Assembly (NCBI GenBank): GCA_964016885.1
Contig: OZ024745.1
Coordinates: 112,034,001 to 112,098,000 of the forward strand
From: Eledone cirrhosa
Lineage: Eukaryota
Length of the DNA stretch: 64,000 nucleotides
Reading direction: 5' to 3'
Shown here: positions 1-64,000 of the stretch, piece after piece
Layout: every line of letters starts with the position of its first letter
Position numbering within the stretch: the first letter of the stretch is position 1
Notes under the pieces: model-generated
The model's input: the letters and a program-made list of their open reading frames with translations, nothing else
What the model was told of the DNA's origin: nothing
Databases searched by the model: none
Program-made: the position numbers and the translations under genes

Positions 1-511
1 ATGGCAGTGGGTGGGGGTGACTGAACTTGCCTGTAGAACAATGAGGGAGTTGGTGGAGCCGCAAGCTTTGAAAGTGAATTCTATACAGCAAATTCTAAGG
101 AGTGTGTATGAAATTAGGCTAGATAGGAAGCAGGCAAAAAAGAAATCTGAGAGTGGGACATTATAGAATTAAATGTTTAATAAATTGAGATTAAAAGAAA
201 GAAAAAAAAAATTAAATAGTAAAAAATAATAAAAAATCTCTAGAGTCTAAAGCAGCTGCTATATTTTTAGCTGGTATTGCGTTTTCGGCCAATGCTATAT
301 AGAATTTACTGGGGTGGGGTTTCCGAGGCTACAGAAGCCCGATGGGCTGCCTCAGGGTAGGCGAAAGCAGAAAAGGAAGAGGAGAGGGAGTGGAAGGAAG
401 TGATAAGAAGAGATAAAGGGAAAAAGAAAAGAAGTACATCTACCTATGTATGCTGGGATTTCCCCTATCTTGTTCGGCAAGTGGGGAAAAGAAGGATGTT
501 GCAGCCATTGT

Positions 512-2637
512 CTACCCACCCGGGTCATGAGGGGGTTTGAGGGCGAGGTAAGTCCTACGCAATTGGTGTTTACATGCAGTTACAAGTTCGTCATTTTTGT
601 TTAGGAGTTGGTCCTTCGTAAACACCATTTGTATTGTTTCCTCCGAGCATAAGTTTCGCGGACGGCGCCCTCCCGTGTAGGAGTTAGCCCTGGACAGTAA
701 GCTCCAACTAAGATTGTATGTTATGTTATTATCTTGGAGGTCCCAAATGTGGCTTGAGAGTGTAGTGGCATGTTGCCGGACTGGATTTCAGAACGTATGT
801 CGGTGTGGTAGAGCCGGGTCTTAAATTCACAAGCGGTTAATCCTATATAGACTTTGTTGGAGTTTTGCGTCCTCACATTGCATTGGTAGATCACATTACA
901 TTCTTGGCATCTGTTGGTGAGGGGCATGTAGATCTATCAGGGCAGTTACACCTCCTGGTCGGCTCTCCATTAATGTCTAGGTTGTTTCTTCCATAGGAGT
1001 TGAGTTTCTTGTTGTTTGAGGAGGCGATGTTTTGTGCGAAGTTGGGTGTGGTGCTGTAGGAGAGTTTGATAGTGTTTTTGTTGGTTATGTTGTGGTAGCG
1101 GTGTTGTGTCGAGGAGCCTAAAGAAGATTCTCCCGATTGGAGTTGCCACCTCGCCATTGTGGGGAGGGTTGAACCATGTTAAGTGGTGTGAGCGGTGGCG
1201 TCGCCTGCAAGTTCTGCTAAGGGAAGCTGGATAAAAGGAGATTTCCTCCCGAAAGCTGCTTCACTTGAGAGCCTGATTGTAATAAGGCGCATATTCATCG
1301 AATATCTGCTCATTAGCGGACAAACGAGATATGCGAAGGGAGAAGTTTTTAACCAGGTTATTGGTGATGTTTCTAGGATGGTTAGATCGGCGGTGGATGT
1401 AGTGAGGGCTGTCATTTGGTTTCCTGTATGGGTAGTACAGATTATTTTCGAGGTTGAGGGTAACGTTCGGTAAATTGATTCGGGTTAGGGACGTTTGTAG
1501 GGTGATTTTAAATCCCCAGTCCTGAAAGAAGTTGATTAGTTGTTTACGAACCCGTTCTGTACTACTGGGGTTGTACCCTTTGAGGGTAAGGAGCCCATCG
1601 TCTTGGTACAATCCACCGCCAAATGCAGGAAACATTTCGGTGAGTTTATGTAGTAGGAATAATCCTATAAGACCAGTCAACTCAGCTGAGTCGGTTGCAC
1701 CCATACTGATATCGAAGGGGGAGTCAGGAGCTGTCTTTATCCACTTGGAGTTGTCGAAAAGGAGAAATGTCTTCCTGGCATGGAGAATGATGTTTCTTTC
1801 CTGGTTGGTGATGAGTGTGAGTCTTTTGGCAAAGTCCAAAGCGGCCGTAAGGAGCGGTAAGGTAATAGAGGTGTAATAGCTTTCTATGTCGAACTGGATG
1901 AATTTGGTGTCTTGTTTGTCCTCAATATTCCTGAACGCTGAGATCACTTCCTGGGTGCTGACCCAAAGGCTAAGTCTCACGTTTTGCTTAACTTTTGGTA
2001 TAACGCCGTCTAGGATCTTTTTACTGATTCTCCCTATGTCCGACTTTGTCCAGTTTATAAGCCTGATGGATGGTTTGCGATCGAATTCGGATTTATGGTC
2101 CTTCAGGGTGAAGTAGGGAGTCTGTGGGTCGAGAGGTTCAGTGCAGTCTGCGACCCCGAGGCTGGAGGTAATTTGTTGTCCATCTAGAATTATGTCATGG
2201 ATTATTGAATGGTTAGCCTTTTTGTAGGTGGAATTCAGGCTGCTCCTTATCAGTGTGTGGTATCTGTCAGAGTTGACGAAATAGAGGTTTCCAGTTTTGT
2301 CTGAATGCACCAGGATGTCGTTGGTTCTTTCATACTCCGTTATTTTGCTACGGAGTTGTTTGTGTCTGGGTTTGAATTTTATACCCTTGATCAGGTGGAT
2401 GACATCGTTCTCGAAGGGTGAGAGCATAGGGTTCGGTGGAGGAGATTTGTAGGTATTGAATCCGAATCTCTCCTTAGTGTCAAAGTCCTGGTTGTCACAG
2501 TATCTATCGTAGAAAAATGTTCTCTATCTCAGTCTTTTCGCAAACAGGTCGATTTTTTGCATGAGCATCCGAAGGTAAAGTTTTCTCAGTGGAACTAAGA
2601 TGTTCTTGGTGGAGAAGTTGATAGTGTGTTTTCACAT
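512..2637 (-). pseudogene. Disrupted PLE ORF (reverse transcriptase + GIY-YIG endonuclease)
   Basis: ORF-track pieces 1261-2427, 891-1157 and 721-927 join via an in-frame TGA at 1261-1263 and frameshifts; terminal TAG at ~512. Confidence 0.88.
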
Positions 2638-2819
2638 GGTGGGTGTAATGAAACTAGAGCTGGGTGGAAAAGTTGGGATATGGTGTGGTAGGGTCGGAAA
2701 GTGCTCTACTACGGAGGTAGGAGCTAGATAATAAAGGAAGTGTTGTAAGGAACCAGATGGACCATAACGCACCAGAGTACTCAATACTTAGGGTAGTAGA
2801 GTGGGTAATAGGAAAATGT

Positions 2820-2859
2820 TTAACCCCGACGGCAGAGCTCAAACCGTTTCGATGGCTAT

Positions 2860-2864
<5 letters not shown>
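2820..2864 (-). ncRNA. 3' half of a hammerhead-like motif in the PLE pseudo-LTR
   Basis: Minus strand cagaaatagccatc-GAAA-cggtttgagctctgccg-TC-ggggt: GAAA, stem III and GUC triplet present; CUGA strand absent. Homologous to copies at 57.0-57.4 and 62.4-62.6 kb. Confidence 0.5.
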
Positions 2865-2911
<47 letters not shown>

Positions 2912-3519
2912 TAAAACAACAGATTAAAGTTTAAGCAAAGAATCGCTGCTTTCACCCTTAACGGGATCTTCTGAAACAGTATATATATTGTATATTTGGT
3001 CTCTATTTTTCTTCATTGAATTTGTTTTTAAGTTAATTTTTTCTTAAATTCTATTTTATCCTATATTTCATAGTGATTTATTCTTGTGTATTTAAGTTAT
3101 TTCTTATTTGTCTTTTCAAAAAGAATATGCTGGAAGACATCTAAACCCATGCTAGCGTTAAATGATGATGATGATGATGATGATGAACCGCGTTTTGAAC
3201 ACCTAAATCCCTCGCAATGTCTTTTGTTTTTTTACTTCTCAAATACTTTTTGAACCAAATTATAGTAGACACTCAGATAAGATAGCTACGTTGGTAGTCA
3301 ATAACTGGCATATCTTTTCACTAGGAACAAAGCCAACTTTTGTTGTTGAGGGGAAGAAGATAGTTGATTAAATTAGTTTAATATCTATACACTGATATTT
3401 TAAACAGAGACCCTACAAGGCCAAAACTAAACACCATCTTAAAAAAGAACAAAACCAGGATTTATTAGATAATGTAGTCCAAGATACACTAAATCTAGAA
3501 CAAAGATGGGATATGTGAT

Positions 3520-3855
3520 GGCGATATATTTGTTTTGCAAGGCTTTTGATATGAAATTGTGTGTTGAAACAGATATTGTTAGATTTGGGGAGGGTCATGT
3601 TTGTTCAATTGGAGGAAACATAGAAACATCACTGATGATGTCACAGATATGGGTGATGAAAGAACTCTTAGAAACTATATTTATATTCATATTTTTTAAC
3701 CGTTGGTCAATCAATGATAAACATTGATTGCCAACTAAATTATTTATAGAAATTAAAAAATATACTCAAGTAAAAACCAAACCAAACAGTGAGTGTGTTT
3801 TACTATATTTTTCTGGTAATATTAGAACAATGTGACCCTCCCTAAATATAACAAA
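3520..3855. repeat. Opposed fragments of the 'gaaatcgtgtgtcgaaac..ggggagggtc' repeat family
   Basis: Same family at ~38420-38530 and 55110-55589; 3690-3855 matches the right arm of the 55.4-55.6 kb inverted repeat. Confidence 0.6.
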
Positions 3856-4788
3856 GATAGGATAGCCATAGCTATAATGCATCTTATTATAGGTCTGCTT
3901 AATCAGAAACTAATAATAATTTCTACTGTTTTTATTATATAACTCTGCCAACACACTCTCCTTATACACAGATATATAATGAAAGACACATGAATAAGCT
4001 GGTATGTAATAAAATATACTTGTTATAGTTACTGATTTATTTGTTAAAAAATAGACTTGCATTAGCAGCAAATTGAACCCAATTTAATATATTATGACCT
4101 TTGTTTATATGAATTAGAGAAAGGAGTGAATTACAGTTCAGCAGTGAATTTATGAAATCAAAGCATTCAGATTTGAAACAAAGAGCACATTGCTTCAAAA
4201 CAGATGCTTAAGCATTTAATTTATCATTCTTAATTGAAAAATAAATTAATTTAATTGCGATTCTGATATAGTAATTATTTTCCCATTATTCTTGGCTGCT
4301 ATATTCTCTTGTGATTCTTTTCTTCCCAAATCTCTCTTTCTAATTAACTTGCAGATATTTTTTTAAATTAAATGTTGTGACTTATATTAATTATTCTAAT
4401 CTTTATACTTTGAGCTTCTTTCCAATAATAAATTCTACTGTTGATTTAGTGCTTGAAATATAGCTTAGCTGCAGATGAATTACAATTATACACCCACATA
4501 CACTCCTACCCCTACACACATGCACTCACACACACAAATATGCACATACATCTATGTACACACACACACAGACATATACACATCTATATGTAAGTGTACC
4601 CCACACATATCTTTTATTACCCTTAAAGACCATAAACTTATTTTTCTCAATAACTCGATATGTACTCTTATTAATCCAACTAAAGCTGAGATAATGAACC
4701 TATTCTAAATTTAGTTTTACATACAAAAGAAAAACAAAAAATAAAACAAAGAAAAATAAATTGCCTATCAGTTATTGAATCATATAAT

Positions 4789-4979
4789 AATTGTTTCTAC
4801 TTTTTGGCACAAGGCCAGCAATTATCCCAGAGCATTACTTGTACTTTATTTTATCGACCCCGTAAGGATGAAAGGCAAAGTTAAATTCGGCGGGATTTGA
4901 ACTCAGAATGGCAAGGGCCATAACTCTATGCATCAAAGCATGGCGTCCGACCCTCTACCAATACTGCCAATCCACCGCC
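4789..4979 (-). mobile_element. tRNA-derived SINE, family A
   Basis: A box (tggcagtattggtaga), B box (gagttcaaatccc), core tttgcctttcatccttacggggtcgataaaataaagtac, tail gtagaaacaattatt; about 20 related copies in the window. Confidence 0.9.
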
Positions 4980-5532
4980 ATCACATTGAATGATATAATA
5001 ATATTAGTGACAAACATAGATGTAGGTTCATCCAGTTTGATAGTGTTGATTTTTATTACTCTTGACAGTCGGTATGATATTTGTTCTAGCTCACTGAGCT
5101 TTGAGTTTAAATCCTGTCATGGTCAACTTAGCCTTTTGTCCTTTCCAGGTCAATAAATAATGTACCAGTCCAGTACTGGCAACGATTCTCTCTCCTTTCT
5201 GGAAGAAATTAGCTGTGTTCCAATCTGGAATGGGACGGGCTTTGTCAGGCTTAAAATCCAAAAAATTTGCCATGTGTCAGGACAAGACCCCTATAACTCA
5301 AGCATGACTTAAGGACCCTTTATTTTTTTTAAAGCATGACCACTTATTATAAAAGATTTAACATTTGTTAAAACCTGTGCCTATTAGCTGGAAAAATGAG
5401 TACCAGTAGCAGTGGCTGAGGGTTAACTTTGTGGTAGACTGGTATCTTGTCCAGAGGCGAGTCTTTTATTCTTTGTCTCTTAACATCTCTTGAGACTAGG
5501 ATAAACTTCAGCCTCATGGCTCAAAACAGACT

Positions 5533-5760
5533 TTAACCTTTTGATATTAAACTATCTGAAATGTTTGTTTTAAAGTGTTCATATTTAAGTTTACACCTTC
5601 ATTAACATTTTTTGTGAGAACCTTTTCTTAAGCTATGATTGTTCTAAACACCAACTTAATAACAAAGAAGTTAGTTATATTACTAAATCTCTCCACATTT
5701 TTGATTATTTGTAAATCATAAGCAACGTCTTTCATTAGAAATATGGGAACAAAACTGTTA
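5533..5760. mobile_element. Degraded TTAA-flanked (piggyBac-like) MITE
   Basis: Begins ttaacctttt and ends gttaa; related copies at ~26930-27157, ~31020-31225 and ~36834-37080 share aaacaccaacttaataa-like sequence. Confidence 0.5.
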
Positions 5761-5769
5761 ATGTTTTTC

Positions 5770-6400
5770 TTACATGTCTTGACTGACATTAGTTCAAGCT
5801 GAACATCATCTGCATCCATCTTAACAGTCTGAGAGGGCATTCTTGATAAATTGATAAAAAAAACACATTCAATAATTACAACACAGAATATATTAAATTA
5901 TTGATAAATGGATATAATAATAAACTTGAAAAATCAACTCATCTACAAAACTCAAGACATAAGAATAAAATAAAAATTTTCTCCTCAGACATTTAGTTTT
6001 TGACAGAACTCTTCTTAAATTACCCCTTCCCCAGTTATATTGTGTGCCAGTGAAACTATTCTCTCCCACCACCCAGAAGATGAATATTGATCCGCTTAAA
6101 TGAAATTTGCCAAAGAGCAATGATAATCACTTATTTGCCAAATACAAAGGAAGTAAAAGATTAATTTAGCAGATCAATTAAGTATGTTCAGTGGAGATGA
6201 GACTTTGTTCCTGTATCAATTGGATTTTATAATTTTTTCCATGAGAGGATTCTATAGCATGCAGGGTTTTATTTGTAACACTTGGGAAAATAGTGTAGTT
6301 TTTAGAACGGAACAAATTGGTAGAGTAGTTGCTTTTGGTGCCATTAGGATCAAGATGGCAACATTTTATCAATCCAATATAACATGAAAGTTCTGCTTCA
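5770..6400 (-). pseudogene. Candidate class C GPCR 7TM (TM2-ICL3) pseudogene fragment
   Basis: Frame-hopping translation: EL..VAILILMAPKATTLPICSVLK..CML*NPLMEKIIKS..SAKLIFYFLCIWQI..IIIALW..VVIIECVFFINLSRMPS, resembling mGluR REL/C/YSAL-KT/Q/CTFYAFKTRNVP in order. By-eye only. Confidence 0.4.
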
Positions 6401-6989
6401 AAGAATAAAACGAGATAAATGGAATGGATTTGCATTCAAAAGAAAAGTTTTGGAAATAATTTGCATATCATAAAATAGAACTGAGAATAAATTCAGACCA
6501 GTCATAAGAGAGACACTAGAAATGTTTCTATTTATTATTTTTCCTTTCTTACTTTAGTATTTATTCATACAAAAGATGGCTGAATCTTAAACTTTAATAA
6601 TATTGAATGTTCAATAAAATCTTACACAGAATATAGTTAAAAGAGAAAATTGTAGAATTGCATATTTTAATTCCTGGGTAGTCACTGATACTCGAGTAGT
6701 CACTGTATCAGATATATTCAGGCAGAGTATCATTGATCAAGTCATAAATGTATGATGAAAGGTTTTGATACTTAATAATATATAATATGTGTGGAAGGAA
6801 AAATAGATTAAGTCAACCCCAGTACTTAGCAGGTATTTTACTTAATTGAGTCCAGAGGGATGACAGGCTAAATTGATTACAGCTCTTTACATCTGAAGAT
6901 GTAAACAGCTGTAAGAAATATCATAAGACATTTTATCTAATATTCTAGTGATTCTGTCAATCTGCTGCTCTTAAAATACAACAAAATAA

Positions 6990-7207
6990 TGGTTTCTGAT
7001 TTAGGCACAAGGACAACAATTTTAAGGGGAAGAGAAAATCGATTAAATTGACTCTAGTGCATTACTGGTACTTTATTTTATCGACCCCGTAAGGATGAAA
7101 GGCAAAGCTAGCCTCGGCAGGATTTGAACTCAGAACATAAAGGGCTGTAACTCTATGTGCAAAGCATGGTGTCTGATGCTCTACTGGTTCTACCAATTCA
7201 CCACCCT
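6990..7207 (-). mobile_element. SINE family A, longer-tail variant
   Basis: Same head and core as 4789-4979 with an extended 3' part (..ttgtgcctaaatcagaaacc). Confidence 0.85.
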
Positions 7208-7825
7208 AAAATACTACAAAATAATAACAAAACAAACACTAATAGAACAGTCTATGAGTATTTTGAATTGTTAATCTTTTTTACCTCAATGCAACTGTTA
7301 TATTTCAAATTACCCATATAATAACTATAGCTTAAACATTGTCAACATAGTTGTTGTCATCAATTTCCACTTACCAAGGAAAGGATACATTGGATAATAT
7401 ACACTGAGAAAAACTATACCTGAAAAAAAAAAGAAAAGGATAGGATGGTCATTGCTGCAAAGCTTTTGATAAAAGGTTTGCTTCATCAGGACTAACCGTG
7501 GACTAAATAATTGTTTCTACTTTTGGTACAAGGCCAACAATTATCCTAGCTCATTACTGGTACTTTATTTTATCCACCCCATAAGAATGAAAGGCAAAGT
7601 TAACCTCGGTGGGATTTGATCTCAATGGCAACAACAACTCTGAGAGGTATGAGCTTTGTCAAATTGGTTTATGTTTGATTATAAAACAACAATTTTAGTG
7701 TTTCAAGTGCTTAAAAGCTGGGAATCATTCTTTCCTATGATATTTACTAGATTCCTTGTAATTACTTTACATTACCACCTTCAGGTCTACAGTGGTTTTA
7801 TGTTAACTTCTTCAGGTCAATACTG

Positions 7826-8080
7826 GCCTATAATGAATGATTTTACATTACCTTCTCCAGCCCTATAGTGCCCTATAATGGTTTTACATTACCTTCTCCA
7901 GCTTTATAGTGGCCTATAATGGTTTGATATTACCTTCTCCAGCTCTATAGTAGTTTTACATTACCTTCTCCAACCCTATATTGGTTTAACATTACCTTCT
8001 CCAGCCATATAATGGCCTATATTGGTTTAACATTACCTTCTCCAGCCCTATAATGGCCTATATTGGTTTTTCATTAATTT
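7826..8080. repeat. Minisatellite, ~31-41 bp unit (attaccttctccagccctataatggcctatattggtttaac)
   Basis: Six ttaccttctcca units visible. Confidence 0.85.
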
Positions 8081-8089
8081 CTTCTTCAG

Positions 8090-9020
8090 GGGAAACTTTG
8101 ACTTTGTACTGTAATACAAAATCCTTCAGTTTCAGCTTTGAGTCCTGTGTTTCTTAGTGTTGTGAATTTTCCTTGTCCACATCTTCTCTGTTTGGCATCT
8201 TTGGATATTGGTCATGTAGTAGATATTCTTGCCATCATTTAATCATGTCATTCTGAGGCCTGTTTTTAGCTTGGGTTTTAGCCTTTTCCCAATTTCAACT
8301 GATGTTTCTTCTCTTTCTTTGCAACTTGTTGACATTTCAGCTCCTGGTTTGTATTTGTTGGTTTCTTTGAAGACATAAAACATTTTTTGTTTGGTTTGTG
8401 TTTTGTAGCTATTTCTATCAACTTTCTATTATTTTATACTAAATACTTTCATAGTTCCAGAGTTGATATTTTAAAATAGTTTTCTTGTTGCACAAGGCCG
8501 CTATCTTCCTGTATTTGTGGTAAATATAATCTTTATATGAGATTTTGTATGATGTTTTATAAATGCAGTCGTTATCGTTCTTATTTTTCTGTCTAGTCTT
8601 GCTGGCATGTTTAATGGCCAATTAAAAATATAATAACTATAGCTTAAAACTGGGATAGCTTGGATATCGATGCTGATTACCTTATTCTTTACATTTAGCT
8701 ATGTTTTGTGTAATAATCAATTGTGTCTATAATATTCCTTCCTAATCTTTTCTTTCATATGTGTTTGTTGTACATTGTCTAGTTTATTGATTCCTAAGTA
8801 TTTGTGTTTAGTTTAATTCTCTCATCTCAGTTTCTTTATCTAGTAATGATACAAGTGTTTTTAATTAATTTGTCTCTCTTCAATTTTACTTTGGCACATT
8901 TTAAAAACCCAAATCTCATATTAATTTCTTTGGTAAATTCATGTACTGTCTGTTATAGTGTTTCTTGTCTATCATCTGCAGCATACAACTTGAGCTTGTT
9001 TATGGCAGCCTGCTTAAAAT
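8090..9020 (-). mobile_element. Degraded R4/Dong-like LINE fragment
   Basis: Minus strand LKLYAA..EINMRFGFLKCAKV..ETEGFCITVQSQS resembles R4 'DIGMxFGLDKCA' and 'ETEGFIxAAQDQ'. Confidence 0.7.
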
Positions 9021-9949
9021 GAGGTGGCTGTTACAGCAGGTGTTTCTAGCCATTATCCCCAGTACTTTGCCATTTTGTCCTCAGGGCATGGCTATGGCAC
9101 CGTTCAGACTGGAGTATAGTGTCTATCATCCCTTTCTCCCTTTCTTTCATTGCTTGATTCTTTTTTTCTTCTTTTCATTTCTTTTTTTTTCTGTTTATTT
9201 TTGTTCCCTTTAATAGTGTTTTTCGTATTTGTAATGTTATTTATATAATTGTGAATAAATGATTTTATATCTATTACAGTGAAAAAACAAACAAACAAAC
9301 AAACAAAAACAAAAAGATGGTCAATTGATTTATATTGAGGTCTAGTCTTATCAGTGCCAGATCAAAGAGGAATGGTAAGACTCCCATTAGAATATTCTTT
9401 TTCTAATTAAGATCTGTTTAGCTTTCATAGTTCTCTACCAACAAAATTGTTTGCCATATATTTATGACCTGTTTCATGCATTTTCTCATTATTGATGCTA
9501 CCTTATTCATAGCTAGTGTTTCCAGAATCCATATGTTGTTGTTGTTGTTGTTGTTATTGATGGTTTGTGCAGTAAATATGATTATTATTGAATCTTCTAC
9601 CATATGTCTCAACAAGGACAGACAAAAAAAAAAAAGAAAAACAAACTACTGCCATCATTGGCAATCGAGTATGACTTGGTAGTATGTACCATACATTTGT
9701 TAAGGGTTTTAGGTGCCTATGCAATCACAAGAGTGCATGTTACTCAATCCCAAGCTGATGTCTGAGTAAAGTAAAGGTACTGATTTTTCTATGTACAACA
9801 TAGTAATGCAGCACCTTGTTTATGTATATAGGCATATTGGTTATGATCTTAACTGCATGTACATATTTGTTTCAACATGATCGATTGAGTCAGTCATGAG
9901 TTATTGCTGTTTATGTACAGACAGGTTTATAACCTCTGTTACGTTTGGA

Positions 9950-10230
9950 TACAGGAAAATATTGAACAATGGTGTGTGCAATCAAATTTCGTGTAAAACT
10001 CAACAAATCTGCCACCAAAACATTTAATTCTTTAACATAAGGTTATAGAAATACCACTCTATCGAGAAGTAAGGTTTTTAAATGGCACAAAGCTTTCAAA
10101 GAGGGCTGAGAAAATGTTGAAGACAAACCTTGTTCTGGAAGGATAATCTTGCCAACAACTGAACAAAAGGTGGAAACAGTGATTGCCAAATATTGCCGAT
10201 TAAGCATTAGAATGATTGCAGCAGAAAAGA
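9950..10230 (+). mobile_element. Mariner transposase N-terminal (HTH) fragment
   Basis: CAIKFRVKLNKSATKTF..LSRSKVFKWHKAFKEG*ENVEDKPCSGR..RLSIRMIAAE, with stops. Confidence 0.85.
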
Positions 10231-10339
10231 TATTTATTTACTTGAATCATTTTACATTAATCAAAAAAATATTCAACAGTATTTTTAACATACTAAACGA
10301 CTTTTTTCACTATGTATACAATTTTCACATCCAATCAAA

Positions 10340-12240
10340 CCATGTCCTACCATATTCCTTGGTAGATACAGTATATAAATATCACTTCTCGGATGTAATG
10401 CACCACATAGTCAAAATCTTCCTTGTTTTTTCATCTAAAGCCTTCATTTCTCCTTGTGTCCAGCCTCATAGCGTAGTAAAAACACAGGCCATTTGTACAC
10501 AGCAAGAATTATTTCTTCCATTTGATGCTGACTTTAATACTAGTTTCAATTGCTTCAAATATTTTGTCTCAAATTTTTTCTTCATCTCCTCTTCCTTGAT
10601 TTTATCAGCTTCCAGTATTCCTAGGTATTTATATCTTGCATTCTCAACACCTTTCATGGCCTGGCCATCCACCAACATAATCCCATCAATTGTTACTACC
10701 TTCCCCATCTTCATTATCAACATTCTACACCTGTTGATTCCAAATACCATTCCTATATCATTATTGAACATGTGTACTGTGTTGACTAATGAGTCAATCT
10801 AATCTTGTTTTTTTCCAAATAGCTTAAGATCATCCCTAAAGAGTAGATGATTGACTTCTACACACTTTCTATCGATTTCATAACCCAAAGCTGTTTTTAT
10901 CATCAAAAGAGACAATGGAACCATACATAACATAAAAAGCAATGGTGAAAAACTGTCACCTTGTTATATGCCTCTTTTGTTCTTTACTTCTCCAAGAGCT
11001 TCACCAGATGATATAAGCTTTGTTTTCTAGCTCTCCATACTACTGCTGATAAATTTCTCTATGTTATTTGCAATTCCAAATAGTTTCATGCATTCTATAA
11101 TCCAAGTGTGCAGTACCATGTTCTACACTTTTTTATAGTCTACCCAAGCCATTGCTAATTTGGTATGTCTCCTACAATCTTTTAATATAATTTTGTCAAT
11201 CTATCTGCTAAATATGTTTTATTAATAAAAATCTATTTCAAATAACAACACTACAGATATTTAAAAACGGAAAATGAAGGGAAGGGCAAAGGCTCTAGGG
11301 TCACAGAAGAATGGGAGGGGGAAGAGGGAGGGTGATGGGCTCTAGGCCATGGTGGTGTTGGTGCTGCACCCCGCAGACAAGACTGCAAAAACATTTCCTT
11401 TGTTACTCTGCTGTACTCCTTACACCCTTTCTGTTTACCTGGTAATATTTCTTCTCTATCAAGAAACTCATACATACCTTCAACCACAACACTTGTTAAC
11501 TTTCACATTAGTGGAAGGCAAGATATTGGGTGAAAGTTTTCCACATCATTTTCCCTTTGCTGGGTCTTTCAAACACAAAACAGCTCTTCCTCAAATCATT
11601 TAACTGAGAATTGCCTGTTCCCCATCAAGTATGTAATCATAATTCTATTGTGCAGAACAGTTAGCTTCTTCAGCCAGAAACCTTGAATTCTGTCAGGCTA
11701 TGGGAGCTGCTGGTTGGGCATTTTCCTTCATTGTGATGCTACCATTTCTCTTGTAATCTTAATGTTCTTCTGTTTTCTATACCTTGCTTCACCATTATGT
11801 TCTTTCTCCACACCTCATACACTATTCCAAAATGTTTTGTTATCATATGCATTGGGGATAAGTTCATCATGTCTCATCTCACTATTTAATTCTGTATACA
11901 CCTTTTCCAGGTCAACATTATGTGTTCTGTTTAATCTATATTGTTTTATGTATTGCTCATATCTTCTGATAACCACAGACTTTGCAATAATTCTTTGTCA
12001 GATTTCTTTCATAACTATATCTACTCCTTTCCTTTTGATGTTGTATCTCCTTTTTATTTCCTGATTCTTTCCAGCTTTTATTATATCTCCCTTAGTTTTT
12101 CTTTCCAGAATATTCAAATCTATTCTCAGTCAATTCAAGTCACTTTGTATTCTTATCTTCCACAATGGATCTTTATTTTGTGATGTGTTTGTTATTTGTT
12201 CCTAATTTTTTGTATTATTTATTCCTAATTATATATTCCT
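10340..12240 (-). mobile_element. Degraded R4/Dong-like LINE (RT region)
   Basis: ILPGKQKGCK, AMAWVDYKK, RGI*QGDSFSPLLF, NHLLFRDDLKLF, DIGMVFGINRC, YKYLGILEAD; interrupted at ~11200-11390. Confidence 0.85.
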
Positions 12241-12244
12241 ACTG

Positions 12245-12803
12245 CTGAGGTTAGCTTTGTCTTACAGGGTCGATAAAATAAAGCATCAGTAATGCACCGG
12301 GGTCAGTTTAATTGACTTTCCTCTCCCCATAAATTGTTGGCTCTGTGCCTAAATCAGAAGCAATCATTATAGAAGGCGAAGGATTGGTAGTAACAGTTGA
12401 GCATTGGAAAACATGTTTTGCAGCATATAGTTGCATTGTTTAAGTTCTGAGTTTAAATCCCACCAAGGTTAGCTTTGCCTTTCATCCTTACAGGGTTGAT
12501 AAAATAAAATACCAGTAATGTACTGGGGTTGATTTATTTGATTTTCTCCTTCCCCAAAATTGTTGGCCTTGTGCCTAAATCCGAAACCATTATTAATCTT
12601 AAATTAAAAGGGCGGTGGATTGGCAGTATCGGTAGAGGAGTCGGACGCCAAGCTTTGACGCATGGAGTTACGGCCCTTGCCATTCTGAGTCCAAATCCCG
12701 CCGAGGTTAACTTTGCCTTTCATCCTTACGGGGGTTGATAAAATAAAGTACCAGTAATGAACTGAGTAATTGCTGGCCTTGTGCCTAAAAGTAGAAACAA
12801 TTA
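12245..12803 (+). mobile_element. Three head-to-tail SINE family A copies
   Basis: Core repeated at ~12250, ~12470 and ~12710; the last copy (12609-12803) is near consensus. Confidence 0.88.
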
Positions 12804-13439
12804 TTAAATTAAAATAAAAAAATCAACTAAGGAAAGCGGTAGCAGAATCATTCCTACTATGCCACAGAATGTAATTGATACTAAAACAGACACCATTTTG
12901 ATTAGAAGTATTCAGGTATTCATGAGAGAAATCTGAGATTTTATTTCAAATTTCTTATTCATGCTTAAAAGGATATCACATATGTTGTATATGGTAAAAT
13001 ATTTTCTGGACTGCTCTCATACATACTAAGGAGGAATGAATGATTAAGTTTGCATATAAAAATAACTTCTTATCTTATTAATAGTGGATGTATATGTATA
13101 AGAAATGCAAGCGTCTATGCATGTTCATACATATGTATCTAAACATTGGCATGATATATGTGAGTGTGTGTGTTTGTGTGTATATGCACACGCTTGTGTA
13201 TGGCATATATAAATATATATGCACACACTCACACACATGCACATATATATATATATATATGTATATATATGTATATATATGTATATATATATATATATGT
13301 GTGTGTGCACACACGCATGCAAAAACACACATATATACATATATATATGAATAAGAACTAATTTGGACAATGTCAACCTGTCCATCCATGGCAGAATGAA
13401 GATAATGATGATAACAGCATGTATGTATATGTATGTATA

Positions 13440-13449
13440 TGTATGTATA

Positions 13450-13499
<50 letters not shown>

Positions 13500-14390
13500 C
13501 ATGCATGCATATGTGTATGCATGTATGCATATGAATACATGTATGTGCATATATAAGTATGAATGTATATATGTATGCATGTATGTATGTATGCATGTAT
13601 GTATGCATTATGTATATATGTATGTATGTGTGTATGTATGCATGCATATGTGTATGCATGTATGCATATGAATACATGTATGTGCATATATAAGTATGAA
13701 TGTATGTATATATGTATGCATGTATGTATGTATGCATGTATGTATGCATTATGTATATATGTATGTATGTGTGTATGTATGCATGCATATGTGTATGCAT
13801 GTATGCATATGAATACATGTATGTGCATATATAAGTATGAATGTATGTATATATGTATGCATGTATGTATGTATGCATGTATGTATGCATTATGTATATA
13901 TGTATGTATGTGTGTATGTATGCATGCATATGTGTATGCATGTATGCATATGAATACATGTATGTGCATATATAAGTATGAATGTATGTATATATGTATG
14001 CATGTATGTATGTATGCATGTATGTATGCATTATGTATATATGTATGTATGTGTGTATGTATGCATGCATATGTGTATGCATGTATGCATATGAATACAT
14101 GTATGTGCATATATAAGTATGAATGTATGTATATATGTATGCATGTATGTATGTATGCATGTATGTATGCATTATGTATATATGTATGTATGTATGTATG
14201 TATATATGCATATATGCATGTACATATGCATGCACGTATATATGCATCCATGCATGTATGTATGCACATATATATATGTGTATGTATGTATGTATGTATG
14301 TATGCATATATGTATATATGCATGCATATATGTATGCATATATGTATGTATGTATATATGTATGTATATATGCATGTATGTATGTATGTT
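13440..14390. repeat. (TATG/CATG)n microsatellite with a 141-bp higher-order unit (~5 copies)
   Basis: Marker atgaatacatgtatgtgcatatataagtatgaa starts at 13531, 13668, 13809, 13950 and 14091. Confidence 0.92.
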
Positions 14391-14542
14391 CATATGAAAC
14401 CACTAACAAATTGGATGTATTCAAGGTTTATTCTTTCTATTTATTTATTTCACATAGCCTCAACTAATTTCAAATCTCAGTCAATAAATAGTTTGATTAG
14501 CTGTGTCACATGAGATTCCTGTATGTCAAGTTATAATATATA

Positions 14543-15382
14543 CAGGGTGAGGACGATATTTGTTCGCAATTTTCAACTACTAATTTTATGCAAAATTTTT
14601 TACTTCCGTTGTCACTCTTGTCTTCATAAAAACAGTGACTCTATTTCCATTATTTATTTTCAGAATAATTGATTATGAATAATTTTGAACCTCTTGGAAT
14701 CCACGCCGGGAGGACAAATAAGGAAATTTCAGACTTTCTCAGTGTCAGCAGAAGAATGGTGTCTCATCCAAAGACGTGCCCAGAGTCATGCAGACAAGGT
14801 TTCCAGCGACAACATTGGTCTTAGGTGTCGTCAGCAGTCAAGGTGACGTCATGCCACCTCACTTCTTCCCTGAGGGCCTCAAGCTGAACACCGATGGCTA
14901 CATCCGCGTTCTGAGCGAGGTAGTAAAGCCCTGGATCGACCAGGTAGCTGCAGGTAGGCCGTACGTGTAGCAGCAAGACTCAGCGCCCTGCCATACCAGC
15001 CGAAAGACCCAAGCCTGGCTGTCAGAGAACTTCTGCCAAGACCACACTTCACCTGATATCTGGCCTCCCAGCTTCTTTGTGTGGGGCGCAGTGGAACTAG
15101 ACACCAACAGATCTAGCTGCAATACGAAAGACGATCTGAAGGCCAGGATCACAAGTGCCTTTAGGGGCCTAAGTCGGGGGACAGTGATGAAGGCCTGTAG
15201 CCGGTTCCGAGGCCGCCTTGAGGCCATCATCAAAGCTAATGGCGGGTTTATCGAGTGAGATCAAAAGAACAAGTTATGAAGACAAATTGACCTAAGTTTG
15301 ATAAATATATCTTAAAAAATAAAACTACTGTGTTACTTTTTCCTAGACAGTATTCTTGCAAACAAATATCGTCCGCACCCTG
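14543..15382 (+). mobile_element. Internally deleted Tc1/mariner-superfamily transposon (DDxD, maT-like)
   Basis: ~27-bp TIRs cagggtg(a/c)ggacgatatttgtt(c/t)gcaa with TA on both sides; MPPHFF..YV*QQDSAPCHTS..DIWPP..FFVWG..ACSRFRGRLEAIIKANGG. Confidence 0.93.
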
Positions 15383-15444
15383 TATATATATATATATATA
15401 TATGTGTGTGTGAGTGTATATATATATGAATATATATATATACA

Positions 15445-15700
15445 CTGCCATCAGTGCTTTATGCGAGTGAATCCTGGAAGAGCACGGCAAAGATAGAGAG
15501 ACGGGTAAACGCTTTCCACCAGCGGGGCTTGTGAATGATCCCCTGTGTGTCCTGATGGCGCAACCGAGTGCGAAATGAGGAAAAATTCTGCAGAGAGCCA
15601 AGATGACGCTACAGAGGATGGTCACAGAGCGCAGGTGCTGCCTGGCTGGCCATATTCTGCGCCTGCTCGACGAAAACAGCGATGATCTGGACTCCACCTA
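15445..15700 (+). mobile_element. Non-LTR (RTE/L2-like) RT C-terminal fragment
   Basis: RNEEKFC / ILQRAKMTLQRMVTERRCCLAGHILRL resembles 'RRLRWAGHILR'. Confidence 0.55.
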
Positions 15701-17096
15701 TAACATAAGTAAGTAGGAAAAAAGTATCAATTTAGCAACATACATTTTTTATTCACTTGTGAATATATATAAGACAATGCAAAAACAACAGAAAAATGAA
15801 CCGTCCCTTCTCTTAAGTCAAGCTTTGGAAATCACTATGATTTCAGAGCATTAAGGTTGATACTATTCATTTCAGTGCACTTTAGGACACAACAAAACAG
15901 GGAGACACAGGACAAGTAATGCCTTTTGATGAATTACACGAATAAAGACAAAAAGTACTACAAACCAATGTGCTTGAACCGAAACAGAAGAGATAGAAAT
16001 GTGGTGCGTGGAAGCTTTAACCAAGAAGACAAAACGATAGAAAGGAGAAAAATATAAAAAAATATTATTAATACTAGTTCTATGTATGAAGACAAAGAGG
16101 AATGATAGGTAGGCAGAAGTAAAGAAGGAAGAAAAAAGAAGGATGAGAGGAAGATAGACATTGGGCAGTGTAAAGACTAATTTTGATAGGTGTACAAAAA
16201 GCCCACATGGCTAAGAATATCAAATATGAATAAAAACAAGACAAAGACAATTGAAAAAACAATGAAAAAACAAACAGTCCTTTCTCTTCAGTCAAGTTTC
16301 AGTTTACTAAGGTTGATACTATTCATCCCAATGCACATTGGGATGTAATGAAACAGACACAACACAAGTTGTGACTTTTAGTGAATTACACAGATATAGA
16401 AGACTCTACCCCAATACTGGAATAGTGCTTTTATATTTCTAATCTAATCTAATCTAGCCGAGTTTACACTTGCAAATAAGAAGAACCAGGGCTGCCCCTA
16501 GGAGCATTGGATCTGGTGTACTTCATATTTATTTTGGTTGCTGAATACAATCAGGGGTCGCTGCTTCTCCTGAAAGTCAATAGTTCTCTTCTAACTCGAG
16601 CGGGAGCACCTTTCCATTGTCAATTTACATTGATCATCTGCAAAGCTGCATTGTTCTCAGAACCACTACACCAGTCTTTTGATGCATGCAGCTGGAACTA
16701 CTTTTATATTTATCAACCTCAAAAGGATGTAAGGTTGTTACAGTCCAAGATTAGACATGTAGGGGAACCATGTTTTGCTCATACATTTCATTTTTGGCAT
16801 AGTTTCTATGTTTTTCTGACCTTCACTTTGCTACCCACGAGGTGCATTAGATCTATTTTATTATGTCAACAGCACTCTGCTACTTACAGAATATACTGAG
16901 TGCATTTTACCATAGCACCAGTTCTGCCACTTTACAAAGTATACTAGGTACATTTTATCATGACGCAGCACTACCACTTACAAATTGTACTGTGTGTATT
17001 TTTTCATGAAACTGGCACTCCCATTTTAGCATGTGGGTGCATTTTATCATGACATTTGCACAAACATTTTCTAGCATATACTAGCATTCATATATT

Positions 17097-17131
<35 letters not shown>

Positions 17132-17574
17132 CTATCTATCTATGTATTAGCTACCTATCTATCTGTATAAGACACACACACATACACACACACACACACA
17201 TACACACACATATATAAACATAAATGTGTATATGTGATATATTCATATATAAATATATGTATGTATCTATCTATCTGTCTATCTATCTTTCTACCTACCT
17301 GCCTATCTATCTGTATAACACACGTGCACACACACGTGCACACACACCCACACACACCCGCACCCACCCCCACACACATATATATAAACATAAATGTATA
17401 TATGTGATATGTTCATACATAAATGCGTGCAATCATGTATACATGCATGCATACATACATGCATGCATACATACATGCATAAATGCATAGATACAAGTAT
17501 AAATACATACATACGTACATACATACATACAAACATACATAAATGCATACATACAAGTATACATACATGCATAT

Positions 17575-18040
17575 TTATGCAGAATTGATGAGAAATCTGC
17601 AGATACTCCACCCTGATTACACCTTCAGATTTATGCCTGTGATTATTGGGGCACTGGGGTATGTTAGTAACTGTCTCAATACAAATCTTGAGAAGCTAGG
17701 CTTCACAGGAACAGAAAGAATACAACTAGTTAGGAAATTACAAGTACAATCCATTAATGGAACAGTAAAAATATGTAAAACATTCCAAAAATTTTGCATC
17801 TAATAACTGCATATACACATGTACAGATACAAAGCATATACACATGCACACATACAACTCAAAATATACACATCCACACATACAATAACATCCATATCTA
17901 CACATGCATGCATACATACATATCTACCTAGTTGATGTTGTGTAAATTCCAATGAGAGAGTCTTGTGTTTATGTTAGAAACCGACTCTCTCTCTATTGGT
18001 AAAACTTTGTGAAATTATAAAACCAGAAGAACATAAACAC
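17575..18040 (+). mobile_element. R4/Dong-like LINE 3' end (restriction-like endonuclease tail + 3' UTR)
   Basis: YAELMRNLQILHPDYTFRFMPVIIGALGYV..KLQVQSINGTVKICKTF; flanked by (TACA)n. Confidence 0.8.
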
Positions 18041-18112
18041 ATACAAGTATACATACATACATACATACATATGTATATATGTACGAATGTATGTACATAC
18101 ATACGTACATAC

Positions 18113-18500
18113 ATGATGGCTGCCCCTCGTTATCGAGTATGGCCATTGCACGAGGAGAAAAAAAAAAAAATTAATAATAAATAAAAAATAAAATAAAAAT
18201 AAAAAAAAGAAATATATATATATACATACATATATATATACACATATACACATACATATATACACACACATATATATACACACACATATACATTAATAAC
18301 AATAATAATAATAATAATAACAACAATAATAATAACGACAACAACAATAATAATATACATATACATATATATATATACACATACACGCACACAAATAAAC
18401 ATATCTATATACACACACACACACGATAGCAACTAACAGCGCTGCGATCGAATGTGGCTTTTTAGCCCAGCCAATGATTTAAAATGTCTTGCACAGAGTC
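18113..18500 (-). mobile_element. 5'-truncated second copy of the zinc-finger RTE (last finger + 3' UTR)
   Basis: RLCARHFKSLAGLKSHIRSQRC* and terminus tggccatactcgataacgaggggcagccatc(atgt)n match 18694-18990. Confidence 0.9.
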
Positions 18501-18693
18501 GTACATACATACATACATACATACATACATGCATACATACATACATGCATACATACATACATACATACATACATACATACATACATACATACATACATAC
18601 ATACACACATACATACATACATACATACATACATACATACATGCATACATACATACATACATACATACATGCATGCATACATACATACATACA

Positions 18694-18733
18694 TGATGGC
18701 TGCCCCCTCGTTATCGAGTATGGCCATTGCACA

Positions 18734-18772
<39 letters not shown>

Positions 18773-18875
18773 ATAATAATAATAATAATAATAATAGCAA
18801 TAATAATAATAACGACAACAACAATAATAATATACATATTCATATATATATACACACACACGCACGCACATAAGC

Positions 18876-18915
<40 letters not shown>

Positions 18916-20135
18916 GATAGCAACTAACAGTGCTGCGATCGAATGTGGCTTTTTAGCCCAGCCAATGATCCAAAATGTCTTGCACAGAGTCGGCAACCAA
19001 AACATTTACTGGGAATAGTCGGCTGTGGTTGGAGTTCGTGTACTTTTGCATGTCGCTTGAGTCCTCCTGCTGATTTACATTCTCTACCACATGTTTGGCA
19101 AGCATGATGAGTAGCATCTCCAACAGCAGCCTGGTAGTCAACCACTGGTCTTACTTTATGACTGCGAAGATGACTTTCGAGTCCAGCTTTGCTTAGGCAG
19201 AGTCTCGCACAGACGCTGCATGTCAGAAACATAGGAGGACCCTCGCCGTCTGGAAGTGCAACAGCAATACCCTTCCTCACGTCCCGCTTTACTTTCTCGT
19301 GTGCGATTCGAGATGCCTCAAAGGCAACTTTTCCCTCATATACAGTCTTTCTCCATTTATTACGATCAGCAGCAATATTTTCCCATGTATCAGCAGAGAT
19401 GTTAGCGTCTTTCAGAGAGGCCTTCAAGGAATCCTTATACCTCTTTTTTGGTTTATGTGGCGGTCGTTTTCCTTTAACCAACTCTCCATAGAAGAGTTGT
19501 TTTGGTATTCTAGAATCCTTCATCCTGGCAAGGTGACCACTCCAACGGAGTCGCTGCTTAAGCACAAGAGCTTCTATACTGTCACACATAGAGCTTTCCA
19601 AAATCTCGACATCACTGATGTGGTCCCTCCAGCGAACGCCATGTATCCGTCTGAGACACATCTGATGGAAACGCTCCAATTGCTTAAGGTGGCGTCGATA
19701 TGTGACCCAGGTCTCGCAGGCATAAAGAAGACAAGAGAGTACACATGCCCTGTACACCCTTACCTTTGTCCTCCTGCATATGTCTCGCCGACCCCAGAGT
19801 CGCCTTTCTAGCTTTCCGAAAGCATCACTTGCTTTCCTAATCCTAAGTGAGATTTCACCGTCAAGGTTGCCGTATCGATTGACAGTGCTTCCCAGGTAGA
19901 CAAACTGATCAACCACTCCAAGTCGTTTGCCATACACATAGATGTTTGGTTCAGTGTACTGCCTACCAGGTGCAGGTTGGTACATGACGACGGTTTTCTT
20001 GAGACTGACAGTCAAACCCAGTGCAGTGCAAGCGTCAGAAAATACATTCAAAATGTGCTGCATATCACTCTCTGTGTGCGCTACAAGATCGCAATCATCT
20101 GCATACAAGAGGTCTCTTATGACTGATGTAAATAA
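18694..20135 (-). mobile_element. 5'-truncated RTE-clade LINE with (ATGT)n tail
   Basis: LLYADD, GLTVSLKKT, FVYLGS, LLYACETW, RLRWSGHLARM, PKQLFYGEL, KKRYKD, WENIAADRNKWR; embedded in (TACA)n on both sides. Confidence 0.95.
18924..20135 (-). CDS. RTE reverse transcriptase C-terminal half + three C2H2-type zinc fingers (open, 5'-truncated)
   Basis: About 400 uninterrupted codons; CSVC..HLRSH, CQTC..HAKVH, CRLC..HIRSQH. The MYVC N-terminus of the listed ORF is microsatellite. Confidence 0.85.
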   Translation of the reverse strand, partial: LFTSVIRDLLYADDCDLVAHTESDMQHILNVFSDACTALGLTVSLKKTVVMYQPAPGRQYTEPNIYVYGKRLGVVDQFVYLGSTVNRYGNLDGEISLRIRKASDAFGKLERRLWGRRDICRRTKVRVYRACVLSCLLYACETWVTYRRHLKQLERFHQMCLRRIHGVRWRDHISDVEILESSMCDSIEALVLKQRLRWSGHLARMKDSRIPKQLFYGELVKGKRPPHKPKKRYKDSLKASLKDANISADTWENIAADRNKWRKTVYEGKVAFEASRIAHEKVKRDVRKGIAVALPDGEGPPMFLTCSVCARLCLSKAGLESHLRSHKVRPVVDYQAAVGDATHHACQTCGRECKSAGGLKRHAKVHELQPQPTIPSKCFGCRLCARHFGSLAGLKSHIRSQHC

Positions 20136-20610
20136 CACACATACATACATACATACATACATACATGCATACATACATACATACATACATACATACACAC
20201 ATACACACATACATACATACATACATACACACATACATACATACATACATACATTTAGAAAGAAAATTAATATTTAAATTTGTCACATATACTCTGCATA
20301 CAGCTGTTGCTATATTGTTAACAATTATTTCAATGAGGGGTCTTTCTTCTTAGTTAATAACTTGTTCCATCTTTATAGGGAACATTTCAAAATTAAAATT
20401 GGAAATGAAATGTGATACATCATACTTACCATATGATGACAACAGTTAAAATGCACTCATGCCCTCTCTTCCTCCCCTCTCTCTATCTATATTCAGGGTA
20501 TACCTACATATGTTCATATATATACAATCATAGACATGCTTATACATATGTCGATATACGTTCAATTATACATGTTCTTACATATGTTCATATATATATG
20601 TTCAGATATA

Positions 20611-21210
20611 CATGGTGGCTGCCAACTCGTTTTCGAGTACGGCCACTACTTTACATCCATGTAGGATAACCCCTACCGAAGCGCTGAACGAGTGTGACTT
20701 TTTAGTCCAGCCAGCGACTTGAAACCTCTGGTACAAACACTACACCTGTGACAATCATTGACACATAGTGCTAGGCCCATGGTAGGACAATTATTGACAC
20801 ATAGTGCTGGGCCCATGTGAGGACAAGTGCAGAGAGATCTCCAGATATAAAGCAATGCCTGTGCCGTGAAGCTTTTATAGTGAGCAAAGGCACTGCACAA
20901 AGCCAGTCCCACTCTCTTAACCAAGATGCTATTTACCAAAAAGAAGAACAAGTCAACATCATTGGATACCATCAGGGTTGCAGGTGTTATATCAGAGTTT
21001 TCCTTCTCCTAGAATTCTGCCTTGACTAAGGCTAAAGGGGTCATCTCTCCCGGTGATTTTGGATGGCCATTGACTCTTAAGAGCTCCTTTGCCCTTTGAC
21101 AGGTTTTGTTTTTAGTCCTGCAGGATGTCCAAAGTCACCCTCCTCACCAAGAAACCTTGGTGGGGTTGCCAGTTTAGTCGCCAACGACCCGACCATGAGA
21201 CAGGTTGTAC
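20611..21210 (-). mobile_element. Bipartite non-autonomous RTE derivative, copy 1
   Basis: RTE-type 5' UTR motif ctaggagaaggaaaactctga joined to a zinc-finger remnant (CSVCTRGFKSLAGLKSH) and terminus tggccgtactcgaaaacgagttggcagccacc(atgt)n. Confidence 0.75.
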
Positions 21211-21907
21211 ATACATTCATACATACATACATACATATGTTCATGTATACATACATATGCATACATACATTTGTTCATACATACATATGTTCATGCATAC
21301 ATACATGCATATGTTCCTGCATGCATACATACATATGTTCATGTATATATACATATGCATACATACATTTGTTCATACATACATACATATGTTCCTACAT
21401 ACGTATGTACACACATACATGCATATGTTCCTGCATGCATACATACATATGCTCATGTATATATACATATGCATACATACATTTGTTCATACATACATAC
21501 ATACATATGTTCCTACATACGTATGTACACACATACATGCATATGTTCCTGCATGCATACATACATATGCTCATGCATACATACATACATACGTTGATAT
21601 ATATATACATAGATATGTTGCTGCATACATATGTACATACATATATACATACATACGTTCCTACATACATACGTACATGCATACATATGTACATACATAC
21701 ATACGTTCCTACATACATACGTACATACATACATATGTACATACATACGTTCCTACATACATACGTACATGCATACATATGTACATACATACATACGTTC
21801 CTACATAGATACGTACATACATACATATGTACATATACATACATATGTACATATACATACATATGTTCCTACATACATACATATGTTCCTATATACATAC
21901 ATACGTA

Positions 21908-22518
21908 CATGGTGGCTGCCAACTCGTTTTCGAGTACGGCCACTACTTTATATCCATGTAGGAGAACGCCTACTGATGCGCTGAGCAAGTGTGACGTTTT
22001 AGTCCAGCCAGCGACTTGAAAACTCTGGTACAAACACTACACTTGTGACAATTATTGACACATAGTGCTGGGCCCATGGTACCATGTGACAACAAGTGCA
22101 GAGAGATCTCCAGATATAAAGCAATCTCTGTGCCGTGAAGCTTTTATAGTGAGCAAAGGCACTGCACAAAGCCAGTCCCACTCTCTTAACCAAGATGATA
22201 TTTACCAAAAAGAAGAACAAGTCAACATCATTGGATACCATCAGGGTTGCAGGTGTTATATCAGAGTTTTCCTTCTCCTAGAATTCTGCCTTGACAAAGG
22301 CTAAGGGGTCATCTCTCCCGGTGATTTTGGATGGCCATTGACTCTTAAGAGCTCCTTTGCCCTTTGACAGGTTTTGTTTTTAGTCCTGCAGGATGTCCAA
22401 AGTCACCCACCTCACCAAGAAACCTTGGTGGGGTTGCCAGTTTAGTCGCCAACGACCCGACCTTGAGACAGGTTGTACTGGGATACATGTTACCAGTAGC
22501 ACCAACTGGTGACCTGAC
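21908..22518 (-). mobile_element. Bipartite non-autonomous RTE derivative, copy 2
   Basis: Highly similar to 20611-21210, with ~50 nt more 5' sequence; sits in (TACA)n-derived repeats. Confidence 0.75.
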
Positions 22519-23289
22519 ATACGTACATACATACATATGTACATACATACATACGTTCCTACATACATACGTACATACATACATATGTACATATACATAC
22601 ATATGTTCCTACATACATACATATGTTCCTATATACATACATACGTACATATGTATACATACATACATATATATGTGTTCCTGCATATGTACAAACATAT
22701 ATACACTGTCTTTCTGTTTCCTCTTTTAGCTTTTATTTGAATGTCACCAAGATGTAATCATATGTCAACTTTGAAAATGATATCTTGTAATAAAAGACGT
22801 ATCATCTAATGTGAAAGTTCTCCTGATATCTTCAGATAAAGGTGAAAAATATTTCATCATGATTAATTAATTAACAAAATATTGTGCTTGTTTGTTTTAA
22901 ATATCCTTTTTTTTTTATGTTTAATTAATGTATACTGAATATTTCAGGTATATATTATGATAGTCTCAGAAATTGACATATATTCATGACAAATTTTAAT
23001 TAGTGGAGGTAGGTGGTCTAGTGATAAGGGTGTGATCGTAATGTCATGGTTCGATTTCTGGAATGAGTTGTGTGTTGTGTTCTTTTCACGAGAAACAGTT
23101 AAAAATGAAGTTAAACCTATATTCAAATTTCATATTATCAATTTAATGTCAACAAGGAAAACTTTCTACTTCATGGAAAACTGAAATATTTTGCAAATTT
23201 AATCTACTGAATATGTTTAATGAATGCAAAACTAAAAATGGTGTGATAACTCAGACAGCAGCAAAGAGGATATCTTGTAATAGGCAGCA

Positions 23290-23540
23290 TTTGCTGCAAA
23301 ACCATTATGAATAAATAATGAATATATAATGAATATATAACCCGAATGGAAGAAATTTGATAGGTAAAATATATGAACCTCTGTTGGTTTTATTAATGAG
23401 CATTCCAGTTGTTCAATACATAGAACAGCCTGTTTGTGTAATTTATGTACAAGTGGCTAAGCATTCTATAAGCATGTATGTTCTTAAAGTAATTCCCAGG
23501 AAGAATCAGCGTTATGCAGTGAGTGGAAAATTTGTCTGTT
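23290..23540 (-). pseudogene. Candidate class C GPCR TM2-TM3 pseudogene fragment
   Basis: STHCITLILPG / TYMLIECLATCT*ITQTGCSMY*TTGMLINKTNRGSYIL; KTNR at 23380-23391 matches the mGluR TM3 'LxTKTNRI' motif. Confidence 0.42.
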
Positions 23541-24210
23541 TGAATTTCAGTGCAGTCCTTCTGACGGGCATCCAAGCAGCTTCTGAGTACCCAGTTTCAC
23601 TCTCAAGGCTTGGGTTGATCTGAAGCTATAGTAAATGGCATTTGCACTGGATGCTATGCTGTGGGATCAAGCCCAGAACATTATGATTGCAAAGGGAACT
23701 TCTTAACCATTAGTACATGTTGTGTTCATATAGTAATCATTTTAAAAAGCCCATTCTACTAACACTGTAGCTACTTTCAGCACCAATTAATAGAATGTTG
23801 TTTTTTACTTTATGTAATGAATCTTGTTAAGTGGTTGGTAATAGGAAGATCATCCAGCCATAGAAAACCTGCCCAACAATGTCAGGAGGACTCTAGCTAT
23901 GTCTATGATATGACAACTTCCCTTGTGTTGGTGATTCATGCAATAAATAATCTCCCAATACACTCTGTAAAGTGGTTTGTGATAGGAAAGGCATCCATTT
24001 GAAGAATACCTGCTAACCGAAAGAATGGGAGGACTCTTCAGCTATGCGAAGGACATAACAACTTCCTTAGTGTTGGTGCCATGATAAAATCATTCAGTAG
24101 GGATTGTATGATGGGCTCTAGGTCCACACAAAGGTCAACGGCTCCCCTTGAGTACTGATTGGTGTATGACGACATTTTCAATCCTTATTAGCAGTGAAAA
24201 CTTATGTTAA

Positions 24211-24431
24211 CCCTTTAACATTTACATTACTCTATATTTATTATTATATTTTCACAATAAACACTTTACCTCACATAATTATCTCACATAATATCGAATC
24301 TATGAAATTTCGATATTATTTATTTTGAGAACAATACCTTAACATCAGTATGAGTGGCTAGTTACCACTGGTTTGAACAGAAAGAGGTGAGAGAATTCTG
24401 GCCGGATTTGGCCTGTTTAAGTACTAAAGGG
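24211..24431. mobile_element. piggyBac-like MITE with TTAA target duplication
   Basis: ttaa|cccttta..taaaggg|ttaa; second copy at ~33471-33684. Confidence 0.85.
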
Positions 24432-25099
24432 TTAAATGATACACGCACACATACACACACACCTTCAGCACCGTCATCATATTCTATGTCCCCTTTTCCA
24501 TGTTAGCATGGGTTGGATGGGTCATTGCAGACAAAGTCAGTAGTTTATCAGAGCTAGTGTCCTTCTAGACAGATCAGGAGACCACATCTTCCTCAAATAC
24601 ATCATTCAGCATCATTATCATAATCACAAGGTTTCTATTTGTATTCACACACATATTTATATACCTACCTACATACATACATACACACACATACACATAC
24701 ATACATACCTACATACATACCTACATCCACCTCCCCACCACACGCACACATACATACATATATACATCATTTTTATCATCATCATCATCATCATCATCAT
24801 CAACATCATCAGTTTACTTCAAGATTTGATTTATGCTGGAATGTTTGTCCTTATAATTGATAAGACATTTCTAATTTCACTTTACTTTACATTGTTTATC
24901 TTATATAATTATGAAATGTAGTTTAATATCAATATAATTAATGTTTCTATCACTGTGAAATCTCTGTTTGAATTCTCTGGCTAAAATGAACTGTATTTAA
25001 TTATCTAGCTAACTCATACGTGTGTGTACAAAAGCAGATGTATATTCTGCGTGACCAAAACTAATCAACCAATTAAGATCCGACAACTGGTGCAGCCAG

Positions 25100-25620
25100 T
25101 TGTAGGAGTATCACATCACTCTAGATGTTTTCACACTCAACAGTTGCTACAGGACTATGGCCTCCATCATATGTGACCTGTTCAGTTCTTGATGATGTTG
25201 TACCAGTATTTTCTTTGCTTCTTCTTTGCACTCCATTCCCTTAACTGTGTCTTGAAGGATGATTTTGGACACCTGAGTCATGGTGGGATATGTGACTATA
25301 TCAGGCAAATTCCTTTCTTTTCACCATTTGCAAGGAATTATTCTTGTCTTCCAGTATATTTGTCAACTTTCTGCTACTTGATAAAATTGTTTGTCTTGTA
25401 CTGTGTGTATGGGATGCATAGCAGCCTTCTGAAGCACTTGTGCTCAAACACATGGATTCTTCATTCCATGTCAGCTATAAGAGTCTAACTCTCACTCTCA
25501 TAGAGAAGGATTGAAGCCACTTGTGACTTGTACAATTTAGGCCTTGCTGGAAAATTGATGGCAGAAGAAGCCAAGCTGAGCCTTGTCATCTCCTTTACTG
25601 ATTTGCTGCCCTATGTATCC
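25100..25620 (-). mobile_element. Degraded RTE-like LINE 3' fragment
   Basis: RPKLYKSQVASILLYESES*TL..FEHKCFRRLLCIPY..SHMTQVSKIILQDTVKGMECK. Confidence 0.6.
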
Positions 25621-25639
25621 ATTGTGAAATTAAGAATTA

Positions 25640-26250
25640 AATACATATAAAAATGCTCATCGCTAGAACAGCCATTAAAACAGCTAAATGCTGTCAAAGA
25701 CAGTGATAGGCAAAAATGCCTCAAAGGACAGAGACTAGCAGCCAGTGGTCAACAGAGAGACAATCCACAAGATGGGTGACATATCACCCATCTTGTTCTA
25801 GCATTGAGTTTTCTCATTTTTATAAAATACACTCTTGCTTCGTCTTGATCAGAGATAACATTGTGTTCTCATTTAAGAATTAAAGGTTAAGAATAAAAAA
25901 ACAGAAAGGTGTCGTTGCCAGAAATGGTATTTCTGAAACACAAGTCTTTGATAAATGCCTGAATTTTATAATAACCACATGTGAAAATTGATTAATAGTC
26001 AGATGTAAACCCTATAACAATGACTCCATATCATCCAGATACAAATAGGACTGCTGAAAGAAGGGTCACTAGTGTTAAAATGGATATGAAAGTATATTCA
26101 CCAAGTAATAGCTCTATTAATACATAAGCTACATGCTTTTCAAGTTATTAGATAGTCTTTCTCACAAAAAGACTCCTTAGCCCATCTGCTTTGATAGTCA
26201 TACAAATGCAGTCATCAATAATAATGTTTATGAAACTGAACCTTCAGTTT
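25640..26250 (-). pseudogene. Candidate class C GPCR cysteine-rich domain to TM3 pseudogene fragment
   Basis: FCEKDYLIT*KACSLCINRAITW / YTFISILTLVTLLSAVLF / VVIIKFRHLSKTCVSE / PLAASLCPLRHFCLSLSLTAFSC (cf. CaSR [23 protein letters not shown]). By eye, several frameshifts. Confidence 0.4.
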
Positions 26251-26319
26251 GGTTTAAACCTGGTGGAGTTTATCCTCTCTCCAGATCTGAATATTGCCAA
26301 TTTCTTCTAGAGTAAGGAG

Positions 26320-26418
<99 letters not shown>

Positions 26419-27163
26419 CAACCCCAGTACTTTTTTTTTATCAACCTTGAAAGGATGAAAGGCAAATTTGACCTCAGCAGGATTTGAACTCAGTGAATAG
26501 AGAACAAGAATGAATACTGCAAAGTATTCTATCTGACATACTAATGACTTTGCCACTTTGACGCCTATGTTCTCTGATACTATAATACGGAAGAAAGGAT
26601 GAAGCAAAACGAGCTAAATCTATGTTTCAAGCAGTAAATGATAAAGCTGTGATTTTTATCAAATAAGCAATTACACAAATATTGATATTGAATAAAATCA
26701 GAATCACTTCCACAAGGTTTGAACAATATTCAATACTATTGACAAAGTCTGTGATTTAATAACTTATCCAGGAACAAACATTACAAATGGTGTTTGATGA
26801 AGTTCTTGAATGATGTAAGGAATTAAACAAATTTGTTTGCAGAAGATGTAACCTCATTGATATGTTAATATTGAGTAACCTTGCCTGAAATTGGCACACT
26901 GATTAAAACTATTTATGGTAGCTACCTATTTAACCCTTTTGATATCAAACCACCATAGACCAGCCTTGTTTCTATGATATAAAACTGCTTGTTTTAAAAT
27001 GCTTATATTTATCTAAGAATCTTCTGTCATAGTTTTATATAAGAACCTTTGTGTTTCAAACACCAACTTAATAATGAGATAATTCTTAATTATTTTCAAA
27101 GTTATTTGAAAATTATAGAGAGAGTCTTTCATTAGAATATGGTAATGAGAAGGTTAATATCAG

Positions 27164-28952
27164 CAGTGGCGGAACTAGGGATTTTGCGCCCGGGGGCAAG
27201 CTCGAACTTTGCGCAGACGGCATTGATGTCCACAAGTATGATAAGATGAGGTTGAGCTTGCTGAAGGATCTCTCACAGCTTGCGATGGAAACGGCCATTG
27301 TTAGCAGTATCTGTAGACCGATGCACAAATTCGAAAATACACTGTTGTCTCCGTATTGAACAATAAAATTCAGGAGGTGTTCTGGTCTTGAGACTGAAAC
27401 ATTAGCGCGGGTTGACAACAACGCCCGACAGTCAACGGTTTCTTCAAAAAGCTCCTTGCCATCAATGTCAGCATTGTAGTGATCAGCTAATGAAGAGCAC
27501 TTTGATCGAAGTGCGAGGTCGTCTGGAAAAGGTGGATCGCACAGAGAGTGGACATCGAGGAGGAAGCCAAACCTCGCGTCAATATCGTTGAGACGGGCGA
27601 ATCGTAGCTGCATTTTTGATTGAATTCGAAGGAGAACAGTTTGCATGACTGTTTTTACTTCACTGGCTGGTGATAGTAATTCATCTTCAGAATTATCTGC
27701 AAGCTGCCGTCTTGGCCTTCCGCGACGTTTGCTGATGTCAATGATCCAGCGTTGACTTAACTCAATGCCTTTATTAAGTGATTACTGAGCATTATCTGAA
27801 AAATACTGCTGGAGGGCTTTGATGCCATCAGCGGCATCCCGGAAGTTCATATTCCAAAATCCAAGCAACACGAAGAAGTGGAAGACAAGTATTTGGCTTA
27901 AAAGATGTTCTGCATCACTTCGTGTGTCGGATCTCTTCTCATTATCCTCTACCAACTTTTGCAGAAGCTCGAGGATTTCATTCAGAAAGTTTGCAAGATG
28001 CTTTACAGCATCTGTTCTTGCACTACGCCTGGTGTCCGATGGAGATTTCAGAACGAAAGGGATTGCTTGCTTTAACTTTTCCCAAAGCCATGTTGATCGC
28101 AAAAAGAATGCAAACAATGACTCAATGACGTTGAAAAATGACATAACGTTGAAGCTACTCTTCGCTGTGGTCAAACCAACGAGGTTAAGTGAATGGTTGT
28201 CACAGTTAACAAATATCACCTTTTCCTTCAAATTCGTTATGCGTTGTTGAACCCCACTAGCGTGTCCGGCCATAACCGCAGCGTTGTCGTAACATTGTGC
28301 CTTGCAATCACTCATTGCAAGGCCACCATCTTTCAATTCTTTCAAAATAAGTTCTACAATACTGGCTGCATCTTTCTCTTCCAGTAGGGTGAACCCCAGA
28401 AAGGACTCTCAGATGCGAACGGTCCTTTTGTCGAAATCAACATCGACATACCTCACCACTCGTGACAGCTGGTCTTGATGAGCTTGATCAGGAGATGAGT
28501 CCACCATCAGCACATAATGACGAGCATTTTTTACGTGTTGAAGAACATTCTACTTAACGTTGAGAGCAAGTAGATGTATGAATTCATTTTGGATTGTGAG
28601 GGAGAGGTACGACGTGGAACCTGGATGAGTTTCCACATTAGTTAGAAACTCCTTGACAGCAACTTCAATAAACCGATGAAGTTTCCAGCGTTGGTTGTTT
28701 CGTTTTGCTGGAGCGATTCGTGATGTCCCCTTAATGCAAGATTATGGGTCGCAAGAAAGTTGATGCATTGTAGAAGTCAAGAGAGGATATTGCACCAATG
28801 TTGCTTCTCGGTTGTTATTAGTGATTGAAGCTGTGTATCGATAATTCCTTGCTCTTCTGTCAAACTGCGTTCCATCTCTTTTTTGCGCCCCCCTCAGAAC
28901 GGCGCCCCGGGGGCACGTGCCCCCTATGCCCCCCCCCCTAGTTACGCCACTG
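27164..28952 (-). mobile_element. hAT transposon (ZMYM1/Tip100-like transposase), internally deleted
   Basis: TIRs cagtggcg(g/t)aactaggg; 8-bp TSD aatatcag/aatgtcag; YLSLTIQNEFI, VLMVDSSPD, AQCYDNAAVMAG, CDNHSLNL, SDTRRSAR, SIASCERSFSKL. Confidence 0.96.
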
Positions 28953-29368
28953 AATGTCAGAGCTTAGCTACTGAGTCAAATAAAGCTTCTGAATGTAAAG
29001 GATTGCATGTGATGCCAGCTTTACTTGGACAATACATTATGCATTAATTAGTAGAAAGAATGATATAGCTAAATTCAGAATAGAGACATATATGGAAGCA
29101 CATGCATTACGTTTATGTATGATGGTTTCTGATTTAGGCACAAGTCCAACAATTTTTGGGGAGGGAAAATTCAATTAAATTGACCCCAGTGAATTATTAG
29201 TACTTTATTTTATCGACCCCATAAAGATGAAAGGCAAAACTAACCTTTGCGGGATTTGAACTCAGAATGCAAAGAGCCATAATTTTATGCTGGGAAGCAT
29301 GTTGTCTGCTGCTCTACTGATACTACCAATCCTCCACTGCCTTCATGTTTATGTATAATAAACATACT

Positions 29369-29566
29369 TGCTGTGGGTATTTTAAGCTGTGGTCATATTG
29401 TGTCTACTTCAGTAACTATGTGAGAATGTCACATCAGCTTATTTGCCTCAGTACTCAGTAAACATTGCAGATGATGGATTAATAAATCCTGAAATACAGT
29501 ATATGGTGTTCTCACACAGTTACTGAAGTAGCTGTGAAATGATCACAGCTAAAAATACTTACAGCA
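29369..29566 (+). repeat. ~65-bp inverted repeat enclosing a degenerate hammerhead motif (pLTR-like remnant)
   Basis: Arms 29369-29433 and 29502-29566; loop has cAGATGA-t-ggatt-aata-aatcc-t-GAAA-tacag-TA (29468-29501). Confidence 0.6.
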
Positions 29567-29625
29567 TCATCATCATCATCATCATTTTTATTATTATTAT
29601 ATATATTTTTTTACATTTATTTAGA

Positions 29626-29820
29626 GGGTGGTGTATTGGCAGTATCGGTAGAGGGTCGGACGCCATGCCTTGCAGCAATGAGTTACGGCCCTTTATGATC
29701 TGAGTTCAAATCCCACCGAAGTTAACTTTGCCTTTCATCCTTACGGGGGTTGATAAAATAAAGTACCAGTAATACACTGGGATAATTGCAGGCCTTGTGC
29801 CAAAAGTAGAAACAATTATT
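29626..29820 (+). mobile_element. SINE family A
   Basis: Near-consensus head, core and tail. Confidence 0.9.
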
Positions 29821-30818
29821 ACTTTTTTTTTTACATTTATTTTCCATGCTGGGATGGGTTGGATGTGTTGTCACAGTCTGAGACTAAATAGGTTGGAGAG
29901 ATCCCATTTTGTTCATACATTGCATATTCAGCATGCTGTCCATGGCTGGATACTGGATGCTCTTTTTAACACTAACTACCTTACAAGGACTAATAACAAA
30001 AATGACTCATTGTAAAATGTTGGATTATTAAAGCATACCAACCACCAATGAAGTCATTCTTACTGTACAAAGGTTTTTCTTCGTTTTCCACTATATATTA
30101 CGATAAATATCCTCACCATCCTCCTCACCATCCTCCTCACCATCCTAATTGGCCAAGCATGGTGATTATGTCTACAACCCTGACATGACCAAAACTAAAC
30201 AAAATGTAGTGGTGGTCAACTAGGGAAAGTATCCTCCAACAAAAGTGAGAAGGCCCAGGATTGGATTGGATATATAAATATTTCAGATTTAAATGTCATT
30301 GTATTTTTTATACAGACCAGCTGAAAACAATCAAGTTAATTAATTTACATAGTAGATTTTTTAAATTGTTTCATTAAACCAAAGACAGTAATTTTACAAA
30401 TATTACTTAATTAATAACATAATTTATTTTATGGTTAATTAGAAAAATAATTTTTATTCACAAAAAATTTCACTGTCAGTGATTTTAATTTTTATTATAC
30501 ATTAATTAGATTTACCAAAGATAGTTTATGAAATAGAATCTTTTCAAATACAACGATTAGGTAGAAAAGTTGATTGGAAATTGATCAACCAGCTTGACCT
30601 TTCAGAGAAAGAAAAACAACAGAAAACTTTTTAACTCTTCTGCTGCCAATTTACCTGATATTGTGCTTGATGTGTGTATGTATACACCTTTTATTTCTGC
30701 TAGAGTTGTTGGGGCACTGTAGTGACATATATGCCATTTCTTGGGCATTTTGTTTAAACCTGATGGAGCTTATCGCCTCTTCAGATCTGAATATGGCCAA
30801 TTTCTTTCAGAGTAAGGA

Positions 30819-30874
<56 letters not shown>

Positions 30875-31259
30875 AAATCAACCCCAGTACTTATTTTATC
30901 AACCTTAGAAGGAGGGAAGACAAATTTGACCATGGCAGGATTTGAACTTAGAGAACAAAGAACCAGGATGAAAGCATTCTCCCTGACATTCTAATGACTC
31001 TGCTAATTTGCCACCTCTTGCCACCGGTATTATGATACAAAACCATTCCTTTAAAGTGTTCATATTTAAATTAAAACCTTTCATCATAATTTCATTTAAG
31101 ATCTTTAATAATGCAAAAGGTTGTTTCCTCAATTAAATCGCTCTAAATTCTTGGTCATGTTAAAAATAAATTGAAACACATGGGACAGTGTATTTCATTA
31201 GAAAGGTGGTTACAAAATGACTAATCATTCCACTCTTGGTTTCCTACTTTATATTTTTT

Positions 31260-31447
31260 GGTGGATTGGCAGTATTGGTAGAGGGTCGGACGCCATGCTT
31301 TAACGCATAGAGTTACGGCCCTTGCCATTCTGAGTTCAAATCCCGCAGAGGTTAACTTTGCCTTTCATCCTTACGGGGTCGATAAAATAAAGTACCAGTA
31401 ATACACTGGGTAATTGCTGGCCTTGTGCCTAACGTAGAAACAATTAT
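31260..31447 (+). mobile_element. SINE family A
   Basis: Near-consensus copy. Confidence 0.9.
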
Positions 31448-32381
31448 TAGACACTAACCCGAATTGAACAAAAGTTCCTCTAATAGCTTCTCCTCCTTCT
31501 CCTCCTCCTTCTTCTCCTCCTCCTCACAGAAGTTGATGCCATCACTGATGTCCTTGCTTGTAATCCCTGTCTTTCTCTATCCTATTTAATGTAGTGTTAG
31601 TTTATATCCCATATTTTCTGCACTTGTACTTTTGTCCCATCCTCAGTTTTGAATAAGATGTATATCATCTTTATATCCTTCACTTCTTCCCATGAAAGTT
31701 ACTTTCTTTTTCTGTATATCCATGAGAGTTGCAGGCAACTGCTCCTTAACCAGAACAACAAATGCTTCAGTAACTTTGAAAAGGTTGAGGAATGTGATGG
31801 TTTCTAACTGAAATGTACTCATCTTATGGACATAATGCCATGCTTTTTTGCCTTTCATCAAAACATTTCATATCTAGGCTTTGCTTGTTTGAAACAATAC
31901 TTTCAAATGGAGAATTTTGGCCTGGGTTTGAAACATTTTCATTTGAATGTGTGAATGTTAATGTTGTCATCGTCAGACATGTGATGTTACTGGTTTATTC
32001 ATAAAATATTATTTTCTCATTTTCTGCTGTGAGAAAATTTGTCTGATATTTGTTTTAGCTATTCTCTTGTTCTTTTCTATGATAATCTTTGGTGAGCGGT
32101 TCTCATTATAGAAATTCTAGAAGTGTGAAGGAAACAAAAAAAAAAGAAAAAAGAAAATGGAATTGTTTAAAACATCCACCATTTAGAGTTGACTTCCAAA
32201 AGCCCAGTAAAATTCTGTGTGTATGAAATAAATCCAAAACGAAAAATTGTTTCCTTCAGTTATATCTGGAAATTGAAGGTGCCACCTCAGTCCACTGGTT
32301 GTAGGTAGCTTCTACCTGTATTACATTGCCAGCAACAAATGCTGTGTGACAAACAGAATAATAATCATTATTTCTAATTTA

Positions 32382-32570
32382 AGCGGTGGATTGGCAGTAT
32401 CGGTAGAGGGTCGGACGCCATGCTTTCCAGCATAGTTACATCCCTTTACGATCTGAGTTCAAATCCCGCCGAGGTTGACTTTGCCTTTCATCCTTACGGG
32501 GTCGATAAAATAAAGTACCAGTAATGCACTTGGGTAATTGCTGGCCTTGTGCCTAAAGTAGAAACAATTA
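32382..32570 (+). mobile_element. SINE family A nested in the tail of an older antisense copy
   Basis: 18-bp TSD attatttctaatttaagc; the older minus-strand copy continues to ~32770. Confidence 0.9.
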
Positions 32571-33470
32571 TTTCTAATTTAAGCACAAGGCCAATCATTT
32601 CTGAGGGGAATGGTTGATTATATTGACCCCTGTACTTGAATGGTACTTAATTTTATCAACCTTGGAAGAATGAAAGGCAAAGTTGGCCTTGGCGAGATTT
32701 GAACTCAAAACATAAGCTGCTGGAACAAATACTGCTAAGCATTTGTCCAACACTTTAATGTCTTTTACTGCAGTGAGTTGAGAGAAAACAAAACAAAAAA
32801 ATATCAAGCATTACACTAAATACTTTTTAACATTTTATCCAATGCTTGATAACTACCAGGATTGATTGTGCATTTCATTCCTACAAAGCTACTAAAAAAA
32901 GGATTTGTAGTTGAATAGCACAGGTTAAGTATGTATACAATGACAGGCATGGGCATACATTCTTGTTTTTCTACGTTATCGAGTTTTTACTTTTTAAGCT
33001 AGTAGGATATTTTTTGACAAGTATTGGTAATAAATTTAGATCAATTTAAACCTCTATATTCCTTCATTGTAACAATTTGGTGATGTAACTTGTTAAAAGA
33101 AATCAATAATTTACCTTTAATTATGAAAAGATTTATGTGACATTCTGAGCTTTAAAATACATAACAATTGCAATTTGAATTTAATGATTTGTATTTGGCA
33201 AATGCTAAAGAGCATGAGGTGAGCTCCTGGCAAAATGAGCTGACAATTTTGATTCTCAGTTAAAGAGCTTAACTCTTTCTCTTATACCCCCCCCCCCCCC
33301 CCTAATAGCCTCTAGAAAAGCTGCACATCATAATATTTCACTGCCTTGTTGAAAATACAGGGCATTCATGTAAATATTTGACAACTAATTAAAGAAAATA
33401 TCTGTATTGTCTTTTTATTAGAAATTTTTTTTTAGGTTTTATGACGTTATATGTGAAAAATATTGATTTC

Positions 33471-33684
33471 TTTAGCATTTACATTACTCATTAATTACTC
33501 TGTATTTTCATGGTAAAGGCTTTACCTCACATAATTAACTCACATACTATTGAATCTATGAGATTTTGATATTTATTTTGAGAACAATACCTTAACATCA
33601 ATATGCGTGGCCGGTTACAGTTGGTTTGAATAGAAAGAGGTGATAGCATTCTAGCTGGATATGGCTGGTATAAATGCTAAAGGG
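33471..33684. mobile_element. piggyBac-like MITE, second copy
   Basis: Similar to 24211-24431; right end aaaggg|ttaa intact. Confidence 0.8.
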
Positions 33685-33749
33685 TTAAAGGAAAATGTTT
33701 GAAATAGAGATAAAAAGGACTGAAGTGACACTATTATACTTTTATACTT

Positions 33750-34805
33750 ATCATCATCATCATCATCATCATCGTTTAACGTCCATCTTCAATGCTAGCA
33801 TGGGTTTGGACGGGAATTTTCCCACTTGAGGCAAGATTGGTTGTCTTGCACATATAGGACTGTCTGGCGGGTTTTCTATGGCTGGATGCCCTTCCTAACA
33901 CCAGCCACGTTTACAGTGTGGACTGGGAGGTTTTTACCGTGTTACCTACAAGGCCACATTACAGTGTGGACTGTGTGTTTTTTTGTCGTGACACCTACAC
34001 AACCTCATTTGTTTCGGACTGGATGTTGTGGTACCAACATAACTTTACATAGGAAGGGGTGGTGTGGATGGGGTGGGGGTAGTGGGAAGAGTGTGTATTT
34101 TTGTTAGAGGTGCCTACTGACTGTAGGTTTCGCTTTGTACTTAGGCAAGGCAGGTCTTCTGTATTACTGTGTAGCGCCAAAGATCTCGCTCCAGTTACAT
34201 TGTCTTGGAGAGGTGTAAGTGTGTGAGGTCGGAATTTATCAAGTCGTCCCAGGTTTTTCTGGGTCTGCCTACTCCGTGGCTACCGTCTATTTTTATCGCC
34301 CTGCACTTTTTTATACAGCTGTCGTCTTTCATGCGCATCACGTGACCATACCAACGTAGTCTTCTCTCGAGTAAACAGCATCTGATCCCTTTTATTCCTA
34401 ATTTCTCCCTTAGTTCGTTTATGCTTTGCCGTTCACGTATATTACTATTACACATCCAGCGAAGCATGCAAGCTTCATTCCTCTCCAGTCTGCATATATC
34501 CTCTGCACACAATGCCCAGGTCTCACTGCCATGTAACATTGCTGTTCGTATGCAGGCATCATACAGCCTGCCTTTCATTTTTAGAGAGAACCCTTTAGCG
34601 GCCAATAGTGGTATAAGCTCTCTGAACTTTTTCCATCCCGTTCTGACTCTAGCTACTGTACTTTCAGAGCACCCTCCATCACTGCTGATTTTGTCACCCA
34701 GGTAACGGAAGGTGTCCACTATTTCTATAGAACCATCTGTGTAATGGAATGAGCTAGTATTCTGTGGGCACTTGCTGCTACTTATTGCACCAGAGCACTT
34801 AATGA
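33750..34805 (-). mobile_element. RTE-clade LINE 3' portion with (GAT)n tail
   Basis: FRYLGD, GWKKFREL, MLHGSETW, RRLRWYGHVMRM, GRPRKTW; 3' UTR ggtgttaggaagggcatccagc..ggacgttaaacgatgatg. Confidence 0.92.
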
Positions 34806-34894
34806 AATACAAACCAACTCTGGGGAGATTTGAACTCACAGGAATGAAACAAAGCATTGTAGCATCTGATGAAATGTCTCACAATGTCTCATAT

Positions 34895-35530
34895 TCATCA
34901 CCATCGTTTAACATCTATTTTTCCATGCTAGCATGGGTTAGATGGGTTGTTCAATTTGAGGCAAGTTGGATCAGGTGACTGTGTCTTGCTTATATTGAAT
35001 TGTTTCTGACTAGGTTTCTACGACTGGATTCCCTTCCTAACATCAACCACATTTACAGTGTGGGCTGGGTGCTTTTTATCATGACTCCTACATGACCACT
35101 TTACAATGTGGGCTGGGTGCTTTTTGTCATGACTCCTACATGACCACTTTACAGTGTGGGCTGGGTGCTTTTTGTCATGACTCCTACATGACCACTTTAC
35201 AGTGTGGGCTGGGTGCTTTTTGTCGTGACACCCACACAACCTCTTTACAGTGTGGGCTGGATATGTTTTGTTTACAGTGTAAGGGTGGTATGGACAGAAG
35301 TGGGTGAGTGGGGATATAGTGGTTAAGAGGTGCCTACTAAGTGTATGTTTTGAGTCCTTGCGCATGGGAAGGCATGTCTTCTGTATTACTGCATAACACC
35401 AAAGATCTCGACCCTGTGTCATTGTCTTTGAGAGGTTCAATTGTACAAGGTCAGCTTTTATTACCTAGTCTTCCTGGGTCCTCTCACTCATTAGCTTCCA
35501 TCAATTTTGATCGCCCTGCACTTTTTTATA
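34895..35530 (-). mobile_element. RTE 3' end with an internal 48-bp tandem expansion
   Basis: tttacagtgtgggctgggtgctttttgtcatgactcctacatgaccac repeated ~4x at 35050-35260. Confidence 0.8.
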
Positions 35531-35829
35531 CAGTGTTGTATACTTATTTTTATCTACTTTCACTGAGAATGAAAATCAAACCAACTCTGGTGAGTTTTGA
35601 ACACACAAATCACAAGAATGAAATAAAGCATTATAACATCTGATGAAATGCCTCGTATTCTGAGTAAAAACTCTCATCTATCCTGCTGAGGTGACCTTTC
35701 CTTTTTATTCTTCTGAGGTTGCTAGATAAGCTACCAACAAGTCTAGATCAGTAAATAGGTCGAATCATTAGAGTGTTGAACAGGATGCCTTGCAATATTT
35801 GTTCCAGCTCTTTGTATTTCAAAATCAAT

Positions 35830-36104
35830 TAACATCACATTTTCTCATTTTGAGCATCTAGCATTTCTTTACACAAATTACATTCTCCATCACGTACCTG
35901 TGTCAGTATAGTCTTCCCGTCTGCACACAACATCTGATTCCTCTTATATCCAGTTTTTCTCTAAGCTCACACATACTCCACCATTCATGCACATTAACAT
36001 TACACATTGTAGAATGTTCACTCCATTTCTTTCTAACTGTTGCATATCTTCCACATTCAAGGCCCATGTTTCATTGCCATCAGTTCATTTCATACACAAA
36101 CTTC

Positions 36105-36191
<87 letters not shown>

Positions 36192-36795
36192 CTCTTGCCA
36201 GCAGAGATAATAGCTTCCTGAACGTTTTCCATCTTCTTTCGCTAGTAACTATGCTTTCTAGACATCCACATTCACTGTAATTAGGTTAACAAAAGTTATC
36301 AACTATTTCTAGGGAGCCTTGCAAGTATTTGAAAGAATATATTTAATTTGTCCTCTTATTTTTAACTATACCTGTCTACATCTGCCTCATACATGTCTAT
36401 CTTTCTGTTAACCTTGTTTTTCAGTATGAAATTAATATCAAGACACCCTGTAAAGTGGTTGTGTTGGTGAGATAACAAAAAGCATCCAGCCCACCCTGAA
36501 AGGTGGTTCTGTTGGTGACATCACAAAAAGCAGCGAGTCCACTCTGTAAGGTGGTTGTGTTGGAGACACAATGGAAAAGCACCCACTCCACCTTGTAAAG
36601 TGGTCAATTTGGTGCCACAATAAAAACATCCAGTCCACACTGTAAATGGGGTTAGCATTAGGAAGGGCATCCAGTCATAGTTCTGTATTAGCAAGATATG
36701 GTCACCTGATCTGACTTGTCTCACAACAGGACAACTCGGCTAACCCATGTTAGCTTGGAAAATGGACGTTAAAGGGTATTGATGATGATGATGAT
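35830..36795. mobile_element. Degraded RTE pieces in both orientations, with a (GA)n tract
   Basis: Minus-strand RT-like remnant at 35830-36420; plus-strand RTE 3' UTR repeats and (GAT)n tail at 36440-36795. Confidence 0.6.
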
Positions 36796-38009
36796 ATAAC
36801 TGAGAGGTTGCTTCAAGGTGTAACTTATGCAGCTTAACCTTCTTTTAGAAGCTAACCTGCCCAGGATCACCTCTTCTTATTCAAAATGTTCATTTTAAAA
36901 TCAGAATATTCTACGATAATTCTTTGTAAGAACTTTTTGTTAAGTTATGTTCCAAACACTAGCTTTATATATTAATAAAGAAAAAAATTGGCATTTTACT
37001 AAATCTCTCTAAATTCTTAACTATTTTAAAAATGAACTAAAACATAGGCTGTGTATTTTGTTAAAAATATTCTCATCAAAGAAATTTCTGATAGCATTTG
37101 TTAAATAGACGACCTTGCTAATGGATTTAGGTGTTCTGAAAGTATAATTGCCAGAGTAAGAACAAGGTGAGAAGTGTTTGGAGACCTCTACTGTCAAAAG
37201 AAAGTTTCTCTTTCTGAGTGAAAGGCAGATTATATGATACTTGTGTATGACGTGTAATGCAGACTTGTAGTGAGACGTGATGGTAGGAAAGAAATGAAGT
37301 GAGTATACTATGGTGGATGTAGAGAATTAGCATGCATGAAAGATAATTTAAATTCCCCAGTGATCAAAGCAAAACCAAATTTAACATCCATTATGAATAA
37401 TACTATTTAACTACAATACATCTAATTTATTTTATAGTCTGTATATCACCACATTACCATAGTATGAACAAATTTTAAACTTTTAAGCACCTTTGCAATG
37501 GGATACATTATCAGCTGTTAAAAGTCATTGATTTAACCTAGAACTTAGTGCGATTATTGACAATAAATTATTGCTATATTAACAGATAAATCAAAAATTA
37601 ATGTTGAATCATGATTACATATAGACTATAAAGCTTCAAATGCATTTTGATGATCTGATTGTTTATCACTTGCTTTATGTATTTGCTCCATTGTTATTGT
37701 CGTATCTATCAGGCTGGTAATGAATTAGAGCTGTACCAGTTGTTTTGGATTATTAATCTACAATAAATCAGCATCAACAGCAACCACCACCACTACCACC
37801 ACTACCACGATGATGACGACGACGACGACCACCACCACCACCACCACTACCACCACCTATACCACCACCACTATCCCCCCCTCATCACCGCCACCAGGTG
37901 TTTCTTGTAATCTTTTTGAAAGTATTATATGTTCAGTCCAGACAAGTGAATGTTCAGTGTTGTTTACTTCTATGTATTTATTCAACTTATTCTCCCCCAG
38001 ATTATATGT

Positions 38010-38355
38010 ATCAGTAGAGGGTCGGACGCCATGCTTTGCAGCACAGAGTTACGGCCCTTTCCATTCTGAGTTCAAATCCCGCCGAGGTTAACTTTGCCTT
38101 TCATCCTTACGGGGTTGATAAAATAAAGTACCAGTAATGCACTGGGTAATTGCTGGCCTTGTGCCAAAAGTAGAAACAATTATTATCATGAGAGTCGGAC
38201 GCCATGCTTTGCAGCATAGAGTTACGGCCCTTTCCATTCTGAGTTCAAATCCCACCGAGGTTAACTTTGCCTTTCATCCTTACGGGATCGATAAAATAAA
38301 GTACCAGTAATGCACTGGGTAATTGCTGGCCTTGTGCCTAACGTAGAAACAATTA
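38010..38355 (+). mobile_element. Two tandem 5'-truncated SINE family A copies
   Basis: Units ~38010-38183 and ~38190-38355. Confidence 0.9.
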
Positions 38356-38704
38356 TATGTTTGTATTTTTTTTTTATCCTTCAATTCTTATAATAAAGTT
38401 TCGTTTCTGAATTTGTTTAGCAAGATTCTTTATCTGAAATCGTGTGTTGAAACCGATATTGTTATACTTTGGGAGGGTCATGTTGCCAATAAGAAACACA
38501 TGCACCAGTTGCTTTCACTTCAATTTATTATAATAAATTTATAATAAATTTATAATAAATTTATAACTTATAATAAAGATTTATCATATATTGATTTATT
38601 TTATGATAATAAATCATTTCCCCACCAAACTATGCTAACCTCTTACTTAGCACATGTATTTTAATGAAGTTCTTCATGGATAATATTGAAACATTAAGGC
38701 TCTA

Positions 38705-38971
38705 AATAGTCATCATCATCATCATCATCATCATCATCGTTGTTGGCATTGTCATCATCATCATCATCATTGTCATCATCACTATTATCATCATTTTCAT
38801 CACCACCACCATCACCACCACCATCATCACCACCACCACCATCATCATCATTTTCATCATCACCATCATCATCATCACCACCATCATCATCATCATCATC
38901 ATCATCATCACCATCGCTACTATCACCTTCATCATCATCATCATCACCATCGCTACTATCGCCTTCATCAC

Positions 38972-39008
<37 letters not shown>

Positions 39009-39395
39009 GCCATCACCCCTATTATCATCATTTTCATCACCACCACCACCACCACCACCACCATCATCACCACCACCACCATCATCATTTTCATCATCAC
39101 CATCATCATCACCATCACCATCATCATCATCATCATCACCATCATCATCACCATCACCATCATCATCACCATCACCATCATCATCATCATCACCATCACC
39201 ATCACTACTATCACCTTCATCATCATCATCATCACCATCACTACTTTCGCCTTCATCACCATCATCATCATCATCATCATCATGATCATCATCATCGCCC
39301 ATCACCACTATTATCATCATTTTCATCACCACCACCACCACCACCATCATCACTACCACCACCACCATCATCATTTTCATCATCACCATCATCAC

Positions 39396-39432
<37 letters not shown>

Positions 39433-39870
39433 GCCATCACCACTATTATCATAATTTTCATCACCACCACCACCATCACCATCATCATTTTCATCATCAC
39501 CATCATCACCACCACCACCATCATCACCACCACCATCACTACTATCACCATCATCATCATCATCACCATCACTACTATGGCTTTTATCACCATCATCATC
39601 ATCATCATCATCATCATGATCATGATCATCATCATCATCATCGCCATCACCACTATTATCATCATTTTCATCACCACCACCACCATCATCACCACCACCA
39701 CCACCATCATCATTTTCATCATCACCATCATCATCACCACCACCATCATCATCATCATCACCATCACCATCACTACTTTCGCCTTCATCACCATCATCAT
39801 CATCATCATCACCATCACTACTTTCGCCTTCATCACCATCATCATCATCATCATCATCATCATTATTTTC
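38705..39870. repeat. (CAT/CAC)n low-complexity array with recurring higher-order blocks
   Basis: Almost pure cat/cac triplets with repeated ctattatcatcattttca and ctactttcgccttca landmarks; grades into an RTE-like tail at ~39870. Confidence 0.92.
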
Positions 39871-40199
39871 ATCAGCATTTTAAGCCTTGCATGGGTTGGT
39901 GGCTCCTTTTCAACAGAGCATCTCTCCACATGTTGTGCTTCTTTGTCAGTTCCTCTGTGAGCTTCAACAACTTGAGATCAGTTCCCTCCACTTCTACCCA
40001 CATCTTCCTTGGTCTTACTCTATTGCAGCTTCCTTTCATTGGAATTTCTTAGTACTTCTTCACCAAGCGATTATTATCCATGCACATCATGACCCATTTC
40101 TAGCCCAGCAGTCTCAGATCACCGCCCATTTGACCTTTTCTAAGATGGTCAGGTGTAGTTTAAGAGATTTAGCTGTTATTTTTAGTAGGTTGAGTGACC

Positions 40200-40425
40200 A
40201 TGTATAGGCTTACTCATTGATTCATGGTTAAATTGTGCATTCCCAGAAGTATTACATATGAAAGAAGTGATCTTCATCAATGACTGAACTTTTATTGTTA
40301 AAGACACCCTAAAATCTAAGTCTACAAACTGGCTTGGATTAATGTCCTTGAAGTGAACGATGGATGACATAGCCTCTTTGTTATAAATGTAAGACTCTGT
40401 GTGCTTTGTATTGAATTAAAAGAAG
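40200..40425 (-). pseudogene. Candidate class C GPCR Venus-flytrap exon remnant
   Basis: YIYNKEAMSSIVH..KVQSLMKITSFICNTSGNAQFNHES (cf. mGluR5 [24 protein letters not shown]) ending at a possible gtaagc donor near 40213. Confidence 0.33.
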
Positions 40426-41372
40426 GTTGGTGGAGAGGCAAAATGGTTACATTGCTGGATAGAATGCATTACAGCATTTAATTTCGTTCTTCAATGTACT
40501 ATTGTGTTTAAATTCCATTAGATCAATATTTGTATTTCATTCCCTTAGAGTTGATAAAACAAGTATCAGTAACTGGATTTAATTGACTAGGTCTCCTCAC
40601 TATAACTTTGATACCGTATGTTGATATCAGTATTACAATGCTGTGAGTAGGTAGTGTAAACCATGAAAACACAATGTCATTCTAACTTGTGTAATCAATT
40701 TGAAGCTTTCTGTTTATATTAAAAAAATTGTATCAGAATAAACAAACAGACAGACTTGTTTGATCTGATTTGTTATTTTTCATAAAATTTGGAAGCTAAA
40801 AAATAAAGCTAATATTTATCTTAATTGTTTAATTCATCTATTAGACAAGCAGTAACACTATAGCCTACATGCAGTCACTCAATCTGTTAGAAATAACAGT
40901 CAAATCCCCTTCAAATCATATTCCACCACCTTGTAAAAGGAAGGAAGAGCACATTAGAAAATCAAGTATTTATTTGTTTATTATTTATTTAATTAATCAA
41001 TCTAAACGTCCATATAGAGCTAGCAAACCAGGACAGACTAGGGGAGTTATATAATACCCCTTACATTTAAGAAACAAAAATAAAATCAACAGAGAGATGA
41101 AAAAATAATTACAAACAAGTGAAGGCCACTGAGAAGATAAAGAAAAACTGGAAAACAAGGGAAACTGTAAAGCAGCTAAAAGTTTCTGTTGTGGAATCTT
41201 TTCATAGCCTCCATCTACTCAAGTAAGTTTTGTTGTAATGATGAGTGAGATTGTTTGAAGTTTCGGACAAAAGCTCCTGTTTGAGAGAGCAACAGGAAGT
41301 AAATGATGTGATTGAAGTTAATGTGAGATGTGAGATGTAGAGAGGGAGGTGTTGGTTATGTAGGGGGAGATC

Positions 41373-41433
<61 letters not shown>

Positions 41434-41539
41434 GAGTTAGAGGGAGAGCAAGAGATAGAGATAGATAGGTAGTGGAGGAAAAGCTGACAGTGTAATGTAA
41501 TGTCAATTAACTAATCATTTTCAAGGGGGTTTTGGTTAC

Positions 41540-41597
<58 letters not shown>

Positions 41598-42417
41598 CAT
41601 TACGTTTTGCTTTTTCTACCCGCCGAAATGCGATTCTCGCTGAATTTATTTTGTATTAATCTCCCAAGTCTTACAATTAACCTGTTAATAATACTACTGA
41701 CAGATTAATTACATAAGTTTATTTTAAAAACTACCCGGCCGAGAGCTTATTCGATCTGTGCTATTTATGCAATTTTTTGCATGGATTTACACATACTGAA
41801 TTAATTTGCCAAAATCTGGGGTTTTTCCCCTGTGAGTTACGCATGTGCTTTTACAAAACACTGTGTCATCCACAACACTGGTGCAGAGCAAAATACCTGT
41901 TGATAACGTGATATTCCTCATTCGATCATTATACCAAAAGCTTATTGTTTTAAGCAGACAGTATTATTGATTTAGGTGTCACAGAAACCCTGTACTGTAT
42001 TTTACCATCAATTCCAAGGGTCCAGGTTTGTTATATATATATATATATGTATATGTATATATATATATGAATATGTCATTTATTTTGTCTGACCTGTTTA
42101 GCTTGACTTGTTTTTTGGCTTAGGTGGTTAATGGCTTCTTGACCGCCTTCTCAGTTTGTATGGCCTTTATAACCTATGTTTATTGCTCTGGCCTTTTTTA
42201 GCCCATTTAGCGCTTGCCAGCATGACTCGGAATTTGCGTTACTTTTCGCTTTTTCTACTCACCGAAATGCGATTCTCGGTGAATTTATATATACACACAC
42301 AATATATATATATATATATATATATATAGTAATAATAATAAATTTGAAGACTAAAATGCAAAGAGGTCTCGATAAGCAGCGATTCTTTGCTTAAACTTTA
42401 ATCTGTTATTTTAATAA

Positions 42418-42448
<31 letters not shown>

Positions 42449-43233
42449 TAAAACAATGAAACAAAGCTAACGAATAGGGCTGACACAGCCCTATTTTCTC
42501 ACTCACTCAATAATTTAATTAAGTCTGTATTATTAAGACACAAATAAAAGAAAATTAGAGTGGTCACTTATACATTAATTAGCGAGAAAAACGATTTCAT
42601 ATGAGTAGGAAATTTAATTTTCCAGCTCCAGACCAGTGCATTAGTTTCTGTGATTCTGATCAGCCAGTGGTAGTCCAATTGGAACTACTGTGTGCAGAAA
42701 TTAGGTAATGTTAGTAAACATTACAGAAGTGACTAGAGTCATGTCTTCAGTGGGCATTAGCCTCTCTGGAATAGAGAGGTCCAATTAGCTATCCAGTATA
42801 CCACATTGATGATGATGATGATAAAGTTGATATAAAGCGTGATGTGCAGATATGCTATATAAAAGAGCTTATAGAAATAGGGAGAAGACCCTTAAAGATG
42901 GAAAAAGAATTTGCTATTGGCCACTACAAGGAATCAACTCTCATATCTCCCTGATACTGGCTAGGTGCTTTGAACCAATAAACCTATACAATATATAGCA
43001 TCTCTGTACATGAGCACACTACTCTTTATCTTAAGTTTATCTCCTCAGGTATGTATACACAATGTTTGTTTATATTTAAAAGATGTGATTCAGCTATCTA
43101 ATTTAAGATGGTAAAAGTTGTCACAGTCCCTTGGCTTTATGGTTCAAAGCATCTAAGCTGGTATCTGGCCAATGACGACTTCTCTTTCCGTCTATAAGGG
43201 TTTTCATAGCATCTTTGTGCATGAGCACACCAC

Positions 43234-43418
43234 AGTGGATTGGCAGTATCGGTAGAGGGTCGGACACCATGCTTTGATGCACAGAATTACGGCTCTTGCC
43301 ATTCTGAGTTCAAATCCCGCTGAGGTTAACTTTGCCTTTCATCCTTACGGGGTCGATAAAATAAAGTACCAGTAATGCACTGGGTAATTGCTGGCCTTGT
43401 ACCAAAAGTAGAAACAAT
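43234..43418 (+). mobile_element. SINE family A
   Basis: Near-consensus copy. Confidence 0.9.
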
Positions 43419-43434
43419 TATATATATATATATA

Positions 43435-44110
43435 TAAACGAACTAAGGAAAAAATTAGAAATAAGAGGGCTCAGATGTTGTTTACTCGAGAGAAGGCTAT
43501 GTTGGTACGGACACGTGATGCGCATGAAAGTCGATAGCTGTATAACAAAGTGCAGGGCAATAAAGATAGACGGTAGCCACGGAATAGGCAGACCTAGAAA
43601 AACCTGGGACGAGCTGATAAACTCCGACCTCACACACTTACACCTCTCCAAGACAATGTCACTGGACCGAGACCTTTGGCGATACTCAGTAACAGAGAAG
43701 ACCCGCCTTACCTAAATACATAGTAAAACCTACTACAGCCAGTAGGCATCTCTAACAAAATACACCCCGTCCCACCACCCCCACCCCATCCACACCACCC
43801 CCTTCTATGTAAAGTTATGTTGGTGCCACGCCATCCAGGCCGAAACAAATGAGATCGTGTAGGTGTCACGACAAAAAAACACACAGTCCACGCTGTAATG
43901 TGGCCGTGTAGGCAACACGGTAAAAACCTCCCAGCCCCACACTGTAAATGTGGTTGGTGTTAGGAAGGGCATCCAACTGTAGAAAACCTACCAGACAGTC
44001 CTATGCAAGCAAGACAATCACTCTTGCCTCAAGTGGGAATACCCCCGTCCAAACCCATGCAAGCGTGGAACACGGACGTTAAACGTTGATGATGATGATG
44101 ATGATGATGA
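43435..44110 (+). mobile_element. RTE LINE 3' fragment, same family as 33750-34805
   Basis: WYGHVMRMKVDSCITKCRAIKIDGSHGIGRPRKTWDEL; matching 3' UTR and (GAT)n tail. Confidence 0.92.
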
Positions 44111-44367
44111 TATATATTGGTAAACAGAATAGAAAATGCTGACAAATTGTTCACAGTGATATATATATATATATATATATCATCATCATTGTTTAAAGTC
44201 TATTTTTCCATGCTTGCATGGGTTAGACAGGTTGTCCACATCATGAGACAAGTCTGGCCAGTTGGCTGCGCCATACCTTGTTGAAACAGAACTATATTTT
44301 GGCTTGGATTTTTACAGCTGGATGCACTTCCTAACACCAACCATGTTCATATATATATATAAATATA

Positions 44368-44405
<38 letters not shown>

Positions 44406-44484
44406 CTCACTTATTTCCTAATGTTTGTTGAGTGAGTTGGAATTTGGCCGGAGTATCGCAAAAAAGCTTTCTCCGATAATGTAT

Positions 44485-44578
<94 letters not shown>

Positions 44579-45134
44579 GTGTGTGTTGTGTTACTGGAAT
44601 TGCATACATAATAATCAAGAAAGAACCACTACCAATGTCTATGACAGGAAAAAGAAGAGATTTCATCTGTTCAATAGTCTATTACACACTCTCTCCCTTT
44701 CTTTTTGATTTAGAAAAAAAGAAAAGAAAACATTCTTTGTCTACATTCATTGTTCTGTCTTTTATTCTCTCATTTTCCTGCTACCTTTTCTGATTTGAAA
44801 GAAACTTATTGATTTAAAAAAAAACAAAAAAAAACACTATCTCATTTCCATAAATGAATTTAAAATTAAAATTGAATATTATACTGATGATATCGATTAA
44901 GATTAAAATATGTGTATGTAATTGGAATTTATTATCATTAATACAACAAAATAAATATGAAATAGACTCCCTCTCCACACCTAAAAGTAAAGTAAAAATT
45001 GATATTTATATATGCAGGGTGTTCCTAAAAGTATATACACATATTTATTAGAATGCTTTTGAAGTGTTTATACAATTTTTGAGACACACTGTATTCACAC
45101 ACACACACACACACATGCATATGTATATATATAT

Positions 45135-45510
45135 CTTAGGATTCGTGCTCTGAAATAGCGATGTATACATGAATGTATGTATAGTATATTTGCCAATATA
45201 CCGCATGTTTAATTAAAAACATTTTGAAGACCATACGCTATTGGTTTTAAAGTAGTGACTATGTCACTTACTTCTTTTCGACGAAAGAAGGGAGAGAAGC
45301 TGTTTGGTGATCATCAGAACCACATACTCCCCTGTTTCCGGCGAAAATTATAGAAGCTGGATTCTTATAGAATTCAAGTAATAATCAGGAGCTGATTATA
45401 CAGAGCGATTGCCGGTCCAGCAAAAATTAGGTATTAGGATTGGTGCTCTGAAACAGCGATGTATACATGAATGTATGTATAGTATATTTGGCAATATACA
45501 GTCTGTTTAT
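45135..45510 (+). mobile_element. Probable PLE pseudo-LTR remnant (~70-bp direct repeat)
   Basis: ggattcgtgctctgaaatagcgatgtatacatgaatg.. at ~45139 and ~45437; intervening KIIEAGFL resembles a GIY-YIG C-terminus; degenerate ctgatta..gctct-GAAA-cagcgatg-TA. Confidence 0.45.
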
Positions 45511-45579
45511 ATTGGTGGACAGAGACAGGATACTCTTCACACCGCTACACATCATACTTGGCAAAATAAGAATTATTAT

Positions 45580-45800
45580 TTACTCAGCTGTACAAATGAG
45601 TTGCGATGTCACTGATGTCAAGCTGTATTGGCCATTGCCTTTCCCTTGGACAACATTAATGGCATGGAGGGGGGAGGCTGGTATGCATGGGTGACTGCTG
45701 GTCTTCCACAGACAACCTTGCCCAGACTTGTGCCTCGGAGGGAAACTTTCTAGGTGCAAATCCCAATGGTCATTTGTGACCGAAGGGGGTCTTTACCCCT
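45580..45800 (+). mobile_element. 5'-truncated CORE-like SINE (family C)
   Basis: Matches the minus-strand copy at 54199-54530. Confidence 0.75.
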
Positions 45801-45834
45801 ATTATTGGAGAGACAAAATGATGTGAATGGCAGA

Positions 45835-46015
45835 TAATTGTTTCTACTTTTGGCACAAGGCCAGCAATTACCCAGTTCATAACTGGTATTTTATTTTATC
45901 GACCCCGTAAGGATGAAAGGCAAAGTTAACCTTGGCGGGATTTGAACTCAGAATGGCAAGGGCCGTAACTCTATGCGTCAAAGCATGGCGTCCGACCCTC
46001 TACCGATACTGCCAA
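45835..46015 (-). mobile_element. SINE family A
   Basis: Near-consensus; TSD atggcagataat. Confidence 0.9.
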
Positions 46016-47249
46016 TATGGCAGATAATGAAAGGCATTAAAGTAAATAAATCAAACCACCTTTTGTTCCCTCCATCTACCATCAGAGTTCAAATTCAATG
46101 AGGATACACTTTTCTTTCACTCTTCTTGGACTTGTAATATGAATATCAATAGTATACACATGTTTATTAATTCAACAGTAGTCTCTCTTTCCTACAGTTT
46201 GTTATCCTGTACTGAAATGAGAAATTCTTATTCTTATCATGATTAGCAGTGCATAATTAATAATCAATCTATTAATTATTAAATTCAAGTATTTGCAGCT
46301 GTTCTTTCAATAAAACTACTCTATACCTGAAGTTGTTATGCTTTCATTATTTCAGATTCAGTTTCTTGATAATAAGATATTTAAATCTGCTTGCCTAAAG
46401 CTTAAGGCTTACATGAGAATTAATTATATTTCAAAACCCACTGTATAAATTCCTCTTTTGTTACATTGTTATATTTATCAAATTTTAGCAGAAAACAAAG
46501 AAAATCAATATAAAAACACCCAAACATGAAAGAAATGTAAATTTTGTAAAGCATATATAAACTATGTATTTGACATTGTGCCACTAGTTAATGGTATATT
46601 TCTCTGTTAATCTTAGTCTATAGTTTCATGGTTCAATGGGTTATTCTTATTAAAGGCAACTGACTGTAAAGCACATGTTTCAATCCAAGTAGATTAAAAA
46701 ATAAAACAACAGAAAAAAATGTATTTAACTCATGATATGGAAAACAGCTGTAAACCATTAAAATAATATATAAATAAATAAAATGAATTGGAAGAAAGAA
46801 AGAAAATAAGTAATAAATGAACTTATATGAACAATCTGTGTACCAAAATCAAATCTGTTGCTTGTAACGACACTTATTTTAACAAAGCTTTTGATATTTT
46901 TCAATCATTTTTGCTTTTTCTATTTCTAAATCTTAATAAGAAAATGAATTTTCAGTGAAACTATATCTAATGTTTTACAACAATGTTAAAAAAAAATATA
47001 AATATATATTTTCGAAGATAATGAAAGTCTAGTTATGTTACAAGAAAAGTTAAATCTACTTCATTTTAGTTTTTACAACTTCAAGCCATTAAATATCAGA
47101 TATCAATATATAGGTAATGCTTAGTGCTTCTGGTTAAAAAAAAAATGTCACTCATTATTATTCAGTTTAAAAGGGTGGTGGATTAGCAGTATTGGTAGAG
47201 TATCGGACAACATGCTTTATGGCATAGAGCTACAACCCTTTAAGTTTTG

Positions 47250-47395
47250 AGACCCCAAAATGCATGTCAGGTGTGAAGCCATATGAAGGTCATACTGACA
47301 GTTTTTTTTTTATTATGAAGCTTTGTGCCTCATGGATACACACCAAAAGGATAAATAGTTACAAAGGAGTATTATCAGGAAGTCCTCTGATGTTC
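47250..47395 (+). mobile_element. Mariner transposase catalytic-region fragment
   Basis: PQNACQV*SHMKVILTVFF..HGYTPKG*IVTKEYYQEVL. Confidence 0.75.
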
Positions 47396-47404
47396 TTGTG
47401 ATAA

Positions 47405-47625
47405 AGGGTGGTAGATTAGCAGTATCGGTAGAGCATCGGCCAACATGATTTATGGCATAGAGTTACAGCCCTTTACGTTCTGAGTTCAAATCTCACCGAG
47501 TTTAGCTTTACCTTTCATCCTTACAAGGGTTGATAAAATAAAGTACCAGTAACATACTGGAGTCGATTTAATCAACTTTCCCCTTCCCCAAAATTGTTGG
47601 CCTTATGTCTAAATCAGAAACCATT
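47405..47625 (+). mobile_element. SINE family A, longer-tail variant
   Basis: A/B boxes, core and tail present. Confidence 0.85.
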
Positions 47626-47849
47626 ATATATGCATATATAAGAAAGACAGTCTAAATGTGGTGTTTGTAAGAAGAAAAAGCATTGTGAATGTTTAAACAA
47701 GAGATATTATACAGTTACTGTTTCAGAGAAGCAAAGATTATTGTAGTAGTAATAGAAGAGACAGAGAAAAGATATAACTTGATAGTGTAAATAGTTAGTG
47801 ATTGAAGGTTCAATTATTTTAGCTGAGATAAACAAATATTTTTCAACTT

Positions 47850-48220
47850 TTGCCAGAAAAATGACACTTTATGGAAATCAGGTTGTTTATCACTCAATAC
47901 ATAATGATGGCAGACATGTTTATATATTACAAGCATTTCTATTTAATAGTTTCGTAAGAGCTTGAACAATTCCTACATATATAGCTTTATATACAAATCA
48001 CATATCAATTTTGATTTTAACAGAACTTGGTGCAACAGCATTAAATATTTGACTGGAGACACAGAGCTGCAAGAAGCATTTCTCTAATAGAAATACACTT
48101 TAACATAGTTCTTTGATTTGCTTGATTTTGTAAGCAAATTTCTCTCATTTGAACCACTTAACATAGGATAAATCTTGAAATATTATTGTTTCCACAATAA
48201 AGACTGGAGATTGATCAGAT
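47850..48220 (-). pseudogene. Candidate class C GPCR Venus-flytrap pseudogene fragment
   Basis: FLLEKCFLQLC..KIDM*FVYKAIYVGIVQALTKLLNRNAC (47943-47997) resembles 'FVxxAVYAxAHALHxx..C'. Confidence 0.48.
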
Positions 48221-48225
48221 TGCCC

Positions 48226-48700
48226 AACAACAACTACAACAATATCAAGATCACCACCACCACCACTACCAAAAAACAAAAACAAAAACAACAATATCAA
48301 GATCACCACCACCACCACTACCAACAACAAAAACAACAATATCAAGATCACCACCACCACCACCACCACCACTACCAAAAACAAAAACAAAAACAACAAT
48401 ATCAAGATCACCACCACCACCACCACCACTACCAAAAACAAAAACAAAAACAACAATATCAAGATCACCACCACCACCACTACCAACAACAAAAACAACA
48501 ATATCAAGATCACCACCACCACCACCACCACCACTACCAAAAACAAAAACAAAAACAACAATATCAAGATCACCACCACCACCACCACCACCACTACCAA
48601 CAACAAAAACAACAATATCAAGATCACCACCACCACCACCACCACCACCACCACTACCAAAAACAAAAACAACAACAACATCAAGATCACCACCATCACT
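48226..48700. repeat. Minisatellite caacaatatcaagat(cac)n-taccaa(aaacaa)n
   Basis: About 10 variable-length units. Confidence 0.92.
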
Positions 48701-49889
48701 CCTTCACTCACCCTGCTCTGGGGAAACGCCTTCTCTATTCTGTCTGCCGGGGTCGTGGGGTGGCCAACGTGTGGCACCCCATTTTCTCACAATACTGAGA
48801 GATGGAGAGAGTTGGAGAGATGGTGGCAGATTCTTCTGTTCACTTTATCTATAATTCACTGAATCATACTGAGTTGTGAAGTTGAAGTAAAATTTGTTAC
48901 CAAACATTTAGCTGCTATCACAGTCTCTCTTCCCTTGCTCTTCTGTTTACTATTCTCTCCACCTCCAATCACATAATTTCTCCCATCATACTCTTTTCTT
49001 GTCCTGGTTTCTCTTCTGTTATTACTCTCTCTTCTATTCATTTCTTTAATCACATTTTTTTGCATGAACAAAGACAATGCAATAAAGATAGATTTTTTTT
49101 GTTTTTCTAAGAACATGATAACTTGCCAGTGCCATAAAGATAGATTTTTTGTTTTTCTAAGAACATGATAACTTGCCAGTGCCATAATAAAATGAACCCA
49201 GTACACTCTGTAAAGTAGTTGGTATTCGGCTGCAGAAACTATACAAAAAAAATGTATATAAATGAGATGTGATCCTTGACTCATCTAGGAAGGTAGTAAC
49301 TTGAAATAAGAACTGGCTTGGACCACAATGACCCATTCAGCTCATATCAGATTGGAAACTAGATGTAAAATGACAATGATGATGATGAAGATGATGATAT
49401 TATTAATATAAATTTTATGACCATGTCATAATATTGATATAAGTATTTTCCACCAATCAAACTAAAGGGAATACCTGACAACAAATTTTACTTAATGCTG
49501 CATTGTTTGAAATCGATTCCACTCATGCTAAAATGTGAAACTATTACTTCTATTAAATATTTTTATGTTGCAATCATGTATATACCTCATAGTAATGCCA
49601 CTATCAACACAGAGAACCTCTATGTGGTCACTTGATCTGTTAGAGATAGCAGACTAATTTACCTCAAATCACACACTCTACCATTTTAAAGAAAAGAAGG
49701 ACACATTAGATACTGTAGTCCTTATATATCCCTAAAAAGATGGGATCCTTTGATCATCAATCTACTTAAACAGGGCCTACTGGGATTATAAAACAACAAC
49801 ACCTCACAAGGAGCTTTTACTTGATTATTCACCCTCTAAGTAGCAGTGGCCATATCTCCATCAAATCTCATTCTACTGATTTCGAAAAT

Positions 49890-50275
49890 TGAAAGACACA
49901 TGACATGATGTACTCCTAGATATCCACTCCTCTGAAAGTTGACAGACACATCACATGATACCCCACCCCTTTCAAGGCGAAGGACACATTATATGATGTA
50001 GTCCAAGATACACCACCCCTCTGAAGGTGAAAGACACATTATATATTGTAGTCCTAGGTACCCACTCTTCTGAAAGGTGACTGACACATTACATGATGTA
50101 GTCCTAGATATCCCACTCTTCTGAAGGTGACTGACACATTACATAATGTAGTCCTAGATATCCCACTCTTCTGAAGGTGAAGGACACATTACATGATGTA
50201 GTCCTAGATATCCCACTCTTCTGAAGGTGAAGGACACAATACATGATGTAGTCCTAGGTACCCACTCTTCTAGGG
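49890..50275. repeat. 50-bp minisatellite
   Basis: ctgaaggtga at 50121, 50171 and 50221; ~7 units; the unit resembles a dispersed repeat (e.g. ~49700). Confidence 0.88.
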
Positions 50276-50984
50276 TTAAACAAACATAACAACCATTACA
50301 CTCACCACCATTCCCACTATAATTGTATCCCCCCCCTCCATCACCATTGCTATCATCATCATAATCATCACCATCAATATTACAACTAAAATCATTGCTG
50401 CCACTATACAACCACCATAAAGATGATGATGATGACGATGATGGTAATGATGGTGAATGATGATGATGGTGATGCTGATGGTGAATGATGATGATGATGA
50501 TGATGATGGTGAATGATGATGACGACGATGATGATGATGATGATGATGAATGATTATTAGTTATAACCCTGTCAAGATTAACACAGCCAATAGCTCCCAC
50601 TGTTACTCTCAACAATTACACAGATAATACTATTTGCCAGTATCCTCAACACTCACTAGCACCGCCACTACTGCCACTGAAGACTCCACCACCACCACCA
50701 TCACCACCACCCACCACCATCACCACTACCACCACCTTCTTCAGCACATTTGATAGTTGTACCATATTGCAACAACCTATTTAGATATGCAGATCTTTAT
50801 GAAACTTGACCTAGCCTTTCCATCATAAACTTTGTTAATAATATCAGAGAAATAAAGATAAAACCCTTGCTACACCACTGGGTACTGATTTCAACAATGC
50901 AGCACCATAGCGTGATTGTTAGATACAAGAAGATTCAATACGGCACAGTGTAGCTCATAACAGAAAAGCACCGATCAACCTACC

Positions 50985-51670
50985 AGATCATATCATGTCA
51001 TGTCACGTCAGTCACGTCATGTCACATCACGTCATGTCATGTCACGTCATGTCACATCACGTCATCTCACGTCACGTCACATCACATCATAACACATCAC
51101 ATCACATCATAACATGCCACATCACATCACATCATAACACACCACACCACCCCACATCATAACACATCCTAACACATCACATCGCATCTCATCACATCGC
51201 ATCACACCACACCACAGCATATCACATCACACCATAACACATCACACCACATCACGTCACACCACATTGCATCGCATCACATCACATCACACCCCACCAC
51301 ATCACACCATAACACATCACATCATAACACATCATATCACACCACATCACATCACATCATATCACATCACATCACATCATAACACATCATACCACATCAC
51401 ACCACATCACATCACATGATAACACATCACATCACAACACATCATATCACACCACATCACATCACATCATAACACATCACATCACGTCACGTCACGTCAC
51501 ATCACGTCATGTCACGCCATGTCCCGTCACGATACGTCCTGTCATGCCACGTCCCGTCACGCCATGTCACCCCACGTCCCGTCACGCCACATCCCGTCAC
51601 ACCATGTCATGTTGTGTCACACCACATCACGTCACATCACACCACATCATATCACATCACACACAGCACA
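50985..51670. repeat. Pentanucleotide array (CACAT/CACGT/CATGT)n
   Basis: Direct inspection. Confidence 0.92.
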
Positions 51671-52199
51671 TTACAACAAAGCACAGATCAGTGTACCACA
51701 TCACATCACCCTCAGCACATTACAATAAAGATCAGTACATCACATAACACATCACAGAACAACACAACATAGCCCAACTCAGAACAGCAGATGTACAGAA
51801 CTTCCCAGTACATCACATCACTTTGTATCAAAGCTTAGTGTAAATCATCTCACCAGACATAACATAACATCACATCATAGATTCAGGTGGGAGAGGAACT
51901 TAGTGTATAAGATACCAAAACTAAAATATTGTGAGCCATTTAGGGGTCAGTTTCTGCTTTCTACCATTTTTCTTTGAACAGTGAATGCCCTGACCTCAAG
52001 GTTGCTGGATTTCAGAACTTCAAGCTGTATATCTGTCTTTGTCTAACTTTCTTGACCATCAACCCTTCAGGAAATCCTGGACCCCTCATAAACCCTAGCT
52101 ATGTACAAAAATAAATGAGTAAATAAAGAAACAATAAAGATTAATTATATATAAATCTGAAACCTGTATAAGTGAGTTGTATTTTATTGTGTTAATGTA

Positions 52200-53495
52200 T
52201 TTATTTCCATTTCTTATACAAAATTAGGTTTTGGCTCATAAGTTTCATTGATCCCCTGTGTACTCTTATTGTCCACCGGGCCTCAATATCAATATCTACT
52301 ACTTTAAGTGATTAAAATGTCAAGTGGTAAAGTCTAAGAAGTTAATTATTGTCAGAAATGAGCAAGAATATTGAATAATACCAAAACCGTTTTCATTCAG
52401 TATTGTTGGACCACGGCACTAATCATATTTTCTTTCAGTTTAACTTTCTAATTTGAAACAACAAAGCCAAATATTCTATCTGTCTCACACCATAAATACA
52501 TTTCTTGTGACTAAATATGAAGCCATTGTTGCATGATATTGTTAAGCACTGAATATATGAAGTATCATGTTTTATTTTTTACCTACAATAGACTAGAATA
52601 TCATCTCCAATATTATTTATGTCAGGTTTACTTTGGAAAAAACTGCAAATAATTTCCTGAGGTCCTTCAAATGCTGAAGATATTCCCTGAACCAGTTGTT
52701 AATATCAATATAATCTGCTGGAAGAAGTAAATATTATATGATGTAATGATAGATCTAATTTCACCTGGTGACAGCTCATATTAAGATTGAGTTTTGTAAA
52801 GAAGCATGAGACTGTCAAAATTTTCTAATACTTCAACAGTAAGTATTTGATATTGTCTCCTTTAGATAGTTGTATTTGCTCTGTATACGTCCATACACAA
52901 ACAAACAAACAAATATTCTTTTTCTTTGTTGGTGCCAGAGCTATGAAGCCATCAACTTCTTTTATGGTGTCCAGTCATAACTTCTGTTCAACTTCTTGTT
53001 TCTATACATGAAATGCTATTCTACTTACAAGTTGTATTATAGTTTTGATATAGTAATTGATTGATAATTTTAACACAATGTCTCTTAACAATGCTGTTGA
53101 ATAATTCAGGGAATTGTTTAGTAATTGAATCATATTTTACTGTCGAGGGAGTCTAAACAATTTATTTTTAATTATACCAAGTAGAGAAATTATTTCACAA
53201 TCTAATAAACAAGCCACCAGTCATAGATTTAATAACAAATTTCTTCTCAATATAATAAATTGAGCCAATTTCAGGTGTGACATAAATGACCCCAAATAAA
53301 GCTAAAAGTGCAGTTGAGTCATAGGTAATATCTTGGTTTAGCATGATTGAATAATTGTTTCAGGATTGAATATCTCAAAATTATTAAATGTCGCTTTATC
53401 AATTAAATTACATGTTGTTCTATTATGCTCAATAAATGGTATGACAGTTTCCCCTACTTTTAGTTGCTGTTTACTTGATCGCTATCCTTTGTCTG
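52200..53495 (-). pseudogene. Candidate class C GPCR-like Venus-flytrap (ANF_receptor) large exon, pseudogenised
   Basis: After a tatatttcag acceptor: VGETVIPFIEHN..STALLALFGVIYVT..YDWWLV..KEVDGFIALAP..NIKYLLLKY*KILTVSC..LVQGISSAFEGPQEIIC..GPTILNENGFGIIQY..IEARW..MKLMSQNLIL, colinear with mGluR/CaSR VFT motifs; many stops and frameshifts. Confidence 0.45.
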
Positions 53496-53678
53496 AAATA
53501 TAAATTTATTGTCACAGACTGTCAATGTTTTTATGTAAATTATCAATGTAACTCTTCAAACAGATTTTAAAAAGACAGTAGAAGAAAACAACGCACTATA
53601 ATGATATAAATTTAATGCTTAAAAGAAGTAATCAAAGAGCCTTGATGTTTCAGACATTAGTTATACATATATATATGT

Positions 53679-54030
53679 GGAGGCACATGGCTTAGTGGTT
53701 AGTGCATTGGCCTTGCAATCTAAAGGTTGTGAGTTCAATTCTCAGACTGGGTGATGTGTTGTTTCCTTGAGCAAAACACTTTATTTCACATTGCTTCAGT
53801 TTACTCAGCTGTAGAAATGAGATGATAGGGACTGGGGTCCCTATCATTCCACTGCAAAGTGGTCGTGTAGGTGCCACGGCAAAAAAGGCACCCAGCAGTC
53901 GCTGTAAATGAGGTTGGTGTTAGGAAGGGCATCCAGCTGTAGAAATCAAGCCAGAATCAGTTCCCGTCCCATCCTTGCAAGCAGAGAAAAAGCGGCCGTA
54001 AAATGATGATAAAATGATGATGATGATGAT
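53679..54030 (+). mobile_element. tRNA-derived CORE-like SINE with RTE-type 3' tail (family B)
   Basis: tggcttagtggttag A box, gagttcaattc B box, ccttgagcaaaacacttta core, tail ggtgttaggaagggcatccagc..(gat)n shared with RTE copies in the window. Confidence 0.88.
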
Positions 54031-54198
54031 ATATATATATATTCAGCTTCACATTTGAAAAGAGGATAATAGCCCTGGAATATCACGTCAGAGTATACTT
54101 TGTTTTGTTATTTCTCATCATTTTCCCTTTGTATTTTTCTATCGCATTTTACCAGCTTTTTGAAAATTATCAGTTTTTACTATATATATATAAAAAAA

Positions 54199-54530
54199 AG
54201 GGTAAAGACCCCCCCCCCCTCGGTCACAAATGACCATGGGATTTGCACCTAGAAAGTTTTCCTCCCAGGCACAAGTCCAGGCAAGGTTGTTTGTGGAAGA
54301 CCAGCAGTCGTCCATGCATACCAGCCTCCACTCTCCATGCCACCGATGTTATCCAAGAGAAAGGCAAAGGCCGATACAGCTTGACACCAGTGGTATCGCA
54401 GCTCATTTCTACAACTGAGTAAACTGGAGCAATGTGAAATAAAGTGTCTTGCTCAAGAACACAACGCATCAAACTCACAACCTTTCGATTGCAAGTCCAA
54501 TGCTCTAACCACTAAGCCATGCGCCTTCAT
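54199..54530 (-). mobile_element. tRNA-derived CORE-like SINE (family C)
   Basis: Same head and core as family B, different tail ending ggtctttaccc. Confidence 0.85.
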
Positions 54531-54536
54531 AAATTA

Positions 54537-54580
<44 letters not shown>

Positions 54581-54802
54581 GATAACAGATTATTGTTATA
54601 GGTAGTCCACTTAAGTGTAGTCCAGTTAGGGTACTCCGCGTAGTGGATGATATTAACGCTTGGCTAAGTTTGACTCAACAAGGCGTTTCCATAGTGATGC
54701 TGCGAGTACTCGGTGATTTCTGTGTTGTTAACACTTGGAGTAATGATAAATCAGGAAAGAATAGTGACACGGTTTGCTATACAAATAAGGTTTTTAATCT
54801 CA

Positions 54803-54910
54803 TTGCTGACAATTGTTTCTCTGAACTGGTGGGTCTAGAGGTCGCTACCTGCCTGTTTTTGCGTCATTCGATCACCAATACATAGTTGTAACCAGTCAAT
54901 TCATCAGAGC
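54803..54910 (-). ncRNA. Type I hammerhead ribozyme motif (mirror copy)
   Basis: Minus strand gct-CTGATGA-attgactggt..accagttcaga-GAAA-caattg-TC-agcaa. Confidence 0.68.
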
Positions 54911-54931
54911 TTGCTCTGATGAATTGACTGG

Positions 54932-55041
54932 TTGCTCTGATGAATTGATTGGTTACAACTATGTATTGGTGATCGAATGATGCGAAAACAGGCGGGTAGC
55001 GATCTCTAGACCTACCAGTTCAGAGAAACAATTGTCAGCAA
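54932..55041 (+). ncRNA. Type I hammerhead ribozyme motif
   Basis: Stem I ttgct/agcaa; CTGATGA 54937-54943; long stem II region; GAAA 55025-55028; palindromic stem III acaattgt; GTC triplet with predicted cut after 55036. Confidence 0.72.
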
Positions 55042-55109
55042 TGAGATTAAAAACCTTTTTTGTATAGCAAACCGTGTCACTCTTCTTTCCTGATTTATAT
55101 ATATATATA

Positions 55110-55582
55110 TTAGTTTTACGAGGTTTTTGATATGTATGAAATCGTGTGTCGAAACAAATATTGTTATGCTTGGGGAGGGTCAAATTTGTGTAATAATATT
55201 GCCAGAATTAATAACAGAACACACTCACTGTTTGGTTGGTTTTCGCTTCTTTGTCTTTTATATCGGTTAATTTAATTTATTCGGTCCTCAATGTTGCCAT
55301 TGACTGACCAACGGTCAAAAATACAGATACAATATAGACACAAAGAAAAGATGACGTTAGCATACAATACAACGAATGAACTTTGTTAGACTATATATAT
55401 GTGTTTGTGTCTATATTGTATCTGTATTTTTGACCGTTGGTCAGTCAATAGTAACATTGAGGACCGAATAAATTAAATTAACTGATATAAAAGACACAGA
55501 AGCGAAAACCAACCAAACAGTGAGTGTGTTCTGTTATTAATTCTGGCAATATTATTACACAAATATGACCCTCCCCAAGTAT

Positions 55583-55589
<7 letters not shown>
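55110..55589. repeat. ~185-bp inverted repeat (arms 55159-55344 and 55404-55589) between (TA)n tracts
   Basis: Arms are near-perfect reverse complements; same family as 3520-3855 and ~38420-38530. Confidence 0.9.
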
Positions 55590-55663
<74 letters not shown>

Positions 55664-56009
55664 GTTATGTAATAAACAACAAGATAATTATTTCATTTAC
55701 CAGTGGTTTCTTGAAAGCAACCAAAATTGCTTTCATTTATCAGAATGAAAAAATCCTGGTGTCTTTATTGACAATGGATTTGAAAAACAAAAATATAACA
55801 GATATGAAAGTGAGGCTCGAGGAAAAAAAAGGGGGGGGGGGAATAATAAATAAGAATATATAACAACACACACGTACACACACACACGCACACACACACA
55901 CGCACACACACTCACATATACACACATATATACATATATATATATAAATATATACACGCACACATACACACAAATATACACAGAGGCACATATACACGCA
56001 CATACACAT

Positions 56010-56358
56010 CATCATCATTTCATCATTTCATCATTTCATTTTACGTCCACTTTTCCCTGCTTGCAAGGGTGGGACGGGAACTGATTCTGGCTTGATTTCT
56101 ACAGCTGGATGCCCCTCCTAACACCAACCTCATTTACAGTGAGTGCTGGGTACTTTTTTCCATGGCACCTCCACGACCACTTTGCAGTGGAATGATATGG
56201 ACCCCAGTCCCTATCATTTCATTTCTACAGCTGAGTAAACTGGAGCAATGTGAAATAAAGTGTTTTGCTCAAGGAAACAACACATCACCTGGTCTGAGAA
56301 TTGAACTCACAACCTTTCGATTGCAAGGCCAATGTTCTAACCACTAAGCCATGTGCCT
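56010..56358 (-). mobile_element. SINE family B, antisense copy
   Basis: Close reverse complement of 53679-54030. Confidence 0.88.
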
Positions 56359-56806
56359 ACACATATATAGATATATCCATACATAAATACACCAACACAC
56401 ATATATATATATATATATATACATACATATATATACATGCACACACATACATATATATACATATATATACATGTATATACACATACATACATACACACAC
56501 ACATACATACACACATATATATATACACATACATGCATACGTACTCACATATAAAAGGATACATATGCACACACACAAATAAGAATAAATAACCATAATA
56601 GGCCGTCACATAAATAATAAGGATTAAGAAAATGAAAAAATAAAAAAATAAAAAATATTATTAAGTTGACAGCTATATAAGACGGCAAAATTTAAAATAA
56701 AAATAATAATAATAATAATAATAAATGACCAAACGCACGTGGTAAGCAAATGCACAAAAAACCCCTAAATATATATATATATAAAAATATATATATATAT
56801 ATTTAT

Positions 56807-56839
<33 letters not shown>

Positions 56840-57044
56840 CACATGTGTACATACACACACACACACATATATATACACACACACACATACGCATACATAA
56901 AATATACAAGCACACCCCATACATATAAACACAGCACAGACACAAAAGAGTAATATACATACAAATACATATACATGCACACACAAATGTATACAACTAC
57001 ATACACACATATAGTAAAAATTTCTTAAAGATAAATCCATTTTT

Positions 57045-57180
57045 AGTCCAGAATTAGCCGTCGAAACAGCTTGAGCTCAGCCGTCGGGGTCCTACTTGTT
57101 CCTATTACCCACTCTACTACCCTAAGTATTGAGTACTTTGGTGCGTTATGGTACATCAGGTTCCTTACCACATTTCCTTC

Positions 57181-57232
<52 letters not shown>

Positions 57233-57390
57233 AACCAGTAAGACCCCGACAGCTGAGCTATTTTAGCCGTCGAAACGGCTTGAGCTCAGCTGTCGGGGTC
57301 TTACTGGTTCCTATTACCCACTCTACTACCTCAAGTATTGAGTACTTTGGTGCGTTATGGTCCACTTGGTTCCTTACCACATTTCCTTCG

Positions 57391-57392
<2 letters not shown>
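57045..57392 (+). mobile_element. Two solo pseudo-LTR fragments of the PLE at 1-2864, the second with a short inverted 5' piece
   Basis: ttagccgtcgaaac..cctattacccactctactacc..gtgcgttatggt..ttccttc matches 2730-2860; each copy is followed by (TA)n. Confidence 0.88.
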
Positions 57393-57453
<61 letters not shown>

Positions 57454-57669
57454 TATATACTTATAGCTTGTTCTAATTAATTTTTTATATGGTTAATTGT
57501 GCTAATTAGAAGAAGAAATAGTATATATTTTATTATCTGATGATTCTAAAGACATGATTTATGATATATATATATATATAGTTTCATGCTGGATACATAA
57601 AATCAGAAAATATATGGGTTGGAACCACACCCTTAACAGGTATTTTACAATCTAGCTCATATTGATAAA

Positions 57670-60600
57670 TGGATACTTTATTCATAGTTGTATAAATAAC
57701 ATTACAAATCGTTTGCAATTCTTTCAGAATGTAAATATAAACAGAGCATATAAATAAATTTACAGTTGAATAACAACAAATATGTTTTAAATATATAAAT
57801 AAATAACGTTACAAATAGCTTGCGATTCATTCAGAAAGATATATTCCTTCAATGCTACAATATTAAAGAAAATGTAAAGGAAGGCGTGAACCCCGGAGCC
57901 AACACCAGAGCAAAAGACAGCAACGTCGCGAGGAGTATTGGGCAACCTCTCTAATGATTTTTGAGACAAGCCAGCACACTCGCAGCGTTGCCTCGAGTGA
58001 TGGCGAGGCTGATGCGCTGAAACAGCCAAGTGCCCTCGCGAGATTTGCCAGTTACCTCTATTAGGCGAGCCGCCAGTGAAGAGAGCAACCTCGCAGTCAG
58101 CGGCCCGACTCCCCCAAACGTCTCGAAAGCCACAGGCTGAAAAATGTAGCTGGCCGACAGATCACAGTATTTGAGAGTCTTACTCCGCTCAGCTGCGAGA
58201 GCTGTGGCTCTCGTCCTAACCGCAGCATCCAGGATGTGGGAAAGAGCAAGAAAGTCACTAACAGTGACGTCCAAGACAAGGCACCTGCCTCTCGACCAGG
58301 GGCACAGGGTAAGACCGTCAGGTCTTTTGCCGTCACTTCTGGACAACCCAGATGGTTCCAAGACTGGGGGGATATTCGCCCGGGCCAAAGCTCTCTTCAG
58401 AATGAGGTTTAGCTCCGTGTGACGCGTGAAGCGGCCGGCATTCAGGTGGCAAGAAAGACCGTGGAGGTGTGTGGAGTCGAGGAGTTTGCCGCACTCTGAG
58501 GACGATGGAGACACAAATTCGTCCAGGCTGAGTATGCCACCAACGTTGGCCACGGGTAGGGCATCAACCCAGTTGCCTGAGTATTTGGCGCTGACAGATA
58601 GTAAGCGGCACCTTGTAAACTGATCTGACTGGACGAAGAGGGAGTCGAAGGTGGCCTTCGAACTTATGCTGTCCCAAGTTCTCTGACTTCGACTGTCCTC
58701 CACCTTCTAAGGAAGAGACAAGCCCAACTCACTCCATTGCTGGAAAGCTTCACCCAACTCCCTGTTGGAACTAGTCCATGTTGGAGAGGAGAGGATGCTG
58801 CTCATCAGGGTGGAGCAAGCATGGGTGGAGGAAAGGAAGCAGGGAAGAGAGAGGAACAAACACTTACGAAGACCAAGACCCCCAAATCGCTTGGACAACG
58901 CAGCCTGATCGAAGATTAGGTCGTCAAAGTGCTGGAGGCAGGATGGAAATCTGTGAGAGGGGCTGACCCTGAGCTGATATAGAAACTTAGGAATAGACAG
59001 GTAGTTCCTGAGTAGGAAGAAACCTTGATGGGGTTCGATAGCTTCGATATTCCTCAGCAGCTGTTCATGGCCAACCATCTTCGATTGGAAGGTTGACTCA
59101 AAGGCCAGGTCTGTGATTGGAGCTCCTAAGGAGCACCAAGCCGACGGGGGAGGGACCGTGATGGAAGGGAAGGACTCTGCAAACAGGTCGATTAGCTGTT
59201 GATGTTGAGAAGCTGGGTGGTTGAGGATCCAGAGCTCACATTTGGAGCTATTGACTTGGAGACCCCGGCGGCCAAGCTCCTCAACCATCTTGTTGGTAGT
59301 GGCGAGAACCATATCCGGAGTTCCCCCCAAACAGACGTCGTTGAGGTACCAGACATTGAGGTCCAACTCAACCCCCATCTTGGTGACGTCATCAATGCCC
59401 ACTGCAAACAGAGCGGGCCCGAGTGAGTCACCCTGTTGGACTCCTGAGGCAGAGGTGATGATTTGGTCACCGAAAGAGAGGTAGGAGGGCTCCCGATAAG
59501 CCTGCCAAGCAAAGTGGTAGAGTTGTGGGACCCTCTCTCTTACTGAGCCGAGGACGATGTCACGGCTGACGGAGTTGAAGGCATTCCTGAGGTCAAGTTT
59601 GAGGATGACCTTGGGGGACGAGGAGGGCAAGTTGGTAAATGCTCTGGTAGCGTGGACAGCAGCCTCCCATCCCAGCTTGGTACCCACCCCCAGCTGGATG
59701 GGGGAAAATTCCTCCGCCAGTGAGTCGGAGACCAACAGCAAACATGCCTTTGCAGTGAGGTGGCGAAGGGTGCACCCAACCACAATGGGGCGCAGAGCCC
59801 CATTGGGCATGGTGGGACCAAATAGTTTCGCACCGAAGAACAGTGGGCGGATGAACAGGAGAACGTTCACTGAAGAGAACTGATTCGCAAACTGAGTCAG
59901 ACTCTCCAAGAGCTCGAGTCTGGCATCACCGGCCGATAAGGAGATACCATCCTTCAGGTGTTGAGGACGAAGGCCGTCAATTCTCGCACCTGACCCAGCA
60001 GGGAAGGATGAGATCGCCTTTCTGATGATATGTAAACCGGTCTCGAGTATTCTGGAGGCAGGACGGAAATCTGTGAGAGGGCTGACCCTGAGCAGATACA
60101 GAAACTTAGGAATAGACAGGTAGTTCCTGAGTATGAAGAAACTTTGATGGGGTTCGATAGCTTTGATATTCCTCAGCAGCTGTTCAAGGCCAACCATCTT
60201 CGATTGGAAGATTGACTCGAAGGCCAGGTCTGTGATGGTGGTGTAAACCGGTCTCGAGAATTCTGGTGGTTCGGGCCAGTGTAGCTGATCATCTGGGGGT
60301 GCCGATGGGTGCTTCTCTTTCAGTCACTCAAGAGAATCAGAGTTGCACGGAGCAAGGGAGGACAGAGAAGAGAGGAGACGGATAGCCCCTTTAATGTCAA
60401 ATTCGCTGAATTTGGCATTGACCGCTCGCTTGAGGTCTACCGGTTGTCTGTTGATGGACACCAAGCTTGATGTCGAACTGAGATAAGACGTGGTTGGGGT
60501 GGACTCAAGCAGCTGGAACAGGCGCTTGAGAGAGGGCGTGAGGGAACGTAAATTCGCATTGTGCACGTGAAGAGAGATGAGGGGGAAATAAAAACAATTT

Positions 60601-61660
60601 CTGCCAGTCAGATCTATTGCTGGACGAGCAAACGTTTTTCAATAAATTAGAGAGGGCACGTGCAAAGCTATTCCGAACTCCCTTAGGGATCCGGTTAACG
60701 AGCTTTGATTTGGAGAAGCCCTGGAGGGCTGTGTCAAAGTCCTCGGTAGAGAGTTGGTCATCGAAGCGTTGGGCATCCCCACGGAATACGTCGGAGCTGA
60801 AGTGGCACCGATTACAGGTCCAGTGTTGAAGCCTTTTGGCTTGAGCTTTGGTGATGCCGACACAGCTTGTGGTAGCTTGCGTGGCATAGGTGACATTAAA
60901 TTGTCTTTAAGTACTGGCTAGTGCGGGCACAGAGAGCGCAATCAGGTGGTGGGCTGGCAGCAGCCGGCAGTAGAGGGCCAGCGTTGGAATTTGGTGGTGG
61001 AAGTGAGTCAGTAAAGGAGGCAGCATTGGTTCTAACGGTGGGACTAGAGCGGTGGTTGGGTGGTGAGCTAACAGTTGTAGGGGTGGTGTGGCTGGCCGGG
61101 TTGGATTCGTTCGGAATCTGCCGTGAAGAGGAAGAGGGGGTAGGTGGGGGAAAGTTAGCTCCTCTCGTGCATGCTGAAGTTGGTTGTGAATGAGAGGTCA
61201 AAGGCTGACTAGTTGTCACATAGTTGTTCCCCCAAGCAGGTCTCTTGGTCTTTCGACGCATGCCACCGCCACCTAGAGTGGACTAGGTTAAAGTGGTGGC
61301 AACTTTAGCAATCGGCAATCGCCAGTGATAATTCGTTCGAAACATTGGGCCACCGACGGGTTGAACAAATATATAGGTGGGCTGTGCGCGAGGACGAAGT
61401 AAGGGGGTGAGCAAGGGGGAGGGGGGGATAGAAAGTGGAGAAGGGGGGGAGAAGATTATGAGTGCGTGGAGAGGAGTGTGGTCATGTGAGAGGCAGGTAA
61501 ATACAGTGGGAGAGAAAGAGCACTGAACATGCAAAGAGAAGGAAAATAAAAACGCTAGAAGTACAAAATCTAAGGCTGTGAGTTTGTGTAATATTTCGCA
61601 GTAAAAACCGAAATTGTGAGTTTGTGTAAAAAAAACACACGAGCAAGACTTCAGTAAAAT
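57670..61660 (-). mobile_element. CRE-clade non-LTR retrotransposon (RT + CCHC + restriction-like endonuclease), near full length but disrupted
   Basis: RIPKGVR, DGLRPQHLKD, LRPIVVG, QLGVG, LKLDLRNAFN, GVQQGDSLGPALF, WYLND, GGLGLR, CG..HGLSC, RH, KRPDG..DVTV..KTLKY, PVAFETFG, QRISLAITRGNA; aataaa near 57680. Ends are approximate. Confidence 0.9.
57951..61261 (-). pseudogene. CRE element ORF with N-terminal PHD-like finger
   Basis: Stops at 60896 and 58707, frameshifts, catalytic YLDD changed to YLND, and an internal duplicated segment at 60052-60236. Confidence 0.85.
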
Positions 61661-62352
61661 CAAAACCTGAATGATAGTGATACAAGATGTTTACAATTAC
61701 AGAGTGATTACATTACTGGTCCTGAATTCTATCAAGTGGTCAAAGCTTCTAATTCTGTAAAATAGAATGGAAGTATGGATTGACCTTTCAGTCACACCTG
61801 ACTATAAGTAGATTCAGGTTATTACAAGAGGGAGATGGGATGGTGCCATGTGAAATATCTTCTTGAGAAGCTAGTGGTGGTTCCTCGTCATTTATAATTA
61901 TTTATTTTAATTTAATTTTTTGGGGGTTAGTTTTTGAAAAATTGTAAGTGTGCGTTAAGGAGAATGTATAATTGTGTGATACAATTGCTCCAGGTTGGTT
62001 CCATGCGTTGTTGCCACAACCAATCCTTTTAAATTTTAAATTTTCTCTTTTTTTTTTTTCTTCTGAAGATCTGTTATTCCTCTCCATAGATTGTAAATGG
62101 TAAAATCCATTTGAATGTCCCTGGGAGTTAAGTGATCCAACGGAATGGTAAAATCCAGTTCTTTGAAGAATATTTTGAAGTTGTCTCAGACAAAGAATAC
62201 ACTTATGCGAAAGAAAGGGAAAAGTTGAAAATATTTACCTCGTTTGGTGTCGAATTTGTACACACTTACGTTTGTTTTCCTTTCGGCTTGTAATTGTTGT
62301 GCATTTGATCACGGCAGAGGTTGTAGTAGTTTCTTATTACTCTGGAGTTTTG

Positions 62353-62383
<31 letters not shown>

Positions 62384-62387
<4 letters not shown>

Positions 62388-62588
62388 AACGAGTAGGACC
62401 CCGACGGCTGAGCTCAAGCCGTTTCGACGGCTAATTCTGGACGGCTAATTGAGTCCAGAATTAGCCGTCGAAACGGCTTGAGCTCAGCCGTCGGGGTCCT
62501 ACTCGTTCCTATTACCCACTCTACTACCCTAACTATTGAGTACTTTGGTGCGTTATGGTCCACCTGGTTCCTTACCACATTTCCTTCG

Positions 62589-62590
<2 letters not shown>
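62384..62590. mobile_element. Head-to-head solo pseudo-LTR of the PLE family inside (TA)n, with hammerhead stems II and III
   Basis: Left arm 62384-62442 is the reverse complement of 62453-62511; gacggctaatt/aattagccgtc stem, GAAA 62470-62473, stem III acggct/agccgt, GTC ending at 62492. Confidence 0.88.
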
Positions 62591-62633
<43 letters not shown>

Positions 62634-63344
62634 GTTGACTCTGGATAGAAAATATATTAACTTTTCACACCTTTGAGTGCTTTGAGACACTCTTAAACAA
62701 TTCGATTGGTATCTGCTAAATTGCGGCTACAACTTCGATTTATACCTATAATTATTGTTATTCTCTCTGTTTCATGTATTTGATTGATAACGTGTTAGTT
62801 ATTTTTTGTTCATAAACGCTATTTGAGTGCTTCATTGTGTTAGCAGATGTTGGATGAGAATCTTCACCAATAAAAATGTTTGTATATGAATTAATTTTAC
62901 CGTGTTTTCTTATTCTTTTGGTTGTAAATGCAACCCACGTGTTGTATGAGTGGTTGAGTTACTGCAGTGTTAATGCTTCAGTGTGTGGAAGCCAGGTTAA
63001 CAGAGCAGAAATCTTGTTGAGAGATGTACTAGCACCAACCACATAATTATGGACATAACGTTCAGATGAATAATAAATTTGTGGAATTTCCTAGCTTTCG
63101 TCCGGGTAAGGCTAAATAGACTTTTTGCTGTGTTTGTAAGGACTATTTAAGTCAATATTTCAGTGATTGATTTCTTGTTCTTTGTGGTTAGTCACACATG
63201 ATTGTATGTGTTGACTTAAGCGGAGCCCTAAAAAAAATCAGTCCGGCAGGGACGGCTGCCTATAGAGGTATAATTGTGTGATACAATTGCTCCAGGTTCC
63301 AGGTTGGTTCCATGCATTGTTGCCACAACCAATTGATTATATAC

Positions 63345-64000
63345 AGTATCTATTGCTGATATCTATTTCCTATTGGTATCTTTCTTCTATTAATGGTATC
63401 TAGCTCCTATTAATGATGTCTACCTAAAATTAATGGTATCTAGCTCCTATTAATCATGTCTACCTAAAATTAATGGTATATAGCTCCTATTAATTATATT
63501 TATCTCCTATTAATGATATCTGTCTCCTAGTGATGGTATCTAGCGCCTATTAATGGTATATAAGGGCGGTGGATTGGCAGTATCGGTAGAGGGTTGGACG
63601 CCATGCTTTGCAGCAAAGAGTTACTTCCCTTTACAGACTGAGTTCAAATCCCGCCGAGGTTAACTTTGCCTTTCATCCTTACGGGGTCGATAAAATAAAG
63701 TACCAGTAATACACTGGGATAATTGCTGGCCTTGTGCCAAAAAGTAGAAACAATTAATGGTATATATCTCCTATTTATGATGTCTAGCTCCTATTAATGG
63801 TATCTATCTCTCATTGATATCTATCTCTTATTAATGGTACCTATCTCCTATTGATGATACCAATCTCCTATTAATGGTACCTATCTCCTATTGATGATAC
63901 CAATCTCCTATTAATGGTATCTATCTCCTATTGATGATACCAATCCCCTATTAATGGTATCTATCTCCTATTGATGATACCAATCCCCTATTAATGGTAT
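63345..64000. repeat. ~21/42-bp minisatellite (ctatctcctattaatggtat) running off the window end
   Basis: Direct inspection; interrupted by a SINE. Confidence 0.9.
63563..63754 (+). mobile_element. SINE family A inserted in the minisatellite
   Basis: Near-consensus; 14-bp TSD attaatggtatata. Confidence 0.92.

Follow-up and report, generated by a model that had tools for sequence, protein, structure and literature searches.

A fold-back end of a Hydra-clade Penelope-like element in Eledone cirrhosa with a predicted hammerhead whose 81-nt stem II covaries

What is a palindrome that carries a hammerhead motif on each strand, with 81 nt between the two halves of each core? It lies in a stretch of 64,000 nt of Eledone cirrhosa (GCA_964016885.1, contig OZ024745.1, positions 112,034,001 to 112,098,000), referred to here as the window. 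An initial annotation, made from the letters of the window, described back-to-back complete hammerheads with an unusually long stem II and placed them in a non-autonomous family related to Penelope-like elements (PLEs) or retrozymes. The description of the parts was borne out in part. The inverted repeat, noted as about 165 bp, has arms of 165 nt each (54746-54910 and 54934-55098) that are 95% complementary. CTGATGA lies at 54937 (+) and 54907 (-) and GAAACAATTGTC at 55025 (+) and 54819 (-), which puts the core halves 81 nt apart where about 80 had been read, and both arms hold CTGATGA, GAAA, the palindromic stem III and the cleavage triplet. The central 21-nt tandem pair (54911-54931 and 54932-54952) and the (AC)n and (TA)n flanks are present as well. 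However, the hammerheads are not complete, since both arms lack the outer stem I of intact family copies, in which 4 more nt pair (rel -14..-11 with +103..+106; relative positions, rel, count from core C3 = rel 0).

The left arm (minus strand, 54578-54914) corresponds to a Hydra-clade PLE 3' end (pLTR) and is 93-95% identical to other copies. It is truncated at its 5' side 7 nt upstream of the core and extends about 170 nt past the inverted repeat, to 54578, where it reaches the long 3' end at rel about +330. Its hammerhead (54805-54910) consists of an inner stem I (54910-54908 with 54807-54805), CUGAUGA (54907-54901), an 81-nt stem II domain (54900-54820) in which private changes break two distal pairs, and GAAA, palindromic stem III and C17 (54819-54808), with the cut predicted after 54808. 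The right arm (plus strand, 54934-55098) is the inverted partner, up to 99% identical to other copies, truncated 3 nt upstream of the core and running to the short 3' end at rel +161. Its hammerhead (54934-55039) has an inner stem I (54934-54936 with 55037-55039), CUGAUGA (54937-54943), GAAA (55025-55028), a stem III palindrome (55028-55035) and a predicted cut after C 55036. When the 64-kb window was scanned for generic type I hammerheads, only the right-arm ribozyme was matched, via either duplicated CTGATGA copy, so that the motif goes beyond chance; the left arm went unmatched because its stem I is below the 5-bp threshold of the scan. The 5-bp stem I of the right arm takes its outer 2 bp from the junction, the native inner stem I being 3 bp. 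The junction duplication itself (54911-54931) is likely due to slippage during inversion. At the long-tail end the flank is (AC)n (54541-54578), where most other copies have (TA)n; at the short-tail end it is a (TA)n target flank (55096-55110), a junction that other copies show as well. Folding energies were -293 kcal/mol for the palindrome RNA as a hairpin and -150 kcal/mol with the ribozyme folded, and a read-through RNA of the locus would be predicted to fold arm to arm as a 165-bp hairpin. Because the outer stem I is lost and such an RNA would pair arm to arm, the window locus is probably inert and without function.

Several other features surround the locus. Directly to its right, at 55109-55590, lies a second fold-back with 187-nt arms (97%) from another repeat family with 742 candidates, whose long and short ends are in (TA)n too and of which a diverged copy stands at 3524-3854. 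No CUGANGA core was found within this second fold-back, which is probably another PLE-type end. The published Hydra-1_Obim consensus has the 13 nt of the short 3' end at our locus (TTTCCTGATTTAT, 55086-55098) close to its 5' end as well; they may mark a conserved RT start or boundary signal. An inverted pair of SINE-like repeats (53663-53990 and 56051-56376) encloses the locus, with a further feature at 54403-54526 and weak tRNA-like matches at 54456-54526 and 53686-53749.

We looked at the family to which the palindrome belongs. The right arm gave 1,593 candidate matches in the 3.0-Gb genome (40 of them were scored), and a family-specific 19-mer occurred 2,120 times, corresponding to about 2,100 copies. 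The presence of the family and its common variants were also seen in sequencing data, in three contig sets of one sample (among the 40 listed of 87 variant rows). Similarity among copies is about 85-95%. Their 3' ends fall at either of two fixed positions, rel +161 and about +330, almost always within (TA)n, and on the 5' side they run for variable lengths into an ORF with reverse transcriptase (RT) motifs followed by a C-terminal GIY-YIG domain with its YIG motif in order. A search for an RT ORF next to other copies had been suggested; one was found upstream, together with the endonuclease domain, and the PLE link that had been proposed was right. All family ORFs examined are broken, the longest open pieces being 470-492 aa, and a Pfam search of three of the ORF pieces returned no significant match. 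One locus, L066, is a whole pLTR-ORF-pLTR unit with its two hammerheads 3,622 nt apart and its ORF beginning about 55 nt beyond the long end, far downstream of the ribozyme. The family is thus not the non-autonomous one that had been proposed. The features of an endonuclease-bearing PLE were found in it, namely the pLTR-ORF-pLTR order, 5' truncation, the inverted partner and a tail at one end.

Within the PLEs, the family is placed in the Hydra clade by its protein motifs and (TA)n targets. The Hydra diagnostics RWK and DKT occur in 4/4 long copies and DKG in none of the four; the CxCX5C linker is in 4/4 and the CxxC..E..N..CxH arrangement in 3/4. There is no CCHH inside the GIY-YIG core, with one cysteine between the GIY-like and YIG motifs. 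Insertion into (TA)n holds for the family, the left flank of the window locus being (AC)n, and the 3,622 nt between the L066 hammerheads exceed the length of generally less than 3 kb given for the clade. Membership in the Naiads was rejected, since the family endonuclease is C-terminal. The window palindrome thus reads as the 3' end of a Hydra-clade PLE plus its inverted, 5'-truncated partner. Another PLE in the window (560-2523, minus strand) has protein pieces 33-53% identical to those of this family. The initial annotation, which had put it at 1-2.9 kb, called the two unrelated in sequence: there is indeed no DNA similarity, but by their protein sequences they belong in one clade. Inspection by eye of the ends of this PLE, and of a relative in L034, showed no canonical hammerhead core.

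Is the back-to-back layout a design for dimers? We defined a fold-back as a junction within 30 nt of the core and found 15 such loci, against 0 in the reversed control. The long-end arm is present in 15/15; the short end is direct in 13, and deletions lie in that arm in 2. The 21-nt junction duplication was observed at the window locus only. The 15 loci have 7 junction lengths and different flanks, and the five that share a junction length carry different subfamily variants, so that by their sequences these are separate insertions. Inversion centres were also found elsewhere along the element. A junction hot spot at the ribozyme was considered and rejected, as 15 loci among about 2,100 copies fit ordinary short truncation (a rough estimate) and inversion centres occur elsewhere too. 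The published description of these elements (PMC8557442) counts among the PLE hallmarks both a partner that is inverted and 5'-truncated and a tail confined to one end, and opposite-strand hammerhead pairs 100-700 bp apart were interpreted as probable truncated PLEs in the survey of metazoan hammerheads (PMC4209133). The layout is thus a routine PLE inversion product and no design for dimers, its ribozymes being on opposite strands. By analogy with the PLE literature, the GIY-YIG nuclease would nick (TA)n DNA, reverse transcription would begin at two internal sites, one for the long end and one for the short end, and the palindrome would arise when it stops early and inversion takes place.

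The palindrome could instead be a non-autonomous retrozyme-like or MITE-like unit in which the two hammerheads act together. The 15 junctions within 30 nt of the core, five of them of equal length, would suit such a unit, as would a different family, with a 97-nt stem II, that forms ORF-free tandem units of about 1 kb. But seven junction lengths, unlike flanks and mixed subfamily variants at equal junction length speak against it, as do inversion centres elsewhere, the opposite strands and the ORF in the family. No head-to-tail tandem of a 170-400-nt unit was found in the family of the palindrome, and ORF-less head-to-tail repeats with one hammerhead per unit, as in non-LTR retrozymes, do not describe it. 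We consider a retrozyme-like unit highly improbable. The locus is very probably a dead fold-back PLE insertion, with a long and a short 3' end joined just upstream of a canonical-core hammerhead that has an 81-nt structured stem II and is predicted to cleave slowly, likely with the assistance of a dimer or a protein.

The annotation had also proposed a type I hammerhead whose palindromic stem III suits dimers, possibly with a non-canonical core. The first part was right. CUGANGA, GAAA and U16.1-H17 are present in both window arms, and stem III has a predicted energy of -6.4 kcal/mol as a duplex and +1.7 kcal/mol as a hairpin. It is invariant in the clade and differs yet stays self-complementary between families, which were selected for that property; published Hydra stems III are likewise self-complementary, with 3-4 bp in the listed rows (PMC8557442). 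As for the core, the base pair usual for type I at 10.1-11.1 is replaced by an A.A opposition in the window family, and other families have U.U, C.A or G-C there. An unpaired N.N opposition after CUGANGA and before GAAA occurs in 15/26 published Hydra rows (PMC8557442). The core is canonical and its A.A opposition fits the published Hydra pattern. Pairing straight after CTGA, on which the idea of a non-canonical core was based, is indeed the lowest-energy fold of the window family, but relatives keep the canonical register and in sister family B, described below, it is not the lowest-energy fold. The monomer fold compatible with catalysis lies 5-7 kcal/mol above the lowest-energy fold. A search of 53500-56500 against Rfam (E up to 10) gave no hammerhead family and matched miRNA-type hairpins only.

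Variation in the core was examined in 33 ORF-selected copies from 27 loci, with a shared variant defined as one in 3 or more copies. G5, A6, G8, A9, GAAA and U16.1 have no shared variant in this set, and N7 and H17 vary freely across families; several sets of relatives were chosen on the core, so that core conservation among them is there by construction. In a search for relatives with the tail only, 1/7 matches reached an intact core; the other six had truncations or rearrangements inside the core or downstream of it. The change U4C is present in 9/33 ORF-selected copies and in about 51 of the first 100 of 688 exact family matches. In this U4C-core subfamily, which makes up about half of the listed exact matches, a core variant has expanded in nature to an unusual extent. 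A pseudoknot that would pair the stem I bulge with the apical loop (rel -7 with +46) looked compensated at first but was not supported: several copies disrupt its pairing, the two sites are CpG, and in family B the bulge has just 1-3 nt.

Is the long stem II more than a tolerated insertion? The annotation was right to call it unusual, as the published Hydra maximum is 26 nt against 81 nt here, and it occurs family-wide. In the right arm (plus strand) the domain spans 54944-55024, the two end positions forming the A.A opposition. A basal helix of 9 bp with one bulge (54945-54953 with 55014-55023) is followed by a conserved GUA (54963-54965) opposite GAC (55009-55011), a middle helix (54971-54975 with 55000-55004) and an apical hairpin of 3 bp (54981-54983 with 54992-54994). 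In the ORF-selected copies, shared variants fall in 2/34 paired insert columns, both being C to U changes facing G that keep a G.U pair, and in 11/47 unpaired insert columns (two of them one indel). They fall in none of the 14 stem I and 6 stem III columns and in 36/336 flank columns. A core better conserved than its flanks was what the initial reading called for, and the core columns have 1/11; the overall contrast was 3/65 versus 47/383 (one-sided p 0.046).

Compensatory changes were also sought across copies and were found in stems I and II, both of which are backed by covariation. A sister family, B, came from a random sample; it is 65% identical over 353 nt of the 3' end (E 1e-32), has a Hydra-type ORF with pieces 51-67% identical, and carries an insert of 79 nt. 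It keeps 19/19 pairs of the stem II scheme, 8 of them with double changes, against 2-10/19 when the scheme was slid (47 and 16 copies), and relative to the window family its core is identical at 18/19 positions and its unpaired insert at 22/45. Four of the eight double changes hold in one register of the basal helix, and the BLAST alignment of that helix is a different one. With MAFFT columns, 5/17 pairs changed on both sides, a number matched by 105/500 shuffles, and pairing (96.7%) and covariation score were above all shuffles. In a wider clade of 23 sequences, with inserts of 65% mean and 44% minimum identity, 91.7% of cells pair against 23-40% in slid controls, and double changes occur in 10/18 pairs, which 4/500 shuffles reached; this test omits the distal half of the basal helix, which is not column-consistent in the alignment. 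RNAalifold alone recovers the middle and apical helices and misses the basal one. The unpaired GUA is present in 20/23 sequences (its U and A in 23/23), and A and C of the opposite GAC in 23/23. We take this opposition to resemble a bulged-G or loop E motif. Conservation is about equal in paired (0.76) and unpaired (0.75) positions. Judged from these alignments, the long stem II is real and selected.

We then asked how common such stems are in the genome. Sixty evenly spaced 10-kb stretches (600 kb) were scanned, requiring the core, stem III and 3 bp of stem I and no stem II. This gave 24 hammerhead motifs, against a mean of 0.13 and a maximum of 1 in 30 shuffles; 8/24 have spacers of at least 45 nt and 4 of at least 75 nt, the longest being 116. 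By extrapolation, some 120,000 hammerhead-like motifs of many families would be present genome-wide. The pattern CTGANGA N75-105 GAAACRATYGTH, which ignores the stems, has 12,548 sites versus 15 in the reversed control; a few of the matches are chance pairings. Among 31 long-insert clusters drawn from all loci retrieved, which include variants of the window family and a few probable chance matches, 23 have at least 7/8 basal pairs; of 896 cross-family controls, 11.5% reach this level. Covariation was seen in two unrelated long families too, at 6/38 (7 sequences) and 9/26 (4 sequences) predicted pairs. Inserts of 79, 81, 82, 90, 98 and 109 nt each lie, at one locus or more, 0.6-1.2 kb downstream of the end of a Hydra-like ORF on the same strand, and spacer lengths are continuous across families, from 10 to over 110 nt. 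Inserts of the 94-97-nt family have a branched fold. At least 6 copies with the 97-nt insert are identical over 221 nt and therefore long inserts go with recent spread. Rfam (E up to 0.01) found a hammerhead in 0/10 long-stem-II loci.

Two further observations concern stem II length. L196-L215 (e.g. L199, L200, L202, L212-L214) represent a very young family with the 97-nt stem II in tandem units of about 1.0 kb; none of the 20 loci examined had ORF similarity in these units, and the family is a candidate for a non-autonomous retrozyme-like PLE derivative with a long-armed hammerhead. At L105 (1263-1341, minus strand) the inner stem I and stem III are those of the window family, stem II has 20 nt and the core is U4C; this hammerhead is a natural short counterpart of ours.

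How would such a ribozyme act in intact elements? The 8-nt palindrome would allow two ribozymes to form stem III between them, and cleavage would follow C17, which lies about 230 nt upstream of the long end and, in tandem arrays, about 285 nt upstream of the next ORF start. Slow cleavage of intact copies, assisted by a dimer or by protein, is on balance probable. Dimer action was proposed for PLE hammerheads, which cut weakly in vitro (PMC4209133), and the hammerhead of an Anolis PLE, in which two RT start sites define the tail, cuts only with its protein present (PMC11167929). Against cleavage stand the catalytic fold 5-7 kcal/mol above the minimum, the A.A at the base of stem II, where U.U is the best tolerated mismatch, and U4C, found in 9/33 ORF-selected copies and, among the first 100 of 688 exact matches, in about half. 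This change lowers activity in vitro and copies with it are common, therefore a weakened core did not stop amplification.

The same observations would suit a hammerhead fold that is non-catalytic or vestigial, with long-stem-II versions that no longer cut and transposition without cleavage. The strong amplification of the U4C subfamily, the A.A opposition and the unfavourable monomer fold point this way, as do the weak cleavage of metazoan PLE hammerheads in vitro (PMC4209133) and, in the Anolis element, catalytic mutants that still insert in vitro and RNA-seq ends of which none mapped to the cut site (PMC11167929). However, the catalytic positions listed above are free of shared variants in the 33 ORF-selected copies, N7 and H17 vary as catalysis allows, and in a viroid that has U4C, cleavage in vivo is still sufficient. 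We regard a non-catalytic fold as rather doubtful.

Alternatively, the long stem II could be a functional platform to which a protein, likely that of the element itself, binds so as to gate the ribozyme or to aid in loading the RNA, which would make it a natural protein-controlled hammerhead. Three helices that covary despite the low insert identity of the clade, the near-invariant unpaired GUA opposite GAC with its likeness to bulged-G/loop E, and a competing fold that hides the core and is favoured in the monomer would fit a platform, and so would the protein dependence of the Anolis hammerhead (PMC11167929). But other long families have inserts of different sequence and shape (branched in the 94-97-nt family), lengths form a continuum between 10 and more than 110 nt, conservation hardly differs between paired and unpaired positions, and the competing fold is not the lowest in energy in family B. 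A binding platform seems to us rather unlikely. Its boldest form would be that PLEs of this genome evolved type I hammerheads with conserved 45-116-nt stem II domains (loop E-like in the window clade) that bind the RT-endonuclease and switch cleavage, making natural protein-gated ribozymes at more than 12,000 sites invisible to current descriptors; this we hold to be unlikely. Slow, assisted cleavage remains our preferred reading for intact copies.

Altogether, the locus itself is an ordinary PLE fold-back, and the novelty lies in the long stem II with its covarying pairs, which is abundant in this genome and escapes Rfam. The natural hammerhead fold is thereby widened to covarying 45-116-nt stem II domains in many PLE families of one animal genome. 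Stem II is also the site where engineers graft aptamers. Related families with short and long stems II and the natural U4C subfamily are ready pairs for testing what PLE hammerheads do. Craig et al. searched with a core-only descriptor in which the core halves could be 7-17 nt apart (PMC8557442), and because of this limit and the Rfam misses, hammerhead counts in such genomes are likely too low. Published Naiads with core halves 35-50 nt apart deserve a re-test and, if the protein-gated reading were true, some 'hammerhead-less' or 'half-core' PLEs in print may hold real long-stem-II ribozymes.

These elements can be compared with known systems as far as the published sections and tables used here describe them. 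The Hydra clade (Craig et al. 2021, PMC8557442) shares RWK, DKT, CxCX5C, CxxC/CxH around E and N, and (TA)n, as well as a partial tandem pLTR, a 5'-truncated partner in inverted orientation and a tail restricted to one end; its hammerheads likewise lie near the 3' end, with a 4-bp self-complementary stem III and often N.N at the base of stem II. In contrast, spacing from CUGANGA to GAAA is at most 26 nt in the 26 published Hydra rows, against 81 here and up to 116 in other families; the unit measures about 3.6 kb, where 'generally <3 kb' is given as a tendency and not as a rule, and the tail about 170 nt, against 30-40. Minimal metazoan PLE hammerheads (Cervera and de la Pena 2014, PMC4209133) are also type I, borne on pLTRs, with a palindromic stem III and a proposed dimer, but their helix II has 7-8 bp, a short loop and a conserved G10.1-C11.1, whereas ours is a domain of several helices with A.A as its closing opposition. 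Poseidon of Anolis carolinensis, PAc (PMC11167929), shares two internal RT start sites, an AT-rich target and a pLTR hammerhead; its short stem II overlaps the ORF start, which here lies about 55 nt past the long end. Animal non-LTR retrozymes (PMC7229834; bioRxiv 10.64898/2026.07.22.740005) are alike in their type I hammerhead and PLE relationship and differ as ORF-less head-to-tail repeats of 170-400 nt, against an inverted pair from an ORF-bearing family here. By its motifs, the window element is thus a Hydra-clade PLE end with a type I hammerhead and no retrozyme. In the literature as accessible to us, including PMC3088659, PMC10085705 and PMC13725137, we met no account of animal PLE hammerheads with stems II of 75-116 nt; Lunse et al. 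2017 (PLE hammerhead variants), the Terminon paper or supplements may describe long ones. Enlargement of stem II as such has precedent in two rows for spike-moss PLE-X1 (File S2, PMC8557442), where it reaches about 50 nt and is marked non-canonical. Those elements differ in being from a plant and endonuclease-less, in two families, with a shorter stem II for which we saw no covariation analysis in that source; the enlargement is common to both.
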